Shown in pieces: positions 1-64,000 of a DNA stretch of 64,000 bases. Both the position numbers and the translations under genes were made by a program. Under the pieces are notes generated by a model. The model ran no database searches. It saw only the letters and a list, made by a program, of their open reading frames with translations, and was not told the DNA's origin. Every line of letters begins with the position of its first letter. Position 1 is the stretch's first letter. Location of the stretch: assembly GCA_963848135.1 (NCBI GenBank), contig CAWKCK010000003.1, positions 1,054,001-1,118,000 of the forward strand. The letters are read 5' to 3'. The stretch is from an uncultured delta proteobacterium. GTDB taxonomy: Bacteria; Desulfobacterota; Desulfobacteria; Desulfobacterales; SG8-13.

Positions 1-130
1 CAAACGACCGGTGGTGACATCGTGTCTGGTCGTCGGATGACCGCCGGTGTCCACATTTTATTAAAGCGAATACCCGAAGTCGTTTGCCGTGGAATGGAAG
101 ACGGTTGCTGAAAAGAACAGAGACGTACCC

Positions 131-595
131 ATGCCTTCAGATATCGTCATACCTAAAGAAAAGGCGGTTTTCTGGCTCGATACCCACGGGTATTGGCGCA
201 ATGAAAGTGGTCGGTTCCGCCACAAAAAAATAAGCGACCATTTTCACGCCGCGATACGAAAAGACGCGGGCGGTTTTTTCCTTTATCAGGACAGGGGAGA
301 CTGCACGGAGAAAGTTTACTTTCCGTTCGAGGATACGGCGCTGTTCGTTTTTGGCGTTGCCTTGGATGATGACGTTTGCTTGACTCTTAATACGGGAGAG
401 AATATCCTACTGGAGCCCCGGAAGTTGTTCGTACAGAATGACAGCCTGTATACCTTTCGGGGTGAGGATCGGGTTAAATTCTCGGAGAGAAGCCTGCTCA
501 AGATTTCAGTACTGCTGGATGTCGATGCTGATGTCTATTTCATCCGGTTGAATGGTCAGAAATACAGGATCTCATCACGTTCGTCCAAAGAATAA
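131..595 (+). CDS. Conserved hypothetical protein (possibly DUF1285-like)
   Basis: Clean ORF; ATG at 131 preferred; FWLD..GYW..E.G..H and KVYFPFEDTALFV resemble DUF1285-type proteins. Confidence 0.6.
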   Translation: MPSDIVIPKEKAVFWLDTHGYWRNESGRFRHKKISDHFHAAIRKDAGGFFLYQDRGDCTEKVYFPFEDTALFVFGVALDDDVCLTLNTGENILLEPRKLFVQNDSLYTFRGEDRVKFSERSLLKISVLLDVDADVYFIRLNGQKYRISSRSSKE

Positions 596-859
596 ATATC
601 ACGAGACGCGATTTCGACCTCAGGATTTTCGGTTGAGATCGCGGTGCAGCCGAGGGTCCCTGCTTTGCGGGACTTACCGCCTGATCGATACTTTCATGTC
701 AGCAACAACTCACAGGCATACTCAGGCATGACGAGGACTTGAGACGAGGGTTTAGCGCACAGGTTCGTCCGCCTATAATGCGGATCGGGGGCGGAAAGAT
801 TTTTTTAAGACGCTCTCTAATGACATATGCGGGTCAAGGGGCGGCTGGGCAGATCAGCC

Positions 860-888
860 AAAAAGGGGTGGAGATACACCCCACCCCT
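860..888 (-). terminator. Intrinsic terminator after ferritin
   Basis: Minus strand GGGGTGG-9nt-CCACCCC followed by T5, ~80 nt past the ferritin stop. Confidence 0.65.
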
Positions 889-965
889 CATATTTGGATC
901 CGTTGGCGGTGTTCACCGGGCGACCGATATCCCCGATATGCAACAGCAGTAAAACCGGTGACCCA

Positions 966-1499
966 TCATTCTGCGCCGGCAGTGGTCGGGTCGAGCGGGG
1001 AACCCGGCGGAAATGGCCGCTGCGCCAGTTCTCGGTCCAGCATCAACAGGCCGGATTTGTCATTCCCGACCATTTCAAGTTGATCGGTGATCTTACCGGC
1101 GTTGGCTTCTTCTTCTACTTGTTCATCGGAGAACCATGCCAGGAGAGGCTCAGAAGCATAATCTTTCTCTTCCCGTGCAATACTGGTGAGGTCATTTATT
1201 TTACCGCTGATGAACTGTTCGTGATTCAAAGCGTCTTTGAAGGCCTCAAGAGGTGACTCCCATTTGTTTTTGAGTTGTTTGAGATCCTTCAGGACGACTT
1301 TTCCGCCCCTGTCGATGATATGCTCGAAGAATTTCATGGCATGAAGCATTTCTTCATGTGCCTGGCACCGCATCCAGTGCCCCATGCCGTCTAGGCTGAT
1401 CGAATGGAAATAGGCCGCCATGGACAAATAGATGTAGTAGGACTCGAGCTCATTTTTAATTTGGTCATTAATAGCCTTGTTCAGTCTTTCGCCGATCAT
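966..1499 (-). CDS. ftnA: Non-heme ferritin (FtnA type)
   Basis: N.QIKNELESYYIYLSMAAYF, QAHEEMLHAMKFF and WF.DEQVEEE ferroxidase motifs; SD AGGAG. Confidence 0.92.
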   Translation of the reverse strand: MIGERLNKAINDQIKNELESYYIYLSMAAYFHSISLDGMGHWMRCQAHEEMLHAMKFFEHIIDRGGKVVLKDLKQLKNKWESPLEAFKDALNHEQFISGKINDLTSIAREEKDYASEPLLAWFSDEQVEEEANAGKITDQLEMVGNDKSGLLMLDRELAQRPFPPGSPLDPTTAGAE

Positions 1500-2234
1500 C
1501 TTCAATCTCCTTTCACATATTTTCTTACCGTTGAAATTTTCCTTCTGACCAGCAACCGGGCGGTTGTCTAACCTCTGTGACCCTATCCCCGCCGCGGCCG
1601 TATTGTTCTTGCCAGCTGCTCATGTCGTCAGTTCTGTGTCAGATTCAATCGCTAATCTAATCATCCCACGAGCCGTGGCAAGCTGTAATTTACGCGTGTG
1701 TCGCTCCATGGGCGGCGCCCGGTGGCAGGGATCGGTGGTACCATGAAAAAAGAACAAACATAAGAGGTTTCGCGTGTATTTCTGGTACCGAAGGCCACCG
1801 CGGACGCCAGGTTATTTATACCGCTTTTCAAACAAAGATTCCGAAATATGGTGATATAAGGGGTTGGTGAAAAAAACGCGCGAATAACGGAACGTTTCTG
1901 TGACAACCACAATAATGCGTTGGCTTGACTTGGATTTATCCGGCCTTATCGTCTCGGCAGCAGAATTCTCAGCGCCGGCCCTAAAGTGCCTTTCAAGATT
2001 CGAGAGGCTCAAAGGGCTTTTCGCCGAATAATGGTAATTGGCCAGATTACCATCTCTCTACCTTTTCAAACGGGGCGGATCGCACCGGGTGGAATACCCG
2101 GTATTTTAACTGTCGACCCAGAATGGAAACGGTCTTCCGGGCACGGTCGGTGGCTGCTGTATACAGGTTGGGATCTATTGCGTTTTTAAGGGGGCGGCCT
2201 TTTGCCGGGTCAGTCTATCTCCAAAGGGGGGAAC

Positions 2235-2453
2235 ATGTGGCAGCTGATCGATAGAATTCCGTACACACTTTTGATTCTTTTGGCCGTATTCATGCTGCTG
2301 GCGCCGTTTAGACCCATGCCGCATGTTGTGGAAAAATTGATCATGTTGAAGAATGGTACCTTGAACAAGCCTATCGATATTTTTGATCTTTTTTACCACC
2401 TGATACCCACTCTGCTGCTGACCCTTAAGATATATCGGCAGTTATCTCGCTGA
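2235..2453 (+). CDS. Small membrane protein
   Basis: SD AAGGGGG; two hydrophobic segments; APF.P.PH.VEKL..L..G.L..PIDIFDL pattern. Confidence 0.75.
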   Translation: MWQLIDRIPYTLLILLAVFMLLAPFRPMPHVVEKLIMLKNGTLNKPIDIFDLFYHLIPTLLLTLKIYRQLSR

Positions 2454-2476
2454 AAAACGGTTTTGCTCAACAGCGG

Positions 2477-2962
2477 TCAAAGTCCACCGGCATCTTTTAT
2501 TTTGCCGTTAGCAATAAAAGCTTCCAGGCCTTCAATGTGCCGTTCTTCTTCGGTGATTATTCTTTTCAGTTCCTTCAGGGTCTGCTCATCTTTGAGAAAA
2601 GCTTCGAGCATTTGGTAAAATATGATGGTATCTTGTTCGAACTCAATGAAGGTCTCGACCATTGCATTGACGTGGTCGAGACGACCAAAATCCACATCAT
2701 CCAATGAGAAACTCTGGCCGCTCAGCAAATCGTTGAACAGTTCACGCCCCATTTCGTCAACCACCGGATTCAGGGGCGCCAGAGTGGTCATTTTTTGACG
2801 GTTTGAAAACCATTCGGCATGCTTGGCTTCCTCGTCCGCCATCCATTCCAGCAGGGAGACGAAGGCTGGATTGGAAAGATTTCGCGCGGCGCCGCGATAA
2901 GTGGCTTCGCCGTTTTTTTCCAGCATGATGGCCATGTCGAAAATTTCTTTGATCGAAAACAT
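2477..2962 (-). CDS. Rubrerythrin-like ferritin-family diiron protein
   Basis: AI.LEKNG..FY-like segment, DEEAKH, FEQDTIIFY, EEERH diiron ExxH motifs; SD GGAG. Confidence 0.85.
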   Translation of the reverse strand: MFSIKEIFDMAIMLEKNGEATYRGAARNLSNPAFVSLLEWMADEEAKHAEWFSNRQKMTTLAPLNPVVDEMGRELFNDLLSGQSFSLDDVDFGRLDHVNAMVETFIEFEQDTIIFYQMLEAFLKDEQTLKELKRIITEEERHIEGLEAFIANGKIKDAGGL

Positions 2963-3175
2963 TCCAGTCTCCACGCATATTGAAGTTGCTGGTTGGCGGC
3001 AACGAGTATCGTCTACACCATAGCTGAAACGGTAAACGGGTTCAACAGTTGTGTTGCCGATACGCATAATTTTCTAAAGACACGGCCAGCGGGATTGACG
3101 GGTGTTGACATTGTGAAAAATCCCGTTAACTTATCGTCACCCATACAATCGTAGCGTTTTAGATTTGGAGTAGAG

Positions 3176-4342
3176 ATGAACATTGTCTATTTAAGCCCCC
3201 ATTTTCCCCCGCAGTACTTCCGGTTTTGTCAACAGTTGAACGCGTCCGGTGCTACTGTTCTCGGAATCGGTGATGCTGCATTCGATACGCTGAAACCTGA
3301 AGTCCGCTCTACGCTAACCGAGTACTACCGGGTGGAGGACATGCACGATTACGACGCCCTGGTTCGTGCCTGTGGGTTCTTTACCCACAAGTACGGTAAG
3401 ATAGATCGTTTTGAATCGTTAAACGAGTATTGGCTGAGTACCGAAGCCCACATCCGGGAGGATTTCAATATATTTGGCGTAAGGGCCTGCGATATTGATG
3501 ACGTTCGTCGCAAATCCCGCATGAAGGAAATCTTTCGGCATGCCGGTGTACCGGTTGCCAGGGGACGACGCGTTACATCTTTCGCTGACGCCCGTGAATT
3601 GACCGCTAAAACCGGTTTTCCGATTGTTGTCAAACCGGATGCCGGTGTTGGGGCTTTGGACACGTATCGAATTGAAAATGAAAAGGAACTGGCATCCCTT
3701 TTTTCCGCCGGCCCTGCCGCCGACCTGATAGCCGAAGAGTTTATCAGCGGTAATTTACTTTCCTTTGACGGGCTCACCGATCGTGAAGGCCACCTTGTAT
3801 TCTATACCGCACATGTTTTCAGCCAGGGAATAATGGAAACGGTCAATCAGGACCATCATGTCCATTACTACTCTCTAAGACAGATTCCGGTCGAACTTGA
3901 AAAGGTCGGCAGAGCCGCTGTCACTGCCTTCGGGTTGAAAGAACGCTTTTTTCACATCGAATTCTTTAAAACAGTCGACAATGGCTATGTGGCACTTGAA
4001 ATCAACATGCGACCGCCCGGCGGTTACACCACCGATATGTTCAATTACGCCAACGACATCAACATTTACCGCACCTGGGCCGAACTGGTGACGCATAACC
4101 GGTCAGCACTTGACTACAATCGTTCCTACCACTGTTGTTATGCCAGCCGGAAACAAAGGCATCCTTATCGTCATGACCATAACGCGGTAATGAACCGTTA
4201 TGCGCGCTTGATGCTTGAGGTCGTTCAAGTGCCCGGAGTTTTTAGTCGTGCGTTGGGAGACATTGGTTACATATTCAGATCTCAAGATGAACAGGAGATC
4301 CTTGAGGCCGTCAGTTTCATCCAGGATCTGAAACCTGAATGA
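3176..4342 (+). CDS. ATP-grasp domain protein (carboxylate-amine ligase-like)
   Basis: KSRMK, PIVVKPDAGVGA, EEFISG, FFHIEFF, LEINMRPPGG motifs. Confidence 0.88.
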   Translation: MNIVYLSPHFPPQYFRFCQQLNASGATVLGIGDAAFDTLKPEVRSTLTEYYRVEDMHDYDALVRACGFFTHKYGKIDRFESLNEYWLSTEAHIREDFNIFGVRACDIDDVRRKSRMKEIFRHAGVPVARGRRVTSFADARELTAKTGFPIVVKPDAGVGALDTYRIENEKELASLFSAGPAADLIAEEFISGNLLSFDGLTDREGHLVFYTAHVFSQGIMETVNQDHHVHYYSLRQIPVELEKVGRAAVTAFGLKERFFHIEFFKTVDNGYVALEINMRPPGGYTTDMFNYANDINIYRTWAELVTHNRSALDYNRSYHCCYASRKQRHPYRHDHNAVMNRYARLMLEVVQVPGVFSRALGDIGYIFRSQDEQEILEAVSFIQDLKPE

Positions 4343-4352
4343 GGTAGAAAAC

Positions 4353-5102
4353 ATGCATGTGGAATACCATCGCTGGTGGAGTCCGCACCTGGGTCGGGAC
4401 ATGGAACTTAAAGTCTATGGCCACTGGGGTATGCCTATTATCGTTTTTCCCAGTTCACGAGGGCGCTTCTTCGATTACGAAGGCATGGGAATGATCGATG
4501 CCATTTCTCATACTATCAAAGCCGGAAAGGTCAAACTCTTCTCGGTTGACAGTGTCGACGCCGAATCCTGGTATAACTTCGATGTTTCTCCGGAAGAACG
4601 CAACGATCGACATGAGGCCTATGACCATTACATAACCGAAGAGGTTGTCCCATTTATACGCTCCCACTGCGGTTCTTCCGACCAACGGGTTATGACCAAT
4701 GGATGCAGTATGGGCGCTTACCATGCCGTAAATTTTTTTTTCAAACACCCTGATGTGTTCGAAGGGGTGATCGCCTTGAGCGGGCTATACCGCCTGGATC
4801 GGCATGAATTCGGCCTGTCCGCCGCCGACCTGCCGGCCGTATATTACAATTCGCCGGTCAGCTATTTGAGCCGTCTTGATGACCAGTGGTTTCTGGACTG
4901 TTACCGAAAGCGTACGATTATCGTATGCGTCGGACAGGGGGCCTGGGAGCACGAAGCCATCGAGGACACGCGGGCGTTGGACGCCATTTTACGGGAAAAA
5001 TCGGTTCCGGCCTGGATTGATTACTGGGGGTATGATGTCAATCATGACTGGCCATGGTGGTACCGGCAGATGAACCATTTTCTCGGGCAGCTCTACGAAT
5101 AG
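4353..5102 (+). CDS. Esterase family alpha/beta hydrolase
   Basis: GCSMG nucleophile elbow, VNHDWPWW; 10 nt after the ATP-grasp gene. Confidence 0.88.
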   Translation: MHVEYHRWWSPHLGRDMELKVYGHWGMPIIVFPSSRGRFFDYEGMGMIDAISHTIKAGKVKLFSVDSVDAESWYNFDVSPEERNDRHEAYDHYITEEVVPFIRSHCGSSDQRVMTNGCSMGAYHAVNFFFKHPDVFEGVIALSGLYRLDRHEFGLSAADLPAVYYNSPVSYLSRLDDQWFLDCYRKRTIIVCVGQGAWEHEAIEDTRALDAILREKSVPAWIDYWGYDVNHDWPWWYRQMNHFLGQLYE

Positions 5103-5162
5103 GATAAAGGGACCGAATTCAATCGAACTGAAACTGCCGTGCCTACCACCCAGGTCAGAACC

Positions 5163-5933
5163 ATGATCGTATTGATGAATTCTTCCAAAACCCTCGATAC
5201 AGAGGGCCCGGTGTTGACGCGTCGGTATACGATCCCGGAGTTCATTGGCGATGCCGAGTTACTTGTATCCTCATTGCGGTCGTACGGACCCGATGCGTTG
5301 GCCGACTTGATGGGCATTAGCGAAAAACTGGCCCGACTGAATGTGGGACGCTATCAAAAATGGAAGACCCCGTTTAAGCTGAAAAATGCCAGGCAATCGC
5401 TGGCAGCCTTCAGGGGTGATGTTTTTGCCGGTATAGCGGTAGATTTATACACCCCCGAGGATTTCAAATTTGCCCAATCGCAGATTCGGATATTATCCGG
5501 TCTTTACGGTATCCTGCGACCTCTAGACCTGATCCAGCCCTATCGGTTGGAAATGGCGACCCGCCTGGCCACCTCCCGAGGAAGCACGCTCTATGAATAT
5601 TGGGGAAATCAGATCACGTCGTCCCTTAAGCGTATTTTGCCTGGAGAAAAAACTGCGGTGTTGCTCAACCTGGCGTCGGTGGAATATGTAAAAACGATAA
5701 AAATGGCCGACTTGAATGCTAGTGTAATTACACCTGTATTTCAGGACATCAAAGACGGAAAACCCCGAACCGTTGTCATATATACCAAGAAAGCCAGAGG
5801 CTTGATGTGCGACGAGATCATCAGAAAACGGATTGTCGATGTCGAGGACCTGAAACGTTTTAATCGTGACGGATACCGATTCAATAACGCTCGGTCTTCG
5901 GACACGCAACTCGTTTTTGAGCGGTTAAATTAA
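5163..5933 (+). CDS. yaaA: Peroxide-stress DNA-binding protein YaaA (DUF328)
   Basis: ILSGLYGILRPLDLIQPYRLEM, NLASVEY, KKARG. Confidence 0.9.
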   Translation: MIVLMNSSKTLDTEGPVLTRRYTIPEFIGDAELLVSSLRSYGPDALADLMGISEKLARLNVGRYQKWKTPFKLKNARQSLAAFRGDVFAGIAVDLYTPEDFKFAQSQIRILSGLYGILRPLDLIQPYRLEMATRLATSRGSTLYEYWGNQITSSLKRILPGEKTAVLLNLASVEYVKTIKMADLNASVITPVFQDIKDGKPRTVVIYTKKARGLMCDEIIRKRIVDVEDLKRFNRDGYRFNNARSSDTQLVFERLN

Positions 5934-5953
5934 CGCCACCTGATCGCCCCGTG

Positions 5954-7294
5954 CTAGCGGATATATCCCCATTCTTGCAAACGCTGATAGGCATACTGAG
6001 CCTCTTTACCTTGCTGGGTCATCTTCAGGTAACGGTAATAGTGGTTTGCCGCATCGTCGCGTTTACCCATCCCTTCCCTGGCGTAACCCTTGAAAAAGGT
6101 GGTTTTGGGCGATCCGGGAAGCAGTTTGTCATATCGATCGAAATCCGAGTAGGCGGCCTCGTAGCTTTTTGTTTTTAGGCTCACAATCCCGCTGATTTGC
6201 CAGGACTGGGCCTCTCCGGGGTAGACTTTTTTGGCCCGCGAGACGTATCGTTGGGTTTGGGTCCAATCTTCCTGCAAAAACTGGCACTTGGACATCATCA
6301 CCAGGGCCGTATAATCGTTGGGTGCTATTTTCAGCGCCCGGTTGAATTGGCTCTCGGCCGCTTTATATTTCTTGCCCATGAGTTCTTTCTCGCCGTTTTG
6401 CATGGCATCGATGGCGCCCTCGATCCGGCGCAGACCGGAAATGTTGTCCATGTAGCGTTCCCGATAAAACGGTTTTTTTCGATCGGATTTGTAGCGGGTC
6501 TGTACGCTTTCAACGGCCGTCTGGTAGCGTTCGGCGCTCATGGGATGGGTCGCGAACATCAGCTCGATAGCACTATGGTTGGACTTGGACTGACTGTTGA
6601 GCATGTCCATCAGGCCTACGAAACCGTCGGCACCATACCCGCTGCGCACCATATATTCCAATCCCAGTTCATCGGCTTCCCGCTCATTGTCCCTGCTGTA
6701 AGAGGCGAGCAGGGCGCCGGCGCTGATCATTCCCAATTGTGATGCCAATTGACCGGCGCCCGATCCCAGTGTTGCACCGGTGGCCACCGACAGCCCGCCG
6801 ATCACGGCCTGGGTCAATGTTCCCTTGGTCATCTGCTGGGCCGTGTGGCGAGCGTTGACGTGACCGAGTTCGTGACCCATCAGAGCGGCCAGTTCAGCCT
6901 CGTTGTCAATGCTCAGAAGGATTCCGCGCGTAATGGCGATGCTTCCGCCCGGAAAGGCATAGGCATTGATGTACGTGGCGTTGACCACCTGGAAGGAATA
7001 CGGCATTTGTGGTCTATGGGTCTGACCGGTCATGCGTTTGCCAGTTTGCTGGATATAGGCACCAAGTGCAGGGTCCTGGACCTTGCCGTAATCGGATGAG
7101 AACTGAACCGGTGCATAGTTTTTGTCGATTTCGATTTCTTGCTGCTCGGACATGAGCATCAACTGGGATTTTCCCGTAACCGGGTTGGTTGCGCAGCCAA
7201 CCACCGCGCCGGCTGTCGCCATCGATGTGAGCCAGAGGAACTCGCGCCGTGTCAAACCATGGTTTTTTCGACCAGACTGAAATTTATTCTCCAT
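5954..7294 (-). CDS. M48 metalloprotease with TPR repeats (BepA/YfgC-like), Tat lipoprotein signal
   Basis: TRREFL twin-Arg, VVGC lipobox, NAYAFPGG, HELGH, YSRDNEREAD, THP; C-terminal TPRs. Confidence 0.9.
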   Translation of the reverse strand: MENKFQSGRKNHGLTRREFLWLTSMATAGAVVGCATNPVTGKSQLMLMSEQQEIEIDKNYAPVQFSSDYGKVQDPALGAYIQQTGKRMTGQTHRPQMPYSFQVVNATYINAYAFPGGSIAITRGILLSIDNEAELAALMGHELGHVNARHTAQQMTKGTLTQAVIGGLSVATGATLGSGAGQLASQLGMISAGALLASYSRDNEREADELGLEYMVRSGYGADGFVGLMDMLNSQSKSNHSAIELMFATHPMSAERYQTAVESVQTRYKSDRKKPFYRERYMDNISGLRRIEGAIDAMQNGEKELMGKKYKAAESQFNRALKIAPNDYTALVMMSKCQFLQEDWTQTQRYVSRAKKVYPGEAQSWQISGIVSLKTKSYEAAYSDFDRYDKLLPGSPKTTFFKGYAREGMGKRDDAANHYYRYLKMTQQGKEAQYAYQRLQEWGYIR

Positions 7295-7395
7295 GAAGCC
7301 TCCCTGGATCGTAGATTGACCACCGCATTAAAAAATAAATCTGCAAACAGGCTGTAGCATAGCTGAATGGACGTTGGTGATCAAAGATATTTTCA

Positions 7396-7603
7396 CCTAA
7401 AATGAGCGTTTCAAATTTTATATGGAGGGGGAACCGTTTAATTTATAAGGAATTCTATCATAGTTTGAATATAATATTTGAAACCCATCGGGATTGCCGA
7501 TCTTGCCGCATCTACGGCGTCATATGCCGTCCCGCATAGCGGACTATAGCGGAACGACATCTTCCTTGTATCTGCGGCAAACTCGACAATCGCTCAAATT
7601 AGG
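7396..7603. mobile_element. MITE-like element, family 1, copy A
   Basis: Ends CCTAAAATGAGCG / CGCTCAAATTAGG (imperfect TIR); flanked by TTTCA direct repeat; homologous to 59225-59472. Confidence 0.8.
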
Positions 7604-7746
7604 TTTCACCAACAGCGATTCTGGTGACCGTCTATGGTTTATACGCAAGGTATGTGAGCATCGAGGCGTTGGATGATTCTTGCAACGGCCGGAATCCTGT
7701 TGGCGGAGGCCACACCTTGTCCCGCCGTGGTGAAAAGGAATAGTTC

Positions 7747-7775
7747 TTGACCCCAATCATTTGAAATTATATAAT
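7747..7775 (+). promoter_or_regulatory. Sigma-70 promoter upstream of the riboswitch
   Basis: TTGACC-17 bp-TATAAT. Confidence 0.8.
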
Positions 7776-7787
7776 AAATAACGTATT

Positions 7788-7876
7788 AGCCTAAAGGCAA
7801 ACCACTTGAAAAAGTGGGGCGCAAAACCACCGGCCTAACTTCGAACGATCCGGACAAGGCGGCAGGGTTGCCTGGC
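7788..7876 (+). ncRNA. Cyclic di-GMP-I (GEMM) riboswitch
   Basis: GGCAAACCACTT-GAAA-AAGTGGGGCGCAAAACCACCGGCCTAA...AGGCGGCAGGGTTGCC matches GEMM P2 with GNRA loop and P3 tetraloop receptor. Confidence 0.93.
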
Positions 7877-8102
7877 TCATTGCCCTCCTGAGATGTTTCA
7901 GTATAACCCTGCCCTATGGGTGCCTTTCATTGAATATCGATACCTGGCCAAGACTTGCCGGAACGATTGCCCGGTGCGGTGGTGCCGCCCATGCGTTACA
8001 GCGACTATACATACGTGTGGCGGACTGTCACGGCCCGCTTTTTAGGCCGGTCGGCGGGATTGCCGATCCTAATATGCGGCTGCGGAAAGGGAGGTTTACA
8101 GC

Positions 8103-8855
8103 GTGATATATACTGGCCTGATTCTGATCCTGCTTGTCCTCTGTGGTGTTGTTGCAACCATCATGATGAAACGGGGTAAACTGCCGCGGTTGGCTAATGG
8201 CAACGCCGAGGCGAATCCCTATGAACGCGCCCGGAAGCTTTTATCGTCAACCAATGCGGCATTTTTTGACCTACTGGAACAAGCACTCGATGATCGTTAC
8301 CGGGTTTTCGGAAATGTTTGTCTGACGGATGTTGTCGACGTTAGTCCCGATTTAAATCGGAAGCAACGGCAATCAGCGTTGAAACACCTTCCATCGAGCC
8401 GGCTTGACTTTGTCATCTGTGAAAGAGGGACGGCGTCTATAATTGGTGCCGTTATGGTCGATGAAGATAGGGCTGAACCCGGCGGTGTATGCGCGCAACA
8501 GGAGACGGCTCTTGACGCATTCCTTGCTCGCCTGGGAATTCCGGTCGCCCGGCTTTCCGGCAAGAGGGATTATAGTATCGAAGACCTCAGGATCGAGGTC
8601 TCCCGCGCACTGTTTTTAAAATGGAAAGACAGTGCGCCGGCGAGCGGGACGGAAGGTGCCGGTAAACCATCCGAGAAAAACGACACCCCATACGGTGTAT
8701 GTCCGGCCTGCGGGCTGCCCTTTGTCAAACGCATCGCCCGCAAAGGGACCTATGCCGGCAAAGTTTTTTTAACGTGTTCAAACTATCCCGAATGCAAACA
8801 CGTGCGGTTGATAAAAGACAATTCTGCTTTGCTGAAAGCGCAAAACCAAAAATGA
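8103..8855 (+). CDS. Membrane-anchored DUF2726 protein with C-terminal topoisomerase-type C4 zinc finger
   Basis: N-terminal TM; LLS..FF..L..A, V.L.DV, LDFVIC; CPACG...G...GKVFLTCSNYPEC; SD GGAGG. Confidence 0.85.
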   Translation: MIYTGLILILLVLCGVVATIMMKRGKLPRLANGNAEANPYERARKLLSSTNAAFFDLLEQALDDRYRVFGNVCLTDVVDVSPDLNRKQRQSALKHLPSSRLDFVICERGTASIIGAVMVDEDRAEPGGVCAQQETALDAFLARLGIPVARLSGKRDYSIEDLRIEVSRALFLKWKDSAPASGTEGAGKPSEKNDTPYGVCPACGLPFVKRIARKGTYAGKVFLTCSNYPECKHVRLIKDNSALLKAQNQK

Positions 8856-9040
8856 AGGCCGCTACCGCCTTGATTGCGCGAAAGTCGGCCCGATGCTGAT
8901 GTGTTTTGTGACCATCGCCACCGTTTAATAAAAAGGCAACGGACGCCGCCGCAAAGAGCGGTCAGTTATCAGCCGGTGGATTGTGTGCCGATCGTGCCAA
9001 CTACCAAGGCCAGAACGAGTGCAGTTTCAAGGAGTATTTC

Positions 9041-9826
9041 ATGACGATTAAGGAACACGAGTACGTTCGGCAGACCCTTGAGCGTTATACCAACTGCCCA
9101 TTGGAAGAGTTTTGTGAGTTCGTGCTTATCACAAACTTCAAAGCGTACATCCAACGCTTTCATGAAAATACCGGTGGAAAATACTCCGAGGGCAACTTCC
9201 GTGTGGTTAACGACCCGGATCAGAACTGTACCATGATCGACTTCGGGATCGGCTCGCCCCAGGCCGCTCTGATAATCAACTGTCTGGCATACCTGGACAA
9301 ATTGAAGGCCGTTATCATGCTCGGTATGTGCGGTGGAATCGACGACATCCTGGAATTAGGGGATTTTCTCATCCCTTCTGCAGCCATCCGGGGAGAGGGG
9401 ACCAGTCGCCATTACCTGCCGGCGGAGTTTCCAGCGATTCCGGCTTCATCTGTCAATCTTTACTGTATCGGGGCCGTGCGAAAAGCCGTTTCGACCCCTC
9501 GCTGCGGAATTGTATACACGACCGACCGGCGGCTTTGGGAGTTTGACGCCGATTTTGTCGAATATCTCAGAAAACAGCGTATTCTGGCTATCGATATGGA
9601 GCTGGCGACCCTGTTTTCGGTCGCCTACCGTTACGAAGTTCCCATCGGTTCGATCATGCTGGTTTCCGATATGCCGCTGCAGAGAAGAGGGATAAAAGAT
9701 CGCAGAATACAGGAGGAGGTCTATACCAATCACATGGATAGGCATCTCGAATTGGGTATCGATGCGGTAATAACCATGCAGGCTAATTGGGGCGAAGTGA
9801 TGAAGCGGCTCCATAGTGAATGGTAG
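9041..9826 (+). CDS. amn: AMP nucleosidase (short PNP/UDP-fold form)
   Basis: LERYT, LITNF, FGIGSPQAA, AAIRGEGTS, TTDRRLWE, IDMELAT, LVSDMP. Confidence 0.88.
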   Translation: MTIKEHEYVRQTLERYTNCPLEEFCEFVLITNFKAYIQRFHENTGGKYSEGNFRVVNDPDQNCTMIDFGIGSPQAALIINCLAYLDKLKAVIMLGMCGGIDDILELGDFLIPSAAIRGEGTSRHYLPAEFPAIPASSVNLYCIGAVRKAVSTPRCGIVYTTDRRLWEFDADFVEYLRKQRILAIDMELATLFSVAYRYEVPIGSIMLVSDMPLQRRGIKDRRIQEEVYTNHMDRHLELGIDAVITMQANWGEVMKRLHSEW

Positions 9827-10425
9827 AAATTGATATGTTCGAAAATCGACAATATCTTTGAGGGCTTCCCTGGGTTTGAGGGAACTTTTCAGGCTCCAGA
9901 CCTAATCTGGAGAAAAGCCGTCGACCACTACCAGATGGCGGCCAACTTCATAGGGGAGGTATTTTGGGCGGGACAGTTTGTTTCCAGCCGTCAATACCTC
10001 CGGTGTCTCGGTATTATCCGCCAGAATTTCCAACCTATGGTCAATCCCCTTCGCTATATTTTCTGCCAATTTTTGTATTTTTGAATGATACCGCTTTTCA
10101 AAAATAGATTCCGCAATACGGGACGTTTTTTTGACAACCACTATAACCGGTCCGACCCCCATGGGGCCGTATACCTTCCTGGAGCCCTCGGGCAGAGCCA
10201 TATCCGGCAGCTCTGGTTGGCACCGGCAGCTGAATGCTTATTTTTAATATTGATATTTTGGGGCGTTTCTGTGAAAAAATAAAGGGGTTACTTTTCGCGA
10301 AAATGTGATGGCATTATTGAGTGACCTCTTCATAAGTGAGAATATCATTCCATGGACAAGGCCGCACCAGGGATTGTGGCGAGGCGTTCTGTATGTATGG
10401 TGCAGCCGGTTGCGATTAACGAATA

Positions 10426-10917
10426 ATGAACCTTAAAGATAAACTGAATAGCGGCGAATTGATGAAGGGGCTGCTTCTGGCCCAGCTCATTATTCTGTTC
10501 CATGTTCTCATTGTCGCTGTGCTTGGGATAACGGTCCTGCTTCTGGGGGGAATTGCGCGCAACCTGGTTTGGGTTATTCTGGGTGTTGTTGTTATCACAT
10601 TGATCGTCACCTATATTATATATCGTCGGGTCAAAAACCAGGGCAGCGAGTTGCTGCGCGACCTCGATCAATCCGGGGTGATGCATGGCCGTCCGCTTGA
10701 AATCAGTTTCATGGGCGGATTGATGTCTTTCAAGGTCGGCGCCTCGAATGCGCCCCCGGCACTGGAAAACAGCCGCTCCGGTCCGGTTCCGCAACTGGAA
10801 GACGCCGGTACGATCCGCAAACGGGAATTGGCAGATCTGGCCCAGTTGTTGGCCGATGATATGATATCGTTCGAAGAGTATACCAGTGCCAAACATAAGA
10901 TCCTGTCCGCCAACTAA
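10426..10917 (+). CDS. Membrane protein with C-terminal SHOCT-like domain
   Basis: Two TM helices; ELADLAQLL..DMISFEEY..AK.KIL. Confidence 0.75.
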   Translation: MNLKDKLNSGELMKGLLLAQLIILFHVLIVAVLGITVLLLGGIARNLVWVILGVVVITLIVTYIIYRRVKNQGSELLRDLDQSGVMHGRPLEISFMGGLMSFKVGASNAPPALENSRSGPVPQLEDAGTIRKRELADLAQLLADDMISFEEYTSAKHKILSAN

Positions 10918-11280
10918 CCCGGAAATTTCATCAATTGGAGGCTTTTATGGCCAAGGCATTTCGAGGTGATGCTGTAGTCAGTCTACCGCGAACCTCGAAT
11001 AACGCCGGCCATGAAAGCCTCCGGTTGACCCGAAAGGTGAAATCTTTTCAGCTCTTTCATTAGATCTTGGGGAGGTACAAAGTGTCCCACGTTCATACGG
11101 TTCATAAATTTGACCAATGCCCCGATATGGCTTCCTTTTTTTCTACTCGGTGAAAAGATTTCATGAAATATTCGGGCTAAGTCGCTTCCAGCCCCGTCAC
11201 ATGTCATTCCTTTTACGTGAATTTATAAAATAAACGGGGCAGGGCGGCCTGACAAAAGTCGTTTGGAAAGGAAAGAGCGG

Positions 11281-12018
11281 ATGTTGCTTGAGAATCTGGC
11301 ATATACCGAAGTTGAGGAATACCTGAAAATAAAGGATATTATCCTTGTTCCGATTGGCGCGGTAGAACAACACAGTGCATACGGTCTGATTGGTACCGAC
11401 TTCATCGTCGCTGAGTCAATTGCCCTTGAGGCCGGTGATCGGCTCGATATTCTGGTGGCCCCAACTGTCTCTTACGCTGTATCTCCGCACCATATGGCTT
11501 TCAAAGGCACTGTCGCCCTGAGCCCGTCGACGCTAATCAAGGTTGTCGAAGACATCGTGAAGTCTCTTGTCACTCACGGGTTCCGAAGGGTTCTTTTCGT
11601 CAACGGTCACGGGGGAAATGTTGTACCGCTTCAGACCGCATTCCAGCAGCTCAAAGACCAGAATATTCCCGGTTATTTTGAAGCGATTTCCTGGTATATG
11701 GATTCAGAGGTGAAACGTTTATGTCGTGAAGCCTTCGGTGACAATGAGGGCCTGCATGCCACCCCGAGTGAGGTGTCGATTACCAAACACCTTCGACCGG
11801 CGGCCTTTTCCGGTAAAGCCGTGGTTGAAATAGAGGTAGAGAAGCCGACGCATTACTGGCCTCTGTCGGCCACTGAGATGAAGCGTGTATTTCCTGATGG
11901 CCGCATGCACTCGGCCCCCTGGCTGGCGACGAGGGAACTGGGTGAAAAAATTGCCGCTAAAGCAGCCAGGGGGTTGGAAAAAAAGATTAAGACGATTATG
12001 GATTTAACGATACTTTAA
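11281..12018 (+). CDS. Creatininase family amidohydrolase
   Basis: PIGAVEQH...GTD, SPHH.AF.GT, NGHGGN, HA...E.S. Confidence 0.9.
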   Translation: MLLENLAYTEVEEYLKIKDIILVPIGAVEQHSAYGLIGTDFIVAESIALEAGDRLDILVAPTVSYAVSPHHMAFKGTVALSPSTLIKVVEDIVKSLVTHGFRRVLFVNGHGGNVVPLQTAFQQLKDQNIPGYFEAISWYMDSEVKRLCREAFGDNEGLHATPSEVSITKHLRPAAFSGKAVVEIEVEKPTHYWPLSATEMKRVFPDGRMHSAPWLATRELGEKIAAKAARGLEKKIKTIMDLTIL

Positions 12019-12045
12019 CCCGCTATATTCCACATCTTATTCAAC

Positions 12046-12228
12046 TTATGACTGATCTTTGAGTTTGTCGACTGTTTCCAGGTCACAGACATCGAAGCTT
12101 TGTCCACAACCACCGCAAATCATCTCACACTCATCGACCTTGCGGCTTCTCCGGCGTTTTAACGGGTAGCGGCAATCCGGGCATTTGAGTGTTTCTTCGG
12201 AAGCGTTGGGTTTAGAAGGTTCCGGCAT
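12046..12228 (-). CDS. Small zinc-ribbon protein
   Basis: CPDC...CGGC; SD AAGGA. Confidence 0.6.
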   Translation of the reverse strand: MPEPSKPNASEETLKCPDCRYPLKRRRSRKVDECEMICGGCGQSFDVCDLETVDKLKDQS

Positions 12229-12277
12229 GGTAATTTCCTTTCTATTTTTTTGATATTCGTCAAATCAAATTACTAGG

Positions 12278-12997
12278 CTATTGGTCGTAATGATCGATAT
12301 AGTATAGTGTCGCGCCGACCGGAGCAAACGACAACAACAGGATATTCAAACCTGGAACCATAAACAGCAACCCGAATCCGAGGTGGAAAGGCAGTGTTTT
12401 TAGTAAAAATTTAATTCGGACTGAAAAGGGCTCCAGCCGCCGGGCGGGAACCAGATCGGTGTTATCCCAAGAGAGAAAAATAGCCGCTATAGCCGACGCC
12501 AGGATCGTCAATGGCGGGCCTAACGGTGTTAACCAACTCAAGGCCATAATCACCAGGGTAATCAGCACCGGTAAGGTAGTCCGGGGAATTTCCTGGCGTA
12601 TCAGGAAAAAAAAATGTTGAAGAAGCGGTGTTTCCGTTTGCGTTTTAAGCCCTCCAGACGCCAGCTGTTCGGTAATTCGTGACATGGCATCCATTATGAC
12701 AACTGCAAACAACAACTGGGATGCCAGGTAGGAAAGGATGACGCAGACACCCGCAAGGATCAGGGACATCAGCCAGGAAACAACATGCCAGAGCCACACG
12801 AGCCAAGCGCTCTCGGGCTTAATCCAGATGAGGTTAAGAATGTCCTGATGATAATAGAGAATGGTACCGGCTGTCAGCGTGGTCAACAAAATAACCAAAA
12901 CAAAGCGAATCAACCCGAGCAATAAGAGCTTCGGGCGCTTAAACGCAAACAGCATTCCACGCAGATTGTAGGTGACACCCTTGACGAAAGAGACCAT
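12278..12997 (-). CDS. EI24/CysZ-like membrane protein
   Basis: Multi-TM; D.MSRITE and PGLNILL..FAPVGATL patterns. Confidence 0.75.
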   Translation of the reverse strand: MVSFVKGVTYNLRGMLFAFKRPKLLLLGLIRFVLVILLTTLTAGTILYYHQDILNLIWIKPESAWLVWLWHVVSWLMSLILAGVCVILSYLASQLLFAVVIMDAMSRITEQLASGGLKTQTETPLLQHFFFLIRQEIPRTTLPVLITLVIMALSWLTPLGPPLTILASAIAAIFLSWDNTDLVPARRLEPFSVRIKFLLKTLPFHLGFGLLFMVPGLNILLLSFAPVGATLYYIDHYDQ

Positions 12998-13304
12998 ATT
13001 CTTCTTCTTTTCTCTGTTGCTAACCGTGTGGACGTTCTCCTTACAATACCCTTTATACCCTATCGGCATGCGAATTCAATCCCAAATATATTCCGAAATC
13101 TGGAAGGGTGGTATAAGTGATTGTAGAAAAAATCTTTCGCATTTCGAAACGTTTTTTTTAAAATCAATATAACAGAATGTATGGGTGCATTAAGAATCCG
13201 GTCGAGAATTAAGTGTTGCTGCCCGAATTAAAATGTTTTATGTTGACCCCGAAGGGGCTGCTATACCCAATCCAATCGGTGCATATATTCAGGGGGAGGT
13301 CGCG

Positions 13305-13499
13305 ATGAAAGTAAAAATCGACTATGATTTGTGCATGGGAGACCGAAATTGTAACAAATTGTGCCCAGAAGTCTTTCAGTACGATGAGGATCAACTGATT
13401 TCAACAATACTCGTAGACGAGGTGCCGGCGCACCTTGAAGATGTCGTCAGACAAGCTGCCATGGAATGTGCGCCCGGGGCAATTATTGTTGAAGAATAG
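13305..13499 (+). CDS. Monocluster ferredoxin (CxxDxxC type)
   Basis: CMGDRNC...CPEVF...ECAPGAI; SD GGAGG. Confidence 0.88.
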   Translation: MKVKIDYDLCMGDRNCNKLCPEVFQYDEDQLISTILVDEVPAHLEDVVRQAAMECAPGAIIVEE

Positions 13500-13616
13500 A
13501 TCGTACAAAAGCAGATTTAACAGGCTGTCGAAATATCCGGGATGGGGGGTGAGCTGACCGGAAGCGTTCGATTCTGACGTGTTACGATAGCGAGGTGAAT
13601 ACCGACGGGGTCACGG

Positions 13617-14387
13617 GTGCTGTTCGACATGAATGCTGAGACTATTAAGATACTGGCTGATGGCGTCAAAGAATATTTCAGCCCATACGAACTCGAAGAC
13701 CTTTGCCGCCGGCTCGACATTAGTATCGAGTACTCCGGAACCAGCCCCGACTTGCGGCGGCTTGCCAGCGATGTGCTTGCCGATCCGCACGCTGATCCGA
13801 ACAGACGCTTTTTAAAGGCCGTGCTTGGCGAATTGATAAAAAGGTGCCAGGAACAGGTCCAGAACGCAACCCGGGAAGATAATCTGTATCATCAACAGAT
13901 GGGTTTGCAACTCGGTCAACTCCGTCAGTATTTGAAACAGGATAAACCGGCAGGATCAGCGCCTCCGAAAGATGTCCCGCCACACAGCGTTTCACCTCGA
14001 TCGGGTATGGTCACATTTTTTGACCAGGCTCAAACAGTTGTTACAATAATGGAACCCGATCTTGGCGTTGGCACGCTGGACTGCCTGAGAACAGTGGCGC
14101 ACCCCATTCGGTTGCTGACAGCAGATCCGTCTGAGGGATTCGATCGGAATTTTACCCGCGCGTTAAAGTTTTTCCGTGAACGTGGGAAGACGATTGATCT
14201 GAGGCTAAACAAGGGTATCCACGACTGCATTGTTCTCTTCAATAAGCGTTGCTGGCTGTTTCCCTGCCCGATTAAAGATGCGGCCGAATCCACGGTGAGC
14301 ATGATCGAAGTCATCGACTGCCGTGAAGCGATCGCCGACATTGTCGAGCTCAACTGGCGGCAGGCGGAATTGCTTATCGTCGCTTGA
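13617..14387 (+). CDS. Hypothetical two-domain protein
   Basis: 256-aa ORF; helical N-domain, Pro-rich linker, C-domain resembling a PLD-like HDRFI fold. Confidence 0.65.
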   Translation: MLFDMNAETIKILADGVKEYFSPYELEDLCRRLDISIEYSGTSPDLRRLASDVLADPHADPNRRFLKAVLGELIKRCQEQVQNATREDNLYHQQMGLQLGQLRQYLKQDKPAGSAPPKDVPPHSVSPRSGMVTFFDQAQTVVTIMEPDLGVGTLDCLRTVAHPIRLLTADPSEGFDRNFTRALKFFRERGKTIDLRLNKGIHDCIVLFNKRCWLFPCPIKDAAESTVSMIEVIDCREAIADIVELNWRQAELLIVA

Positions 14388-14811
14388 ATATTTCTCCATC
14401 AGGGTTCATACGAAACCAGCCTGAGGATATCAGGCTCGGTCAAATCGGAATTTTCGTAACTGCCCTTATTCAAGGCGCTCGGCAGATTGTTTTACAGCTA
14501 TTCAATTCACCTTATGATCACGTTGCCGGATGTTTTTCTGCAGTATCGCTTATGCTCTGTTCAGAATGCACTTGGCCGTCCTTAACCTGCCTGTATTGTA
14601 CTTCTGTGACCATCGGTATTGCGCGTGGGTGAAAATTTCGATTTATCGTCTGTCGTTGGCAGGGGTTGACGCGATCGAGCGTTGTGATAGTCTGCTTGAG
14701 AAAACCACAGGTTAGACCGCAATATCCCCCCTGACCGGACACATTACAAATGCCGTTATTGGCGGCGATTTCAATTAAAACCAGACACCGACAGATGTAG
14801 GATGGTATCCG

Positions 14812-15774
14812 ATGGAAGATGCGAAAACACCGCGCATGACAACCTTTGGCAAGCGGGTCGTATTGGCCCTGATGGCATTCTTTCTCATATGGCCACTGAC
14901 ACTGGGAGCCATCTGGTTAATCTATCGGGGTTACACCATGATCGACCAAACAATGTTTCCACTCCCGAATGCTGATTTGATTGAACTCACAGCCAAGACA
15001 CCCCCGGATGCTCCGGATGCTCAAAAAGGTGCGGTACTTTCTGCTGCAATGAGAAATCGCCTATCCCAGGAAATGCGCTCAACCTTCGGGTGGTCTGTCA
15101 ACGACCTCTGGATTTCACCAACCCGCTGGTTGGACAATCGAGCCAATCGCCAACGGGGAACCATCTTCGCAACGCGGATGCTTCTGAACTTTTATTCTAC
15201 CCACCTTTCCAAGTATGGTGCCGTGGATGCAGAAAATGAGCAACTTAAAGAAGCCAGGGAAAAACGGTTGGCCTTCACCGAGGACAGCTGGTGGTTTCCA
15301 TCCACAGAGAAGGAATACCGCAAGGGAATCGCACTCATAAAGCAATATGAGGCCGATTTACTCGACGGCACGGCTATATTCAACATGCGCTCGGATGACA
15401 TGTACGACCTTTTGGATTTTATCACGGGCAGGCAGTTGCTCGATCAACCACTGGGGTTACTGGTTCAAAGCAATCCCGAGGTTCCTTACTCGGACCTGGA
15501 CGACCGGATCTATTACACCCAGGGGGTCATTCTGGTGCTGCGAGACCTACTGAAAACACTGTTCGTTCTATACCCCGAAATCGAGGCCAAGGGCGGGACA
15601 GATAACATTCGGGTTGCCATGAGAGAAATAGATCAAATTTGCACTTTCGACCCGGTGGTTGTCTTGAGAGGCGATCATGATTCCGTCATGGCCGATCACC
15701 GCGGCAAGATGGCACGCTACCTGATTTCAGTCAGAGAGAGACTGAACGATGTGGCCCAATCCGTCCGCCGCTGA
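14812..15774 (+). CDS. DUF2333 family protein
   Basis: GWSVND, WLDNRANRQRG, WWFPSTEKEY, DDRIYYTQG, P.VVL.G...ADHR. Confidence 0.8.
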   Translation: MEDAKTPRMTTFGKRVVLALMAFFLIWPLTLGAIWLIYRGYTMIDQTMFPLPNADLIELTAKTPPDAPDAQKGAVLSAAMRNRLSQEMRSTFGWSVNDLWISPTRWLDNRANRQRGTIFATRMLLNFYSTHLSKYGAVDAENEQLKEAREKRLAFTEDSWWFPSTEKEYRKGIALIKQYEADLLDGTAIFNMRSDDMYDLLDFITGRQLLDQPLGLLVQSNPEVPYSDLDDRIYYTQGVILVLRDLLKTLFVLYPEIEAKGGTDNIRVAMREIDQICTFDPVVVLRGDHDSVMADHRGKMARYLISVRERLNDVAQSVRR

Positions 15775-15802
15775 TGTCGCCCAAACCTGTTTTCCCACTC
15801 AG

Positions 15803-16207
15803 TTATGAGATGTTGCCGCCAAGAAATTTTAAACTGGCGTATAATGTTTTGAATTCTTCCGGTGCCACCGGCTCCCAGGGGACGGTCGGCATGAATTTAA
15901 GGGAGGATTGCACATTCGGTGCGAACACCTTTCCGGCCTGAATATCCGGTTTACGCAGGATGAATTTATACTCTGGACTCAGGTCCAGCAGGATGTCGAG
16001 CGAATCGCTCTCCTCAAGAAGTTCAACGACCAGATTGTTCTGAACCAGGCTTCCGCCTTTGAGCCAGCGTTTCCCTGTTCGCCCGGTAAAGATCTCTATG
16101 TACGCTTTTTCTAATGCCACGGCTGCGTTGCCCGCTGTAAAGAGTAAACCTTCCTCAACCCGATATTGACCGTCTTCGAATGGAATCCAATCGTTGGCTA
16201 AATTCAC
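15803..16207 (-). CDS. Hypothetical protein
   Basis: GTG start after GGAGGGG; protein-like composition. Confidence 0.65.
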   Translation of the reverse strand: MNLANDWIPFEDGQYRVEEGLLFTAGNAAVALEKAYIEIFTGRTGKRWLKGGSLVQNNLVVELLEESDSLDILLDLSPEYKFILRKPDIQAGKVFAPNVQSSLKFMPTVPWEPVAPEEFKTLYASLKFLGGNIS

Positions 16208-16445
16208 ATCCCCTCCACTGGCAAGTATTGAAAAAGGCCATGATTCCCTGGCCGGGTGTTGACCCATTCGGTCAAAATTAATACCCGGAACCGCAGTGTA
16301 CAAGTACCGATCTTTTTTTCAGATACGTATTTGGGGCGGCGGCAAACACAAAAAAGCGCAATAAATGATTGTTCTATACTGCTCAAGTATCTAAAGTTTA
16401 ATAAATTTACTCATAGTGTAGAAAAGATTTCATGAAATCTTCGGG

Positions 16446-16835
16446 TTAGACGGTCTTGCCCGCCTCGTCATTCTCCGAATCGCGGCAGCCAGAAGGGTGA
16501 ATATCGATTTTATTCTTTATATAGGCAACCATGGCCTGATGCACGGTTTCTTTTAAAACCGGATTCTTTATGGTGAGCAGCCATGATCGTCTTTTTTCGA
16601 TAATTACCCATAGTAGGCTGCATACCGTCAGTCCTCCATAGAAGATAATCTGCAAGGCGGTCTCTAATTTGATCGGTATCAAGAGCGACATTAGCAGGAT
16701 GGCGGATACAGCCGACCACATATGCCTTATCACGGCAGCCGATATGTCGTCCTGCCGTTTGATCGACCATAAGTAAAAGGCACCAATTTTCTCATCCCAA
16801 TAGGATTTTCCGTGGTTCCGGGTTTTCATCGTCAT
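16446..16835 (-). CDS. Hypothetical membrane protein
   Basis: SD GGAGG; two TM segments. Confidence 0.6.
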   Translation of the reverse strand: MTMKTRNHGKSYWDEKIGAFYLWSIKRQDDISAAVIRHMWSAVSAILLMSLLIPIKLETALQIIFYGGLTVCSLLWVIIEKRRSWLLTIKNPVLKETVHQAMVAYIKNKIDIHPSGCRDSENDEAGKTV

Positions 16836-17097
16836 CCCTCCCTTCTCCACAAAGTATTGACTTATAACTTAACCATGCGTCCGAATAGAGTCAAATGAGA
16901 GATTGCCACGGCCAGATATTATTGCTTATGTCAGGGGCGAGAAATAGAAGATTGCTTAAAAATAAATTAAGGTAAAACGATAAGTTAGGCTGCATTTAGA
17001 CAGAACGACTTCGAAGGGTGCCTGTCGGCCAGGCTTGAAGTCAGGCAGCAATTGTGGTAGATAACCAACAAGTCAAAACAGGAACGGGTTAAAATTC

Positions 17098-17550
17098 ATG
17101 GCGCGCGTCAAACTGATCTTGCCAAAAGAGTTTATTTATACAGTCGACATCCGTGTGCGGATCAGTGACATCAATTACGGAAACCACCTCGGAAACGACG
17201 CCGTACTGTCCTTGGTCCACGACGCCCGATTGCAGTGCCTCGAGGCGCATGGATTTTCCGAATTGGACATCGGCGGTCGCGGGTTGATGCTCACCGATGC
17301 GGTGATCGTCTACAAATCTCAGGGGTTTTACGGGGATGTGTTGACGATCAGCGTTGCTGTGGCAGACTTCAACAAATACGGTTGTGACATATTTTACAAA
17401 GTTGACCACCAAAGTACCGGTCGGGAAATCGCCCGGGCCAAAACCGGTATCGTGTTCTTCGATTACGCTGAGCAAAAAATCTCCAAAGTTCCGGACGTTT
17501 TTACAGCCGTATTCAATCCAATAGCTCCATCGGAAGGAGGAAAGATATGA
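17098..17550 (+). CDS. Hotdog-fold acyl-CoA thioesterase
   Basis: VRISDINYGNHLGND motif. Confidence 0.88.
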   Translation: MARVKLILPKEFIYTVDIRVRISDINYGNHLGNDAVLSLVHDARLQCLEAHGFSELDIGGRGLMLTDAVIVYKSQGFYGDVLTISVAVADFNKYGCDIFYKVDHQSTGREIARAKTGIVFFDYAEQKISKVPDVFTAVFNPIAPSEGGKI

Positions 17551-18230
17551 CCATTAACGTTACTTGGTATAGCCATGCCTGCTTTCTCATCGATACCGGT
17601 GCCGGTAAGCTTCTGACCGATCCCTTTCTGACCGGCAATCCCTTAGCGCCATTAGGCCCCGGGGATGTTGAGGCGGATTACATTCTCGTGTCCCATGGTC
17701 ACGGTGATCATGTTGGTGACACGGTAGCGATTGCCAAACGCACCGGGGCTACTGTAATCGCCAATTTCGAAATCCAGAACTGGTTCGTGGGACAGGGCGT
17801 AGAAAATACGCATCCTCAACATATTGGCGGTGGTTTCGATTATCCATGGGGGCGCGTCAAGCTGACCTCAGCCCAACACGGATCGGCCCTGCCCGACGGG
17901 AGTTACGGCGGTAATCCGTGCGGGTTTCTTTTCTACATTCAGGGGAAAAAGATCTATCATGCCTGTGACACGGGTCTTTTCTACGATATGAAACTTATCG
18001 GAGAAGAAGGAATTGATCTGGCCATTTTGCCAATCGGCGACAACTTCACGATGGGCCCCGTCGACGCCTTGCGGGCCGTTAAATTAATCGAACCGGCCCA
18101 GGTGGTGCCGATTCATTACGACACTTTCGAGGTCATCAAACAAGATCCCGACCAGTGGGCCGAAAAGGTTCGCGCAGAAACGAACGCCATCGTGACTGTC
18201 ATGAAACCTGGGGACACGATCGCTCTCTGA
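17547..18230 (+). CDS. Metal-dependent hydrolase, MBL fold (UPF0173)
   Basis: DPFLTGNP, SHGHGDH, YHACDT, LPIGDNFTMG, PIHYDTF; ATGA overlap with previous gene. Confidence 0.9.
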   Translation: MTINVTWYSHACFLIDTGAGKLLTDPFLTGNPLAPLGPGDVEADYILVSHGHGDHVGDTVAIAKRTGATVIANFEIQNWFVGQGVENTHPQHIGGGFDYPWGRVKLTSAQHGSALPDGSYGGNPCGFLFYIQGKKIYHACDTGLFYDMKLIGEEGIDLAILPIGDNFTMGPVDALRAVKLIEPAQVVPIHYDTFEVIKQDPDQWAEKVRAETNAIVTVMKPGDTIAL

Positions 18231-18283
18231 ACCTGCGGAAAAAAGTGGATAAACCGCTAGACGATTTACTGCGGTAACAGTGA

Positions 18284-18324
18284 GGGTTAGCGATCGCCAC
18301 TCCTACCGTCGCTAACCCCCAAAA
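18284..18324. terminator. Hairpin downstream of the hydrolase gene
   Basis: GGGTTAGCGAT...GTCGCTAACCC. Confidence 0.45.
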
Positions 18325-18487
18325 GTCATTCTGCTTTCAACTGAACCATCCATTGCCTTGTGCTTTATTGACAAAATACCCCCCGTGATTACCCTCCTTT
18401 ATCTGAATGTTATTCTTTACAGCCGCTGATATCACTCTTCCGTATTTTGGTATTTATTTTCTAAAAACGTTACAAATTCTGTTTTGA

Positions 18488-21169
<2,682 letters not shown>

Positions 21170-21173
21170 AGAC

Positions 21174-22031
21174 ATGCAAACGAATACGAAAAGTAAGTTA
21201 CCAAAGGTTGTTATGCCCGAATGCCTGATCGCGAAAATCCTTACGGGCCAGAAAGCGCTCGTGACCGGCGCCAATTCCGGTATCGGTGAGGCCGTTGCCC
21301 TTGCGCTGGGTTCGGCCGGTGCGGATGTGGTCGTCAACTACCTGCGCGGCACAGCAGAGGCCGAACGCGTGGCCGAAAGGATTCAAAGTTGCGGCAGCCG
21401 TGCCTATGTTCATCGGGCGGACGTTTCCAGCGAGCAACACGTGCGAGAAATGTTTCAACAGATGCTTGATACCTTTGGCACCATCGATATTCTGGTCAAC
21501 AATGCGGGATTGCAGCAAGACGCTCCTTTCGAGGACATGACTCTCGAACAGTGGAACCGGGTGATCGATGTCAATTTGACCGGGCAGTTTTTATGTGCCC
21601 GAGAGGCGGTGAGGGAATTCAAACGCCGTGGCGTCGTAAAGAAAACCTCCTGTTCGGCCGGCAAAATCATTTGCATCAGTTCCGTTCACGAGGTCATACC
21701 TTGGGCCGGGCACGTAAATTACGCGGCCTCCAAAGGCGGGGTCATGCTGATGATGAAGAGTATCGCCCAGGAGGTCGCTCCCTATCGGATACGGGTCAAC
21801 AGTATTGCACCGGGGGCCATCCGGACCCCAATAAACACGACGGCATGGGAAACGCCGGCAGCCTATGCGGCCCTGATGGAACTCGTCCCTTACAAACGGA
21901 TCGGCGAACCGGAGGATATAGCACAGGCCGCCGTATGGCTCGCTTCAGACCAATCCGATTACATCACCGGTACCAGCCTGATCGTCGACGGTGGGATGAC
22001 CCTTTATCCCGGGTTTGCTGAAGGCGGTTAA
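21174..22031 (+). CDS. Glucose 1-dehydrogenase-like SDR
   Basis: TGANSGIG, NNAG, SSVHE.IPW, YAASK, DGGMTLYP. Confidence 0.9.
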   Translation: MQTNTKSKLPKVVMPECLIAKILTGQKALVTGANSGIGEAVALALGSAGADVVVNYLRGTAEAERVAERIQSCGSRAYVHRADVSSEQHVREMFQQMLDTFGTIDILVNNAGLQQDAPFEDMTLEQWNRVIDVNLTGQFLCAREAVREFKRRGVVKKTSCSAGKIICISSVHEVIPWAGHVNYAASKGGVMLMMKSIAQEVAPYRIRVNSIAPGAIRTPINTTAWETPAAYAALMELVPYKRIGEPEDIAQAAVWLASDQSDYITGTSLIVDGGMTLYPGFAEGG

Positions 22032-22170
22032 TTCCCACCACACCCGCATCTTTCAAGGCTTACATGCATTCATTTTAACCTCACAAGACCACAAGAGTTT
22101 ACGGATTACCATTCCTCGAACAATAAGAATCCTTAAAGCAATTCCTGGTGGTGGTCCACGGGTAGTGTGC

Positions 22171-22858
22171 TTATTGGGGAGGGTTAAATTGATACCCGAC
22201 ACCGTAAACGGTATGAATGATATCTTGTTCGGGAAGACGAAGGGCGATTTTTTTACGAAGATTCTTTATATGGCTGTCGATTGTGCGATCATAGCCTTCA
22301 AATTGATATCCTTGCACCCTGTCAAGTAATTCACTGCGCGTAAAAACACGGTTGGGATTTGCCATCATTATTTTTAATAATCCAAACTCACTGGGTGTTA
22401 ACTTGAGCGGTTGGCCATCAACGGTCACTTGGTGGGTTTCGTCATTTAAGGACAATGGGCCGGAGATCAGTTGTTTCATTTCCGGTGATGTGTAGGTTCG
22501 GCGCAAAACCGCTTTTACCCGAGCAATCACTTCACGCGGGCTAAACGGTTTGCAAATATAGTCATCTGCGCCCAACTCCAAACCGATAATACGATCAATC
22601 TCCTCCACTTTGGCGGTAATCATTAGAATTGGAATGTTTGAAAAATTTCTGACTTCACGACAAACCTGAGTACCGTCCTTGCCCGGTATCATAATGTCCA
22701 ATAGAATCAATGCCGGTTGCTCCCGCTTAACTTTTGGAACTACCTCATCGCCGCGATCCAGGCATGTTACCGTAATATCCTGCCTGAATAAGATAATCTC
22801 GCAACAAATCGGAAATTTTAGGCTCGTCTTCTACGACGAAAATGTGTTCGTTGGCCAT
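22171..22858 (-). CDS. OmpR-family response regulator (BaeR-like); +1 frameshift near 22775
   Basis: MANEHIFVVEDEPKI from ATG 22858 (TAATG overlap) rejoins TVTCLDRGDEV..LILLDIM after removing one base; wHTH RTIDSHIKNLRKK. Confidence 0.85.
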
Positions 22859-24369
22859 TAATTTCCATTCCTGCCGGAGCTAAAGACGATTTCGTTTAGA
22901 GGGAATCTGATGGTGATCAACAGGCCGCCCAATGCACTCTTGGCCGCCTGAATCTCACCGCTGTGACAAGCGACAATTTCTTTGCAAATTGATAACCCTA
23001 AGCCGCTGCCACCCGAAGAACGGCTTCTGGATTGTTCAACCCGAAAAAGCCGATCAAACAGTCGCGGTAGGGCCGACACCGGAACACCCGGACCCGAATC
23101 TTCGAAAGTGATGACCAGTTGTTTGTTAGTGCAGGCGCCACGAATCACAAGTTTCCCCGGCGAGTCAGTGTACTTCAGTGTATTTTCAAATAGATTAAAA
23201 AATAATCGGGTCAACCCGTCTGTATCCCCTGGAATTGTGTTTTTCTGCTCATCGGCGAGTTCAAGGTGAATATCTATGTTTTTCCCGCCAAAACGGTTAT
23301 GGAAAGCATCGAGCGCACGCCTAAGAACCGCCAATGGATTGACCGGTTCCCTTTTGCTTTTGAGACTTTGTGTATCCGCACGAGACAATAGATGCAGATC
23401 TTCGACGAGCTTGTTTAAATGAGCGACTTCAGCCATAAGGGAGCCTACGGCCTGGTTGTCCAAAACACGCACACCATCTTGCAAGGCCTCGATTTCACCC
23501 TTGAGGATCGCTATGGGGGTTCGCAATTCGTGCGAGATATCGGTAATCCATTGTTGGCGTGAGACTTCGTATTTCTTGAGTGTTGCTGCCATATGGTTAA
23601 AATCGTCTGCCAACTGGCCCAGTTCATCTTTGGTGCGGACTTGAATCCGCGTCTCAAATTTTCTATCCGCCAATGCCCGCGTACCGTCTGTCAGCTGTTT
23701 GATGGGTGCCAGTAGATGTTTAGATAACATAAATGCCACAACGGCCGCCAGCAACAAGATACCGCTGCCTATCAGCCAGAATACTCTGGTCTGCTGTTTC
23801 AGAAACCGCTCTACTCTCGGGTGGGACAGGAGCTCTCTTTTGGGAAACCCCAACCATCCAACAATTTTTCCATCGACCGTAATTTCTCGCAGTGAATAAT
23901 TATGAAAGTCGTTTTCTGTTTTCCGCCCGGCAATGTGTTGCTTATTTACATTGAAAAGATTCAGCCCCCGTCGAATGAATACTTCCGGAGGAGCGGGTGG
24001 CGTGTCCCTGATTTCTGTTTCCGGCCGATCTTTAAAAGTTGCCGGAGGATTGGGGTGTGTTTCCCGCTGGACATTATCGGGCCTATAAGCCGACCACCGT
24101 CTATCGGATCCCTTGCGTGGCAGGGTCGCTCGCAATATTTGGCGCCAAATCATGGGGTCATCTTGCAGGCGTTGCCATCCGTTGAGCTGATATTCATTGG
24201 AGAGTTCAATTGTAAGATTATCCAGCCGCTCCAGGGCTTCTTTGTGGATAAAATCGGTAAAATTGCGGGCCACGTAAAAGCGCATAATCCCAATCATCAG
24301 CACCACAACGATGATTGATGTTAATAAAAAAGCGGCAAATATTTTATAGTAAAGTTTTACTCTCATCAA
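22858..24369 (-). CDS. HAMP sensor histidine kinase (BaeS-like)
   Basis: 2 TM, HAMP, DISHELRTP, NLFENTLKY, DSGPG, GSGLGL. Confidence 0.92.
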   Translation of the reverse strand: MMRVKLYYKIFAAFLLTSIIVVVLMIGIMRFYVARNFTDFIHKEALERLDNLTIELSNEYQLNGWQRLQDDPMIWRQILRATLPRKGSDRRWSAYRPDNVQRETHPNPPATFKDRPETEIRDTPPAPPEVFIRRGLNLFNVNKQHIAGRKTENDFHNYSLREITVDGKIVGWLGFPKRELLSHPRVERFLKQQTRVFWLIGSGILLLAAVVAFMLSKHLLAPIKQLTDGTRALADRKFETRIQVRTKDELGQLADDFNHMAATLKKYEVSRQQWITDISHELRTPIAILKGEIEALQDGVRVLDNQAVGSLMAEVAHLNKLVEDLHLLSRADTQSLKSKREPVNPLAVLRRALDAFHNRFGGKNIDIHLELADEQKNTIPGDTDGLTRLFFNLFENTLKYTDSPGKLVIRGACTNKQLVITFEDSGPGVPVSALPRLFDRLFRVEQSRSRSSGGSGLGLSICKEIVACHSGEIQAAKSALGGLLITIRFPLNEIVFSSGRNGN

Positions 24370-24694
24370 ATTTCCAAGATATGATATTTTGCGATTCAGT
24401 CATGTTTACACTCTGGGTATATATAACCTAGGTTGAGCGATTTATCGCCCAGGCGGGATTCACAGTTGCCAGTTAAAGTGCCAAACTGCTCTCTAACAAT
24501 CGTATTACGCATCAATTGGGTTGAATTCTATGTTCCATCCAATGGGTGAAAGTGGTTAATCCAAACAATGGAGTGTAAAGTGAAAGATATCAGATTTTAT
24601 AACCTTTTAACTTTGAACCCTGAACCTGGAACCGATTAGTTGAAATATAGTATACTGTGATCGTTCACACAAATAAAACCTTCATATTTCACCC

Positions 24695-24727
24695 TTTTCA
24701 CATCGTTTCTCCACATTTTCTCCATTC
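24695..24727 (+). promoter_or_regulatory. BaeR/OmpR-type tandem direct-repeat operator
   Basis: TTTCTCCACAT TTTCTCCAT (11-bp period) plus a degenerate third unit, ~80 nt upstream of 24808. Confidence 0.6.
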
Positions 24728-24807
24728 TTTATTGTTAGGTTGTTTCCAGATTCTGGAAGGTCCGGAATCATTTATCCAATAAACAATTTCGGAAAGGGGA
24801 GATTATC

Positions 24808-25311
24808 ATGAAAAAACTGCAATCGATAATAATCGTCAGTGTCGTGTTGGTCACCGGGATCGCGTTATTTGCGGTTGCCTTTGCAGCAGGGGATCAAGGT
24901 TTTAGCGGTCGTGGATTCGGTAAACACCGCGAACACAGAGGTTCAGCGCTTGCGCTATTAAGCCGGTATCAGTTTAAGAACCTCGCCACTGAGACCCTGG
25001 CTGAAATGAGTGGTCAATCGGTCGAAATGATAAACCAGAAATTCGAGAACCAGCGGCCGCGTGTTGTGATGCAGGAATTGAATATCGACCGTGAAGCCTT
25101 TCGTACCGCTATGCAGGGAAAGATCAAAGGCTTGGTTAAGCAAGCCACGGCAAATGGCAGCATTACACCTGTGCAGGAAGAAGAAATTCTGGCTAAAATT
25201 GAGGAAAAGGCTCAGCGCCGCGGGTTGTTAAAACAATTGGTTGAAAAAGGGGTTGCTGATGGAACCATCACCGAGGAGCAGGCCTTAATGCTTCAGCGCA
25301 AGCCCAAATAG
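24808..25311 (+). CDS. Exported helical protein (possibly Spy/CpxP-like)
   Basis: Signal peptide ending AFA; Gly/Arg/His segment; two G.IT..Q repeats; divergent from the TCS. Confidence 0.7.
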   Translation: MKKLQSIIIVSVVLVTGIALFAVAFAAGDQGFSGRGFGKHREHRGSALALLSRYQFKNLATETLAEMSGQSVEMINQKFENQRPRVVMQELNIDREAFRTAMQGKIKGLVKQATANGSITPVQEEEILAKIEEKAQRRGLLKQLVEKGVADGTITEEQALMLQRKPK

Positions 25312-25425
25312 TCAGATACCCGGCCACTGAAAAAATGAACGTATTCAGCGGCATACTGCCTGGCAACGGCATGGGGGGATTCATCTGCCCTCCATGCCTG
25401 CCTCCAGCTGAGAAGATATTTCGAA

Positions 25426-27633
25426 TCAATCTTCATCCAACTCGAGGATTTTACTGATGCGATCGAGCATGGCCAGCTCGCGCTTATCCAATTTTTCGTC
25501 CGCGTTTGCAACCTGCTTGGCCATCGTGAACGCTTCGATTCGGTCTTTCTTGGTGGGCAGCAGGTGTGCCAAACCTTCGAGAGCCAGCTTCTGGTTCAAC
25601 TCCAGCACCCTGGCCTGTTCTTTTATCATGACTTTGTAATGATCGGCAGCCGGTTTGTTTAAGCGGCTATTGGACTGAATGATTTTCTGAGCTGCCGCAA
25701 ACTGGCGTTTGTCCAGAATGCGGTTTGCTCCAGCCACTGCGATAAAAATCCGTACCATCGCTTCTACGAATCCGCCCTCGACGGCGGCCATCTGCACCCA
25801 GGCCTTTCTGCGCTGGCGTGTTTTTTTGTCGATTTTCTTGGTTGCTGATTTTTCCTGCTCAGCCCGTTCCAGGGGGCCGCATATCCATTTCATCCAGGGC
25901 GTACCGTATAATGATTTAAACCAGAATTCCTGTGTTAGATCCCGCATGTCGCGGTAGTAATTCAGGCCGGTCTGCATAACCTCTGAAAAAACATTCTCCA
26001 TGGTTAGAAACGGGTTTTCTTTTGATACCGCCTGGCGAAAGGGTTTTAGCGCTTCAGCCCAGAGTTTGATCGGCTGCATGAAAGGGTTTAAATCTGAAAA
26101 TATATATCTTTCAATCCGCAGTGGATGCATCTGACGGATGGTTTCGGCGGTGGACTCCGATATACCCGATCGAACCCAGGGGCTAAGAAAGATGCGATAC
26201 ATGTCATCGTTAATGCGTGAAATCGTATTCGCCGGAAAAAACGCTTCTTCATCTTTTAGGCCATCGTCTAGATCCAGAATGTCGTCCATAGTTCTGGGCT
26301 CGAAGTGGATATCATAATCGTCCAGCCAGGGTTGGCTGGGACTGCCCGCCACAATCATTTCGTATAGCCCCGGAGACAGGTAATCGAGCATATCGACACT
26401 TCCGATGATGCCGCGGTGTTCCTTCCGGGCCACTTTGCCAGAGACAAATATACCCAGATGCCCGACATTTTCGTGCACCATATAAACGATGACCTGACCG
26501 TGGCTTTTGATTTCATCCACCGATCCATAGACTTTTTTGATCCAGTTCAGTGCCTGCGGGGGGGGCGTAATGTTATCTCCCCCGGAAGCAAATACGATTA
26601 TTGGGTCCTTAAAATTTTTCAAATTGATGACTTTTTCGTCACCCAGGCGCAAAACGCCCTGTTCAAGTTCGTTGCCGATAAATAGACTCTCGACAATGAA
26701 GTGGATCTCTTCGGTATTCATCTTGAAAAAGCCACCCCACCACTTTTCGAATTCTAAAAATCTATTTTCTTCGGTATCGATGTTGGCAAATAGGTGGTAG
26801 AGTTTTTTCCAATAGGTGTTGGCCGGATTAAGATCCTCGAAGCCGGTCACCAGATTCGCTCCGTCGAAGTGTCCCTTGCCCAGATCGCTCCAAAAGGAGG
26901 TCAACCAGACGCCGCCGCATAGCCCGCCTTTATATCGCATGGGATTGGCGCCTTCGACGCCACCCCAATACGACAGGGGCGAGCCGTTAAAGACCATTGG
27001 ACCGGTAACATCGGGACGGTCGGCACCAATCAGCGCTGCAGCCCAGCCGGCCTGACAGTTCCCGATAACGGCTGGTTTGGGAGCATCAGGGTGTCTTGAT
27101 GCTGCTTCCTCGAGAAAGCGGATTTCGGCGGCATGGACATCAGCGATTGTCTGCCGCGGTTCCGGATCGATATAAAACATGACAAAGTAGACCGGATGGC
27201 CGTAGTCCAACGCCACACCGATCTGTGAATTGAGTTTTGAGCCCCCAATTCCGGGTCCATGGCCGGCACGTGGGTCGATGATAACAATGGGTCGTATCGG
27301 TAGAGCGGAATCCGCAGCTTTTGCATTTCGGGTTAATCGGCGTTCGGTCGATTTTACTGGCGCCTCTTTCTTGGATCGCCGGTCCAGGATACGAATCAGG
27401 GAATAATTCACCGGCTGCGCGAAGGTGCGCCCATCGAGTACCATTTCATAATCAAATACCAGGACGGGCGGTTGCCCGGCTTCCAGGTGCGCCAAATAAT
27501 TATTGCCGCGTTTTCTTAAGACGTCCCAGAAAAGAACCGACCGTTGCGTGCGATCTGTCAGGTATTCCATAGTCGAAGACGGCCAGTGCATTATTGCTTG
27601 TGCAAATCCGGAAATTGGATTGAACCCGTTCAT
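25426..27633 (-). CDS. DUF3141 PHA synthase/depolymerase-like alpha/beta hydrolase with TerB-like tail
   Basis: DPRAGHGPGIGG, GNCQAGW, GDNITPP, GHLGIFVS. Confidence 0.85.
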   Translation of the reverse strand: MNGFNPISGFAQAIMHWPSSTMEYLTDRTQRSVLFWDVLRKRGNNYLAHLEAGQPPVLVFDYEMVLDGRTFAQPVNYSLIRILDRRSKKEAPVKSTERRLTRNAKAADSALPIRPIVIIDPRAGHGPGIGGSKLNSQIGVALDYGHPVYFVMFYIDPEPRQTIADVHAAEIRFLEEAASRHPDAPKPAVIGNCQAGWAAALIGADRPDVTGPMVFNGSPLSYWGGVEGANPMRYKGGLCGGVWLTSFWSDLGKGHFDGANLVTGFEDLNPANTYWKKLYHLFANIDTEENRFLEFEKWWGGFFKMNTEEIHFIVESLFIGNELEQGVLRLGDEKVINLKNFKDPIIVFASGGDNITPPPQALNWIKKVYGSVDEIKSHGQVIVYMVHENVGHLGIFVSGKVARKEHRGIIGSVDMLDYLSPGLYEMIVAGSPSQPWLDDYDIHFEPRTMDDILDLDDGLKDEEAFFPANTISRINDDMYRIFLSPWVRSGISESTAETIRQMHPLRIERYIFSDLNPFMQPIKLWAEALKPFRQAVSKENPFLTMENVFSEVMQTGLNYYRDMRDLTQEFWFKSLYGTPWMKWICGPLERAEQEKSATKKIDKKTRQRRKAWVQMAAVEGGFVEAMVRIFIAVAGANRILDKRQFAAAQKIIQSNSRLNKPAADHYKVMIKEQARVLELNQKLALEGLAHLLPTKKDRIEAFTMAKQVANADEKLDKRELAMLDRISKILELDED

Positions 27634-27957
27634 CTTACCTCTCTTGTGTCAGTTGCCATTTGGCAGGGTGATGCCATTTTAATGGCACCAAACAAAAACC
27701 CTTTGGCCCGGAAGGAGTGAGTATTTGATGGTGATTTGAAAGTCACCCTGAAAAACTGTCATATACACTATATCGGGCAAAATAAAGGATCAGTTTACCA
27801 AAACCGCAATGAATTTCATAGGTAAATGATATCCTTTGTTCGGATAAAGGGCGACATTCCTGTATTCTTTTTTAATCTCTTCTCTCAAGACATTATTCGA
27901 TATACTGGTATGCGGTGATTGATTGCTCATGAATATTCCTTTGCGGTAAAAAAGTTC

Positions 27958-30269
<2,312 letters not shown>

Positions 30270-30375
30270 CGTTATTGCCCCCGTCGGACCGGTAGATAAT
30301 CATAGTTTATCCGATGGATAATTCTGCGCACGAAAAGGGCGGGAATCAAGCGAATAAATGGAAGGAGAGTTCTAA

Positions 30376-30702
30376 ATGATCGGTTTAGCCTGGACGTATT
30401 TGATCTCGGCCGGAATTTTTGAAATCGGGTGGCCCGTGGGGTTGAAATTGGCACAGACTCCGGGGAAAACCGTCACTGGTATTGTTTTCGCTGCAATTTG
30501 CATGATCATCAGCGGTTATCTGCTCTTTCTGGCCCAGCGCCATATTCCCATGGGAACCGCTTATGCCGTATGGACGGGTATCGGCGCTGCAGGTACGTTT
30601 ATTCTCGGGATTTTTCTCTATGGCGACCCTGCTGGCGCAATGCGGATTTTTTCGGTGCTGCTGATAATTTCCGGTGTCATTTTGCTGAAACTGGCGCATT
30701 GA
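30376..30702 (+). CDS. SMR family transporter (SugE/Gdx-like)
   Basis: AW.YL..AG.FEI.W..GLK, IPMGTAYAVWTGIGA. Confidence 0.9.
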   Translation: MIGLAWTYLISAGIFEIGWPVGLKLAQTPGKTVTGIVFAAICMIISGYLLFLAQRHIPMGTAYAVWTGIGAAGTFILGIFLYGDPAGAMRIFSVLLIISGVILLKLAH

Positions 30703-30722
30703 CACGGGGGCGTCTCTATCTA

Positions 30723-30898
30723 GTGCCCATCCACGAGTCATTAAAGGCAACACAGAGTTTCCAGTTCATAAATGAGAATTTTTTTCGCTGGGCAAGGCCG
30801 CACAAAGGTTTGCGGCGAGGCGCACTGTACGTGCGCTACAGTTGAAAACCTGCGGAGAACGCCGCCCAACGGAAAAAAGGTCATTTATGGATGGACAC
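30723..30898. mobile_element. MITE-like element, family 3
   Basis: TIR GTGCCCATCCA / TGGATGGACAC; flanked by TATCTA direct repeats; long internal hairpin. Confidence 0.7.
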
Positions 30899-31089
30899 TA
30901 TCTATGCCCAGTAGGAGTGCATATGAAAATAGAAACCTGAATAAAACGCTACAACTCTTTTGCACGCCTTGAGTTCGGGAAATTCTGCGTCGGATTTCGT
31001 CTCGGCTTGTCGGTGATCGTGCCGTTTTTCCACAGATCAGGAATTTCGGTATTAAATGGTCAACTTCAGAGGTGGGAACATTGTCACTG

Positions 31090-31537
31090 TCATTCATCGT
31101 TTTGAAGTAATTCGATATCAGCTTTGTCGTGAGTCCTATTAGATATTTTTTTAGATTTTATCAGGCTGTCTTTGTCGATATAATTAACCGTTTGATTACC
31201 GTAAGGTCCCTGCACGCGTTGACGCCACACCTCGGAGAAATCGAGGCCTTTTATGGGGGTCAGAATATCTATTCTGACCGGTTCGTAGCCGAGTTGGATG
31301 ATGGCGTCTTGCTGGGTGAAATCTTCAATACTAAGATTGAGTGAACCAAAACCGAAATCCGTCAAGGCATTCAACAATTGTAGAGCATTTTCGCGGCTTG
31401 ATTCGATCAAGGTCAATGTCTTTGGTGTAACGCGGTTTGGCATGAAAAGCCAAGGCATAGGACCCGATGATGCAATATTTGACATCATGCCTGTTTAATA
31501 ATTGTAGAAAATCTTCGTAATCTTTTTCCGTCTTCAC
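31090..31537 (-). CDS. Minimal nucleotidyltransferase; frameshift near 31410
   Basis: IIGSYALAFH..PRYTKDID continues in another frame to VRIDILT and K..SNR.HDKADI. Confidence 0.8.
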
Positions 31538-31691
31538 AAATGGGCATACCTTTTAATTTAAAATGTTCTTCACGTAATGTTTGTACCATTTCGATCCGCT
31601 CTGCACTTGTTTGACGCAAATAGTATTCTTTGTCGAATCTCTCAGCCTCATCGAATGTGGCGGCCTTATTTATCCATACTTTTCTATCCAT
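31485..31691 (-). CDS. Small partner protein upstream of the nucleotidyltransferase
   Basis: FDEAERFDKEYYL..T.AERI; overlaps the downstream gene. Confidence 0.6.
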   Translation of the reverse strand: MDRKVWINKAATFDEAERFDKEYYLRQTSAERIEMVQTLREEHFKLKGMPICEDGKRLRRFSTIIKQA

Positions 31692-32080
31692 AGGGCTATG
31701 CTACCATATGCGGATATAAAATGATAGATTGACTTAAAACGGCATTCATAAACCAAGGAAAGTGTATAAACGCGGTTTCGACAAGGATGATTACCGGGTG
31801 TGCAAGCGGCTGCTGAGCGTCATGCGGACGTCACTGATCGAGGTTATTTCCGAGCTGTCGGTGGTCCAGCTGCGCGGGCTGTTTTCTTACACTCGGCGCA
31901 GAGCTGACTGAAAAAATTGGGAGCTGGAACTGTTGTTTCCAGCCATAATTGGTTTCCACAATTTCTCCGACGGACAAGGTAAAGTGGGAACGATGACTTT
32001 TGTTCCGGTTTGATGTGCGAATTCGCAATCAGAATATCACCGATATTGTAACGTCCTCCGGGGTTCAAGTTTCAGGTAAT

Positions 32081-32098
32081 TATCTTGACATCAAGGTA
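32081..32098. promoter_or_regulatory. MarR operator 1, overlapping -35 TTGACA
   Basis: Palindrome TATCTTGACATCAAGGTA. Confidence 0.75.
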
Positions 32099-32118
32099 TA
32101 TAGGCTTATTGTCAGGTC

Positions 32119-32553
32119 ATGGAAACAGCAGCTCACATACGGTTAATCTTATGGAAAACGGCCAAGGCGATCGAAAAGGCCGATCGGGCCAGTATCGCCG
32201 ATACTGGTTTAATACTCAGCGATTTTACCATCATGGAAGTGCTGCTGCACCGGGGCTCGCTGCCGATCAACACCATCGGCGAGAAAGTGCTGTTGACCAG
32301 CGGGTCGATGACCGCGGCCATAAACCGCTTGGAGAAAAAGGGGTTGGTGACGCGAATCCAAGACCCCTCGGATGGGCGGTGTTTCCATGTCCACCTGACC
32401 AAGTTTGGACACAATGTCATCAAAGAAGCGTATGCGAAACATGAGAGCAACCTCGAAAAAATCGCCGCGGTCCTGACCGGTGAAGAACGAAGTGTTCTTG
32501 TCAAACTATTGAAAAAAATCGGCTATCAAGCTGAGGCAGGTCTTCCAGGCTGA
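32119..32553 (+). CDS. MarR family regulator (MhqR-like)
   Basis: F..MEVLLHRG.L.I..IGEKVLLTSGSMT.AINRLEKKG, D.R...V.LT. Confidence 0.9.
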   Translation: METAAHIRLILWKTAKAIEKADRASIADTGLILSDFTIMEVLLHRGSLPINTIGEKVLLTSGSMTAAINRLEKKGLVTRIQDPSDGRCFHVHLTKFGHNVIKEAYAKHESNLEKIAAVLTGEERSVLVKLLKKIGYQAEAGLPG

Positions 32554-32569
32554 TATTTTTATGACTTAA

Positions 32570-32587
32570 AACCTTGAAATCAAGATA
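32570..32587. promoter_or_regulatory. MarR operator 2
   Basis: Palindrome AACCTTGAAATCAAGATA, same core as operator 1. Confidence 0.75.
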
Positions 32588-32604
32588 AATATATGAGGGA
32601 CACC

Positions 32605-34191
32605 ATGCATACAAAACAGTACATACCCGGAATTCATCACATAACCGCCGTTGCATCATCGGCGGCTGCCAACCTGGCTTTTTACGAAAAAGTCCTCGGA
32701 TTACGGCTGGTCAAACAAACCGTCAATTTTGACGATCCGTACACTTATCACCTTTATTACGGTGATGCCCAGGGCACTCCGGGTACGATTTTGACCTTCT
32801 TCCCCTGGGAAAACCTGCCCCAGGGTAAACCCGGTTCCGGGATGGTGACGGCGGTGGCCTTTGCGATTCCCCGTCAATCGATTGATTTCTGGGTGAACAG
32901 AATAGATGGTGCGGGCATCGAGACGCAAACAGAGGAGCGATTCGGGGAACCGGTCCTTCGGTTCACAGACCCTCACGGGTTGCCACTCGAACTGGTCGGC
33001 GTAATGACACCACCATCGACCATATATTGGAAAGACGGTCCGGTTACTGAAACGCATGCGATCACAGGGTTCCATTCGGCCACAGCCACCTTGAATCGCC
33101 TGGAAGAGATGAAAGGACTTTTGCTGGATGTGATGGGTATGACTCTCAAGGAGCGGGAGAATAACCGCTACCGATTCAGGTTGGAAAGCCATAAGGCGCC
33201 CGGACATATCTACGATGTCGTCTTCGATCCCGAAGCTCCGGCGGGCAGGCCCGGGGGGGGCACTGTGCACCATATTGCGTTTCGTACAGAGGACGGTGAA
33301 TCCCAAACGGTCTGGCAATCCCTCCTGAGGCAGTCGGGCTTCGGTGTTACCGATGTCCGCGACCGGAATTATTTCCGTTCGATTTATTTTCACTCTCCGG
33401 GTGGCGTTCTCTTCGAAATCGCCACCGATCCACCGGGATTTTCCGTGGATGAAAACTTGGAAGAGCTGGGAACCACTCTCAAGCTGCCGAATCAATACGA
33501 ACACATGCGGGAGACTATCGAAAACCAGTTGCCGCCCTTGCGTTCGAGTCCTTTTCATCACGTTTTCAAGGCGCCGCAGCCGAAGGACGATGACGGCCAG
33601 ACTCTCGTGACACTGCATGGGACCGGGGGAAACGAGCATGACCTTATCAGGATCGCACGAGATGTGGCCCCATCGGCGGCCATTCTCAGCCCCCGGGGGC
33701 AGGTGATGGAGAATGGCATGCCCCGTTTCTTCAAGCGATTGGCCCTTAACGTTTTCGACGAAAGAGATGTCGCACAGCGGGCCAATGAGCTGGCTGATTT
33801 TATCGTTTCGTCAGCCGGTGGATACAAACGAGATCCGGAACAACTCACGGCCCTGGGCTATTCCAATGGTGCCAACATTGCCGCAGCGATTATCCTGCTG
33901 CGACCAGAGGTGTTCGCCAGAGCCGTTCTGCTGCGACCGATGCTGCCCCTTCAGGATCCCTCCGCTCCTGATTTACAAGGTAAACAGATCCTCATTCTTA
34001 GAGGGGAGCACGATACGGTCATACCTTCCGATGGCACCGATCGGCTTGTGATGACCCTACAGGATGCCGGAGCCAATGTCAGTGTCCAATGGATCCCAGC
34101 CGGACACGAAATAACCGGCCGGGATTTGGAAGAAGTAACTTACTGGCTCACAGAAACATCCGCTCCCCGTCAGGCTATTTCCCATTCTTAA
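32605..34191 (+). CDS. Ring-cleaving dioxygenase (MhqA/O/E type) fused to an MhqD-like alpha/beta hydrolase
   Basis: GIHHIT, TVNFDDP.TYHLYY, VHHIAFR, DRNYF.SIYF..PGGVLFEIATD; then LHGTGGNE, GYSNGANIA, GH. Confidence 0.9.
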   Translation: MHTKQYIPGIHHITAVASSAAANLAFYEKVLGLRLVKQTVNFDDPYTYHLYYGDAQGTPGTILTFFPWENLPQGKPGSGMVTAVAFAIPRQSIDFWVNRIDGAGIETQTEERFGEPVLRFTDPHGLPLELVGVMTPPSTIYWKDGPVTETHAITGFHSATATLNRLEEMKGLLLDVMGMTLKERENNRYRFRLESHKAPGHIYDVVFDPEAPAGRPGGGTVHHIAFRTEDGESQTVWQSLLRQSGFGVTDVRDRNYFRSIYFHSPGGVLFEIATDPPGFSVDENLEELGTTLKLPNQYEHMRETIENQLPPLRSSPFHHVFKAPQPKDDDGQTLVTLHGTGGNEHDLIRIARDVAPSAAILSPRGQVMENGMPRFFKRLALNVFDERDVAQRANELADFIVSSAGGYKRDPEQLTALGYSNGANIAAAIILLRPEVFARAVLLRPMLPLQDPSAPDLQGKQILILRGEHDTVIPSDGTDRLVMTLQDAGANVSVQWIPAGHEITGRDLEEVTYWLTETSAPRQAISHS

Positions 34192-34200
34192 TGATTCGAA

Positions 34201-34233
34201 TATAAATCCAGGCCTTAAAAGCCTGGATTTATA
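34201..34233 (+). terminator. Inverted repeat after the dioxygenase gene
   Basis: TATAAATCCAGGC-CTTAAAA-GCCTGGATTTATA. Confidence 0.7.
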
Positions 34234-34669
34234 TTTAGGATAGGCTTACCGCTATACCCGGAAATGAGGCTGGCACGTCTGGCGATACTTGAACGGGTGC
34301 GCTGCGCAATAGACGGATTGGACATTGTTCTGTTTGGTAGAGCCATGCGAACACGAAGTGTTGACCGCTGATGATCCCTCAGGCTATAGGTGATTGCATA
34401 CCGGGAAGCGGTATGATTTGTTGATGATATGGGGCTTCCGACCGATACAAGAGGGTATTGTTTCGATGGCTCATAGTGGTTGTCATAATATCGTTCCGTT
34501 ATTCGACCGTTTTTTTCACCAACCACTTTAACCGCCCTTGGGTATGGCGGAACTAATTTTTGAAACGCAGCATAAGCCCCAATGGCCGTGCGGTGCGATT
34601 GTTTTTTAAATTTTCGCCGATAGATCCCGTGCACAGTCCTATCCATTCATTCAAAAGCGGAATAAACAT

Positions 34670-37287
34670 ATGACCGATACCTTTCAATTCAGACGAGACA
34701 TCCGATTATTGCGTCACACCACAACTTGCAGAGAAAATTACCGCCTTCGGTGCTTAATTCTAATCGTTTTTATGACGATGATATTTTCTCTTACGCACCC
34801 AACCGCGAGTGCGTTAGCGGAGTCGGACAGCAGCGTACCCGTCGATTCAGTCGACTTCCTCACCGCATCCATGGAAGACGCCATAAAAAATGAACGTGTT
34901 CGTCTTTCCGACCTGAAAGAACGTGTCCGGCGGTTTGAACAACAGCTGGTCGCGATCAAAATGAACGTCTCCGCATACGAAACACAAAATACAGCCCACG
35001 AAAATTTGTTTCTGATCCCACATATCGATAGCAAGGACATTGAAAAGGCATTGCTGAGCAACCGGCTGGCAGTAACAGCTCTAAAAAATAGTCTAAAAGC
35101 CTATCTGGGAAAATGGGATGAAGGGTCGACGCTGGTGCAGCAGGTGAAAGATCGAATTTCTTTGGGTGAAAAGCAACTTGCCGAGATCCAGCAGACAAAC
35201 TTGACGGATACCGACAAACAAAAACTGATCGATCTCAACAAAGAATTTTTATTGATCCTGGTAGGAGAAAAGGAGATTGTCGTCCGATATGCGAATACTT
35301 ACCAGAGTATATTGGGCCAGATGAAAAACACTCTCACCGCGCTAGAACAGATGGGCCAAAGCTTGAAACGCTGCTGCGCGAGTGGGCTCATAAATATATA
35401 TTTACACGCACCGATCTCTTTCGCGACCTTTTCAGCGAGGCTGCACGCGCCGAAATGCGACGTCTTTCCGATCAACTGGCCGATCCTTTCACGCCTTCCG
35501 GCATGAAAGCTTATTGGGAGCGAATAAAATTGAGTGGAGGTCGTCAGTGGACAGTATTCTTCGTGCTTCTGATGCTCACTATAGTGGTACAAGCAAGAGT
35601 GCGGCGGGGCCTGGAACATATCGAACCGCGGTTTGGTGGTTCGCAATGGCGCTATTGCCTTCTGGCGTTTCAACTGTTTGAGGCGCTCTTCGATTCTGGT
35701 CAGCTTGGCCCTCTTTTTCACCCTTTGTTATGCTTTCAACTGGACCCTCTTTAATATCGGACTGGCGTGGTTTCTTGCACGTTTATTTCAGTTGTTGCTG
35801 TTCAGACGATGGGGGTTGGACTATTTTAAACTCGGCCTGCATGGGCCGCCAACACCACTGCAAACCTTTGCTGTGAAAAGTCTTCAGCGTTTCATTCGAA
35901 TAACATGGCCGGCGATCATTTTTATTCATGTGATTACATGGTTTGCGGGACGGGGAAGTCCGCTGGCCACTATAGCGACACTGATTATCAGCGTCTGGAT
36001 CCTGTTGTGGACGGTATTTTTCTGGCGGGCCGTTCCGTCAATCGTTGCCGGCGGGGGTTCGAGACGGTCAGGCCGCACCATCGCCGAAAATACTGAATTT
36101 GCTGCGGGGGTGGAGCTTTCTGGTCAGTGTGGGGGCCTTTCTGCTTGGAATTTCAGGCTATATTATCCTTGTGGACTTTTGGATAATATTATGGATTTAC
36201 ACGGTCATAGCGATTCTTTGGGCTTGGATCAGTTTCCAGGCGATTCAGGAGTATCGACTTTATATACAATCACAGGGGGATGGGAGCGGACACGGCTCAC
36301 CTGTCCGGCAGTAGGCCCCACCTGCGTTGGGCCTTGGTTCAAGTCATAAGGGTGGTCTGGTTTTTCGGTTTTGCAGGGCTGGTTGTTCGGATCTGGGATC
36401 GCACCGGTTATGTCTCATTGCGGCTGGCTGGTCTTTTCGATATGACGTTGCGAATCGGCAACCTGACCATCAGCCTAAAAAGTATTTCACTGGCCGTGTT
36501 TATAATTTTTCTCACTCACATGATCAATCGTATCGGCCGGAGCGTGATCGCTGAAAAAGCTCTCGAGAAGCAAACGCTGGAACGTGGACTGAAGGACTCG
36601 ATCCTAACGATCACCAGTTATTTGATATGGGGGTTGGGGTTGGTACTGGCTTTGGGTACTCTCGGCGTGAATGCCACCTCACTGGCGGTTGTGTTCGGTG
36701 CCATCAGCATCGGCATCGGGTTCGGATTGCAGAACATATTCAACAACTTCATCAGCGGCCTGATCCTGCTTTTCGAACGACCGATTCAGGTCGGCGACAC
36801 GTCGAGGTCAACGGTCTCTGGGCCGAGGTTAAAAAAATCAACGTCCGCGCCACGGTCGTGCAGACGTTTGACAACGCCTCGGTGATCATTCCCAATGCTG
36901 AATTTATCAGCCTGCAAGTGACCAACTGGAGTTTCAAAGATACACGGATACGCCGGAACATCGATGTGGGCGTGGCCTATGGTTCGGATATCGATTTGGT
37001 GAGGAAAACTCTTCTTGAAATTGCCGCCGAGGTCACCCAATGTTCTCAAATATCCCCGGCCGGAAGTTATTTTTATGGATCACGGGGACAGCGCCCTGAT
37101 TTTTCGGCTGCGTATTTGGACCCACGTAGACAATTATTGGGCCGTACCGAGCGAGATCCGGTTTGAACTGGATAAGCGTTTCCGGGAATTGAATATCGAA
37201 ATCGCCTTTCCCCAACGGGATGTGCACATTCGTAGCATTACCAAAACGCAGGCGCCCGATCCAGACTCTATCAATGCTTTGGAATAG
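34670..37287 (+). CDS. Large MscS/MscK-family mechanosensitive channel, several frameshifts
   Basis: Signal peptide plus coiled coil, TM block, GIGFGLQNIFNNFISGLILLFERPI.VGD, IIPN, VGVAYGSD, IAFPQRDVH spread over frames. Confidence 0.85.
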
Positions 37288-37321
37288 AACCGGCTGGTAC
37301 ACATATTGATTGTACTTGGTA

Positions 37322-38206
37322 TCATTTTTTAGCAAGGAGCTGCAAAACATCACTATATTTGTTAAGCAGAGAAGATAGTGGAGGGTCTCCTTTATATGCT
37401 ATCTGAGAGGCAAGGCCATCCTTTGCTGTCAGGCCAGTATACTCTCTAATAAGCCTTATCCCTATTTTCGATACTTCTCTTGTCCAACCAGGGAACTCTA
37501 TGGAACCAACTCTTTTATGTCTCTCTCTTTTTTATCGGTAGTCCAAACAGCGATGATCGATTTTCTATTCGAGTAATATCAATTGAATTTCCGCGAGGAT
37601 TATTTAAAGAATAACCGAAACCACCTAATAATTTATTTAACTCGTAATAGGTAATTACGTAATGCCTCGTGTCGATTGTGTGTGTGTTTTTCTGAAAATA
37701 CTGTGCAAGGAAACGAATCTCGCCGTCTTCAAATTTTGAGTATGGTTTAAAAGCCTTACGATCTCTAATTTCATTTGATGCGACGATTAGTGTTATTATT
37801 TCAAGTTCTTTATGCCGAGCCGTTGGCGCACGGTTGAGTTTGGCCAGGTAATATATTGCCGTTAAAAGTGCTGTTCTTTTGTTACAGCCATTAAAAGGAT
37901 GGTTTTTTATAAGTCCGTAAAAAAGTGTCGCACACTTTTCATAATCAGTTTCCCAATTAGGATATCCTGAATTTCCGTTTATTTGCCTGGCAACTGCGGA
38001 TGATAATAATTCCTTATCTATGGGGCCGATAGCACCGCCCCTTTTTCGCTTTCACCATTTTCTAAAAAATAGTCCACGATAGAAAAATGAGTATTAAGTA
38101 CATCAGTGATGCTAATCACGCAGTCGTTAAATAAAGCGCTTTCTTCTGAAAACGCATCAACCCATCTTTTATGTTCGTCAAATAACGCTTGATTGACAAT
38201 TTCCAT
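37322..38206 (-). CDS. Doc/Fic family protein (~295 aa), frameshifts near 38040 and 37525
   Basis: Manual translation: LLSSAVARQ...EKCATLFYGLIKNHPFNGCNKRTALL...FPGWTREV...LLAKK*. Confidence 0.8.
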
Positions 38207-38257
38207 AATCTTGCGAGCGCCAGGTTCAAATTTGGAGCGATATTTTTTCTTGCCTCA

Positions 38258-38650
38258 TCACTGCGAAACGGACTTTTTTATTGTAGCGATCAGCTTTTCA
38301 ATATCACATGGTTTTGCCAGATAGTCGAATGCCCCGTATTTCATTCCTTCCCTTGCCATCTGCTCCGACTCATGGCCGGAGAATATGATGACTTCCATTT
38401 TCGAGTACATTTTCTTAAATATTTTTAGCACTTCCAAGCCGTCCATATCCTCCATTTTCAGATCTAAAACAGCCACATCAAAATCTACTCGGCGAAGCGC
38501 CTGGATGGCTTCTGCTCCGCTGAAAGTTGTTGTGACGTCAATGTTTCGTCTTTCCAATCTTTTAGAAAGTACCTTGACGAAGCTTTTTTCATCATCTACG
38601 AGAAGAAGTTTAATCTTTCTATTTTGAATGATATTGCTTTCGTGCTTCAT
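38258..38650 (-). CDS. Single-domain response regulator
   Basis: LLVDDE, VLDLKM, FSGH, AKP. Confidence 0.9.
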   Translation of the reverse strand: MKHESNIIQNRKIKLLLVDDEKSFVKVLSKRLERRNIDVTTTFSGAEAIQALRRVDFDVAVLDLKMEDMDGLEVLKIFKKMYSKMEVIIFSGHESEQMAREGMKYGAFDYLAKPCDIEKLIATIKKSVSQ

Positions 38651-38687
38651 CACCCCCAAATCTGTCGGTGCTGATGTCGGCAGGTCC

Positions 38688-40392
38688 TCACCGTTTGAGT
38701 TCGTGAGGATTTTTCAATGGAAACCGGATTTCAAAACGGGTCCCCTCGCTGACGATGCTGTGTACATCGATTTCACCGCCCATTTTGTTTATAATTCCGA
38801 AACAAATGGACAAACCCAGTCCGCTTCCCTTTCCCACCGGCTTGGTGGTGAAGAATGGATCGAATATTCTATCGAGGTTGGCTTCAGGAATGCCGGGACC
38901 GTCATCTTCCACAATGACCAAAACGTGATGGGTTTCCTGTCGGCTGGTGATATCGATTTTGCCACCATCATTTTCCAAGGCATAGAGCGCATTATTGATG
39001 AGATTTAGAAGCACTTGTTGGATCTCTGTCTGAGATCCATATATGGGAAGTAAATTTTTATCCAGATGTGTATTCATGGCGACTCTGGTATAAGCTGCCA
39101 TATCAGTAATCTCAACGACCTCTTCAATGAGTTCGTTTATCTGGACCTGCTCTATACTCGGTTTTGTTTTTCGGGCAAAACTCAATAGTTTATGCGTAAT
39201 ATCCTTACAGCGTTGTCCCTGTGTGTTAACTTGTTTCAACGCCCGCTTGAATTCTTCAAGATTTTTGCCTTGTTTAAATTCCTCTTCCTCCAGCAAATCC
39301 TCTATCCAACCCGCTTCCTGGACCATAATGGCAACAGGGTTGTTTATCTCATGCGCGATCCCGGCCGCCAATTCGCCCACGGATGCAAGTTTTCCAGTTT
39401 CGATGATCTGCCGATTCATCATTTCCTTTTCACTTTCCGCCTCTGCAAATCGGTTGATCACTTTTTGGAAAAACATGAGTATCATGACGGCAATGAGCAG
39501 CGCGCCGAAAGCAATCATCACCGCGGTAACTATCTGAGTGCGTATCAAGTCCGCAAAAGCTTCCGACTTTTCCTGGTGGTACACCAGCATCCAATCCTCG
39601 TTTTTAAGAAGGGCCGCCACATATATTAGGTTCCCCTGCTCGGAGGGACCTGTAAACTCGCCAGCGTATATCTTGTGATTTTTTTTCTTTGGCCGCTTTT
39701 ATAAAATCCGAATAAGATGTTTTTCTGGGCAGCAAATCGTAATGAGGTTTTGTCTGAAATTCACCCTCCTTGTTTAGAATAAAGGCAGAGCCGGTTTTGC
39801 CAATTCGCAGGTTTTCCGCAAGAGAGTTAAAGGCTTCAAAATTGATCGTTGCCCTCAGCAGATAAGGTCTGCCCTGGTGAAAGCGTTTCACGGACACGAT
39901 GAAATGGGGGCTGGACCGAAGACCAAGAAAAACATCGCTGATATAATTCTGGCTTTCGATCGCTTCAGGGAACCATTGCGCATGCGAATACTGTGCTTTT
40001 TCCAGTTTAAACCGGCCAGCATAGAACTCCTGAACTCCGTCTTCAGTAATGATTCCAAGGTCTTCAAATACATCGCCGTATGTTTTTTGAAGCAGGGACA
40101 ACTTATTCTGCAGGACCGATTCATCAAGGAGGTTTGCGAAACCGCAGGAATCGGAGAGGAACTGAATGTTATTTAGCCTTTCATTCAGGAAACTATCGAT
40201 GTCTTGCGCATGCTTATTCACCATCTCTTCCAGATGCGCATAAACTTTCTCATTGTATGAGATGCCGAATTGATCCAGAATGATGCCGCTAGCCAAAAGC
40301 ATTGGTGTAAATGATACCAGACCGACAACCAACACGATGTTTATGACGAACGATCTGTCATACTGTTTTATTTTGGGTTTATCTTTAACCAT
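38688..40392 (-). CDS. Cache-domain sensor histidine kinase (NtrB-like); frameshift ~39620-39690
   Basis: TM-Cache-TM; GELAAGIAHEINNP, NLINNA, DDGPG, FDPFFTTK, GSGLGL. Confidence 0.88.
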
Positions 40393-40544
40393 GATAAAGT
40401 TTCAATATTATGATAAATTACTGATAATATGTTAAATTAAAAAAGACCGGTATTCTCTTTTTATTATAATGATTTTTATGCTGTATGCGCTCCCGGTGGA
40501 ACCAAAGATACTGCAGTTTACAAAACAGAATTTATTAGAAATGC

Positions 40545-40979
40545 CTACGGTTCGTATTTTTGCAAGAGTTCCTTGCGCTCGGCTTCCTTTATCTTTTCTT
40601 CATGCTCCCTTTTCTTCTTGGTCGCATCTTCCACTTTGCTGACAAGCTCTTCAATTTCACACGGTTTCATTAGAAAATCATAAGCCCCCAGTTTCATTCC
40701 CCTAATGCCCGATTCGACCGTGGCGTGTCCGGTCAGCATAATGACCTCTATCAAGGGAGAGACCGTTTTAATTTCCTTCAACGTCTCTAGCCCGTCTTTG
40801 CCGGGCATCTTGACATCCAGGACGATAACATCAAGGTTTTGATTCGTTTTTAGTTTTTCCAGGCCTTCCTCTCCACTGAAGGCCGTAATTGTCTCAATAT
40901 TTCTCTTTGCCAGTCGCTTTGCCATGGTTTCCACAAATGGAGCTTCATCGTCAACCAACATTATAAAAGGCGCTGTCAT
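40545..40979 (-). CDS. Single-domain response regulator (paralog 1)
   Basis: MTAPFIMLVDDE, LDVKMP, TGH, MKP; SD GGAGG. Confidence 0.9.
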   Translation of the reverse strand: MTAPFIMLVDDEAPFVETMAKRLAKRNIETITAFSGEEGLEKLKTNQNLDVIVLDVKMPGKDGLETLKEIKTVSPLIEVIMLTGHATVESGIRGMKLGAYDFLMKPCEIEELVSKVEDATKKKREHEEKIKEAERKELLQKYEP

Positions 40980-41067
40980 GGCTTTGCCTCCTTGTTGCCG
41001 TTTTTCTATGTTTGTTTTCATAAAGTTGCGAGTTGTTGTAAAGACAACACAGACTGAAATGCAACGT

Positions 41068-41514
41068 TTATGTATAATAGAACGGTCCATACTTTGCCAG
41101 AGTTTCCTGTTTCTTGGCCTCCTCTATCTTTTCTTCATGTTCCCTTTTCTTCTTGGTCGCCGCCGTCACTTTGCTGACAAGCTCTTCGATATCACACGGT
41201 TTCATTAGAAAATCATAAGCTCCCAGCTTCATTCCATCGATTGCCAATTCTATCGTGGCATGTCCGGTCAGCATAATGACTTCTATCAGAGGCGATGCCG
41301 TTTTAATTTCCCTCAGTGCCTCAAGTCCGTCCATGCCCGGCATCTTGACATCCAAGATAATGACATCAAGGGTTGGGTTCGCTTTTAGTTTTTCCAGGCC
41401 TTCCTCCCCACTGAAAGCCGTGGTGGTCTCAATATTTCTTTTCGTCAACCGCTTTACCATGGTTTCCACAAACGGGACTTCATCGTCCACCAGCATAATG
41501 AATGGCGCAGTCAT
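41068..41514 (-). CDS. Single-domain response regulator (paralog 2)
   Basis: Near-identical to 40545-40979; SD GGAGG. Confidence 0.9.
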   Translation of the reverse strand: MTAPFIMLVDDEVPFVETMVKRLTKRNIETTTAFSGEEGLEKLKANPTLDVIILDVKMPGMDGLEALREIKTASPLIEVIMLTGHATIELAIDGMKLGAYDFLMKPCDIEELVSKVTAATKKKREHEEKIEEAKKQETLAKYGPFYYT

Positions 41515-41545
41515 GGCTATTCCTCCTTGCTGCATGCGATAAAAT

Positions 41546-41702
41546 GAGTATTCACAGGGCACCGCATCTGCTATGTTGTCGAGCACTTGAAGTACAAAAG
41601 TACGTCTGCGCGCCCGACGCCTTGCATCTGCGGCACCCTGTAAACACTTACTATTCTGTGGTCTTTAAGCACATTCGATGTTGCAACCCTGTGAACCGAT
41701 AC
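41546..41702. mobile_element. MITE-like element, family 2, copy A
   Basis: Flanked by GATAAAAT direct repeats; inverted homolog at 50324-50481; TTCACAGGG terminal motif. Confidence 0.8.
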
Positions 41703-41721
41703 GATAAAATTTCTGCAAAAT

Positions 41722-43485
41722 TTAAGTAATCGCCTTTTTGATCACCGCCTGATCGTACGCTTCCAGGATATCCCTGCGCGTTAGTATGCCTAGCATTTTT
41801 AATGGATCATCCGGAGATACTACTGGGAGGATAGAAAAATCCTCTGAAGTAATTTTTTTCAGGGCCGTGTCGAGATTATCTTCAATTGTCACAGTCACCA
41901 CATCCCGCGTCATGATATCCTTTACCAGCATACGACCATTTAACTTTTCATTGAATAATTTGTCATAATAATCCAGAAATGTCAGCACACCAGAAATATT
42001 TTCTTTATCGTTCACAACCACGAAATTGTTGGATCTGCTTTTGGGCAGTTTTTCGGCAAAATCTTTCAGGTTCATGGTCTCCGGAACGATCTCTACTGTG
42101 TGATACATCACATTCTTTACGGGAATTGAACTTAATACATTGACCTCGGCGCCACCCCTGATGTTTATCCCCCTTCTAATCAACTTAAAGGTATAGATCG
42201 ATTCACCACACAACCGTCTTGCAACCAGGCAACTGATAATGCATGTAATCATCAGGGGAAGGATTATTTTGTAGTTACCGGTCATTTCATAAATAATCAT
42301 TATCGCTTGTAAAGGGCCATGGGTGGTGGCGGCCACGACCGCCCCCATGCCAACAACAGCATAAGCGCCGGGGGAGGCCGCCACTGAAGGAAAGAAATGA
42401 TGAACAACCGCCCCAAAAGCCCCTCCCGCCATGGCGCCCATAAAAAGTGACGGCGCAAAAATCCCGCCTGAACCTCCTGATCCGATCGTAATGGAGGTGG
42501 CAAGGATTTTAAACAGAACCAGAAGCGCCATGAACCACCAGGATAGCTTTATCATGAGCGCCAGATCAATAGCGCCATAACCGACACCTAAAATCTGAGG
42601 GAAAACAAGCCCCATAGTTCCAATAAGCACTCCTCCGACAACAGCCTTGAGATATTCCGGAAATTTTACCGCATCCCAAGCATCTTCGGCACGATAGAGA
42701 AATAACGTAAAACCTACAGCGACAAGGGCACATAATATGCCCAAAAGAGCATACAAAGGAAATTCTAAGGGGCTGTGCAGAATATATTCAGGCAAAATAA
42801 AGGCAGGGACGTCCCCAAGGTAATGGCGTGAAATCGCCGTGGCCGAGACGGCAGAGATAATGATAGGGCTGAAACTGGCGATTTCAAATTCGCCGAGAAT
42901 GATTTCGAGGGCAAAAATGGAACCGGCAATCGGGGCATTGAAAGTGGCTGCAATTCCGGCAGCAGCGCCGCAACCGACCATGGTTCTCATTCGATTGGCT
43001 GAAACGTTGAATAATTGACCCAGTGTCGATCCGACAGCAGAGCCTATTTGAACGATAGGTCCCTCTCTTCCAACAGAACCCCCGGTTCCGATACAAACAG
43101 CAGATACCAGTGCTTTGATAAAAACGATCCGCTTTCTTATGATGCCCTGTTTAAGAGCTACAGCATACATAACTTCCGGAACGCCATGTCCCTTGGCTTC
43201 TCTTGCAAAAAAATAAACGGTAGGGCCGACAATCAGTCCGCCGATGGCAGGAATGGCGATCTTCAAATACCAGGGGATCGACCGAACCACATCAAGGAGT
43301 TCATCCGATGATCCATAAGCAACGGACTGTATAAAGTTTATAAGGTAGCGGAACCCCACGGCTCCATAACCACCAGCCACCCCTACCATAATACCGAACA
43401 TGACCATAAGTGTGTGTTCATCTGAGAGCAGATCTCTGATGGTTGAACGAACGGCTGAACGTTTTGAAGCAACCTGGGCATCCAT
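41722..43485 (-). CDS. ClC chloride channel/transporter with CBS pair
   Basis: GHGVPE, GREGP, ATFNAP, GIFAP; C-terminal CBS domains. Confidence 0.92.
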   Translation of the reverse strand: MDAQVASKRSAVRSTIRDLLSDEHTLMVMFGIMVGVAGGYGAVGFRYLINFIQSVAYGSSDELLDVVRSIPWYLKIAIPAIGGLIVGPTVYFFAREAKGHGVPEVMYAVALKQGIIRKRIVFIKALVSAVCIGTGGSVGREGPIVQIGSAVGSTLGQLFNVSANRMRTMVGCGAAAGIAATFNAPIAGSIFALEIILGEFEIASFSPIIISAVSATAISRHYLGDVPAFILPEYILHSPLEFPLYALLGILCALVAVGFTLFLYRAEDAWDAVKFPEYLKAVVGGVLIGTMGLVFPQILGVGYGAIDLALMIKLSWWFMALLVLFKILATSITIGSGGSGGIFAPSLFMGAMAGGAFGAVVHHFFPSVAASPGAYAVVGMGAVVAATTHGPLQAIMIIYEMTGNYKIILPLMITCIISCLVARRLCGESIYTFKLIRRGINIRGGAEVNVLSSIPVKNVMYHTVEIVPETMNLKDFAEKLPKSRSNNFVVVNDKENISGVLTFLDYYDKLFNEKLNGRMLVKDIMTRDVVTVTIEDNLDTALKKITSEDFSILPVVSPDDPLKMLGILTRRDILEAYDQAVIKKAIT

Positions 43486-43643
43486 GTTTTAGGCTTTACC
43501 TCCTGGGCCGAAAGGGCCTGAAAAGTTAGTCGTGAAAAACGGTACTGACCAGGGCGATCTCATGGTTCATTAATGCTCATATTTTCAGTCGATTTTGCGG
43601 ACGCCTGTTCCACCTTTGCTCTGGCGGGTTGCGGTGCGGTCAC

Positions 43644-44630
43644 CTATCCATCTCTGCCTGCAGCAAGCTGCATGGTGCTCAGGCGCAGGCGAATAAACTC
43701 GAAAACATCTGTCAGGCGTACGATCCCCACGATATCAGAACCTTTCGTTACCAGCAGGGAATGATGTTTGCCGACGATCAGGCGGTGGATGGTCTCATTC
43801 ATTGTTGCCGACACTTCGATGTATTCGCCCTCGGTGGGTTTATACATGAACGATTTAACTTTTTGTTCGTACGCTTTTTTATATAGGTTCTCCAACGGCC
43901 TATCCCAAAAATCGTATTGCTGCGAGACGGACTCTATGAATCTTTTGCTGAACCCGAAATGGTCAAGGGCACCCTTTTTGCGGCCTTTTGGTTCTTTATA
44001 CTTGGGCTCCAGCGCCTGAATGATGTCATGCTGACTGAGCTTGCCAACCACGCGGTTTTCTTTATCAAGCACCAGCACTGCTCTGTGGCGGTATCGTTTC
44101 GGGTCAAACGACTCCTGGGCTTCACTCAAAGCGTTTATCGCTTCAAGGACGTTGGCGTCTTCGGAAACCGTCGCATATTCTGCAAGTGGAACCATTATGT
44201 TTTCTAAGGTAGCGCTTTCCATATAGCGTTGCCAATCATGCATCTTTTCTTCATGCGCCCGTTTCTTTTTGGTCGCCTCCTCCACCTTGCTGACAAGCTC
44301 ATCAATATCACAGGGTTTGGTTAGAAATTCATACGCTCCCAGTTTCATGCCATTAATTGCAGATTCGACCGTAGCATGCCCCGTTAGCATTATGACCTCT
44401 ATCAGGGGGGAAGCCTTTTTAATTTCAATCAGCGTTTCAAGGCCGTCCTTGTCTGGCATCTTAACGTCCAGAACTATGACATCGAGATTTTGATTGGTTT
44501 TGAGTTTTTCCAGGCCTTCTTCACCGCTGAAGGCCTCAATGGTCTCAATATTTCTTTTTGCCAACCGCTTGGCCATGGTTTTCACAAAAGAAACTTCATC
44601 GTCCACCAGCATAATGAATGGCGCTGTCAT
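43644..44630 (-). CDS. Receiver-CBS fusion protein (paralog 3)
   Basis: Same MTAPFIMLVDDE receiver, followed by a CBS pair similar to 46603-47157. Confidence 0.88.
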   Translation of the reverse strand: MTAPFIMLVDDEVSFVKTMAKRLAKRNIETIEAFSGEEGLEKLKTNQNLDVIVLDVKMPDKDGLETLIEIKKASPLIEVIMLTGHATVESAINGMKLGAYEFLTKPCDIDELVSKVEEATKKKRAHEEKMHDWQRYMESATLENIMVPLAEYATVSEDANVLEAINALSEAQESFDPKRYRHRAVLVLDKENRVVGKLSQHDIIQALEPKYKEPKGRKKGALDHFGFSKRFIESVSQQYDFWDRPLENLYKKAYEQKVKSFMYKPTEGEYIEVSATMNETIHRLIVGKHHSLLVTKGSDIVGIVRLTDVFEFIRLRLSTMQLAAGRDG

Positions 44631-44928
44631 AATTATTTCTCCTTATTGCCGTTACCCTTTGCTATGTAATTGTGTTAGGAACGGTATTTCTGTAATAGAA
44701 GCGGGCACAAAGTACCGTTCGTGCTTCAAGTTGTCGTAAAAATCTATGATATGCAAAAGAGAATCAATAAGTAAAAATCATGAAACCCATATCGACGAGA
44801 AGACCTTGATTCGAACATCCCGAGTATCCCCATTAAAGACCGGTTGTCCGGAAGGGTTGATCCGGGCTGCGGGCGCCTCCGGAAGCATTCGATTGCCAAC
44901 GGTCTCTTTTGTTCAGCCATTTACGGGC

Positions 44929-46527
44929 CTATTGGGCAGCACTTTGAAGTACTTGCGTCGCCTGCTCGAGAATCCCCTCCGGAAAACCGACGATGGGATA
45001 GACAACAAGAAATCCAACCGTCCAGAGCAACAGCATGGACAGTATAAAAAATCCAAAACCGTATTTCACAAAATCGATCGCTTCAAGGGCCCTCTTGTTT
45101 GTATCCGGGTAAACCCCGAGTGCAAATGTCAGTGCATTGGCAGGTGAACCCACGATAAGGAAATGGGCATACGAGGATGCCAAGGCCACGGCCATGCCGA
45201 TGGCCCAAGGCTCACCGGCAACTTGGGTCATAATTCCCATGGGAACGACAATCGGTCCGATAAGTGCCACAGTCGCAGCATCAGACATAAAATTGGTGAC
45301 CAGACCGGAGAAAGCCGACATGCCGACCCATAGCCCGTAACCCTGATCCATCCCTATTTTTGACAGCCCGTTCAGAAAGGTTGTCGCCAGCCACAGGGCC
45401 CCGCCGCTTTCCTTAAGCAGGGCGCCCAGGGTCAAAGCCCCGCAGTACATGAACCAAGCGTTAAAGGATATGCGTTCCAATATCTGTTCGAATTTCACGG
45501 TTTTGAACAAAATCGGCAAGACCAGGGCCAGAAGCGCTGGACCTCCCAGTCCCGTGGCTTCTCCGCCAAATATCCACAGACCCACAATCAGAAAAAGTGT
45601 GCCGGCGGTGACATACTCGGCATACTTCATCTTCCCCATTCTGCGCGTTTCCTCTTTGATATATTCTAGCCCGGGGGTAAGGTCCCGGGTCTTTATCTTT
45701 CTGCTGAACAATGTGGCCATGTATAGCAATAACATGCCGCTGCCGAGCGGCACCAGGGGCCATCCGTATTTCATCCAGCCGGAATAAGTGATCGGAATGC
45801 CGTATTCGGTAAAAAAACCCATCATGATCACATTGCGTCCACCGGCCGAAGGTGTCCCGGGCCCTCCCATATTCAGGGCGAAGCAAAGGGAAAAAAGCAG
45901 GTATTTGGCCAAGGCCGGATCATGAATGACTTTTCCCTCTGGGCTGGTGGCCTTCACCGACCCGTAATAGACTGCCATCATCACAGGCACCATGAAAGAA
46001 CACATGGCCGGAGCCGACATAAATGAACCCACAATAGACATGCTGAAGCACAGCACGATCATGGGCAGCCAGAACCCCTTGGTCCATCCCAGCAACCAGA
46101 CGGCCAGGCGCTTATGGAAACCGACCTCTACCACCGTCGCTCCCAGGGCAAACACCCCTAGCATGAACAACGGTGCGTCCCCCGCAAAGGTCTTTCCAAT
46201 CATGTTGAAGGGGAGTAATCCGAAAAAATAAGCCATCGTAGGCATCAGGATGCCCGTCACCCCGATCGGAAGAGCCTCGATGGCAAAAAAGATGACCGCC
46301 ATGGGAACAATCCCCAGGACGATCATCGTTTTTTTGGAGGCTTCTTCAACGTTATGGGCGATCTCCCAGTCGATCATCTTTTGGACATAGCCGTATTCTT
46401 CCATCACCTCGATCAGCGACTGGGGCGTTGGTACGATAAAGCCAATCAGAATAAAAACACCAACGCCAATACCGAGCCACAGTCCTTTTTTGGCGAAAAT
46501 TCCGGATTTTTCCCCGTGTGTATCCAT
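44929..46527 (-). CDS. SLC13/DASS anion permease
   Basis: EALPIGVT, GGPGTPSAGGRN, TNFMSDAAT, GSPANA. Confidence 0.88.
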   Translation of the reverse strand: MDTHGEKSGIFAKKGLWLGIGVGVFILIGFIVPTPQSLIEVMEEYGYVQKMIDWEIAHNVEEASKKTMIVLGIVPMAVIFFAIEALPIGVTGILMPTMAYFFGLLPFNMIGKTFAGDAPLFMLGVFALGATVVEVGFHKRLAVWLLGWTKGFWLPMIVLCFSMSIVGSFMSAPAMCSFMVPVMMAVYYGSVKATSPEGKVIHDPALAKYLLFSLCFALNMGGPGTPSAGGRNVIMMGFFTEYGIPITYSGWMKYGWPLVPLGSGMLLLYMATLFSRKIKTRDLTPGLEYIKEETRRMGKMKYAEYVTAGTLFLIVGLWIFGGEATGLGGPALLALVLPILFKTVKFEQILERISFNAWFMYCGALTLGALLKESGGALWLATTFLNGLSKIGMDQGYGLWVGMSAFSGLVTNFMSDAATVALIGPIVVPMGIMTQVAGEPWAIGMAVALASSYAHFLIVGSPANALTFALGVYPDTNKRALEAIDFVKYGFGFFILSMLLLWTVGFLVVYPIVGFPEGILEQATQVLQSAAQ

Positions 46528-46602
46528 CAAAAATGCCTCCTTATGTATCCCGCTGAAATACTCTTTAAGTGTGTCTCGCCTGGTTTCGGAAACGATCTTG
46601 AT

Positions 46603-47157
46603 TCAACGTTCGCAGGTTTTGACCGTATCGCAAATTTTAGAGAACGCATCAGACAGACGCAAGATACCGACGACCTTTTTGCCTCTGGTCACGAGCAGGG
46701 ATTGATAGCGGCACACAACCAGTTGGTGTATGGCTTCATCCAGTGTGGCATTCTCTTCTATATAGACACCATCTTCGGGGGCCTCCATGAAATCACTCAC
46801 ATTCACTTCAAAAGCACGGCTGCAAATAAACTCCAAAGGTTCACTCCAAAGAACGTTATCTTTGAGCATAGACTTGATAAACTCAGGACTATAGCCAGAA
46901 TGCGATAGCACCCCTTTAGCTTCCAGTTCTCCATACTTAGGTTCCAGGGCCATCAGGATGTCAAGCATGTCTAATTTGCCGACAACGTTTTTTTCACTGT
47001 CAAGCACCAATATTGAGCGGTGTTTATGCTTCGACGGGTCGTATGCCATTTGGGCTTTTTCCAAAGCCAGTACCGTCTCGAAAAGATTAGCCTCCTGGGG
47101 CACCGTTGCATACTCTTCGATCGGTACCATCAACTCCTTTACAATTACCGTTTTCAT
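46603..47157 (-). CDS. CBS domain protein
   Basis: VKELMVP..EYATV, VVGKL, VSDFM, VVGILRLSD. Confidence 0.88.
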   Translation of the reverse strand: MKTVIVKELMVPIEEYATVPQEANLFETVLALEKAQMAYDPSKHKHRSILVLDSEKNVVGKLDMLDILMALEPKYGELEAKGVLSHSGYSPEFIKSMLKDNVLWSEPLEFICSRAFEVNVSDFMEAPEDGVYIEENATLDEAIHQLVVCRYQSLLVTRGKKVVGILRLSDAFSKICDTVKTCER

Positions 47158-47273
47158 ATCAAGTCTCCCATTAATTTATGTGCCCTTGAAATAGATACCA
47201 ATCTCCTGTAACTTCCGAACCGGTTCCAACATGACCGGTTATGATGTTGACCCGGGTCGGTGCTTTTTTATGT

Positions 47274-47642
47274 TTATTTGGGACGATTAACGGCCTCCCT
47301 GATGCGTATGGCCAGCGAGTCGATATCCAAAGGAATCAGGAAGTCATCAAAAGCCCCCAATTCCATCGCTTCAATGGAGAGATCCATATGGTTTGCGTCG
47401 TTAATGATAAGAATCTCGGCCGCGGGCCTGATGGCTTTGATTGGGCGAATCAGTGCCAACCCTTCCCGGCCCAGTCCGTCCACTCCCAGCAGGACCGCAT
47501 CGATTTTCTCTTTGGCAACGATGGTCGCAACATCGTCTTGAGGGGTGATTTTATCAACCGTAAACCCCTCCGCCTGCAGAAACTGGTAAAGATTTTTGCG
47601 AAAACGATTTTCGGCTTCAATGATCAATATGCGGATACCCAT
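47274..47642 (-). CDS. Pseudo-receiver protein
   Basis: Receiver fold but IIEAE, LLG (no Asp) and LIP (no Lys). Confidence 0.8.
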   Translation of the reverse strand: MGIRILIIEAENRFRKNLYQFLQAEGFTVDKITPQDDVATIVAKEKIDAVLLGVDGLGREGLALIRPIKAIRPAAEILIINDANHMDLSIEAMELGAFDDFLIPLDIDSLAIRIREAVNRPK

Positions 47643-47682
47643 TGCCCTATTCGCCTTTTTGGTACATTAGAGTGTGTACACC

Positions 47683-47698
47683 AGCAAAGGGCGTGCCA
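47683..47698 (-). promoter_or_regulatory. Sigma-54 -24/-12 promoter
   Basis: TGGCAC-GCCCT-TTGCT, 40 nt upstream of the first operon gene. Confidence 0.88.
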
Positions 47699-47940
47699 AT
47701 AACCAATTATTTAGTAATTACAGATTGTTTTATGAGTTGGGAGAATGAAGAGTTTAAACAGGTGGGCCGTATTGAAACAATTTAAAACATATCCAGAGAC
47801 GCATATTCAATACGTTATGAAACGTTTATCGTGTCATTTTTAAATTCCAACCACGAATTAACACCAATGATCACGAACAAAAAATGTTTGCGCCGTATTG
47901 TTGAAAACAACATGCAATGACCGGATAGTTACCCGAAATA

Positions 47941-48236
47941 ATTTAATTAAATGAGCCCTCGGGGAGTTTTCACCATCCGGTAGCGGAGGGAATACTCAGC
48001 GACTTCAGCGTGCAAACTCATGCATAAGGCAACCTAAGGAAAGAACAGATTTCATAATGATATAAAACTGTTGAGATTAGTTCACTTATTGTGATCCGAA
48101 TCTGATAACCGGGGTTCCCGCTGTTCTTTCCCAAAGTTGCCTAATGCATTCGGACAGTGCACGCTTTCGCTGCTGACCACTCCCTCCGCTCTGGTTCAGC
48201 ATTGGCGGGAAAAACTCCCCGACCCCTGAATTAAAT
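47941..48236. other. ~296-nt rod-like imperfect foldback (ncRNA or foldback element)
   Basis: Nested arms TCGGGGAGTTTT/AAAACTCCCCGA, AGCGGAGGGA/TCCCTCCGCT, AGCGTGCA/TGCACGCT, ATGCATAAGGCAAC/GTTGCCTAATGCAT, GGAAAGAACAG/CTGTTCTTTCC. Confidence 0.8.
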
Positions 48237-48252
48237 ATAAATAATGGGTTTG

Positions 48253-48585
48253 TTACAAAATTTCACCCGGCTTGAGCGTCCCTTCGATAAATCGCTCCAG
48301 GGCCGCTTCACTTGATCCGATGACTGAATCGATCACTTCGATCCTCTTCCAGATGAGATACTGGTAGTAATCATCTTCGATGCCGCTGCAGATAACAGTC
48401 TTAACACCTTCAGTAATGACGAGATGGCAAAGTTGGTCTGCCGATGCACGGGGCAGGACCACCATTCTTTTATCCCCTGAATCGGTTTTTCCGATATTGG
48501 TAACGATCAGAACTTCAGTGGCCAGATCAAATCGCGGCGCCACATCATTTTCGTGCAGAGGAATGAGAATCTTTGTGGATATCAT
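48253..48585 (-). CDS. NifB/NifX-like small protein
   Basis: VAPRFD.A, V.TVICSGI; TGATG coupling to the activator gene. Confidence 0.8.
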   Translation of the reverse strand: MISTKILIPLHENDVAPRFDLATEVLIVTNIGKTDSGDKRMVVLPRASADQLCHLVITEGVKTVICSGIEDDYYQYLIWKRIEVIDSVIGSSEAALERFIEGTLKPGEIL

Positions 48586-50066
48586 CAGCGAATACCGTAT
48601 TTTTTCATTTTGCGCCAGAGCGTGCTTCTGCCCCAGCCCAATGAAGCCGCCGCTCTGTTTTTACGTCCGCCCGTCTTGATGAGCGCCTCTATAATCATGT
48701 GCTTTTCAATTTCGCGCCAATCCCGGTGGGTAATGGGATCCGTTATACCACTACCCTCGGCGTTAAGGGCAAAACGAGAGGGCGGCTCTTGTGCAATGGC
48801 AACCATATCGACTTGGCCAGCTTCCAGCAAATAGGAGGGCAGGTGTTTGGGATTGATTTGCCGATCTGCACAGACATTTACGGCGTATTCAATTATATTT
48901 CTCAGTTCTCTGACGTTTCCCGGATATGGGTAGTTAAGCAAAATTTGTAGTGCCTTGCGTGACAGAGAGAGCTTTTTTTTGCCCAGCTTGGTTGAAAGCG
49001 TGTTTAAAAAATGATCCAGTAGCAGTTGAATGTCCCCCTGTCGATCGCGCAGAGGAGGAAGATGAAGCCGGATCACATTGAGTCTGAATAAAAGGTCTTT
49101 TCGGAACCGGTTGTCGTTGACTCTCTGCTCGAGATTGCGGTGGGTGGCCGCAATGATCCTTACGTCGGCGATAGACCCTTTGACACTGCCTATAGGAAAG
49201 ATTTCTTTGTCATCCAGAAAAGTGAGCAGCTTGACCTGAAGCGAAAGTGGAAGATCGCCGATTTCGGTCAGGTAAAGCGTGCCGTTGTGTGCCTGTTGAA
49301 ACCTCCCGGGTTTATTCTCTATGGCGCCGGTAAAAGAGCCCTTACGATGGCCGAACAATTCAGATTCTAAAAGGGTTTCCGGCAAAGCACCGCAATTGAT
49401 TTTGACAAAAGGACCCTTGGCCCGGTTCGACGAATGATGGATCGTTTCGGCCACCATGTCCTTTCCGGTACCGGTTTCGCCGGTGATCAGGACTGATGAG
49501 TCGCTCTGAGCCAGTGAGGGAAGAATCTGGAAAATTTTTTCCATTTCCGGACTTCTGCCGATAATATTGTTGAATTTGTAGGCGTGACTGGTTGTTTCGT
49601 CGAGTTTCCGAATAAGGCTGATGTCTTCCACGGTTTCCATAAATCCAACCATTTTGCCATCAATGCCTTTTAAGGGGGTAGAGGTGATGCGGATGGGAAT
49701 CAATTGGCGGTCCATGTTAATGAGATTGCCTTCGATGCATTTGGGACCGGATTGTTCATTGAGACCCAACGCCGGGCAGTTTTGAAGACAGATGTTGCTG
49801 CGCAGGACATGGGCGCAGGCGACACCGAATACCGCCTTTTGGTTGAAGCCGGTAAGGGCATTCAGGGTTTGATTCATGAAGACAATCTTTCGATCCATGC
49901 TCAGGACCGCGACGCCGATGGCGATTTCATCAAGCAATTCAAAAAAATCGATCGGAATATTGAAAAGGTCATTGATGTATGGCGGGGCCGCGGCGCGCCG
50001 ACCGGTAACAACCCGAATAGAACCTTTGCTGGGCACATTGGTTTTATGGTCGGAAACTTTTTTCAT
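48585..50066 (-). CDS. PAS-AAA+-Fis sigma-54 activator
   Basis: GETGTGKD, ESELFGH..GSFTGA, LYLTEIG, PGNVREL, RSTLWRK. Confidence 0.92.
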   Translation of the reverse strand: MKKVSDHKTNVPSKGSIRVVTGRRAAAPPYINDLFNIPIDFFELLDEIAIGVAVLSMDRKIVFMNQTLNALTGFNQKAVFGVACAHVLRSNICLQNCPALGLNEQSGPKCIEGNLINMDRQLIPIRITSTPLKGIDGKMVGFMETVEDISLIRKLDETTSHAYKFNNIIGRSPEMEKIFQILPSLAQSDSSVLITGETGTGKDMVAETIHHSSNRAKGPFVKINCGALPETLLESELFGHRKGSFTGAIENKPGRFQQAHNGTLYLTEIGDLPLSLQVKLLTFLDDKEIFPIGSVKGSIADVRIIAATHRNLEQRVNDNRFRKDLLFRLNVIRLHLPPLRDRQGDIQLLLDHFLNTLSTKLGKKKLSLSRKALQILLNYPYPGNVRELRNIIEYAVNVCADRQINPKHLPSYLLEAGQVDMVAIAQEPPSRFALNAEGSGITDPITHRDWREIEKHMIIEALIKTGGRKNRAAASLGWGRSTLWRKMKKYGIR

Positions 50067-50323
50067 CTGCAATCCATAGCACATGTATGCTATTTTGAGC
50101 TTAAGTTTGCCTATTGCATCGACAACAAACCAGGTTCTTCCAAGGTGCATTTTCGAGCATCGAAAATTCCCTTATACCGCGCTTGTATAAACCGTAATCT
50201 AAGCCGCGATCCACCGGGAATCGGGTTTACGGTACAACCATTCTATTTAATAATCCATCAAAATAAACATCGGCCATGGTTCCATAGCCTGAAGGCTGGT
50301 GTGGTTGTACACGAATTATATTC

Positions 50324-50481
50324 GTATCGGTTCACAGGGTTGCAACATCGAATGTGCTTAAGACCACAGAATAGTAAGCGTTTACAGGGTGCCGCAGATG
50401 CAAGGCGTCGGGCGCGCAGACGTACTTTTGTACTTCAAGTGCCCGACAACAAAGCAGATGCGGTGCCCTGTGAATGCTTAC
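50324..50481. mobile_element. MITE-like element, family 2, copy B (inverted)
   Basis: Reverse complement of 41546-41702; flanked by TTATATTC / TTGTATTC. Confidence 0.8.
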
Positions 50482-50784
50482 TTGTATTCATCAACGGATA
50501 AGGGTAATGAAGGCTTGACCTTGTCCACTTGTCAGATGATAGTATAACCTAAAGTGAGCTTTTCAAATTTCAAAAGTAGGGAGAGCTGTTTTATTTATTA
50601 GGTATAAAAATCTCAAGTTTATTGTTTCCATGATAAACTGGCAGCAGAAAATACCGATTCATGCAAGTATATTTCTCTTTGTCGAAAGTGGGTCAGCTCC
50701 GAGATCGGGTTGACATGTTTAATATGCGGCACCTTGAATACCATTGATTTGCCTGTATGGCGCTATGATGAGAGGATAATACCC

Positions 50785-51834
50785 ATGTCAGTTCACCGTC
50801 AAGGTATACACGAACGGATCCAGTGGCTGCTTAACTTGGGCCGCGAACACGCCCATGAGTTTTGCACCCCGGAGGTCTTCCTTGCCCGGCAGCGCTACCT
50901 GGCCGAACACCCGACACTGGTTGCCGTCATGAAGTGCATGGACGGGCGGATCCACATTCCTTGGGCCACCCATACGCCGCTTGGCATTATTAAACCGTTC
51001 CGCAATCTGGGCGGTATCTTTGACCTTGGCTGGCCGTATCTTGGCGAGGTGCTCAATGCCACGTTTCAAAGCGCAGTGAATAATGGCCGTCGCGTGCTTC
51101 TGTTGATCACCTATCACTACTCCAAGGCTACACCACTTCGTGGTTGCGCCGGTTTCGAGTACAACCGTGATGCCGCCATCGAACACACCTACCGCATCAA
51201 GCGACAAGTCGAAGAAACCTTTGGAAAGGATCATCAGACCGTCTACCCGGTTGTGTGCGGCTTCGAGACTGACGTGGACGCATTGATCCTTCATGGTGAA
51301 AACGGTATATTGGATCTTGCTTCAGAGACGGATACCCAGGCCGACGCATTATTGCCCCGGTTGATGGCGTTGTTTCCGGACATGCCCCGCCAGGTGATGC
51401 TGGACTTCCTGCCACTGATTCAAGGCAACATCGCCCATATTGCTGAAATGCGTCAATCTGACAGAGAACTCGACATCGTACATCGCGAATGGGCCATCTG
51501 CATCGGGCGTGGCTTCGATTTTTTCCACGTCCCCAATGTTGCACTCATTATCGGTCCGTACAGCCCCGATCTCAGTGATCCCGTCCGAAAAGCGGCGACA
51601 ATCATCCGCAACAATATGAGTGACGGTCGTATCCCTGACGACGGATTTCTCTTGCTGGCCTCCTCGCCATACCAGGAGATCGGCGTCGACCGTGCCCGCG
51701 CGACCCTCAAGGGCCGTTTTTTGTCCCAATTTGCAGCCGATGTAATCGAAAAGGCTTATCCTGATCTTCATCAAAAGATGGTCCCCTATACCGCAGTACT
51801 AAACTGGCGCACGCGAGACCTTGAAGTGATTTAA
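50785..51834 (+). CDS. Beta-class carbonic anhydrase, CsoSCA-like
   Basis: KCMDGR, RNLGG.F, and YHYS-x6-GCAG long His-Cys spacing. Confidence 0.72.
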   Translation: MSVHRQGIHERIQWLLNLGREHAHEFCTPEVFLARQRYLAEHPTLVAVMKCMDGRIHIPWATHTPLGIIKPFRNLGGIFDLGWPYLGEVLNATFQSAVNNGRRVLLLITYHYSKATPLRGCAGFEYNRDAAIEHTYRIKRQVEETFGKDHQTVYPVVCGFETDVDALILHGENGILDLASETDTQADALLPRLMALFPDMPRQVMLDFLPLIQGNIAHIAEMRQSDRELDIVHREWAICIGRGFDFFHVPNVALIIGPYSPDLSDPVRKAATIIRNNMSDGRIPDDGFLLLASSPYQEIGVDRARATLKGRFLSQFAADVIEKAYPDLHQKMVPYTAVLNWRTRDLEVI

Positions 51835-51849
51835 AGGAAAGAGAACGGC

Positions 51850-53029
51850 ATGCCGACTTTATCCGTCTTCCACCACTTTCGTTTTCAAGATGTATTGGAT
51901 ATCATATTTCTTTCGTTTGTCGCCTATCATCTCTACATATGGTTTTATGAAACCAAGGCGTTTAAAGCCCTTGTGGGCCTTCTTGGACTGGGAATTATCT
52001 ACAGTGTGGCGCAATCCTGGGGCCTGTTTCTAACCACTTGGGTCTTTCAAATCCTATGGCAAGTTTTAATCATACTGCTCATTATTCTCTTTCAGCCTGA
52101 AATCCGTCAGGTCCTCGAAAAGGTGAATCCCTTTTACGCCCTTGGATGGCGAAAAACCGTTGGCCGTATTCCCTGGATTGAAAGTTTCTCCAAGACCATA
52201 TTCGAATTGGCATCGCAACAAGTCGGTGCCTTGGTCCTGTTCGAACGCAAAGACCGGCTGCGGGAATTTATTACCGGAGGAATTCCCTTTGAAGCCGATC
52301 CAACGCGAGAGGTTATTGTCAGCATATTCCAAAAACATTCGCCTCTGCATGATGGGGCTGTACTGATGAATAACGGTCGAGATAACCATGGCGGCAGGTT
52401 TTTTACCGCTGACTTTGCGTGAGGGGTTGGCCAAAGAATGGGGGACGCGACACCGGTCAGCGATCGGTATCACCGAACGCTGTGATGCCTGGGCGCTGGT
52501 TGTATCAGAGGAGCGCGGTCAGGTTTCGTTGGTTCGCGGGGGTGTGCTCGAACCGGTCGCGTCTCCTGAAATACTTGAGGTGAAACTCAAGGAGCTGTTG
52601 ACCCCTTCAACTCCGGAATTGACCAGCAAGCTCCAAAAAGTAAAGCGTTTGTTGTTGAACCGATGGCGGGTAAAACTGGCCACCCTTGCGGTTGTCAGCG
52701 TACTATGGTTCTCTTTCGCTGGACAACAGGATGTTGAAGTGACGCTCGAGATCCCACTTTCCATGCATAATCTATCACCCCAATTGAGGGTTGACCCGGC
52801 GAATCAAAATGTAAAGGTCACGGCACGTGGGTTGCGCAAGGATATCGGCATGCTGAGTCCCAAAAATGTAAAAATCAATCTGGATCTAACCCAAGTCAGT
52901 GCCGGCAAAAAAAATTATTACCTCAATCGGCAGCAATTGTTATTACCCAATGATCGTATCGAGGTCACTAGAATCGAGCCCAACAATCTCACACTGGAAA
53001 TTTTACCTAAATTAGAACCAACCAATTGA
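51850..53029 (+). CDS. dacA: Membrane diadenylate cyclase (DacA/CdaA) with C-terminal YbbR-like domain; frameshift near 52380
   Basis: 3 TM, FQPEIR..LE, PLHDGA, GTRHRSAIGITE, VVSEERG; then TM and YbbR-like beta domain. Confidence 0.85.
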
Positions 53030-53195
53030 AACAAAAGCTAAACCATTCCACCACGGTTTTTCCGTTTTTCCCCAAATAGTAGATGCCGTGTTCCCTTTAT
53101 TGTAAACGACTTGGAGGGCGTGTTCGAAGACAGAGTGTTATTGGATACCGCCAGCCGAAGACTCCATTCGAAGAATAACTAACCAGACCAATGCT

Positions 53196-54910
53196 ATGAA
53201 ACTTATTCTCAGCGAACTCATATTTTAATAACGAGAAAACAGGAACAGAACTTCTGGATGTTAGGAAAATTCTTCATTGCTCTGACTGCAATGGTATCCG
53301 TTTACAGCGTCTTGTTTCACTTCCTGATGATATATGAAAACAGAGAATTTAGCTGGGTTACCGGCTTTTATTGGACACTGACGGTTATGTCCACCCTTGG
53401 TTTCGGTGATATTACTTTTGCCACAGATCTTGGAAAGATGTTCTCGATTATCGTTCTGATGTCTGGAATCGTATTTCTCCTCACGATGCTTCCCTTCACT
53501 TTTATCCAGTTTTTCTATCTACCGTGGCTGGAATCCCAGGCCAAAGCCAGAGCGCCGCGGGAATTGCCCAGTGGCACCAAAGGCCATGTCATCCTTACCA
53601 GCTATGATCCGGTTACGATAAACCTGGCGGAAAAATTCCGCCAATATCATAATGATTACGTTATCGTGGTAGAAGACGTTCAACAGGCGTTGGAAATTCA
53701 GGATTTAGACTTCAGGGTGGCGGTGGGGAAACTGGGTGATACGGAGACTTACCAGCGATTGAGAACTGAGCATGCCGCGCTTGTGGTCGCCAATGTCGAT
53801 GACATGATGAATACCAACATCGCCTTCACAGTTCGTGAAATTTCTCAAAAAGTTCCCATCGTTGCGAATGCTGATGTTGACGACTCCGTTGATATTCTTG
53901 AGCTGGCTGGAAGCACTTACGTATTTCAATTTACAAAAATGCTGGGACAATCTTTGGCCCGCAGGGTTATCGGTACAACCACCAGGGCAAACGTTATCGG
54001 AAAAATCGAATCATTACTGATCGCAGAAGCCCCGGCCATGAGGACGCCTCTTGTCGGCAAAACACTTCTGCAAAGTAAACTGCGAGAGATAATCGGAGTC
54101 AATGTGGTGGGCGTATGGGAACGCGGTCGATTTAACATTCCTACCGCTCAAACGCTCATCAGTCCTCATACCGTTCTTCTGCTGGCCGGATCCGGTGACC
54201 AATTCAGTGAGTATGACGAAAAGTTCGGCAGGGAAAAAAAATACCAGGCTCCGGTACTGATTTTGGGTGGCGGTCGGGTTGGCCGGGCAGCCGCAGCGGC
54301 CTTGATGGAGCGCAATATTGATTACCGAATCATTGAAAAAAAACAAAGACTCGTTGAAGACGAACGGTATATCTTCGGAAGTGCTGCCGACATCAATACA
54401 CTTATGAAGGCCGGAATCAATGAGGCTCCTTCGATAATCATTACGACCCATGACGATCCGACAAATATTTACCTGACAATCTACTGCCGCAGGTTAGCTC
54501 CCAATATACAGATTATCTGTCGGGCCAATCTCGAAAGGAATATTTCAAAATTACACACGGCCGGGGCGGACTTGGTGATGTCATATGCGTCAATGGTCGC
54601 CAATACCATCATCAACTTGCTCAAACCCGGTGAATTGTTAATGCTGGCCGAAGGGTTAAACATATTTCGGGTTGCCGTGCCTTCATCTCATGTGGGCAAA
54701 TCGCTTGCTGAAAGCCAGATACGCACCCAAACGGGATGCAATGTGATTGCCGTCTGCGACCCGGATACAATGTGCATCAATCCCGGTCCTTCCCATCGTT
54801 TTGGTGAGAATAATGAGCTAATTCTGATCGGCAATTCGGAAGCCGAAAGCCGATTCTTCACAATGCATTCGGGAATGAAAAAGATCAAGGCTGCAAAGGC
54901 AGAGGCATAG
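53196..54910 (+). CDS. Potassium channel with two TrkA-N/TrkA-C (RCK) modules; probable frameshift near 53225
   Basis: YWTLTVMSTLGFGDI pore; ILGGGRVG; two TrkA-C repeats. Confidence 0.9.
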
Positions 54911-55072
54911 GAGCGAATTCAATAGAGCATTGACCATGGTGGTGTTAGATGCTTTTTCCTGTCCCGCCAAATGGGCCACAACTTCAATTTACATAGGCAA
55001 TTTGCTTACCATATATACACTAGGATTATATGAAGATATTTTGTTAAGCGAACAAATATATCGCGTGGGTTT

Positions 55073-55250
55073 CTATATCAGGTATTTCTGGAATAAAACG
55101 GCAAATCCGAGAAAGGCAAAAAACCCCATAATATCAGTAACAGTTGTCAGAATAATGTTTGCACTCTGCGCAGGATCTATACCAACCTTTTTCATAAAGA
55201 GTGGAATTGCAGCACCGGATATCCCTGCGAAAATTAAATTTAGATAACGG
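55073..55250 (-). pseudogene. mgtE: C-terminal remnant of an MgtE Mg2+ transporter
   Basis: G..IPL.MKKVGIDPAQSANIILTTVTDIMGFFAFLG; rest of gene absent. Confidence 0.75.
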
Positions 55251-55296
55251 GCAAGCCTTCCCTTAAGCACGATTCTGGTAATTTTTACTGATTGGT

Positions 55297-56206
55297 TCAA
55301 CGTGGACGCCATATCATATTCCTACGGTTTTTTGGGGATGTTCGGGAGTAACGATAGCCCTTCGTCGTGCTTTGCTTCGAGATCTCCGGAATGGTAAATA
55401 CCACATTTTTCCCGGTGACCGGACATCGAAATTCTAGCGATACCGCGGTGAGTTTCAGGCCACCGGGGTTCTTGTTGCCCTTCCCGTATAAGGGGATCAC
55501 CCATGATCGGGTGACCGATCATCTCGAAATGGCGCCGCAGCTGGTGGCGGCGACCGGTTATCAGTCTGATGTCGATGGTGCTGGTGCCGTTAGCGGGAGA
55601 ATGGGCCGTTACGGTATATTCGGTCAGCGCCGATTTCCCGTCCAGCGGTAAGTCGATTTTGCCCACCGATTGCTTTCCGTCCAAAACGCCGAGAACCTCG
55701 GCCCGATACCTTTTGATCACCCGCCGGTTTTGAAAAAGGGCCGAGAGGCGCCGGGCGGCATCCCGCGCATGCGCCACCAGAACCACACCCGGCACCTCGC
55801 GATCCAGCCGATGCACGGGATGAACGGGCCGGCGCCGTAAAAAATACGTCTCAACCGCACGCAGCAGGGCGCAGTGGTCGCCGAAATTACTGCCCTGCGT
55901 CATCATCCCCGCCGGCTTGAACCAAACGCTGTACGTTTTCCGATCCGCGAGCATATCCGCGGGTGGTGGTGTTCTGGCGAGAATATTTTCATCGTAGAAA
56001 ATCTCCAGTACGTCCCCAACGGCCAAGGTGGTTGTTGCCCGCCGCAGGCGCCGGCGTTTGCCTCTGCCCTTTTTCAGCCAGACGGCGCCCTTGATCATGG
56101 CTTCCTTGATCTTGGTTTTGGAGAGACCGGTACCGGTGGCAAGAAGTTCGCTGGCCATACGAATGTCACTGGGTCCGACGATTTTTTTGAAGACAACAGG
56201 TTGCAT
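55297..56206 (-). CDS. RluA-family pseudouridine synthase; frameshift near 55490
   Basis: KPAGM, VHRLDRE, TGRRHQLRRH, GHPIMGDPLYG. Confidence 0.88.
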
Positions 56207-56243
56207 GCTGTAAAATATTCGGGAGAGCGATTTCCCGGAATCT

Positions 56244-57911
56244 TCATGAAGATTCCGGGGTAGAAGCAGTGATGATAGTGGCGATTTTATTGTTCAGCCG
56301 TTCTTTGCGTGATGGGAAGATTGCCGCGCTGCGCCGTCTGGCCTGCTTCGATTCCTCTACGAAGTAATTCAGAAGGTCGATGTCATCCGACACCTTCTGC
56401 CGGCTTTTCTGGCGCTTTCAATTCTGGCCAGAGCCGCCAGGATGCCGTACATGCGAAGGCTGAGGTCGGTTATGCGCCGGAGCAAGAACTCTTTACGGAA
56501 GATTTTCTTCCCATAAAGAAACAGCCCGGCATGCACGAGGAGGTTAATTCGTCCGGGCGTTGGTGCGCGCGACCCCGACAGCCCGGTCCATATCCGCTTG
56601 ATTGAAACGCAGCTGCCAGCGCATGCGCTTGAAAGCATTTTGGAGAAGGTAGATGGCTGATTTGATTTTGTTGCCGGACAGCCCTTGCAGTTCTTTGGCC
56701 AAACGGCGGATAATGAATAGGGCCGGGTAGATGGAGTGAATTTCAGTTGTGCCTTCGAAGATGGTGGTCACCCTGAAGTCTCGCATGCGCATCTCGTACG
56801 GCAGGGTCGCCAGGTAACCGGCGCCGCCGGCGACCTGGAGAGCATCATAGAGGGTGTTCCAGGCGCGGGTGGTGCCGAAAAGTTTGCTGTGGGAGCTTTC
56901 GATCGCCACGACCGCCAGAGGATCGGTGGCAAGCATACTGGCGGTAAAGGCCGTGATGGCCGAAGCGATGTAGCCGTTGACCCTGGCGTGTACCAGCATT
57001 TCCTGGATCAGTTCAAAGCGGTTGATGGGAACATTGAACTGGGTTCGAGAAGCGGTTCTTTTTTTCATGTCTGCCAGCGACTGGTCCATCATTCCCGATG
57101 AACCGGCGCCGAGGGCCAGCCGGCCGTAGTTGAGAATGGTCATCGCGATTTTAAAACCATCGCCCGGTAGACCCAGAAGGTTATCAACCGGAACCTTGAC
57201 GTTATTGAATTGGATGGCCGCTGTTGAGCTGGCTTTCAGACCCATCTTGGGCATATCCTTACCGATTTTCACACCCTTCCAGCCGGTTTCCACGACAAAT
57301 GCGCCCATGAAACCGGGCTCGTCCGGATTCATCTGGGCAAAAACCGTCAACCCCCCGGCATAGTTGGCATTGGTGATGTACGTCTTGCGACCGTTCAGGA
57401 TGTAGTGGCGCCCATCGGCAGACAGTGTTGCCGTGGTTTCGATATTTTGTGCATCCGACCCGCGATCCGGTTCGGTCAGGGCATAGGAGAAAATCATTTC
57501 GCCGGAAGCGGCCAGAGGCAGATACTTTTTTTTCTGAGCGTCGGTTCCGAATAGTACAATGCCTTTTATGCCGATAGACAGATGCGCCAGTGCCGTAAAG
57601 CCAAGGGACATGTTCTGGGAGACAATTTCTTCGACCACTTTCAGATATTGCCACAGGTTCAGTCCCACACCGCCGAACGCAACCGGTATATTGAGACCAA
57701 AGAAGCCGATCTGTTTGAGCCGATCCATGGCCTCCGGCGGGATGACGCCTTTTTCATCCAGATACGTTGCCGGGAATTCCCTTTGAACGTCGAGGAACCG
57801 TTGGATCAGCTGCCGGGTTTTATCGTCCGGTTCGATACCCCGGAATGCCCGCAACTGGTCAACATCAAGGTGGCCGGATAAGGCTTTCAACAGGAAACTT
57901 TCGTTGTTCAT
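56244..57911 (-). CDS. Long acyl-CoA dehydrogenase (ACAD9/VLCAD-like); frameshifts near 56560 and 56385
   Basis: YALTEP..GSDA, GRKTYITN, KMGLKAS, LNYGR, RDFRV.TIFEGTTEI. Confidence 0.88.
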
Positions 57912-58082
57912 GTCGCTCTCCGAATCGTCTGTAGTGGTCGATGAGGATATCATAATCAGGCGGGGATGATGTGTAAACATGGCAAAAATCTTTTGAAACC
58001 CCCCGAGATAAAAATTTTGGTTCTTCTCCGATTTCGTTGGTGTAAATTGATGCGAAGCTCATGCATGGATCCTATCGTTTTT

Positions 58083-58287
58083 AAATTGGCCGCCCGCTCA
58101 CTTCGCTCGCTCGACAGACGCTGACAGATACAGACTTTTGCCTCCGCGACCTGCGGAGGCAAAACAAGCAGTCGCTGCGCGAGGCCATCCGCTTTTCTGC
58201 CTGAAAGGCATGCTCCTTTTACCCGGGCAAGTCGCCCGGGTAAAAAGGGTTTGTCTGCGTTATGCCAGCATGCGTCTGCGGTTAATT
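58083..58287. repeat. Multi-hairpin REP/MITE-like element
   Basis: Ends AAATTGGCCGC / GCGGTTAATTT; hairpins TTTTGCCTCCGC/GCGGAGGCAAAA and TTTTACCCGGGC/GCCCGGGTAAAA. Confidence 0.65.
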
Positions 58288-58544
58288 TTTATATTTATTT
58301 TAATAATATGATGGGCCATTTACCCATAAAAAACACCAACTTCTTTGGAGATGATCCACTTTTTATACCGTGCAGGCAATTTTAAAGCAGATTGAAAACT
58401 CCCCGGCCCCTGATTCGAATCATATGAAAAATTCTGAGTACAGCGACCGGCAGCAAGGGGATTGCGAGGTTTGTCAACCAGTGCTATACAGGCATGAGCA
58501 GGATGAATCCGAGACCAGCGTTGTTCATCCGTTCCTTTTTGATC

Positions 58545-58570
58545 ATCCTAAAATTGTGCCAATTTAGGAT
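58545..58570. promoter_or_regulatory. Palindromic operator candidate
   Basis: ATCCTAAAATTG-TGC-CAATTTAGGAT, ~95 nt upstream of the XRE-cupin gene. Confidence 0.5.
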
Positions 58571-58664
58571 AAACCAACCTGCATCAACCCGGGCGACCGG
58601 TGAGGAGGGGCATTTTCAGCCTTGAACCTTACTTTGGTTCTTTCGTCGTCCCTGAGGAGGTCAC

Positions 58665-59216
58665 ATGCCAAGGAAGAAAGCAGTGAAATCGGAACCGGTG
58701 GGGAAAAAGATCAAACTGGCAAGAACTCAGAAAAAAATCACTTACGACCAACTGGCCAACGAAACCGGCTTTGCGGTCGATTATTTGAAAGATATCGAAG
58801 TTGGAAAGGAGATTCCCCCTGTCGGCGCCCTGCTGCAGATATCCCGGGCCCTTGAACTCGATTCCGGTTTTCTGCTGCGGGATCAGCAGGCCAACCTTAA
58901 AAGCCGCATCAAGGCATTCAGCAAGCGGACGGAGAATTACGCTTATACGACCCTGACACCGGGAGCGGAGAACAAGCATTTGAAAGCCTTCAAGGTCACC
59001 GTAGACTCCCTGCAGGATCACAAAGGCGTCGGCTATCAGCATGAAGGGGAGGAGTTTGTCTATGTGCTGAGCGGTCAGATGGAAATTGTCGTCGGTGACC
59101 ATGTCAATAAATTAAAGACCGGCGAATCCTTGCATTTCAATTCGGGCATTCGACACCAGATGCGCAATGTCGGCAAGAAAAAGGCGGAGTTGCTGGTCGT
59201 GTTATACGGCCCCTGA
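58665..59216 (+). CDS. XRE-HTH/cupin transcriptional regulator
   Basis: VGKKIK..R, LA..TG, IE.G; HEGEEFVYVLSG cupin; SD GAGGAGG. Confidence 0.92.
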   Translation: MPRKKAVKSEPVGKKIKLARTQKKITYDQLANETGFAVDYLKDIEVGKEIPPVGALLQISRALELDSGFLLRDQQANLKSRIKAFSKRTENYAYTTLTPGAENKHLKAFKVTVDSLQDHKGVGYQHEGEEFVYVLSGQMEIVVGDHVNKLKTGESLHFNSGIRHQMRNVGKKKAELLVVLYGP

Positions 59217-59224
59217 TAAGACAA

Positions 59225-59472
59225 CCTAAAATGAGCGTTTCAAATTTTAAATGGAGGGGGGAACTGCTTTATTTATAAGGAATTCTATCATCGTTTGATT
59301 TTAAAATTTGAAACCCCTTGGGATTGCCGATCTTTATCCGCCTCTGGAGGGTTGCCGCATCTACGGTGTCATATGCCGTCCCGCATAGCGGACTATAGCG
59401 GAACGACATCTTCCTTGTATCTGCGGCGACGTCACCAAAGGCGAGCAAGCCTCGACAATCGCTCAAATTAGG
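59225..59472. mobile_element. MITE-like element, family 1, copy B (longer)
   Basis: Same TIRs as 7396-7603; flanks GACAA / TACAA; two extra segments. Confidence 0.8.
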
Positions 59473-59751
59473 TACAAGTCATTTCAAAAAAATATCCGAG
59501 ACCCCATCCGCCAAAGGCGGACGAGTCAAGGTGTTGCGGCCCTCTTGGGTCAGTGTCAGGGGCAAGGGCCCCCTGACATTGAAAACATACAGAATGCATG
59601 TTCCGTCTTTTCATCGGCCCGCGCCTTGTCCTTGAAGCTTCAGCTATATTTTTGAGATGCCTTGGTGTTGCTTCCCATTTCGGAATTGGACCCGCGATCG
59701 CACCATCAGCGTTTCGTGAACGGATTAAAGCCACGCAGGAGGGTCAAGTCA

Positions 59752-60906
59752 ATGTCGATACAGTTAACCGATGAACAGTTGATGATTCAATCGATGGTCA
59801 GGGATTTTGCGCGCGAAGTCATTGCACCGACCGCTGGGGAGCGTGACAAAACAAAGGCGTTTCCCGCCGATAACCTGCGACAGCTTGCGGAACTCGGTTT
59901 CATGGGCATGATGGTACCGCCGGAATACGGGGGATCCGGAGCCGACACCATCAGCTATGTTCTGGCACTTTCGGAGGTGGCCTATGCGTGCGCATCGACG
60001 GCCGTCGTCATGTCGGTGCACAACTCCATTGTCTGCGAGAGCATCCTGCGATATGGCAATGAAGCCCAGAAAAAAGAGTGGCTTACGCGTTTGGCCACCG
60101 GTGAAATTCTCGGGGCCTTCGCGCTCACAGAGCCCCAGGCCGGATCCGATCCCGTGCGACAGAGCACCAAAGCCATCCGGGACGGTGATAGCTACATCCT
60201 GAACGGCACCAAACGTTTCATTACCACTGCCAGCAATGCCGGCCTGACAATCGTCACCACCAAGACCGACGAAGCGGCCCGACATCGAGGAATCACGGCT
60301 TTTCTTGTGCCGCAGGAGACTCCCGGGCTTTCCATCGGTCAGCTGGAGGACAAAATGGGGCTGCGGGCCTCTGATACGGCCGACCTGATTTTTGAGGACT
60401 GCCGGATACCGGTGGAGAACAGGCTCGGCAAGGAGGGGGAAGGCTTCAAGATCGCCATGACGGGTCTTGATGGCGGACGCATCGGTATTGCATCCCAATC
60501 GGTCGGGGTTGCCCAGGCAGCGCTGGATGCATCGATCGAATACATGAAACAGAGAGAGCAGTTTGGACAGGCCATATCCAAGTTTCAGGGCCTACGCTGG
60601 ATCGTCGCCGACATGGCCACCGAAATTGAGGCGGCCCGTCAGTTGATGCTTTCCGCGGCGGCGATGAAAGACCGGGGTATCAATTATACCCGGCAGGCAT
60701 CGATGGCCAAACTCTACGCCTCGGAAATGGTCAACCGCGTAACGGCCAAGGCCGTGCAGCTCCATGGCGGATACGGGTTTATCCGGGAGTATCCGGTTGA
60801 ACGAATGTACCGGGACGCGCGTGTATTTACAATCTACGAGGGCACCTCTGAAATCCAGAGGGTGGTTATTTCCAACCACCTCTTTCAGGATAAGCGGACC
60901 CCTTGA
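59752..60906 (+). CDS. Short-chain (butyryl-CoA-type) acyl-CoA dehydrogenase
   Basis: FALTEPQAGSD, GTKRFIT, KMGLRAS, REQFG, HGGYGF, IYEGTSEIQR. Confidence 0.92.
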   Translation: MSIQLTDEQLMIQSMVRDFAREVIAPTAGERDKTKAFPADNLRQLAELGFMGMMVPPEYGGSGADTISYVLALSEVAYACASTAVVMSVHNSIVCESILRYGNEAQKKEWLTRLATGEILGAFALTEPQAGSDPVRQSTKAIRDGDSYILNGTKRFITTASNAGLTIVTTKTDEAARHRGITAFLVPQETPGLSIGQLEDKMGLRASDTADLIFEDCRIPVENRLGKEGEGFKIAMTGLDGGRIGIASQSVGVAQAALDASIEYMKQREQFGQAISKFQGLRWIVADMATEIEAARQLMLSAAAMKDRGINYTRQASMAKLYASEMVNRVTAKAVQLHGGYGFIREYPVERMYRDARVFTIYEGTSEIQRVVISNHLFQDKRTP

Positions 60907-62812
60907 CTTCACACGCGAATGCTTTCCGGAAATAGGTACTGGCTTCTGTCAGCATCAACCATCTTTGCTGCATCGCCACATCGGCAAATCCGATGTGCAG
61001 ATATTCGTTCGCATATTCTTTAAACTGATCCTGCCAGGCCAACAGGTTCTCTGCCGGGCAGTCGGAATCCACAAGAATACCATCCAATCCGGATAGCTGT
61101 TGCAGATCGGATACTTCCGGAAGTTCCGGGTGCGCCCACCAATTGACCTGCCGCTGCATATCACCACCGAAATGAACCGTTCGCTCAGGAGAAACCAGCG
61201 TAAACAGGGCGGCCCGGTTCCCGGGCTCCGAAAACAAATAACGCTGTTCGAGATCCAAAAAATGCGGCCGCTCTAACTTCATGGCGCCCAGTAGCTCCTT
61301 TGTATCCGGTAACCGTTTGGGCGCGATGAAGATGATTTCCAGGGGGGTAAACGGGTTGGCTGCCGTGAGGATTTCAAGCGCCCTTGCGGTGTAGGTCGGA
61401 TCTTCCAGGTCTTCTCCGATATAGATCTGGTAGGGATGGGTTAGATGGTCAGCCAGAGTTTGCAGCCTATGAAGCGATCGCGGCGTCAGCAGGATAACCT
61501 TGGCGACATAGGTGCCGTTACCGATGGTCACATGGTGATCCGGGGACGGACGTCCTCTTGGATGGCAGGTGCCGCGCCAGGCAATGTCGAGGCCCGGCAT
61601 CGGGTAGAGGCAGACGTCGAAGCGTGTCTCGGCATAGTCGAAGGCCAGGAGCAGGTCGTCGCGGGTGAATCCCGGTGTCGAAATGACAGAATAGGGAGGT
61701 TCCGGGTCGTACTGCAGGCCGAGGGCTTTGCTATTGGCTCTGAAATCGGTACCCGGCAGGACAGCCAGAGGAAAGACTTGAACGTCTGCGTGCAGACCGT
61801 TGTCGGCCACGAAATCGACCGAACGCCTGAAACCGTTAAGGTCATCGCCCGGCAGACCGGCAATCAGGTCGATTTCGGGGGTGATGTGGCGTTCTTTGAG
61901 TAGTGAAACGCCCGCCAAAAAACGTTTGAGGTCGGTGGGACGGTTCATCAGGCGCAGGGCTTCGGGGGTGGTTGACTGCAGTCCGGCTTCAAACCAGGTA
62001 AAACCCGCGGCTGCAAAAAGATCGGCCAGATGCCCTTCCAGCCGGTCGACCCTTATTTCACTGATCAGCGAAAGAACCCCGTTGTGATTGATGCCCTGTA
62101 TTTTCTCGAGCAGTGTCTTGAGACCGGGTCGGGCATTAATGGTCGGATCGAGCAGGTAGAGTTCGGCTATTCCGTTTTCTGCCGCCCATCTCACGGTTTC
62201 CAGCAGCAGGTGTTCGTCCTTGAAAGTTAGGTGGTCGCGGGATTTACTGTAGTAACAGTAGCCGCAATGAAAAGGGCAGCCACGCTGAGTCTCAAGCAAG
62301 ACCATGTTTTCGATTTCCGGCTCCAGCAGCCCCGCGATATAGGGGCTGGGGCTGGATCTGAAAACCGGTCCGGCACTGTTGGAAGCGGTTTTTTCAGTCC
62401 AGAGACCGGGATCCGCCATCAATCGGCGGAAGGTGGTTTCGCCTTCACCGAATGCAAGAAAATCGACTGCCGCCGATCGCACCAGCACGTTGTCAGGGGT
62501 GACTTCCGGGCCGCCAAAAATAATCCGGCACGGCAGGACCTCTTTTATCTTTTCAGCCAGAAAAAGCGAGCGCTTTAGGTTCCAGCAATAGACTGAAAAT
62601 CCGACCACATCCGGTTGCCGGGCGCGTATCTGTTCCAGCAGCGCCCCATCGCCCAGGTACGATACTGTGCTTTCGGGCAACATCGTCACCTCTGCACCGG
62701 GAATATCGGACGCAGACTGCTTCAGGCAAGCGGCACCCAAAGGAATGTTGCCCGTCTGTTTGCCGTAATTCAGCTGGGGAATGGGAAGCTGCAGCAGAAG
62801 TGCGCGGGTCAT
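60866..62812 (-). CDS. B12-binding radical SAM protein with C-terminal extension
   Basis: PLGAACL, GFSVYCWN, GGPEV, GEGE; ETQRGCPFHCGYC. Confidence 0.9.
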   Translation of the reverse strand: MTRALLLQLPIPQLNYGKQTGNIPLGAACLKQSASDIPGAEVTMLPESTVSYLGDGALLEQIRARQPDVVGFSVYCWNLKRSLFLAEKIKEVLPCRIIFGGPEVTPDNVLVRSAAVDFLAFGEGETTFRRLMADPGLWTEKTASNSAGPVFRSSPSPYIAGLLEPEIENMVLLETQRGCPFHCGYCYYSKSRDHLTFKDEHLLLETVRWAAENGIAELYLLDPTINARPGLKTLLEKIQGINHNGVLSLISEIRVDRLEGHLADLFAAAGFTWFEAGLQSTTPEALRLMNRPTDLKRFLAGVSLLKERHITPEIDLIAGLPGDDLNGFRRSVDFVADNGLHADVQVFPLAVLPGTDFRANSKALGLQYDPEPPYSVISTPGFTRDDLLLAFDYAETRFDVCLYPMPGLDIAWRGTCHPRGRPSPDHHVTIGNGTYVAKVILLTPRSLHRLQTLADHLTHPYQIYIGEDLEDPTYTARALEILTAANPFTPLEIIFIAPKRLPDTKELLGAMKLERPHFLDLEQRYLFSEPGNRAALFTLVSPERTVHFGGDMQRQVNWWAHPELPEVSDLQQLSGLDGILVDSDCPAENLLAWQDQFKEYANEYLHIGFADVAMQQRWLMLTEASTYFRKAFACEVKGSAYPERGGWK

Positions 62813-62831
62813 TTTCACGTGTATTGCCGTG

Positions 62832-62857
62832 GGATCACCTCGAACCGAGGTGGTACC
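62832..62857 (-). promoter_or_regulatory. Candidate bacterial SECIS element
   Basis: CACCUC-GGUUC-GAGGUG hairpin; loop G lies 21 nt 3' of the FmdB UGA. Confidence 0.5.
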
Positions 62858-62866
62858 TTAAATCGC

Positions 62867-63073
62867 TCACCCGGAGGGCTTACAGGCTTGCTTGGCGTCG
62901 AAACCACCTGAGCCTTTGGCGATGCCGCTGGCGCGGAAACAGCCGGCTGACATGAGTTTTTCAACGTCGGGGCAGGCACATTCGGGGCATTTCGGGGCAG
63001 ACTCCCTGGGGGACAGGGCCAGGTATTCAAAGCAATGGCAGCAGCCCTTACACTGGTATTCATAGATCGGCAT
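62867..63073 (-). CDS. FmdB-family zinc-ribbon protein (may extend to 62858 as a selenoprotein)
   Basis: MPIYEYQCxxC...CPEC...VEKLMS; SD GGAGAGG. Confidence 0.88.
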   Translation of the reverse strand: MPIYEYQCKGCCHCFEYLALSPRESAPKCPECACPDVEKLMSAGCFRASGIAKGSGGFDAKQACKPSG

Positions 63074-63184
63074 GCGAATCCTCTCCAAATTCAAGTCCCA
63101 TCAATGGGATGATATCCGGCGAATTAATCCGCCTCTTCGTCAAGCGTGTTTTTTAGTGGAATAATATTCATTCGAAATGCGGGT

Positions 63185-63601
63185 TCAAGGTTTCCAGCGG
63201 ACAGGTAGACGAATCCCGGCGTTTTTTTTCCGTCCGGGTCGCTCCTTTTCGTGCGCGTCCATTTTCTCCCGCCAGCGATAGAGCGCTTCCCAGACTTGAT
63301 AATAGGCATCCCGTCGCAATTCATCGCTCCCGGAAACGACATTCTTTTTCACGGAGGTATAATCCACCTGGAGCGCGCTATCTGCAAGATAGGCTGACCA
63401 GGCCTGTTTGGTAATCTTGAGTCGATAGCGGTAGGCGCGGCCCTCTCCTTTTATAATTTGACTTTCATCGCAATAGCCGCTCAATTTTTTTGCCAGGTTG
63501 CAAATATCCTCTTTGCACTGGCACCGAACCGCAAGTTCGTCACCGCGGCAATCCTTGTCCCAAACGACGGAGAAAAATCCTTCTCGGGTGAATACCCACA
63601 T
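63185..63601 (-). CDS. Conserved hypothetical protein
   Basis: MWVFT..GFFSVV, Y.YR, DY...K, Y.QVW; SD AGGGGG. Confidence 0.7.
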   Translation of the reverse strand: MWVFTREGFFSVVWDKDCRGDELAVRCQCKEDICNLAKKLSGYCDESQIIKGEGRAYRYRLKITKQAWSAYLADSALQVDYTSVKKNVVSGSDELRRDAYYQVWEALYRWREKMDAHEKERPGRKKNAGIRLPVRWKP

Positions 63602-63867
63602 TTATATGTCCCCTGCTGGTAACCGAACCCGGTGGCGCTAAAATCATCCGAATAGAGATTCGTGGCCGTTGAAGAACAATACAACGCCCCCATTCCACCC
63701 GGTTGTGTCATTGCTTAGAACCGGTTAACGGTCCAACCATTCGATGTTTGGTTGAAAAATTGTCATTTTCGACTTATGCTATAGCACAAAGCATCCTGCG
63801 AAAACAATTGTAGGTTCGAAATTACGGGCAGCGCCATGATTTGCGAATCCGCGCTGAACATTCCACC

Positions 63868-63887
63868 AGCCCGAAACGGGCTTTTTT
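63868..63887 (+). terminator. Intrinsic terminator in a 5' leader
   Basis: AGCCCG-AAA-CGGGCT followed by T5, just before SD AAAGGA. Confidence 0.6.
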
Positions 63888-63905
63888 AATTGAAAGGAAA
63901 ACATC

Positions 63906-64000
63906 ATGATTTCAGTGAACCGCCGGCATGTGGTGGCGACCTTTATGACGGTTTACCTGCTGGTGACCGCCGGACTTGCCGTGGCGCAGAAGACACCTTC
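63906..64000 (+). CDS. N-terminus of an exported protein (cut by window end)
   Basis: SD AAAGGA; MISVNRRHVVATFMTVYLLVTAGLAVAQ signal-peptide-like. Confidence 0.65.
   Translation, partial: MISVNRRHVVATFMTVYLLVTAGLAVAQKTP

Follow-up and report, generated by a model that had tools for sequence, protein, structure and literature searches.

The locus analysed here lies in a DNA stretch of 64,000 nucleotides (the window) and carries genes for a carbonic anhydrase (CA) of the CsoSCA2 type, for a diadenylate cyclase of the CdaA type that ends in a YbbR-like tail and for a K+ channel of the GsuK type, together with the 3' remnant of an mgtE gene. All four genes named in a preliminary description of this DNA were recovered by domain searches where it had placed them (4/4). 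Our comparison with related loci suggested that pieces of different histories have rather probably been joined together here. By sequence comparison, the persisting unit is cdaA followed by the channel gene, as found in the window and in the loci L137 and L138. The best explanation, which we favor with reasonable though far from full confidence on sequence and analogy, is that c-di-AMP would act on the RCK_C domains of the channel in this cdaA–channel core, the CA gene having become its neighbor by rearrangement.

The cdaA paralogue (51850..53029, + strand) was delimited using Pfam, NCBIfam and its orthologues; it has the order CdaA_N, DAC, a further TM helix and YbbR-like tail, and its length when intact is about 392–403 aa. 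The first of its two ORFs (51850-52422) encodes CdaA_N (PF19293) and the first half of the DAC domain (PF02457), and the second (52388-53029) encodes the remaining DAC half. The DGA and RHR motifs reported earlier are indeed present, split between the two ORFs (residue 168 of the first and residue 21 of the second). Both halves are also matched by the NCBIfam model for CdaA-type diadenylate cyclases (TIGR00159), each below the whole-protein cut-off. The YbbR assignment made earlier stood in part: the tail aligns with residues 293–381 of the 478-aa cdaA paralogue of G214, in which Pfam places YbbR at residues 300–383, yet it gave no match to Pfam YbbR (PF07949) at E ≤ 10. The genome has three DAC loci in all, and the window cdaA is a paralogue of the main form, which has roughly 480 aa. 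The genome also encodes a PgpH-type phosphodiesterase candidate, and no c-di-AMP riboswitch was found in it. As previously described, glmM is not located beside cdaA; it sits on another contig (C2:240575-241897).

The gene that follows on the same strand encodes a 2-TM K+ channel of the GsuK type in which RCK units occur in tandem (53193..54910, + strand), identified by Pfam and by a profile match to 4gx5 (E 2.4e-118 over residues 9–533). Its longest ORF (53258-54910) contains Ion_trans_2, two TrkA_N and two TrkA_C matches in Pfam. The filter TLGFGD at residue 46 and the two TrkA_C stretches confirmed the earlier reading of a GFG-pore channel with two RCK_C domains. An indel near 53220 has put the probable native start, 53193, out of frame with this ORF. 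Moreover, the nearest solved relatives of the second RCK_C domain of the channel (RCK_C2) after GsuK are BusR (7b5u, E 1e-5) and Staphylococcus aureus KtrA (4xtt, E 3e-4), whose RCK_C domains bind c-di-AMP. RCK_C2 is identical to the BusR pocket at 2/9 positions and shows conservative changes at 5/9.

The channel gene and the mgtE remnant together form a block (53163..55384, no strand assigned), delimited by aligning the window to L106 and L107 with blastn. The congeners G003 and G006 do not have this block between cdaA and rluA; its left edge is bridged by contig X1 record 4. The convergent MgtE fragment of the preliminary description was located at 55073..55312 on the − strand and covers positions 78–124 of 125 of Pfam MgtE, with homology limited to the last ~57 codons (55073-55240). 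Searches of the remnant with Pfam and NCBIfam found no MgtE_N, CBS or complete membrane domain; because it has no CBS domain, the window mgtE piece cannot be a c-di-AMP receptor. Homology with the mgtE of L138 ends at 55240, and the L138 gene runs on to encode at least 384 aa. Judged from its sequence, the window mgtE is a dead 3' stump and not a functional member of the locus. The fragment shares 75% identity with a full-length mgtE paralogue at C17:1032763, and C4 carries a further mgtE stump. Convergent with the channel lies a gene for an rluA-family pseudouridine synthase (55297..56206, − strand), assigned by its domains and by comparison with G003 and G006, in which rluA is the native downstream neighbor of cdaA. 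A dispersed 160-bp hairpin repeat was also noted near the locus.

The linkage of cdaA, channel, mgtE and CNNM genes was then compared among related loci. In G003 and G006 the gene order is DASS transporter, hybrid kinase/receiver, receiver, cdaA and convergent rluA, with no channel. L137 has the same upstream context, followed by cdaA and the channel on one strand, and L138 has a CA 3' remnant, a stretch of 712 nt, cdaA, the channel on the same strand as cdaA and a long convergent mgtE. Other arrangements were found on one strand in G214 (cdaA, an ORF of 104 aa similar to the N-terminus of MgtE, channel) and L151 (cdaA, CNNM, channel, with mgtE 2.8 kb downstream). In L180/L214, cdaA and mgtE are followed by the channel 4 kb further; in G020, two mgtE genes, a Na/Pi transporter gene and cdaA are followed by the channel 4 kb further; and in L185 a cdaA400-like gene lies 2.3 kb upstream of the channel. 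In addition, a convergent mgtE lies 16–133 nt behind the channel in L167, L170, L172, L175, L179 and L201. The ion-transport part of the preliminary description was thus partly upheld, with the cdaA–channel order kept in L137 and L138 and related channels near cdaA, mgtE or CNNM in a number of independent gene orders, but not for the window mgtE, which has no CBS domain.

Among the metagenome channel loci (n = 80), 7 had a DAC gene, 13 had MgtE and 2 had CNNM, and among those with at least 3 kb of flank (n = 50), 15 had DAC, MgtE or CNNM and 35 had none, counts that overstate the signal because related loci are not independent. By our own arithmetic, about two cyclase genes per 4.5 Mb would place one within 6 kb in approximately 0.5% of loci. 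In 6/58 channel-bearing genomes an mgtE gene and a DAC match lay no more than 5 kb apart, and in 52/58 no DAC match was found within 20 kb on the same contig. The occurrence of the channel near cdaA, mgtE or CNNM across the order is in keeping with the control that c-di-AMP is known to exert on K+ and Mg2+ transport, as far as gene neighborhoods can indicate.

Pure coincidence would offer another account, in which the four genes are functionally unlinked and the cdaA–channel adjacency is a neutral outcome of insertion and deletion in a rearrangement-prone region. The remnants that make the region a patchwork, namely the mgtE stump, the CA stump located at C17:729430-729618 and the C4 mgtE stump, are consistent with this account, as are the nearby hairpin repeat, the absence of the channel from G003 and G006 and the fact that most channel loci have neither a cyclase nor an mgtE neighbor. 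However, cdaA of two paralogue types lies within 5.5 kb of the channel in the window/L137/L138, L185, L151, G214, L180/L214, L144 and G020, at least three lineages have mgtE immediately behind the channel, and the recurrence is far above the expected value given above. We consider coincidence unlikely, while granting it some weight.

The frameshift in the cyclase gene, which the preliminary description had feared to be real, is most likely an assembly error. Relative to three orthologues, a single additional base near 52377-52382 puts the second cdaA ORF in another frame than the first. All five orthologues (G003, G006, G011, L137 and L138) are unbroken, the window halves share 81–92% identity with that of G003, and X1 record 2, an almost identical short-read contig (3 mismatches in 383 nt), is without one base at 52382. 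Similarly, the N-terminal frame of the channel is restored in the short-read contig X2 record 15 by the absence of the bases at 53220 and 53222; each of these two corrections comes from a single contig with a depth under 5. Compared with G003 and G006, rluA shows one frame switch, near 55490, and the acyl-CoA dehydrogenase gene shows two, so that at least four further frame breaks beyond that of cdaA occur within 6 kb. The breaks in cdaA, the channel N-terminus, rluA and the acyl-CoA dehydrogenase gene are most likely assembly consensus errors.

If these breaks were instead real, the cdaA paralogue, the channel N-terminus, rluA and the acyl-CoA dehydrogenase gene would be recent pseudogenes, and the other two cyclases would supply c-di-AMP. 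The density of breaks (five in about 6 kb of assembly), the position of the extra cdaA base outside any homopolymer, the frequency of gene remnants in this genome and its two other DAC loci would agree with such decay. We nevertheless regard it as improbable: near-identical short-read contigs are without the extra bases at both sites covered, and the flanks of each break are highly conserved, without stops or more damage. Furthermore, split-looking genes also occur among unrelated genes elsewhere in the window, and the pattern therefore fits consensus errors. For frame breaks in this assembly, no pseudogene should be called before a read check.

The first gene of the locus, csoSCA2 (50785..51834, + strand), encodes a compact, non-carboxysomal CsoSCA-type beta-carbonic anhydrase of 349 aa, as indicated by Pfam, profile and fold comparisons. 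It scored 23.0 bits against Pfam CsoSCA_cat (PF20686; cut-off 21.5), and a profile of the CA family matched CsoSCA 2fgy with an E of 5.7e-8. The AlphaFold model (pLDDT 86.5) matched 8thm (E 5.7e-16) and 2fgy (E 4.1e-15) with a TM of 0.71 in Foldseek. The residues C51, D53, R55, H111 and C121, which provide the zinc ligands (Cys-His-Cys) and the catalytic pair of Asp and Arg, are invariant in 17/17 aligned homologues and align to the CxDGR and H...GC motifs of 2fgy. In the model the N-terminus is short, with helices at 8–26 and 29–41 and the first strand at 44. Homologues with 62–67% identity are spread over Proteobacteria, Chrysiogenes and candidate phyla, and no carboxysome shell or RubisCO family was found among the ORFs of the window. 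On the basis of sequence and model, the product is a member of CsoSCA2 and a predicted carbonic anhydrase. The same genome also contains a CA stump, the one on C17 mentioned above.

The CA stop codon TAA ends at 51834 and the cdaA ATG lies at 51850, in agreement with the 15-nt gap described before. This junction (51835..51849, + strand), defined by homology breakpoints, is all that is left of the native sequence upstream of cdaA and carries the cdaA ribosome-binding region. Homology with the five closest CA loci stops at the CA stop codon (51832-51835) in 5/5 cases; on the cdaA side it begins at 51835 in G006, L137 and L138 and at 51844 in G003 and G011. Two short-read contigs, X3 record 20 and X2 record 13, span the junction without a single difference; the runs they come from belong to two studies, and one of these runs may be the source sample. 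A survey of CA–cdaA–channel synteny, set beforehand as a refuting test, found that the CA–cdaA adjacency is not conserved. It was absent from all 80 other CsoSCA2 loci kept from 590 confirmed relatives and from the five closest ones (0/5), and the cyclase, this channel and mgtE were each found in 0/80, although these control loci come mostly from taxa possibly without any cyclase. The adjacency is also absent from G003 and G006, both of which have the cdaA orthologue, and L137 has cdaA without CA. The sole other case of a CA near cdaA is L138, in which the CA is 5'-truncated and its 712-nt distance to cdaA includes the remnant of a receiver gene. By these comparisons, the CA gene is a neighbor by recent rearrangement, outside the conserved unit.

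The probable course of events is that a lineage-specific rearrangement placed the CsoSCA2 gene upstream of cdaA and that a later deletion of 712 nt moved the CA stop codon to its present distance from the cdaA start. Tight spacing of this kind can stem from recent deletion rather than from selection, and at most, the CA promoter might now read through into cdaA in this lineage. The proposal that CsoSCA2, cdaA, the channel and mgtE form a single circuit in which c-di-AMP synthesis and K+ flux would be coupled to CO2/bicarbonate or pH could draw on the short CA–cdaA gap, in which no terminator-like site was found, on a junction that the short reads confirm as real and on the CA remnant of L138, but it is very improbable given the 0/80 loci with a cyclase or channel, the divergence of the five closest CA loci at the stop codon, cdaA without CA in L137, G003 and G006, the stump-like CA of L138, a window mgtE without CBS domains and the recurrent neighbors of CsoSCA2 elsewhere, which are DabA together with NuoL-like genes, and Hyf-like complexes. 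Coupling to CO2 or pH would have been the surprising part of the preliminary description, and it was left unsupported.

In the explanation that we favor, the conserved core would consist of a gene for a second, membrane-anchored cyclase and, on the same strand, the gene for a GsuK-type dual-RCK K+ channel, originally with mgtE convergent behind it. The cyclase would make c-di-AMP, whose targets would be the RCK_C domains of the channel and, in relatives, CBS domains in MgtE and CNNM transporters as well. In this way c-di-AMP could set K+ and Mg2+ fluxes, as in Firmicutes systems. Weighing against this explanation are the majority of channel loci without such neighbors, the channel-less cdaA loci of G003 and G006, the ligands reported for GsuK, the few identities with the BusR pocket and the negative riboswitch search. 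We also consider, more tentatively and as a doubtful generalization, that GsuK-type channels of Desulfobacterota are c-di-AMP-gated, with the CdaA paralogue of ~400 aa serving as a dedicated local cyclase, a wider cdaA–mgtE–CNNM–channel neighborhood for ion homeostasis and capture of the pair behind csoSCA2 in one lineage. The known c-di-AMP receptors Ktr, CpaA, KhtT, BusR and MgtE are almost all from Firmicutes, and to our knowledge c-di-AMP signalling is almost unstudied in the Gram-negative, sulfate-reducing Desulfobacterota. We know of no description of a linkage between GsuK-type channels and cdaA or mgtE, from searches of the GsuK and c-di-AMP-receptor literature that were not exhaustive for it. 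If the cdaA–channel link is functional, c-di-AMP receptors would extend to GsuK, which is structurally characterized and whose physiological ligand is uncertain, and c-di-AMP signalling would extend to sulfate-reducing Desulfobacterota.

In the CdaA-CdaR-GlmM system of Firmicutes, CdaR is a separate protein and cdaR and glmM are operon partners. The window cyclase has in common with it CdaA_N, a DAC domain with DGA and RHR, and an accompanying, putative YbbR-type extracytoplasmic element. In contrast, the YbbR-like part in the window is fused behind an extra TM helix, with no separate CdaR, and cdaA is without cdaR and glmM partners, glmM being on the other contig.

The homologues of the carboxysome shell carbonic anhydrase that occur outside carboxysomes are described as CsoSCA2 (Sutter, Kerfeld and Scott 2022, PMC9164163), a family that this paper presents as unstudied, with no member assayed. 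The window CA shares with the compact variant described there the size of ~350 aa, an N-terminal region of ~40 residues with two helices, a pair of beta-CA domains of which one is active and the other defunct, the non-carboxysome setting, the conserved zinc ligands and the CsoSCA fold. Nothing essential differs from the family; the window copy adjoins a gene for a sigma-54 activator and is unique in also adjoining cdaA. Among c-di-AMP receptors, RCK_C and CBS domains are described as common (PMC8844918, PMC8517857), and MgtE of Bacillus subtilis is reported to bind c-di-AMP (PMC8844918). The window stump is homologous to the last membrane helices of the MgtE Mg2+ channel, but it is without MgtE_N, the CBS pair and the complete five-helix membrane domain. 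In relatives, mgtE genes of full length are neighbors of cdaA or of the channel.

The window channel shows full-length homology to GsuK of Geobacter sulfurreducens (4gx0/4gx5), including the 2-TM pore with a TxGFGD filter and the two RCK units. GsuK, the nearest channel to have been characterized, is reported to be gated by ADP, NAD+ and Ca2+ (PMC3510474), with c-di-AMP not among the ligands given in the abstract. The RCK_C receptors described as binding c-di-AMP are KtrA/KtrC, CpaA, KhtT and BusR (PMC8517857). Compared with the BusR pocket as described in PMC8517857, RCK_C2 of the window channel has N in place of T165 and T in place of H160 of the polar rim, but it keeps the PGP turn and the small, hydrophobic pocket (L483, A484, I488, C494, V496, G510 and P511).

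Searches against Pfam and NCBIfam placed four genes as the preliminary description had stated. A 349-aa ORF (50785–51834, +) matches the CsoSCA catalytic domain weakly but above threshold. It is followed by cdaA, read as two overlapping ORFs in different frames, the first (51850–52422, +) carrying CdaA_N and the first half of the DAC domain and the second (52388–53029, +) carrying the second half. A 550-aa ORF (53258–54910, +) contains an ion-channel pore with two TrkA_N and two TrkA_C stretches, and a 79-aa ORF on the opposite strand (55073–55312, −) matches the final 47 positions of the MgtE membrane domain; the next gene past it, also on the minus strand, belongs to the rluA family. The DGA and RHR motifs, the TLGFGD filter and the 15-nt gap between the carbonic anhydrase (CA) gene and cdaA all matched the description, and the absence of glmM from the locus was borne out, glmM lying on another contig. 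The YbbR label held in part: the cdaA tail aligns to paralogues having Pfam YbbR, although the tail itself has no Pfam match.

The CA is the compact CsoSCA2 variant of Sutter, Kerfeld and Scott (PMC9164163), which according to that paper occurs widely outside carboxysome loci and had not been studied. The family is large and very conserved, with 2362 proteins matching at E ≤ 0.001 among the candidates scored and homologues of 62–67% identity in Gamma- and Betaproteobacteria, Chrysiogenes and candidate phyla. Cys51, Asp53, Arg55, His111 and Cys121 were invariant in 17 of 17 aligned members and line up with the zinc-site residues of CsoSCA (2fgy). Moreover, the AlphaFold model of the window CA (pLDDT 86.5) matched only CsoSCA structures strongly (8thm, E 5.7e-16; 2fgy, 4.1e-15, TM 0.71). 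A Pfam CsoSCA_cat search of the genome had missed even the window gene; copies sought by tblastn included a second csoSCA2, a 63-codon 3′ stump (C17:729430–729618) 87% identical to the window copy, which adjoins a Hyf-like membrane complex and a CBS protein. At the equivalent position csoSCA2 is full in two compared loci (L007 and L009) and split in a third (L010).

The proposal that the locus ties CO2/bicarbonate or pH to K+ flux was not supported by the surroundings of this CA elsewhere. Among the best 80 of 590 confirmed CsoSCA2 relatives, compared with flanks up to 7 kb, a DAC protein, a GsuK-type channel and MgtE were each found in 0 of 80 loci. The suggested adjacency of CA and cdaA was likewise not conserved, the nucleotide homology of the five closest CsoSCA2 loci (81–94% protein identity) with the window ending at 51832–51835, the CA stop codon. 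In the 74 of 80 loci in which the CA ORF was picked (L012, L030, L054, L057, L070 and L075 were left out), the recurrent neighbours were NuoL-like subunits (17 loci) and DabA (10 loci), and in close relatives a Hyf-like membrane complex and a CBS protein. The CA does not belong to a conserved unit. Separately, in Thiodiazotropha-like and other Gammaproteobacteria CsoSCA2 is convergent with three NuoL-like genes in a row (L011, L013, L014, L018, L019, L023, L024, L027, L036, L039, L047 and others), with DabA beyond this row in 10 loci where the flank extends that far; a free cytosolic CA beside a CO2 pump (DabA) is unexpected.

The native context of cdaA was seen in related genomes. Its orthologues in two congeners (G003 and G006) and in genome G011 are single open frames of 392–423 aa, with 92%, 87% and 78% identity, respectively, to the C-terminal cdaA ORF of the window. 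In both congeners cdaA is the last gene of a row comprising a DASS transporter, a hybrid kinase/receiver and a receiver, and directly past it lie a convergent rluA and then the acyl-CoA dehydrogenase genes that the window also has. Homology with these genomes around the cdaA start begins only at 51835–51844, and nothing in them corresponds to the segment 53163–55384 with the channel and the mgtE stump.

Two near relatives from metagenomes showed how the locus has been rearranged. The first (L137), with 90% nucleotide identity to the window over 51835–54923, has the upstream genes of G003, an intact 392-aa cdaA and the channel; CA and mgtE are absent from this locus. The second (L138), 88–93% identical to the window, starts with the 3′ end of the window MscS gene (36867–37261, converted from a match on contig C3), which is fused straight to the final 470 nt of the CA gene (51366–51835); 712 nt including the 3′ end of a receiver gene follow, and past them come cdaA, intact with 395 aa, the channel and a convergent mgtE that is cut off by the contig end with at least 384 codons present. 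The sole adjacency surviving in the window, L137 and L138 is cdaA followed by the channel. In the common ancestor of the window and L138, a CA block would have been joined to a receiver stump–cdaA–channel–mgtE block; the window lineage would later have dropped the 712 nt, leaving the 15-nt gap, plus most of mgtE, and the L138 lineage would have dropped 14 kb including most of the CA gene. The window junctions are not assembly chimeras: the CA/cdaA junction is spanned with 0 differences by two short-read contigs (X3 record 20 and X2 record 13), and the 53162/53163 junction by another (X1 record 4); one of the runs behind these contigs may be the source sample. None of the compared short-read contigs reached across the right edge of the inserted block (55384). 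A simple reciprocal inversion was rejected, as the genes after CA in L006 sit at C3:114584–120585 and the DASS–kinase–receiver block of G003 and G006 is represented only by a 68% paralogue on contig C5; the rearrangement history is more complex than a single event. A second isolated mgtE 3′ fragment was observed in the same genome (C4:54816–54974), a 54-aa open frame 65–75% identical to the window stump, and therefore the same mgtE end has been left behind twice.

The frame breaks at the locus point to consensus errors in the assembly. The window cdaA has one extra base relative to the three orthologues, and a short-read contig with 3 mismatches over 383 nt (X1 record 2) lacks one base at 52382, which speaks against the real frameshift considered in the preliminary description. 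The upstream ATG of the channel (53193), the start codon in L137 and L138, does not share the reading frame of the rest of the gene in the window; the frame is restored in another short-read contig (X2 record 15), where two bases (53220 and 53222) are missing. Furthermore, rluA switches frame near 55490, and the acyl-CoA dehydrogenase (56262–57911) does so twice relative to G003, at about 56390–56551. Consensus error is indicated because these five breaks fall within 6 kb in otherwise well-conserved genes and two of them are corrected by short-read contigs; each correction is a single contig with depth under 5, and the breaks may instead be real pseudogenes. Genes elsewhere in the window also look split: a response regulator (22171–22710) whose receiver domain is without its first 44 positions, an MscS-like gene (35633–37166) in three ORFs and a Cache histidine kinase (38688–40392) in two overlapping ORFs.

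Promoter and terminator scans for the CA gene gave nothing above shuffled controls, no good match to the sigma-54 consensus was seen upstream of csoSCA2, and 50100–55500 contained no Rfam match. The only perfect sigma-54 site in the window (47683–47698, −; 0 mismatches to TGGCAC-N5-TTGCW) adjoins a sigma-54 activator gene (48585–50150) and serves the divergent genes for a receiver (47274–47642), a CBS pair (46603–47157) and a DASS/CitMHS transporter (44929–46530). Two repeats were also observed. A dispersed repeat of about 160 bp (50321–50481 and 41551–41704) forms a long hairpin (−79.5 kcal/mol, z −8.3) and has about 50 copies in the genome among the blastn matches listed (80–99% identity, several contigs); in G011 a copy is found just past the cdaA orthologue. 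The repeat resembles a MITE, and rearrangements at the locus could have used it as a substrate. The other, of about 60 bp (50545–50605, intergenic, upstream of csoSCA2), has about 35 genome copies of 77–87% identity.

The channel is a full-length GsuK homologue (4gx5, E 2.4e-118) with a patchy distribution, being found in 65 of 301 genomes sampled from the order (E ≤ 1e-60) and in only 1 of 15 other congeners (57% identity), with its best matches (84% and 80%) in other families. When the coordinates of channel, DAC and MgtE matches were compared by eye in 58 channel-bearing genomes, a DAC match lay at most 5 kb from the channel in two (G214 and G020), 13 kb away in G239 and some 16 kb away in three genomes belonging to a single genus; in the remaining 52, no DAC match on the contig of the channel came within 20 kb of it. 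MgtE lay at most 5 kb from a DAC match in six of the 58 (G141, G185 and G255, of one genus, G239, G020 and G013). In G214, cdaA (478 aa), a 104-aa ORF and the channel follow each other on one strand; the ORF (L123 6873–7187) has no Pfam match and looks like another mgtE stump, given its similarity to the mgtE products of L144, L151, L154 and L180 at their N-terminus (53–65% over 42–63 aa). G020 has the order mgtE, mgtE, Na/Pi transporter, cdaA and, 4 kb on, the channel, and G239 the order CNNM, cdaA, mgtE. Among the best 80 of 91 metagenome channel loci (mean length 6.8 kb), a DAC gene occurred in 7, MgtE in 13, CNNM in 2 and CsoSCA2 in 1 (L138), and 15 of the 50 loci having at least 3 kb of flank had at least one ion-related neighbour. 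By our own arithmetic a cyclase gene is expected near about 0.5% of loci. Relatives are not independent of each other, yet at least seven distinct arrangements bring cdaA within 5.5 kb of the channel. As a side observation, two lineages have a gene for a small P-II-like protein immediately before the channel gene: in G239 (L124 17548–18727) the protein has a Pfam P-II match and is accompanied by a DUF1538 membrane protein, and in L185 (5420–5752) the resemblance was judged by eye from the N-terminal sequence only.

RCK_C and CBS domains are reported to be commonly bound by c-di-AMP, which regulates KtrA/C, CpaA, KhtT and BusR and binds B. subtilis MgtE, and the CNNM-type Mg2+ exporter MpfA carries CBS domains too (as described in PMC8517857 and PMC8844918). 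The cdaA/channel/mgtE/CNNM neighbourhoods hold exactly these domain classes of known c-di-AMP receptors. After GsuK, the nearest relatives of the second RCK_C domain of the channel were the c-di-AMP-binding RCK_C domains of BusR (E 1e-5) and S. aureus KtrA (E 3e-4). Mapped on this domain, the BusR pocket residues I153, G154, V158, A164, T165, I166 and P181 correspond to L483, A484, I488, C494, N495, V496 and P511, and the main-chain positions W159 and G180 to R489 and G510; two of the nine positions are identical and five are conservative changes, a likeness that is compatible with c-di-AMP binding but proves nothing. In addition, the genome contains two further DAC loci and a PgpH-type phosphodiesterase candidate, and no c-di-AMP riboswitch was found in it. 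Taken with the receptor domain classes, the further DAC loci and the phosphodiesterase candidate favour a model in which the membrane cyclase would make c-di-AMP that acts on the channel. The ligands reported for GsuK itself are ADP, NAD+ and Ca2+ (PMC3510474), so that an action of c-di-AMP on the channel is something we infer. Of the ion circuit first proposed, the CO2/pH part is not supported, whereas the K+/Mg2+ part is supported, at the level of gene arrangement, by recurrent linkage in the order and fits established biology. The genes are members of known families, namely CsoSCA2, CdaA, the GsuK-type channels and MgtE (a remnant here); the novelty lies in the lineage and in GsuK-type channels as a candidate receptor class.

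Follow-up and report, generated by a model that had tools for sequence, protein, structure and literature searches.

Genes and features at the locus

The window considered here is a 64,000-nucleotide stretch of a contig from an uncultured delta proteobacterium of the order Desulfobacterales, and it carries on its minus strand a small FmdB-type zinc-ribbon gene followed by a gene for a class B radical SAM protein (Table 1). The FmdB-type ORF (63073..62870) opens with the ATG at 63073 and runs for 68 codons, ending ...GSGGFDAKQACKPSG, after which come TGA (62869-62867), GCG, ATT and TAA (62860-62858). Its product scores above the curated cut-offs of both TIGR02605 (39.9 bits against 31.3) and PF09723 (39.2 against 34.4), and displays the two cysteine knuckles C8-x2-C11 and C29-x2-C32, which are separated by 17 residues, with the first motif lying close to Met1. 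The radical SAM ORF opens at GTG 62818 in the ORF listing; in the closest relative (L024) the start aligns with the ATG at 62812, which is situated 45 nt downstream of the TAA of the FmdB-type gene, on the same strand. Promoter-like sites number three, as compared with 1.7 expected in shuffles. The minus-strand sequence agrees with the original prediction, in which the FmdB ORF was said to end with UGA-GCG-ATT-UAA, a 6-bp stem with a GGUUC loop was said to follow, with the loop starting 21 nt after the UGA (it starts at the 21st nucleotide), and a co-oriented radical SAM gene was placed about 45 nt past the UAA, as holds for ATG 62812. The family identities proposed there, FmdB and cobalamin radical SAM, are likewise recovered by TIGR02605, PF09723, PF02310 and PF04055.

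Table 1. Features of the FmdB-type/radical SAM locus, in window coordinates
Feature	Position	Strand	Remarks
Promoter-like TTGAAC-16-TATTAT, upstream of the FmdB-type gene	63161..63188	minus	Consensus match only, weak
Shine-Dalgarno-like GGAGAGG	63080..63086	minus	6 nt upstream of the FmdB ATG; read directly in the sequence
FmdB-type Zn-ribbon gene, predicted selenoprotein	62858..63073	minus	71 codons (M1...G68, U69, A70, I71) plus predicted true stop TAA 62860-62858
In-frame TGA, read as putative selenocysteine U69	62867..62869	minus	First-stop conservation; Cys column in 3 relatives
Predicted SECIS hairpin in the 3' UTR	62836..62852	minus	CACCTC / GGTTC / GAGGTG; 14 nt from the UGA
Class B (B12-binding) radical SAM gene	60866..62818	minus	648-650 aa; likely start ATG 62812

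The hairpin and the selenocysteine machinery of the source genome

The hairpin downstream of the UGA spans 17 nt, with its 5' arm at 62852-62847, its loop at 62846-62842 and its 3' arm at 62841-62836; it has a stem of 6-7 bp, 20 nt between the UGA and the loop, and an MFE of -11.9 kcal/mol. These values lie within the published limits for a bacterial SECIS element (bSECIS), i.e., a loop of 3-9 nt, a stem of 4-16 bp, a G in the first two loop positions, a distance of 16-37 nt from the UGA and an MFE of at most -7.5. Folded by itself, the sequence does no better than its shuffles (z = 0.01; 96 of 200 shuffles were equally good), and the hairpin rule used for the genome-wide scan, which is our own and loose, is passed by 69 of the 3202 TGA stops of long ORFs in the source genome (2.2%). 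A scan of the region against Rfam returned no match at E <= 10. The hairpin is not followed by a T-run and is not flagged by the terminator scan. Its 3' arm, GAGGTGATC, was also considered as a Shine-Dalgarno sequence of the radical SAM gene and rejected, as its distance of 20 nt to the ATG is too great and the stems differ at other loci. Taken singly, the hairpin is unremarkable, and its signal is strong only through comparison.

The Sec machinery that the original prediction called for is present in the source genome, where selB (374 bits), selA (622 bits), selD (372 bits) and tRNA-Sec (76.5 bits) all score above curated cut-offs; selA was also found in five of five other carrier genomes. 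The same genome offers internal controls. Its selD carries an in-frame TGA of its own, and the GGTC loop there opens at the 18th nucleotide after the UGA; in the gene of a formate dehydrogenase the loop, GGTCT, opens at the 19th. Further, it encodes elsewhere a member of the curated UXX-star family 1 of selenoproteins (NF041114.2; 93.6 bits against a cut-off of 72), whose gene ends ...S-U-G-V-TAG and is followed, at the same distance as in the FmdB-type gene, by a hairpin whose loop is AGGTT. A covariance model built from the FmdB hairpins only (R1) retrieved this UXX-star gene as its best non-self match in the genome (15.3 bits, E = 0.38) and did not recover the SECIS elements of selD and formate dehydrogenase; since the latter sit in coding sequence with no stop nearby, the model is specific to the layout in which Sec is closely followed by the stop.

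Conservation of the first stop, the downstream codons and the hairpin

The claim of a selenoprotein could have been undone by relatives with TAA or TAG in place of the TGA; what was found is that the TGA is kept. It is the first stop in 42 other loci (17 best-matching and 25 further tail-related ones). The Sec-type set was initially picked out by visual inspection for TGA-xx-stop, and its members are related sequences as opposed to independent samples. In the 42 loci, 1-4 sense codons separate the TGA from the real stop, and exactly two do so in 39. The pattern ...C[KR]P..G-TGA-[GRSA]-[IV]-stop is common to the 17 best-matching of 80 loci (L024-L040), that of ten more distant ones is ...GFS-TGA-A(S/G)-stop, and among 20 further loci from a sample of the order 15 show TGA, two codons (four in one case) and a stop. 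Alongside the invariant first TGA, the real stop of the 39 two-codon loci is TAG in 14, TGA in 13 and TAA in 12, while the 52 other FmdB loci of the same scan end in TGA (24), TAA (19) or TAG (9). Over a stretch of 1-4 codons, which makes for a thin test of coding constraint, the second codon after the TGA in the 39 loci is ATC in 12, ATT in 11 and ATA in three, amounting to 26 isoleucines with no ATG, and the alanine following the TGA in the GFS group is encoded by GCG, GCC, GCT or GCA. In the other loci the residues after the putative Sec are mostly Gly, Arg, Ser or Ala, and then Ile. Altogether, the TGA-bearing tail form was detected in at least 72 of the 401 sampled genomes of the source's order.

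The hairpin, whose conservation had likewise been left to be checked, is kept with compensatory changes. In a MAFFT alignment of 27 sequences (A1), a 7-pair helix at this place is paired in 84% of cases, as against 40-49% when the helix is slid along the alignment, and attains a covariation score of 0.79, as against 0.15-0.27 when slid, a value reached by none of 500 shuffles. Each of the seven pairs has changed on either side, and RNAalifold independently recovers a 6-bp helix inside the 7-pair one, with compensatory changes in all six pairs. The distance to the TGA is fixed across the relatives and the G-G/U at the start of the loop is kept. The hairpin rule is passed by 23 of 27 and by 13 of 14 evaluable loci, in contrast to one of the 52 other FmdB loci and the above-noted genome-wide background of 2.2%; it is failed by L033, L035, L046 and L066 among the 27 and additionally by L111, and 16% of the alignment cells are unpaired. 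At the level of sequence, the comparison of relatives establishes a predicted recoding signal and coding beyond the UGA.

Cysteine-containing relatives, which had also been anticipated, do exist: three of 46 other loci examined (L105-L107; alignment A2) have Cys in the column of the putative Sec, a column that shifts by 1-2 positions with gap placement on account of the low-complexity tail. L105, for example, whose end reads S-G-C-x-x-stop, shares 76% identity with a Sec form across 70 residues. The idea that such Cys forms are confined to genomes devoid of the Sec machinery was rejected, as selA is present in all four genomes tested, three of which are Cys-type; hence, the machinery does not discriminate between the two types. 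Of 90 database homologues, every one ends at or before the UGA or is frame-broken, and none has a Cys at the position of the Sec. The current release of NCBIfam holds no model for the tail-Sec form of FmdB, and the selenoprotein catalogue of 2026 consulted here does not list the form.

Relationship to known selenoprotein families

The closest parallels in layout are the glutaredoxin-like UXX-star families 1-3 (NF041114, NF041211 and NF047338), which appear in Table 1 of PMC13188914 and are credited there to Haft & Tolstoy 2025. As in these, the predicted Sec is third from the C-terminus, the true stop lies two codons past the UGA and the SECIS hairpin comes after the stop; indeed, some of the FmdB relatives read TGA-GGG-ATT-TAG, which may be compared to the S-U-G-V-TAG end of the source genome's own member of UXX-star family 1. 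However, the scaffold is a zinc ribbon as opposed to a glutaredoxin-like domain and lacks the second, UxxT, redox motif, and four members of the FmdB family gave no match at E <= 10 to the UXX-star models NF041114, NF041211, NF047338 and NF041212. The FmdB tail form works like the UXX-star families without being a member of them.

An FmdB-family selenoprotein, named 'Putative regulatory protein, FmdB family', has been reported from the GOS metagenome by Zhang & Gladyshev 2008 (PMC2398784), with two sequences, and is given under TIGR02605 as UxxU in the table of the 2026 review (PMC13188914). According to these sources and to the representative in supplementary file 3 of deep-Sep, this form has its Sec in place of Cys within the first CxxC knuckle (UxxU or CxxU). 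The GOS form shares with ours the family (TIGR02605, PF09723) and the status of a purely computational prediction, and differs in the location of the Sec, which in our case is predicted in the C-terminal tail, and in abundance, its two sequences comparing with 72 or more carriers of the tail form among the 401 genomes sampled. Both knuckles are Cys-only in the protein of the window and in all 46 aligned relatives. A further resemblance is to NF041197 (CxxC_Se_CxxC, dual CXXC motif small (seleno)protein), which is similarly small with two CxxC motifs and one Sec; this model gave no match to the FmdB-type protein and instead matched another gene of the source genome, on contig C17 (C17:397286-397444).

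The radical SAM neighbour and the question of a gene pair

The neighbouring protein combines a B12-binding domain (PF02310, 48.7 bits) with a radical SAM core (PF04055, 76.9 bits), and its C181-x3-C185-x2-C188 motif is invariant in eight orthologues. Its closest relatives of solved structure are the methylases TokK (the best, E 1.5e-24) and CysS, with which it shares the two domains and the CxxxCxxC motif. It differs from these in falling far under the cut-offs of all named NCBIfam models (83 bits against 700 for the best) and in a C-terminal part of about 290 residues that gave no family match.

The original prediction held that the Cys/Sec tail might be the substrate or the methyl/metal carrier of this enzyme, in which case the two co-transcribed genes would form a maturation pair akin to those of RiPPs. 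The shared strand, the 45-nt gap with no terminator-like site and the methylase affinities of the enzyme are consistent with such a pair. The same is true of the adjacency of the Sec gene to a full-length orthologue of the enzyme (52-80% identity) in eight of 27 related loci and in 20 of the 401 sampled genomes of the order. Both genes were seen in 28 genomes and are adjacent in 20 of these. Further, the FmdB-type gene precedes the enzyme in families f1 and f29 and follows it in f31, which implies that the adjacency survived a rearrangement. However, the adjacency is restricted to these three families, which are relatives, such that shared synteny may explain much of it. In family f11 the Sec gene occurs in 12 genomes among the matches listed, and the enzyme was found (E <= 1e-120) in none of these; in f29 the enzyme was found in only six of 12. 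Conversely, all 20 loci of enzyme orthologues from other families are devoid of an FmdB-like ORF within 2.5 kb. Around the GFS-type Sec genes the neighbours are of quite another kind (such as Memo-like, thioesterase, MraZ and Usp), no consistent theme emerged from the gene neighbourhoods, and in one genome (G146) the Sec gene and the enzyme lie 3.9 Mb apart on a single chromosome. The two distributions do not display the co-occurrence coupled to adjacency by which a precursor/maturase pair would be recognized.

These observations suggest that the link to the radical SAM enzyme is lineage-limited, with a partnership only weakly indicated, and we regard a dedicated enzyme-substrate pair as unlikely. 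Hence, the selenoprotein half of the original prediction has stood, all the computational tests named for it in that prediction being in its favor, while its enzyme-substrate half does not hold as a general rule; its further remark that no pathway has been described for this pair stands within the literature searched. A complex prediction using the 68-residue form without the Sec tail together with the enzyme returned 'no answer' (score 0.00), which counts neither way for binding. DUF5658, weighed as a possible fixed companion of either protein, was rejected, since it occurs in six of 17 close loci but in only two of 20 other enzyme loci.

A predicted tail selenoprotein with a 3' UTR SECIS

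Taken together, the above results make it very probable that the FmdB-type gene encodes a real selenoprotein ending C-K-P-S-G-U-A-I. Decoding would proceed by SelB and Sec-tRNA(Sec) being held at UGA69 by the 17-nt hairpin. The hairpin begins 14 nt downstream of the UGA and hence past the true stop, within the 3' UTR. Following insertion of Sec, Ala and Ile would be added and translation would terminate at the UAA, yielding 71 residues as opposed to the annotated 68. In the product, the zinc ribbon with its four Cys (C8, C11, C29, C32) would make up the N-terminal part and be joined by a Gly-rich linker to a flexible tail of the form C64-x4-U69-x-x-COOH. C12, C14 and C34, together with the tail, are possible ligands of a second metal site. 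Sec usually marks the working residue of a protein; the Cys/Sec tail might accordingly serve as the working end, either as a selenenylsulfide redox arm or as a soft-metal/chalcogen ligand, and could be a selenium-bearing counterpart of the Cys-rich tails that the FmdB family commonly displays. The protein itself would be a small stand-alone carrier and not an obligate partner of the neighboring enzyme. As a whole, this account, with its 71-residue selenoprotein decoded via a 3' UTR SECIS, its Cys/Sec working end and its stand-alone role, is in our judgment highly likely, the function of the tail being an inference.

The alternative that no recoding occurs, the TGA being a real stop, the second stop a backup in case the UGA leaks and the hairpin an ordinary 3' stabiliser or terminator, would accommodate the indifferent single-sequence fold, the roughly 2% of ordinary stops that pass the hairpin rule and the annotation of all database entries to end at or before the UGA, but is very improbable in the face of an invariant first stop beside a second that uses all three stop codons, the retention of Ile and Ala past the TGA via synonymous codons, a covarying stem with its fixed distance and G-G/U loop start, the lack of a T-run or a terminator call, and a layout that matches a curated selenoprotein family of the same genome.

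Mammalian thioredoxin reductase resembles the proposed tail protein in that it bears a Cys/Sec pair on a flexible C-terminal Gly-Cys-Sec-Gly arm. In that case the Cys and Sec are adjacent and belong to a large flavoenzyme, whereas here the spacing is C-x4/5-U in a 71-residue zinc-ribbon protein. For recombinant expression of thioredoxin reductase in bacteria, the SECIS is positioned downstream of the stop codon. The UGA with its approximately 35 downstream nucleotides could offer a compact natural cassette for C-terminal Sec tagging in Sec-competent bacteria.

To our knowledge, bacterial SECIS elements are usually said to lie within the coding sequence, a placement which the predicted 3' UTR layout contradicts. 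The arrangement of Sec, two residues, stop and 3' UTR SECIS would also be extended by this family from glutaredoxin-like proteins to a zinc-ribbon scaffold. In the absence of an NCBIfam model, annotation pipelines will go on missing the tail-Sec form across the above-noted fraction of the order. We know of no function for the large FmdB/COG2331 family, and the location of the predicted Sec points to the thiol-rich C-terminal tail as its active end.

A more speculative extension, which we consider a long shot, is that in the three adjacency families the enzyme modifies the Cys/Sec tail, for example through methylation of the selenium or of a carbon in the tail, and that G-U-x-[IV]-COOH is a portable selenium 'arm'. 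If so, the modified tail would constitute a selenium-bearing peptide cofactor or carrier, in a pathway without a described counterpart, and the arm would have been placed on unrelated scaffolds, zinc ribbon and glutaredoxin-like, to be read by one common partner.

A probable form of the FmdB family with selenocysteine in the C-terminal tail

The small ORF at the centre of the original prediction encodes a zinc-ribbon protein of the FmdB family (TIGR02605, 39.9 bits, cut-off 31.3; PF09723, 39.2 bits, cut-off 34.4), and every element described for it, namely the ORF end, the hairpin and the neighbouring gene, is present in the window sequence. A 138-residue ORF directly 5' of it matches no above-threshold Pfam or NCBIfam family. 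The genome (G000) contains four other FmdB-like ORFs, and the TGA-xx-stop ending occurs only in the one in the window.

Features of the window and of other G000 contigs (C15, C17, C18; L-numbers are fetched gene loci)
Feature	Position	Strand	Remarks
FmdB-type small ORF	ATG 63073	minus	68 codons ending ...GSGGFDAKQACKPSG, then TGA GCG ATT TAA
GGAGAGG	six bases 5' of ATG 63073	minus	read in the sequence
138-residue ORF	63185-63601	minus	
Hairpin	62852-62836	minus	CACCTC / loop GGTTC / GAGGTG; 14 bases after TGA
GAGGTGATC	62833-62841	minus	hairpin 3' arm plus next bases; 20 nt upstream of the radical SAM ATG
B12-binding radical SAM gene	60866-62818	minus	650 residues; conserved ATG 62812, 45 nt after TAA
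Acyl-CoA dehydrogenase ORF	59662-60906	plus	3' end overlaps that of the radical SAM ORF by 41 nt (60866-60906)
Glutaredoxin-like gene	L132:1489-1713 = C18, about 434.2-434.5 kb	minus	two in-frame TGA
Second selB-like gene (L002/L005)	C15:43659-45516	minus	near contig end
Dual CXXC motif small selenoprotein	L129:1501-1659 = C17:397286-397444	plus	NF041197.2, 65.5 bits; one in-frame TGA
FmdB paralogue	C17, start 431705	plus	75 residues; Cys-rich tail; selA (C17:428214-429581) lies ~2 kb upstream

Among proteins, 90 homologues were found, nearly all of 67-68 residues and with C[KR]PSG, or a motif much like it, at the C-terminus; such conservation, unbroken up to the apparent stop, is what a truncated selenoprotein typically shows. 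Three longer homologues (P0016, P0081 and P0088) extend beyond the end of the others with unrelated sequence and, judged from the protein only, look like frame-broken versions. P0016 reads W-G-F-D in place of the TGA-GGG-ATT-TGA of the others, which would fit the loss of a single TGA base; on the same protein-level view, this may stem from misassembly or from decay of the gene copy.

Scanning one genome for each species yielded 510 relatives, and DNA was read for the best 80 of these loci. All of the 17 best-matching loci (L024-L040) keep TGA, rather than TAA or TAG, at the position in question, followed by [G/R/S/A]-[I/V] codons and a stop. A GFS group of ten loci at a greater distance (L041, L042, L043, L046, L048, L056, L058, L060, L066 and L086) ends in ...GFS-TGA-A(S/G)-stop, with one codon after the TGA in one case and three in another. 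Further, 52 of the best 80 have unrelated Ser/Lys-rich tails (stops TGA 24, TAA 19, TAG 9), and one lacks a stop within the stretch read. In a search of 401 genomes of the order, one TGA was present in 59 of 150 among the matches listed. Of 20 further loci from this sample, mostly entries without a flagged stop, 15 have a TGA, two codons (four in one) and a stop, and three are of a Cys type; L108 has a divergent tail with neither a near second stop nor a hairpin, and one has no recognisable start. Sec-type FmdB genes, i.e., those with TGA, one to four codons and a stop, thus occur in at least 72 of the 401 genomes across many families, a lower bound given 641 matches beyond those listed. They are widespread in the order and systematically truncated in databases.

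The codons beyond the TGA behave as coding sequence in the 39 loci with exactly two of them. The second codon is ATC (12), ATT (11), AGC (4), ATA (3), GTC, GGA and GGC (2 each) or CTT, GTG and AGT (1 each); isoleucine is hence retained through all three of its codons, with ATG never seen. Likewise, the alanine after the TGA in the GFS group is spelled GCG, GCC, GCT and GCA. The real stop varies freely (TAG 14, TGA 13, TAA 12) and the first TGA is invariant despite divergence, in a set of relatives first recognised through the TGA-xx-stop pattern itself; the non-circular form of this statement is the one for the 17 best-ranked loci.

An alignment of 46 protein sequences shows M1, P2, E5, C8, C11, F15, E16, L18, C29, C32, S42 and position 69 as invariant, the last being Sec in 43 and Cys in L105, L106 and L107, with the low-complexity tail leaving the placement of this column uncertain by one or two places. 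Cys counterparts, as anticipated for a genuine selenoprotein, are therefore found among the related loci. The C-terminus of L105, ...S-G-C-M-G-stop, is the Cys image of S-G-U-x-x-stop, and it shares 76% identity across 70 residues with the Sec form L040.

The downstream hairpin

Taken alone, the hairpin in the window is not more than chance. The 48-nt stretch shows no excess folding over dinucleotide shuffles (z 0.01; 96 of 200 fold equally well), and an Rfam search of the region gave no match. Under our own loose hairpin rule (stem of at least 5 bp; loop of 4-6 nt with G then G/U among its first positions, beginning 15-25 nt beyond the stop codon), 69 of 3202 TGA stops of long ORFs in G000 pass (2.2%), as do 62 of 2540 TAA and 27 of 1578 TAG stops. 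The first loop base is the 21st nucleotide after the UGA and the MFE is -11.9 kcal/mol; the hairpin lies within all bacterial SECIS limits set out in section 5 of a 2026 review (PMC13188914), namely a stem of 4-16 bp, a loop of 3-9 nt with G in its first two positions, a spacing of 16-37 nt from the UGA and an MFE of -7.5 or lower. As for a terminator, no T-run lies 3' of the hairpin, and it is absent from the terminator scan list.

Comparison across loci establishes the hairpin as a conserved element. In a MAFFT alignment of 27 sequences from TGA to +45, the hairpins fall in register. The tested 7-pair helix is 84% paired, and shifting the partner by 1-3 columns lowers this to 40-49%; its covariation score is 0.79, as against 0.15-0.27 for the shifted controls; all seven pairs have changed on both sides, and none of 500 shuffles reached the observed score. 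RNAalifold, without a supplied structure, recovered a 6-bp helix inside this one with compensatory changes in all six pairs. Stem sequences include CACCTC, TTCCTT, CCCCC, GCGCCTC, GTTTCC and TGCGGC, and the loop start is kept as GGT, AGG or AGT. The hairpin rule is passed by 23 of 27 first-batch and 13 of 14 evaluable second-batch loci, versus 1 of 52 other FmdB loci; the failures (L033, L035, L046, L066 and L111) trace to added G-U pairs, a mismatch or weak pairing in the stem.

Separately, the 3' arm in the window with its next bases is a near-perfect anti-Shine-Dalgarno complement, and many 3' arms in the close group are purine-rich (GAGG..., AAGGAA, GGGGG).

Selenocysteine machinery and controls in the same genome

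The Sec machinery that such recoding presupposes is encoded in G000, with selB (374 bits), selA (622), selD (372) and tRNA-Sec (76.5) all above cut-offs. Of further genomes with Sec-type FmdB, 5 of 5 tested have selA, and it is equally present in a tested set of four (4 of 4) that includes three Cys-type genomes; its presence hence does not discriminate Sec from Cys forms. The second selB-like gene is split in two, the abutting parts covering model positions 13-105 and 106-580; a frameshift, a stop in frame or paralogy may lie behind this.

Known selenoprotein genes of G000 carry the same kind of signal: selD, which itself contains an in-frame TGA, has a 7-bp stem with a GGTC loop from the 18th nucleotide after the UGA, and a formate dehydrogenase gene has a 6-bp stem with a GGTCT loop from the 19th. 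The most telling control is the glutaredoxin-like gene on C18. A covariance model trained solely on FmdB hairpins and run over 78 kb placed its top non-self match (15.3 bits, E 0.38) at the end of this gene, which has a U-P-F-T motif near the N-terminus, the C-terminus ...GNS-U-G-V-TAG, and a 3' hairpin, GGTGGC-AGGTT-GCCGCC, resembling that of FmdB. The gene belongs to the curated UXX-star family 1 (NF041114.2, 93.6 bits, cut-off 72). Hence, the layout of Sec, two residues, stop and 3'-UTR SECIS is one already accepted for another family in the same genome.

By comparison across loci, the UGA of the window gene is very probably recoded with the aid of the 3'-UTR hairpin, giving a product ending C-K-P-S-G-U-A-I.

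Relation to known selenoproteins

The known FmdB selenoprotein (Zhang & Gladyshev 2008, PMC2398784; motif UxxU in Table 1 of PMC13188914; representative in supplementary file 3 of deep-Sep) has Sec in place of Cys in the first CxxC knuckle; unlike that form, the present one has Cys in both knuckles. Models for the UXX-star families (glutaredoxin-like, with Sec, two residues and a stop) and NF041197 did not match four members of the present form even at E <= 10; the NF041197 dual CXXC motif small (seleno)protein model matches a different G000 gene. Full-text literature and term searches of the deep-Sep and BSepDB texts and supplements gave no mention of an FmdB protein carrying a C-terminal Sec; Haft & Tolstoy 2025, from which the UXX-star names come, lies outside that scope and may bear on the claim. 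This FmdB selenoprotein form is very probably real and, in the literature covered, undescribed. It places Sec at a position new to the FmdB family and adds a variant to the known UXX-stop selenoproteins.

Function of the tail and the radical SAM neighbour

The Cys/Sec tail is presumably the working part of the protein. Sec usually serves in redox chemistry or metal binding, the close group retains a Cys four to five positions ahead of it, and Cys-rich tails occur in other FmdB paralogues, including one in G000. These features tentatively favour, with something less than even confidence, a zinc-ribbon handle whose tail acts as a selenenylsulfide redox arm or carries soft metals or chalcogens. 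Additionally, three extra Cys conserved in the close subgroup (C12, C14 and C34) could form a putative second site.

That the tail is instead the substrate of the adjacent enzyme, the two genes forming a dedicated pair, is a minority possibility. The next gene on the same strand encodes a class B enzyme in which a B12-binding domain accompanies the radical SAM core, with CxxxCxxC invariant in eight orthologues. Its closest solved relative is TokK (E 1.5e-24), with CysS second, and no named family claims it (top NCBIfam score 83 bits, cut-off 700). Of the 27 related loci, 8 have a full-length orthologue (52-80% identity) next to the Sec gene, downstream in L024, L025, L029, L030 and L037 and upstream in L031, L032 and L035. 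The enzyme occurs in 73 of the 401 genomes (E <= 1e-120), and comparison of coordinates among the matches listed places the two genes side by side in 20: seven of family f1 (G000 included), five of f29 and eight, in reversed gene order, of f31. Eight further genomes among the matches listed have both genes on different contigs or far apart, in one case separated by 3.9 Mb of one chromosome. Several results speak against a dedicated pair: none of the 12 f11 genomes with TGA-bearing matches listed yielded the enzyme, and in f29 only 6 of 12 did; all 20 enzyme loci examined from other families lack an FmdB-like ORF within 2.5 kb, and the neighbours of GFS-type genes are unrelated. The synteny is genuine but limited to three related families (f1, f29 and f31), and may be co-transcription of convenience or lineage-specific use.

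Near 6 of the 17 close loci (L025, L026, L027, L029, L032 and L035) lies a gene for a DUF5658 protein (PF18902; about 170-190 residues), on the same strand and upstream of the selenoprotein or radical SAM gene; elsewhere it is rare, accompanying 2 of 20 enzyme loci from other families. At its other end, the radical SAM ORF of the window overlaps convergently with an acyl-CoA dehydrogenase ORF.
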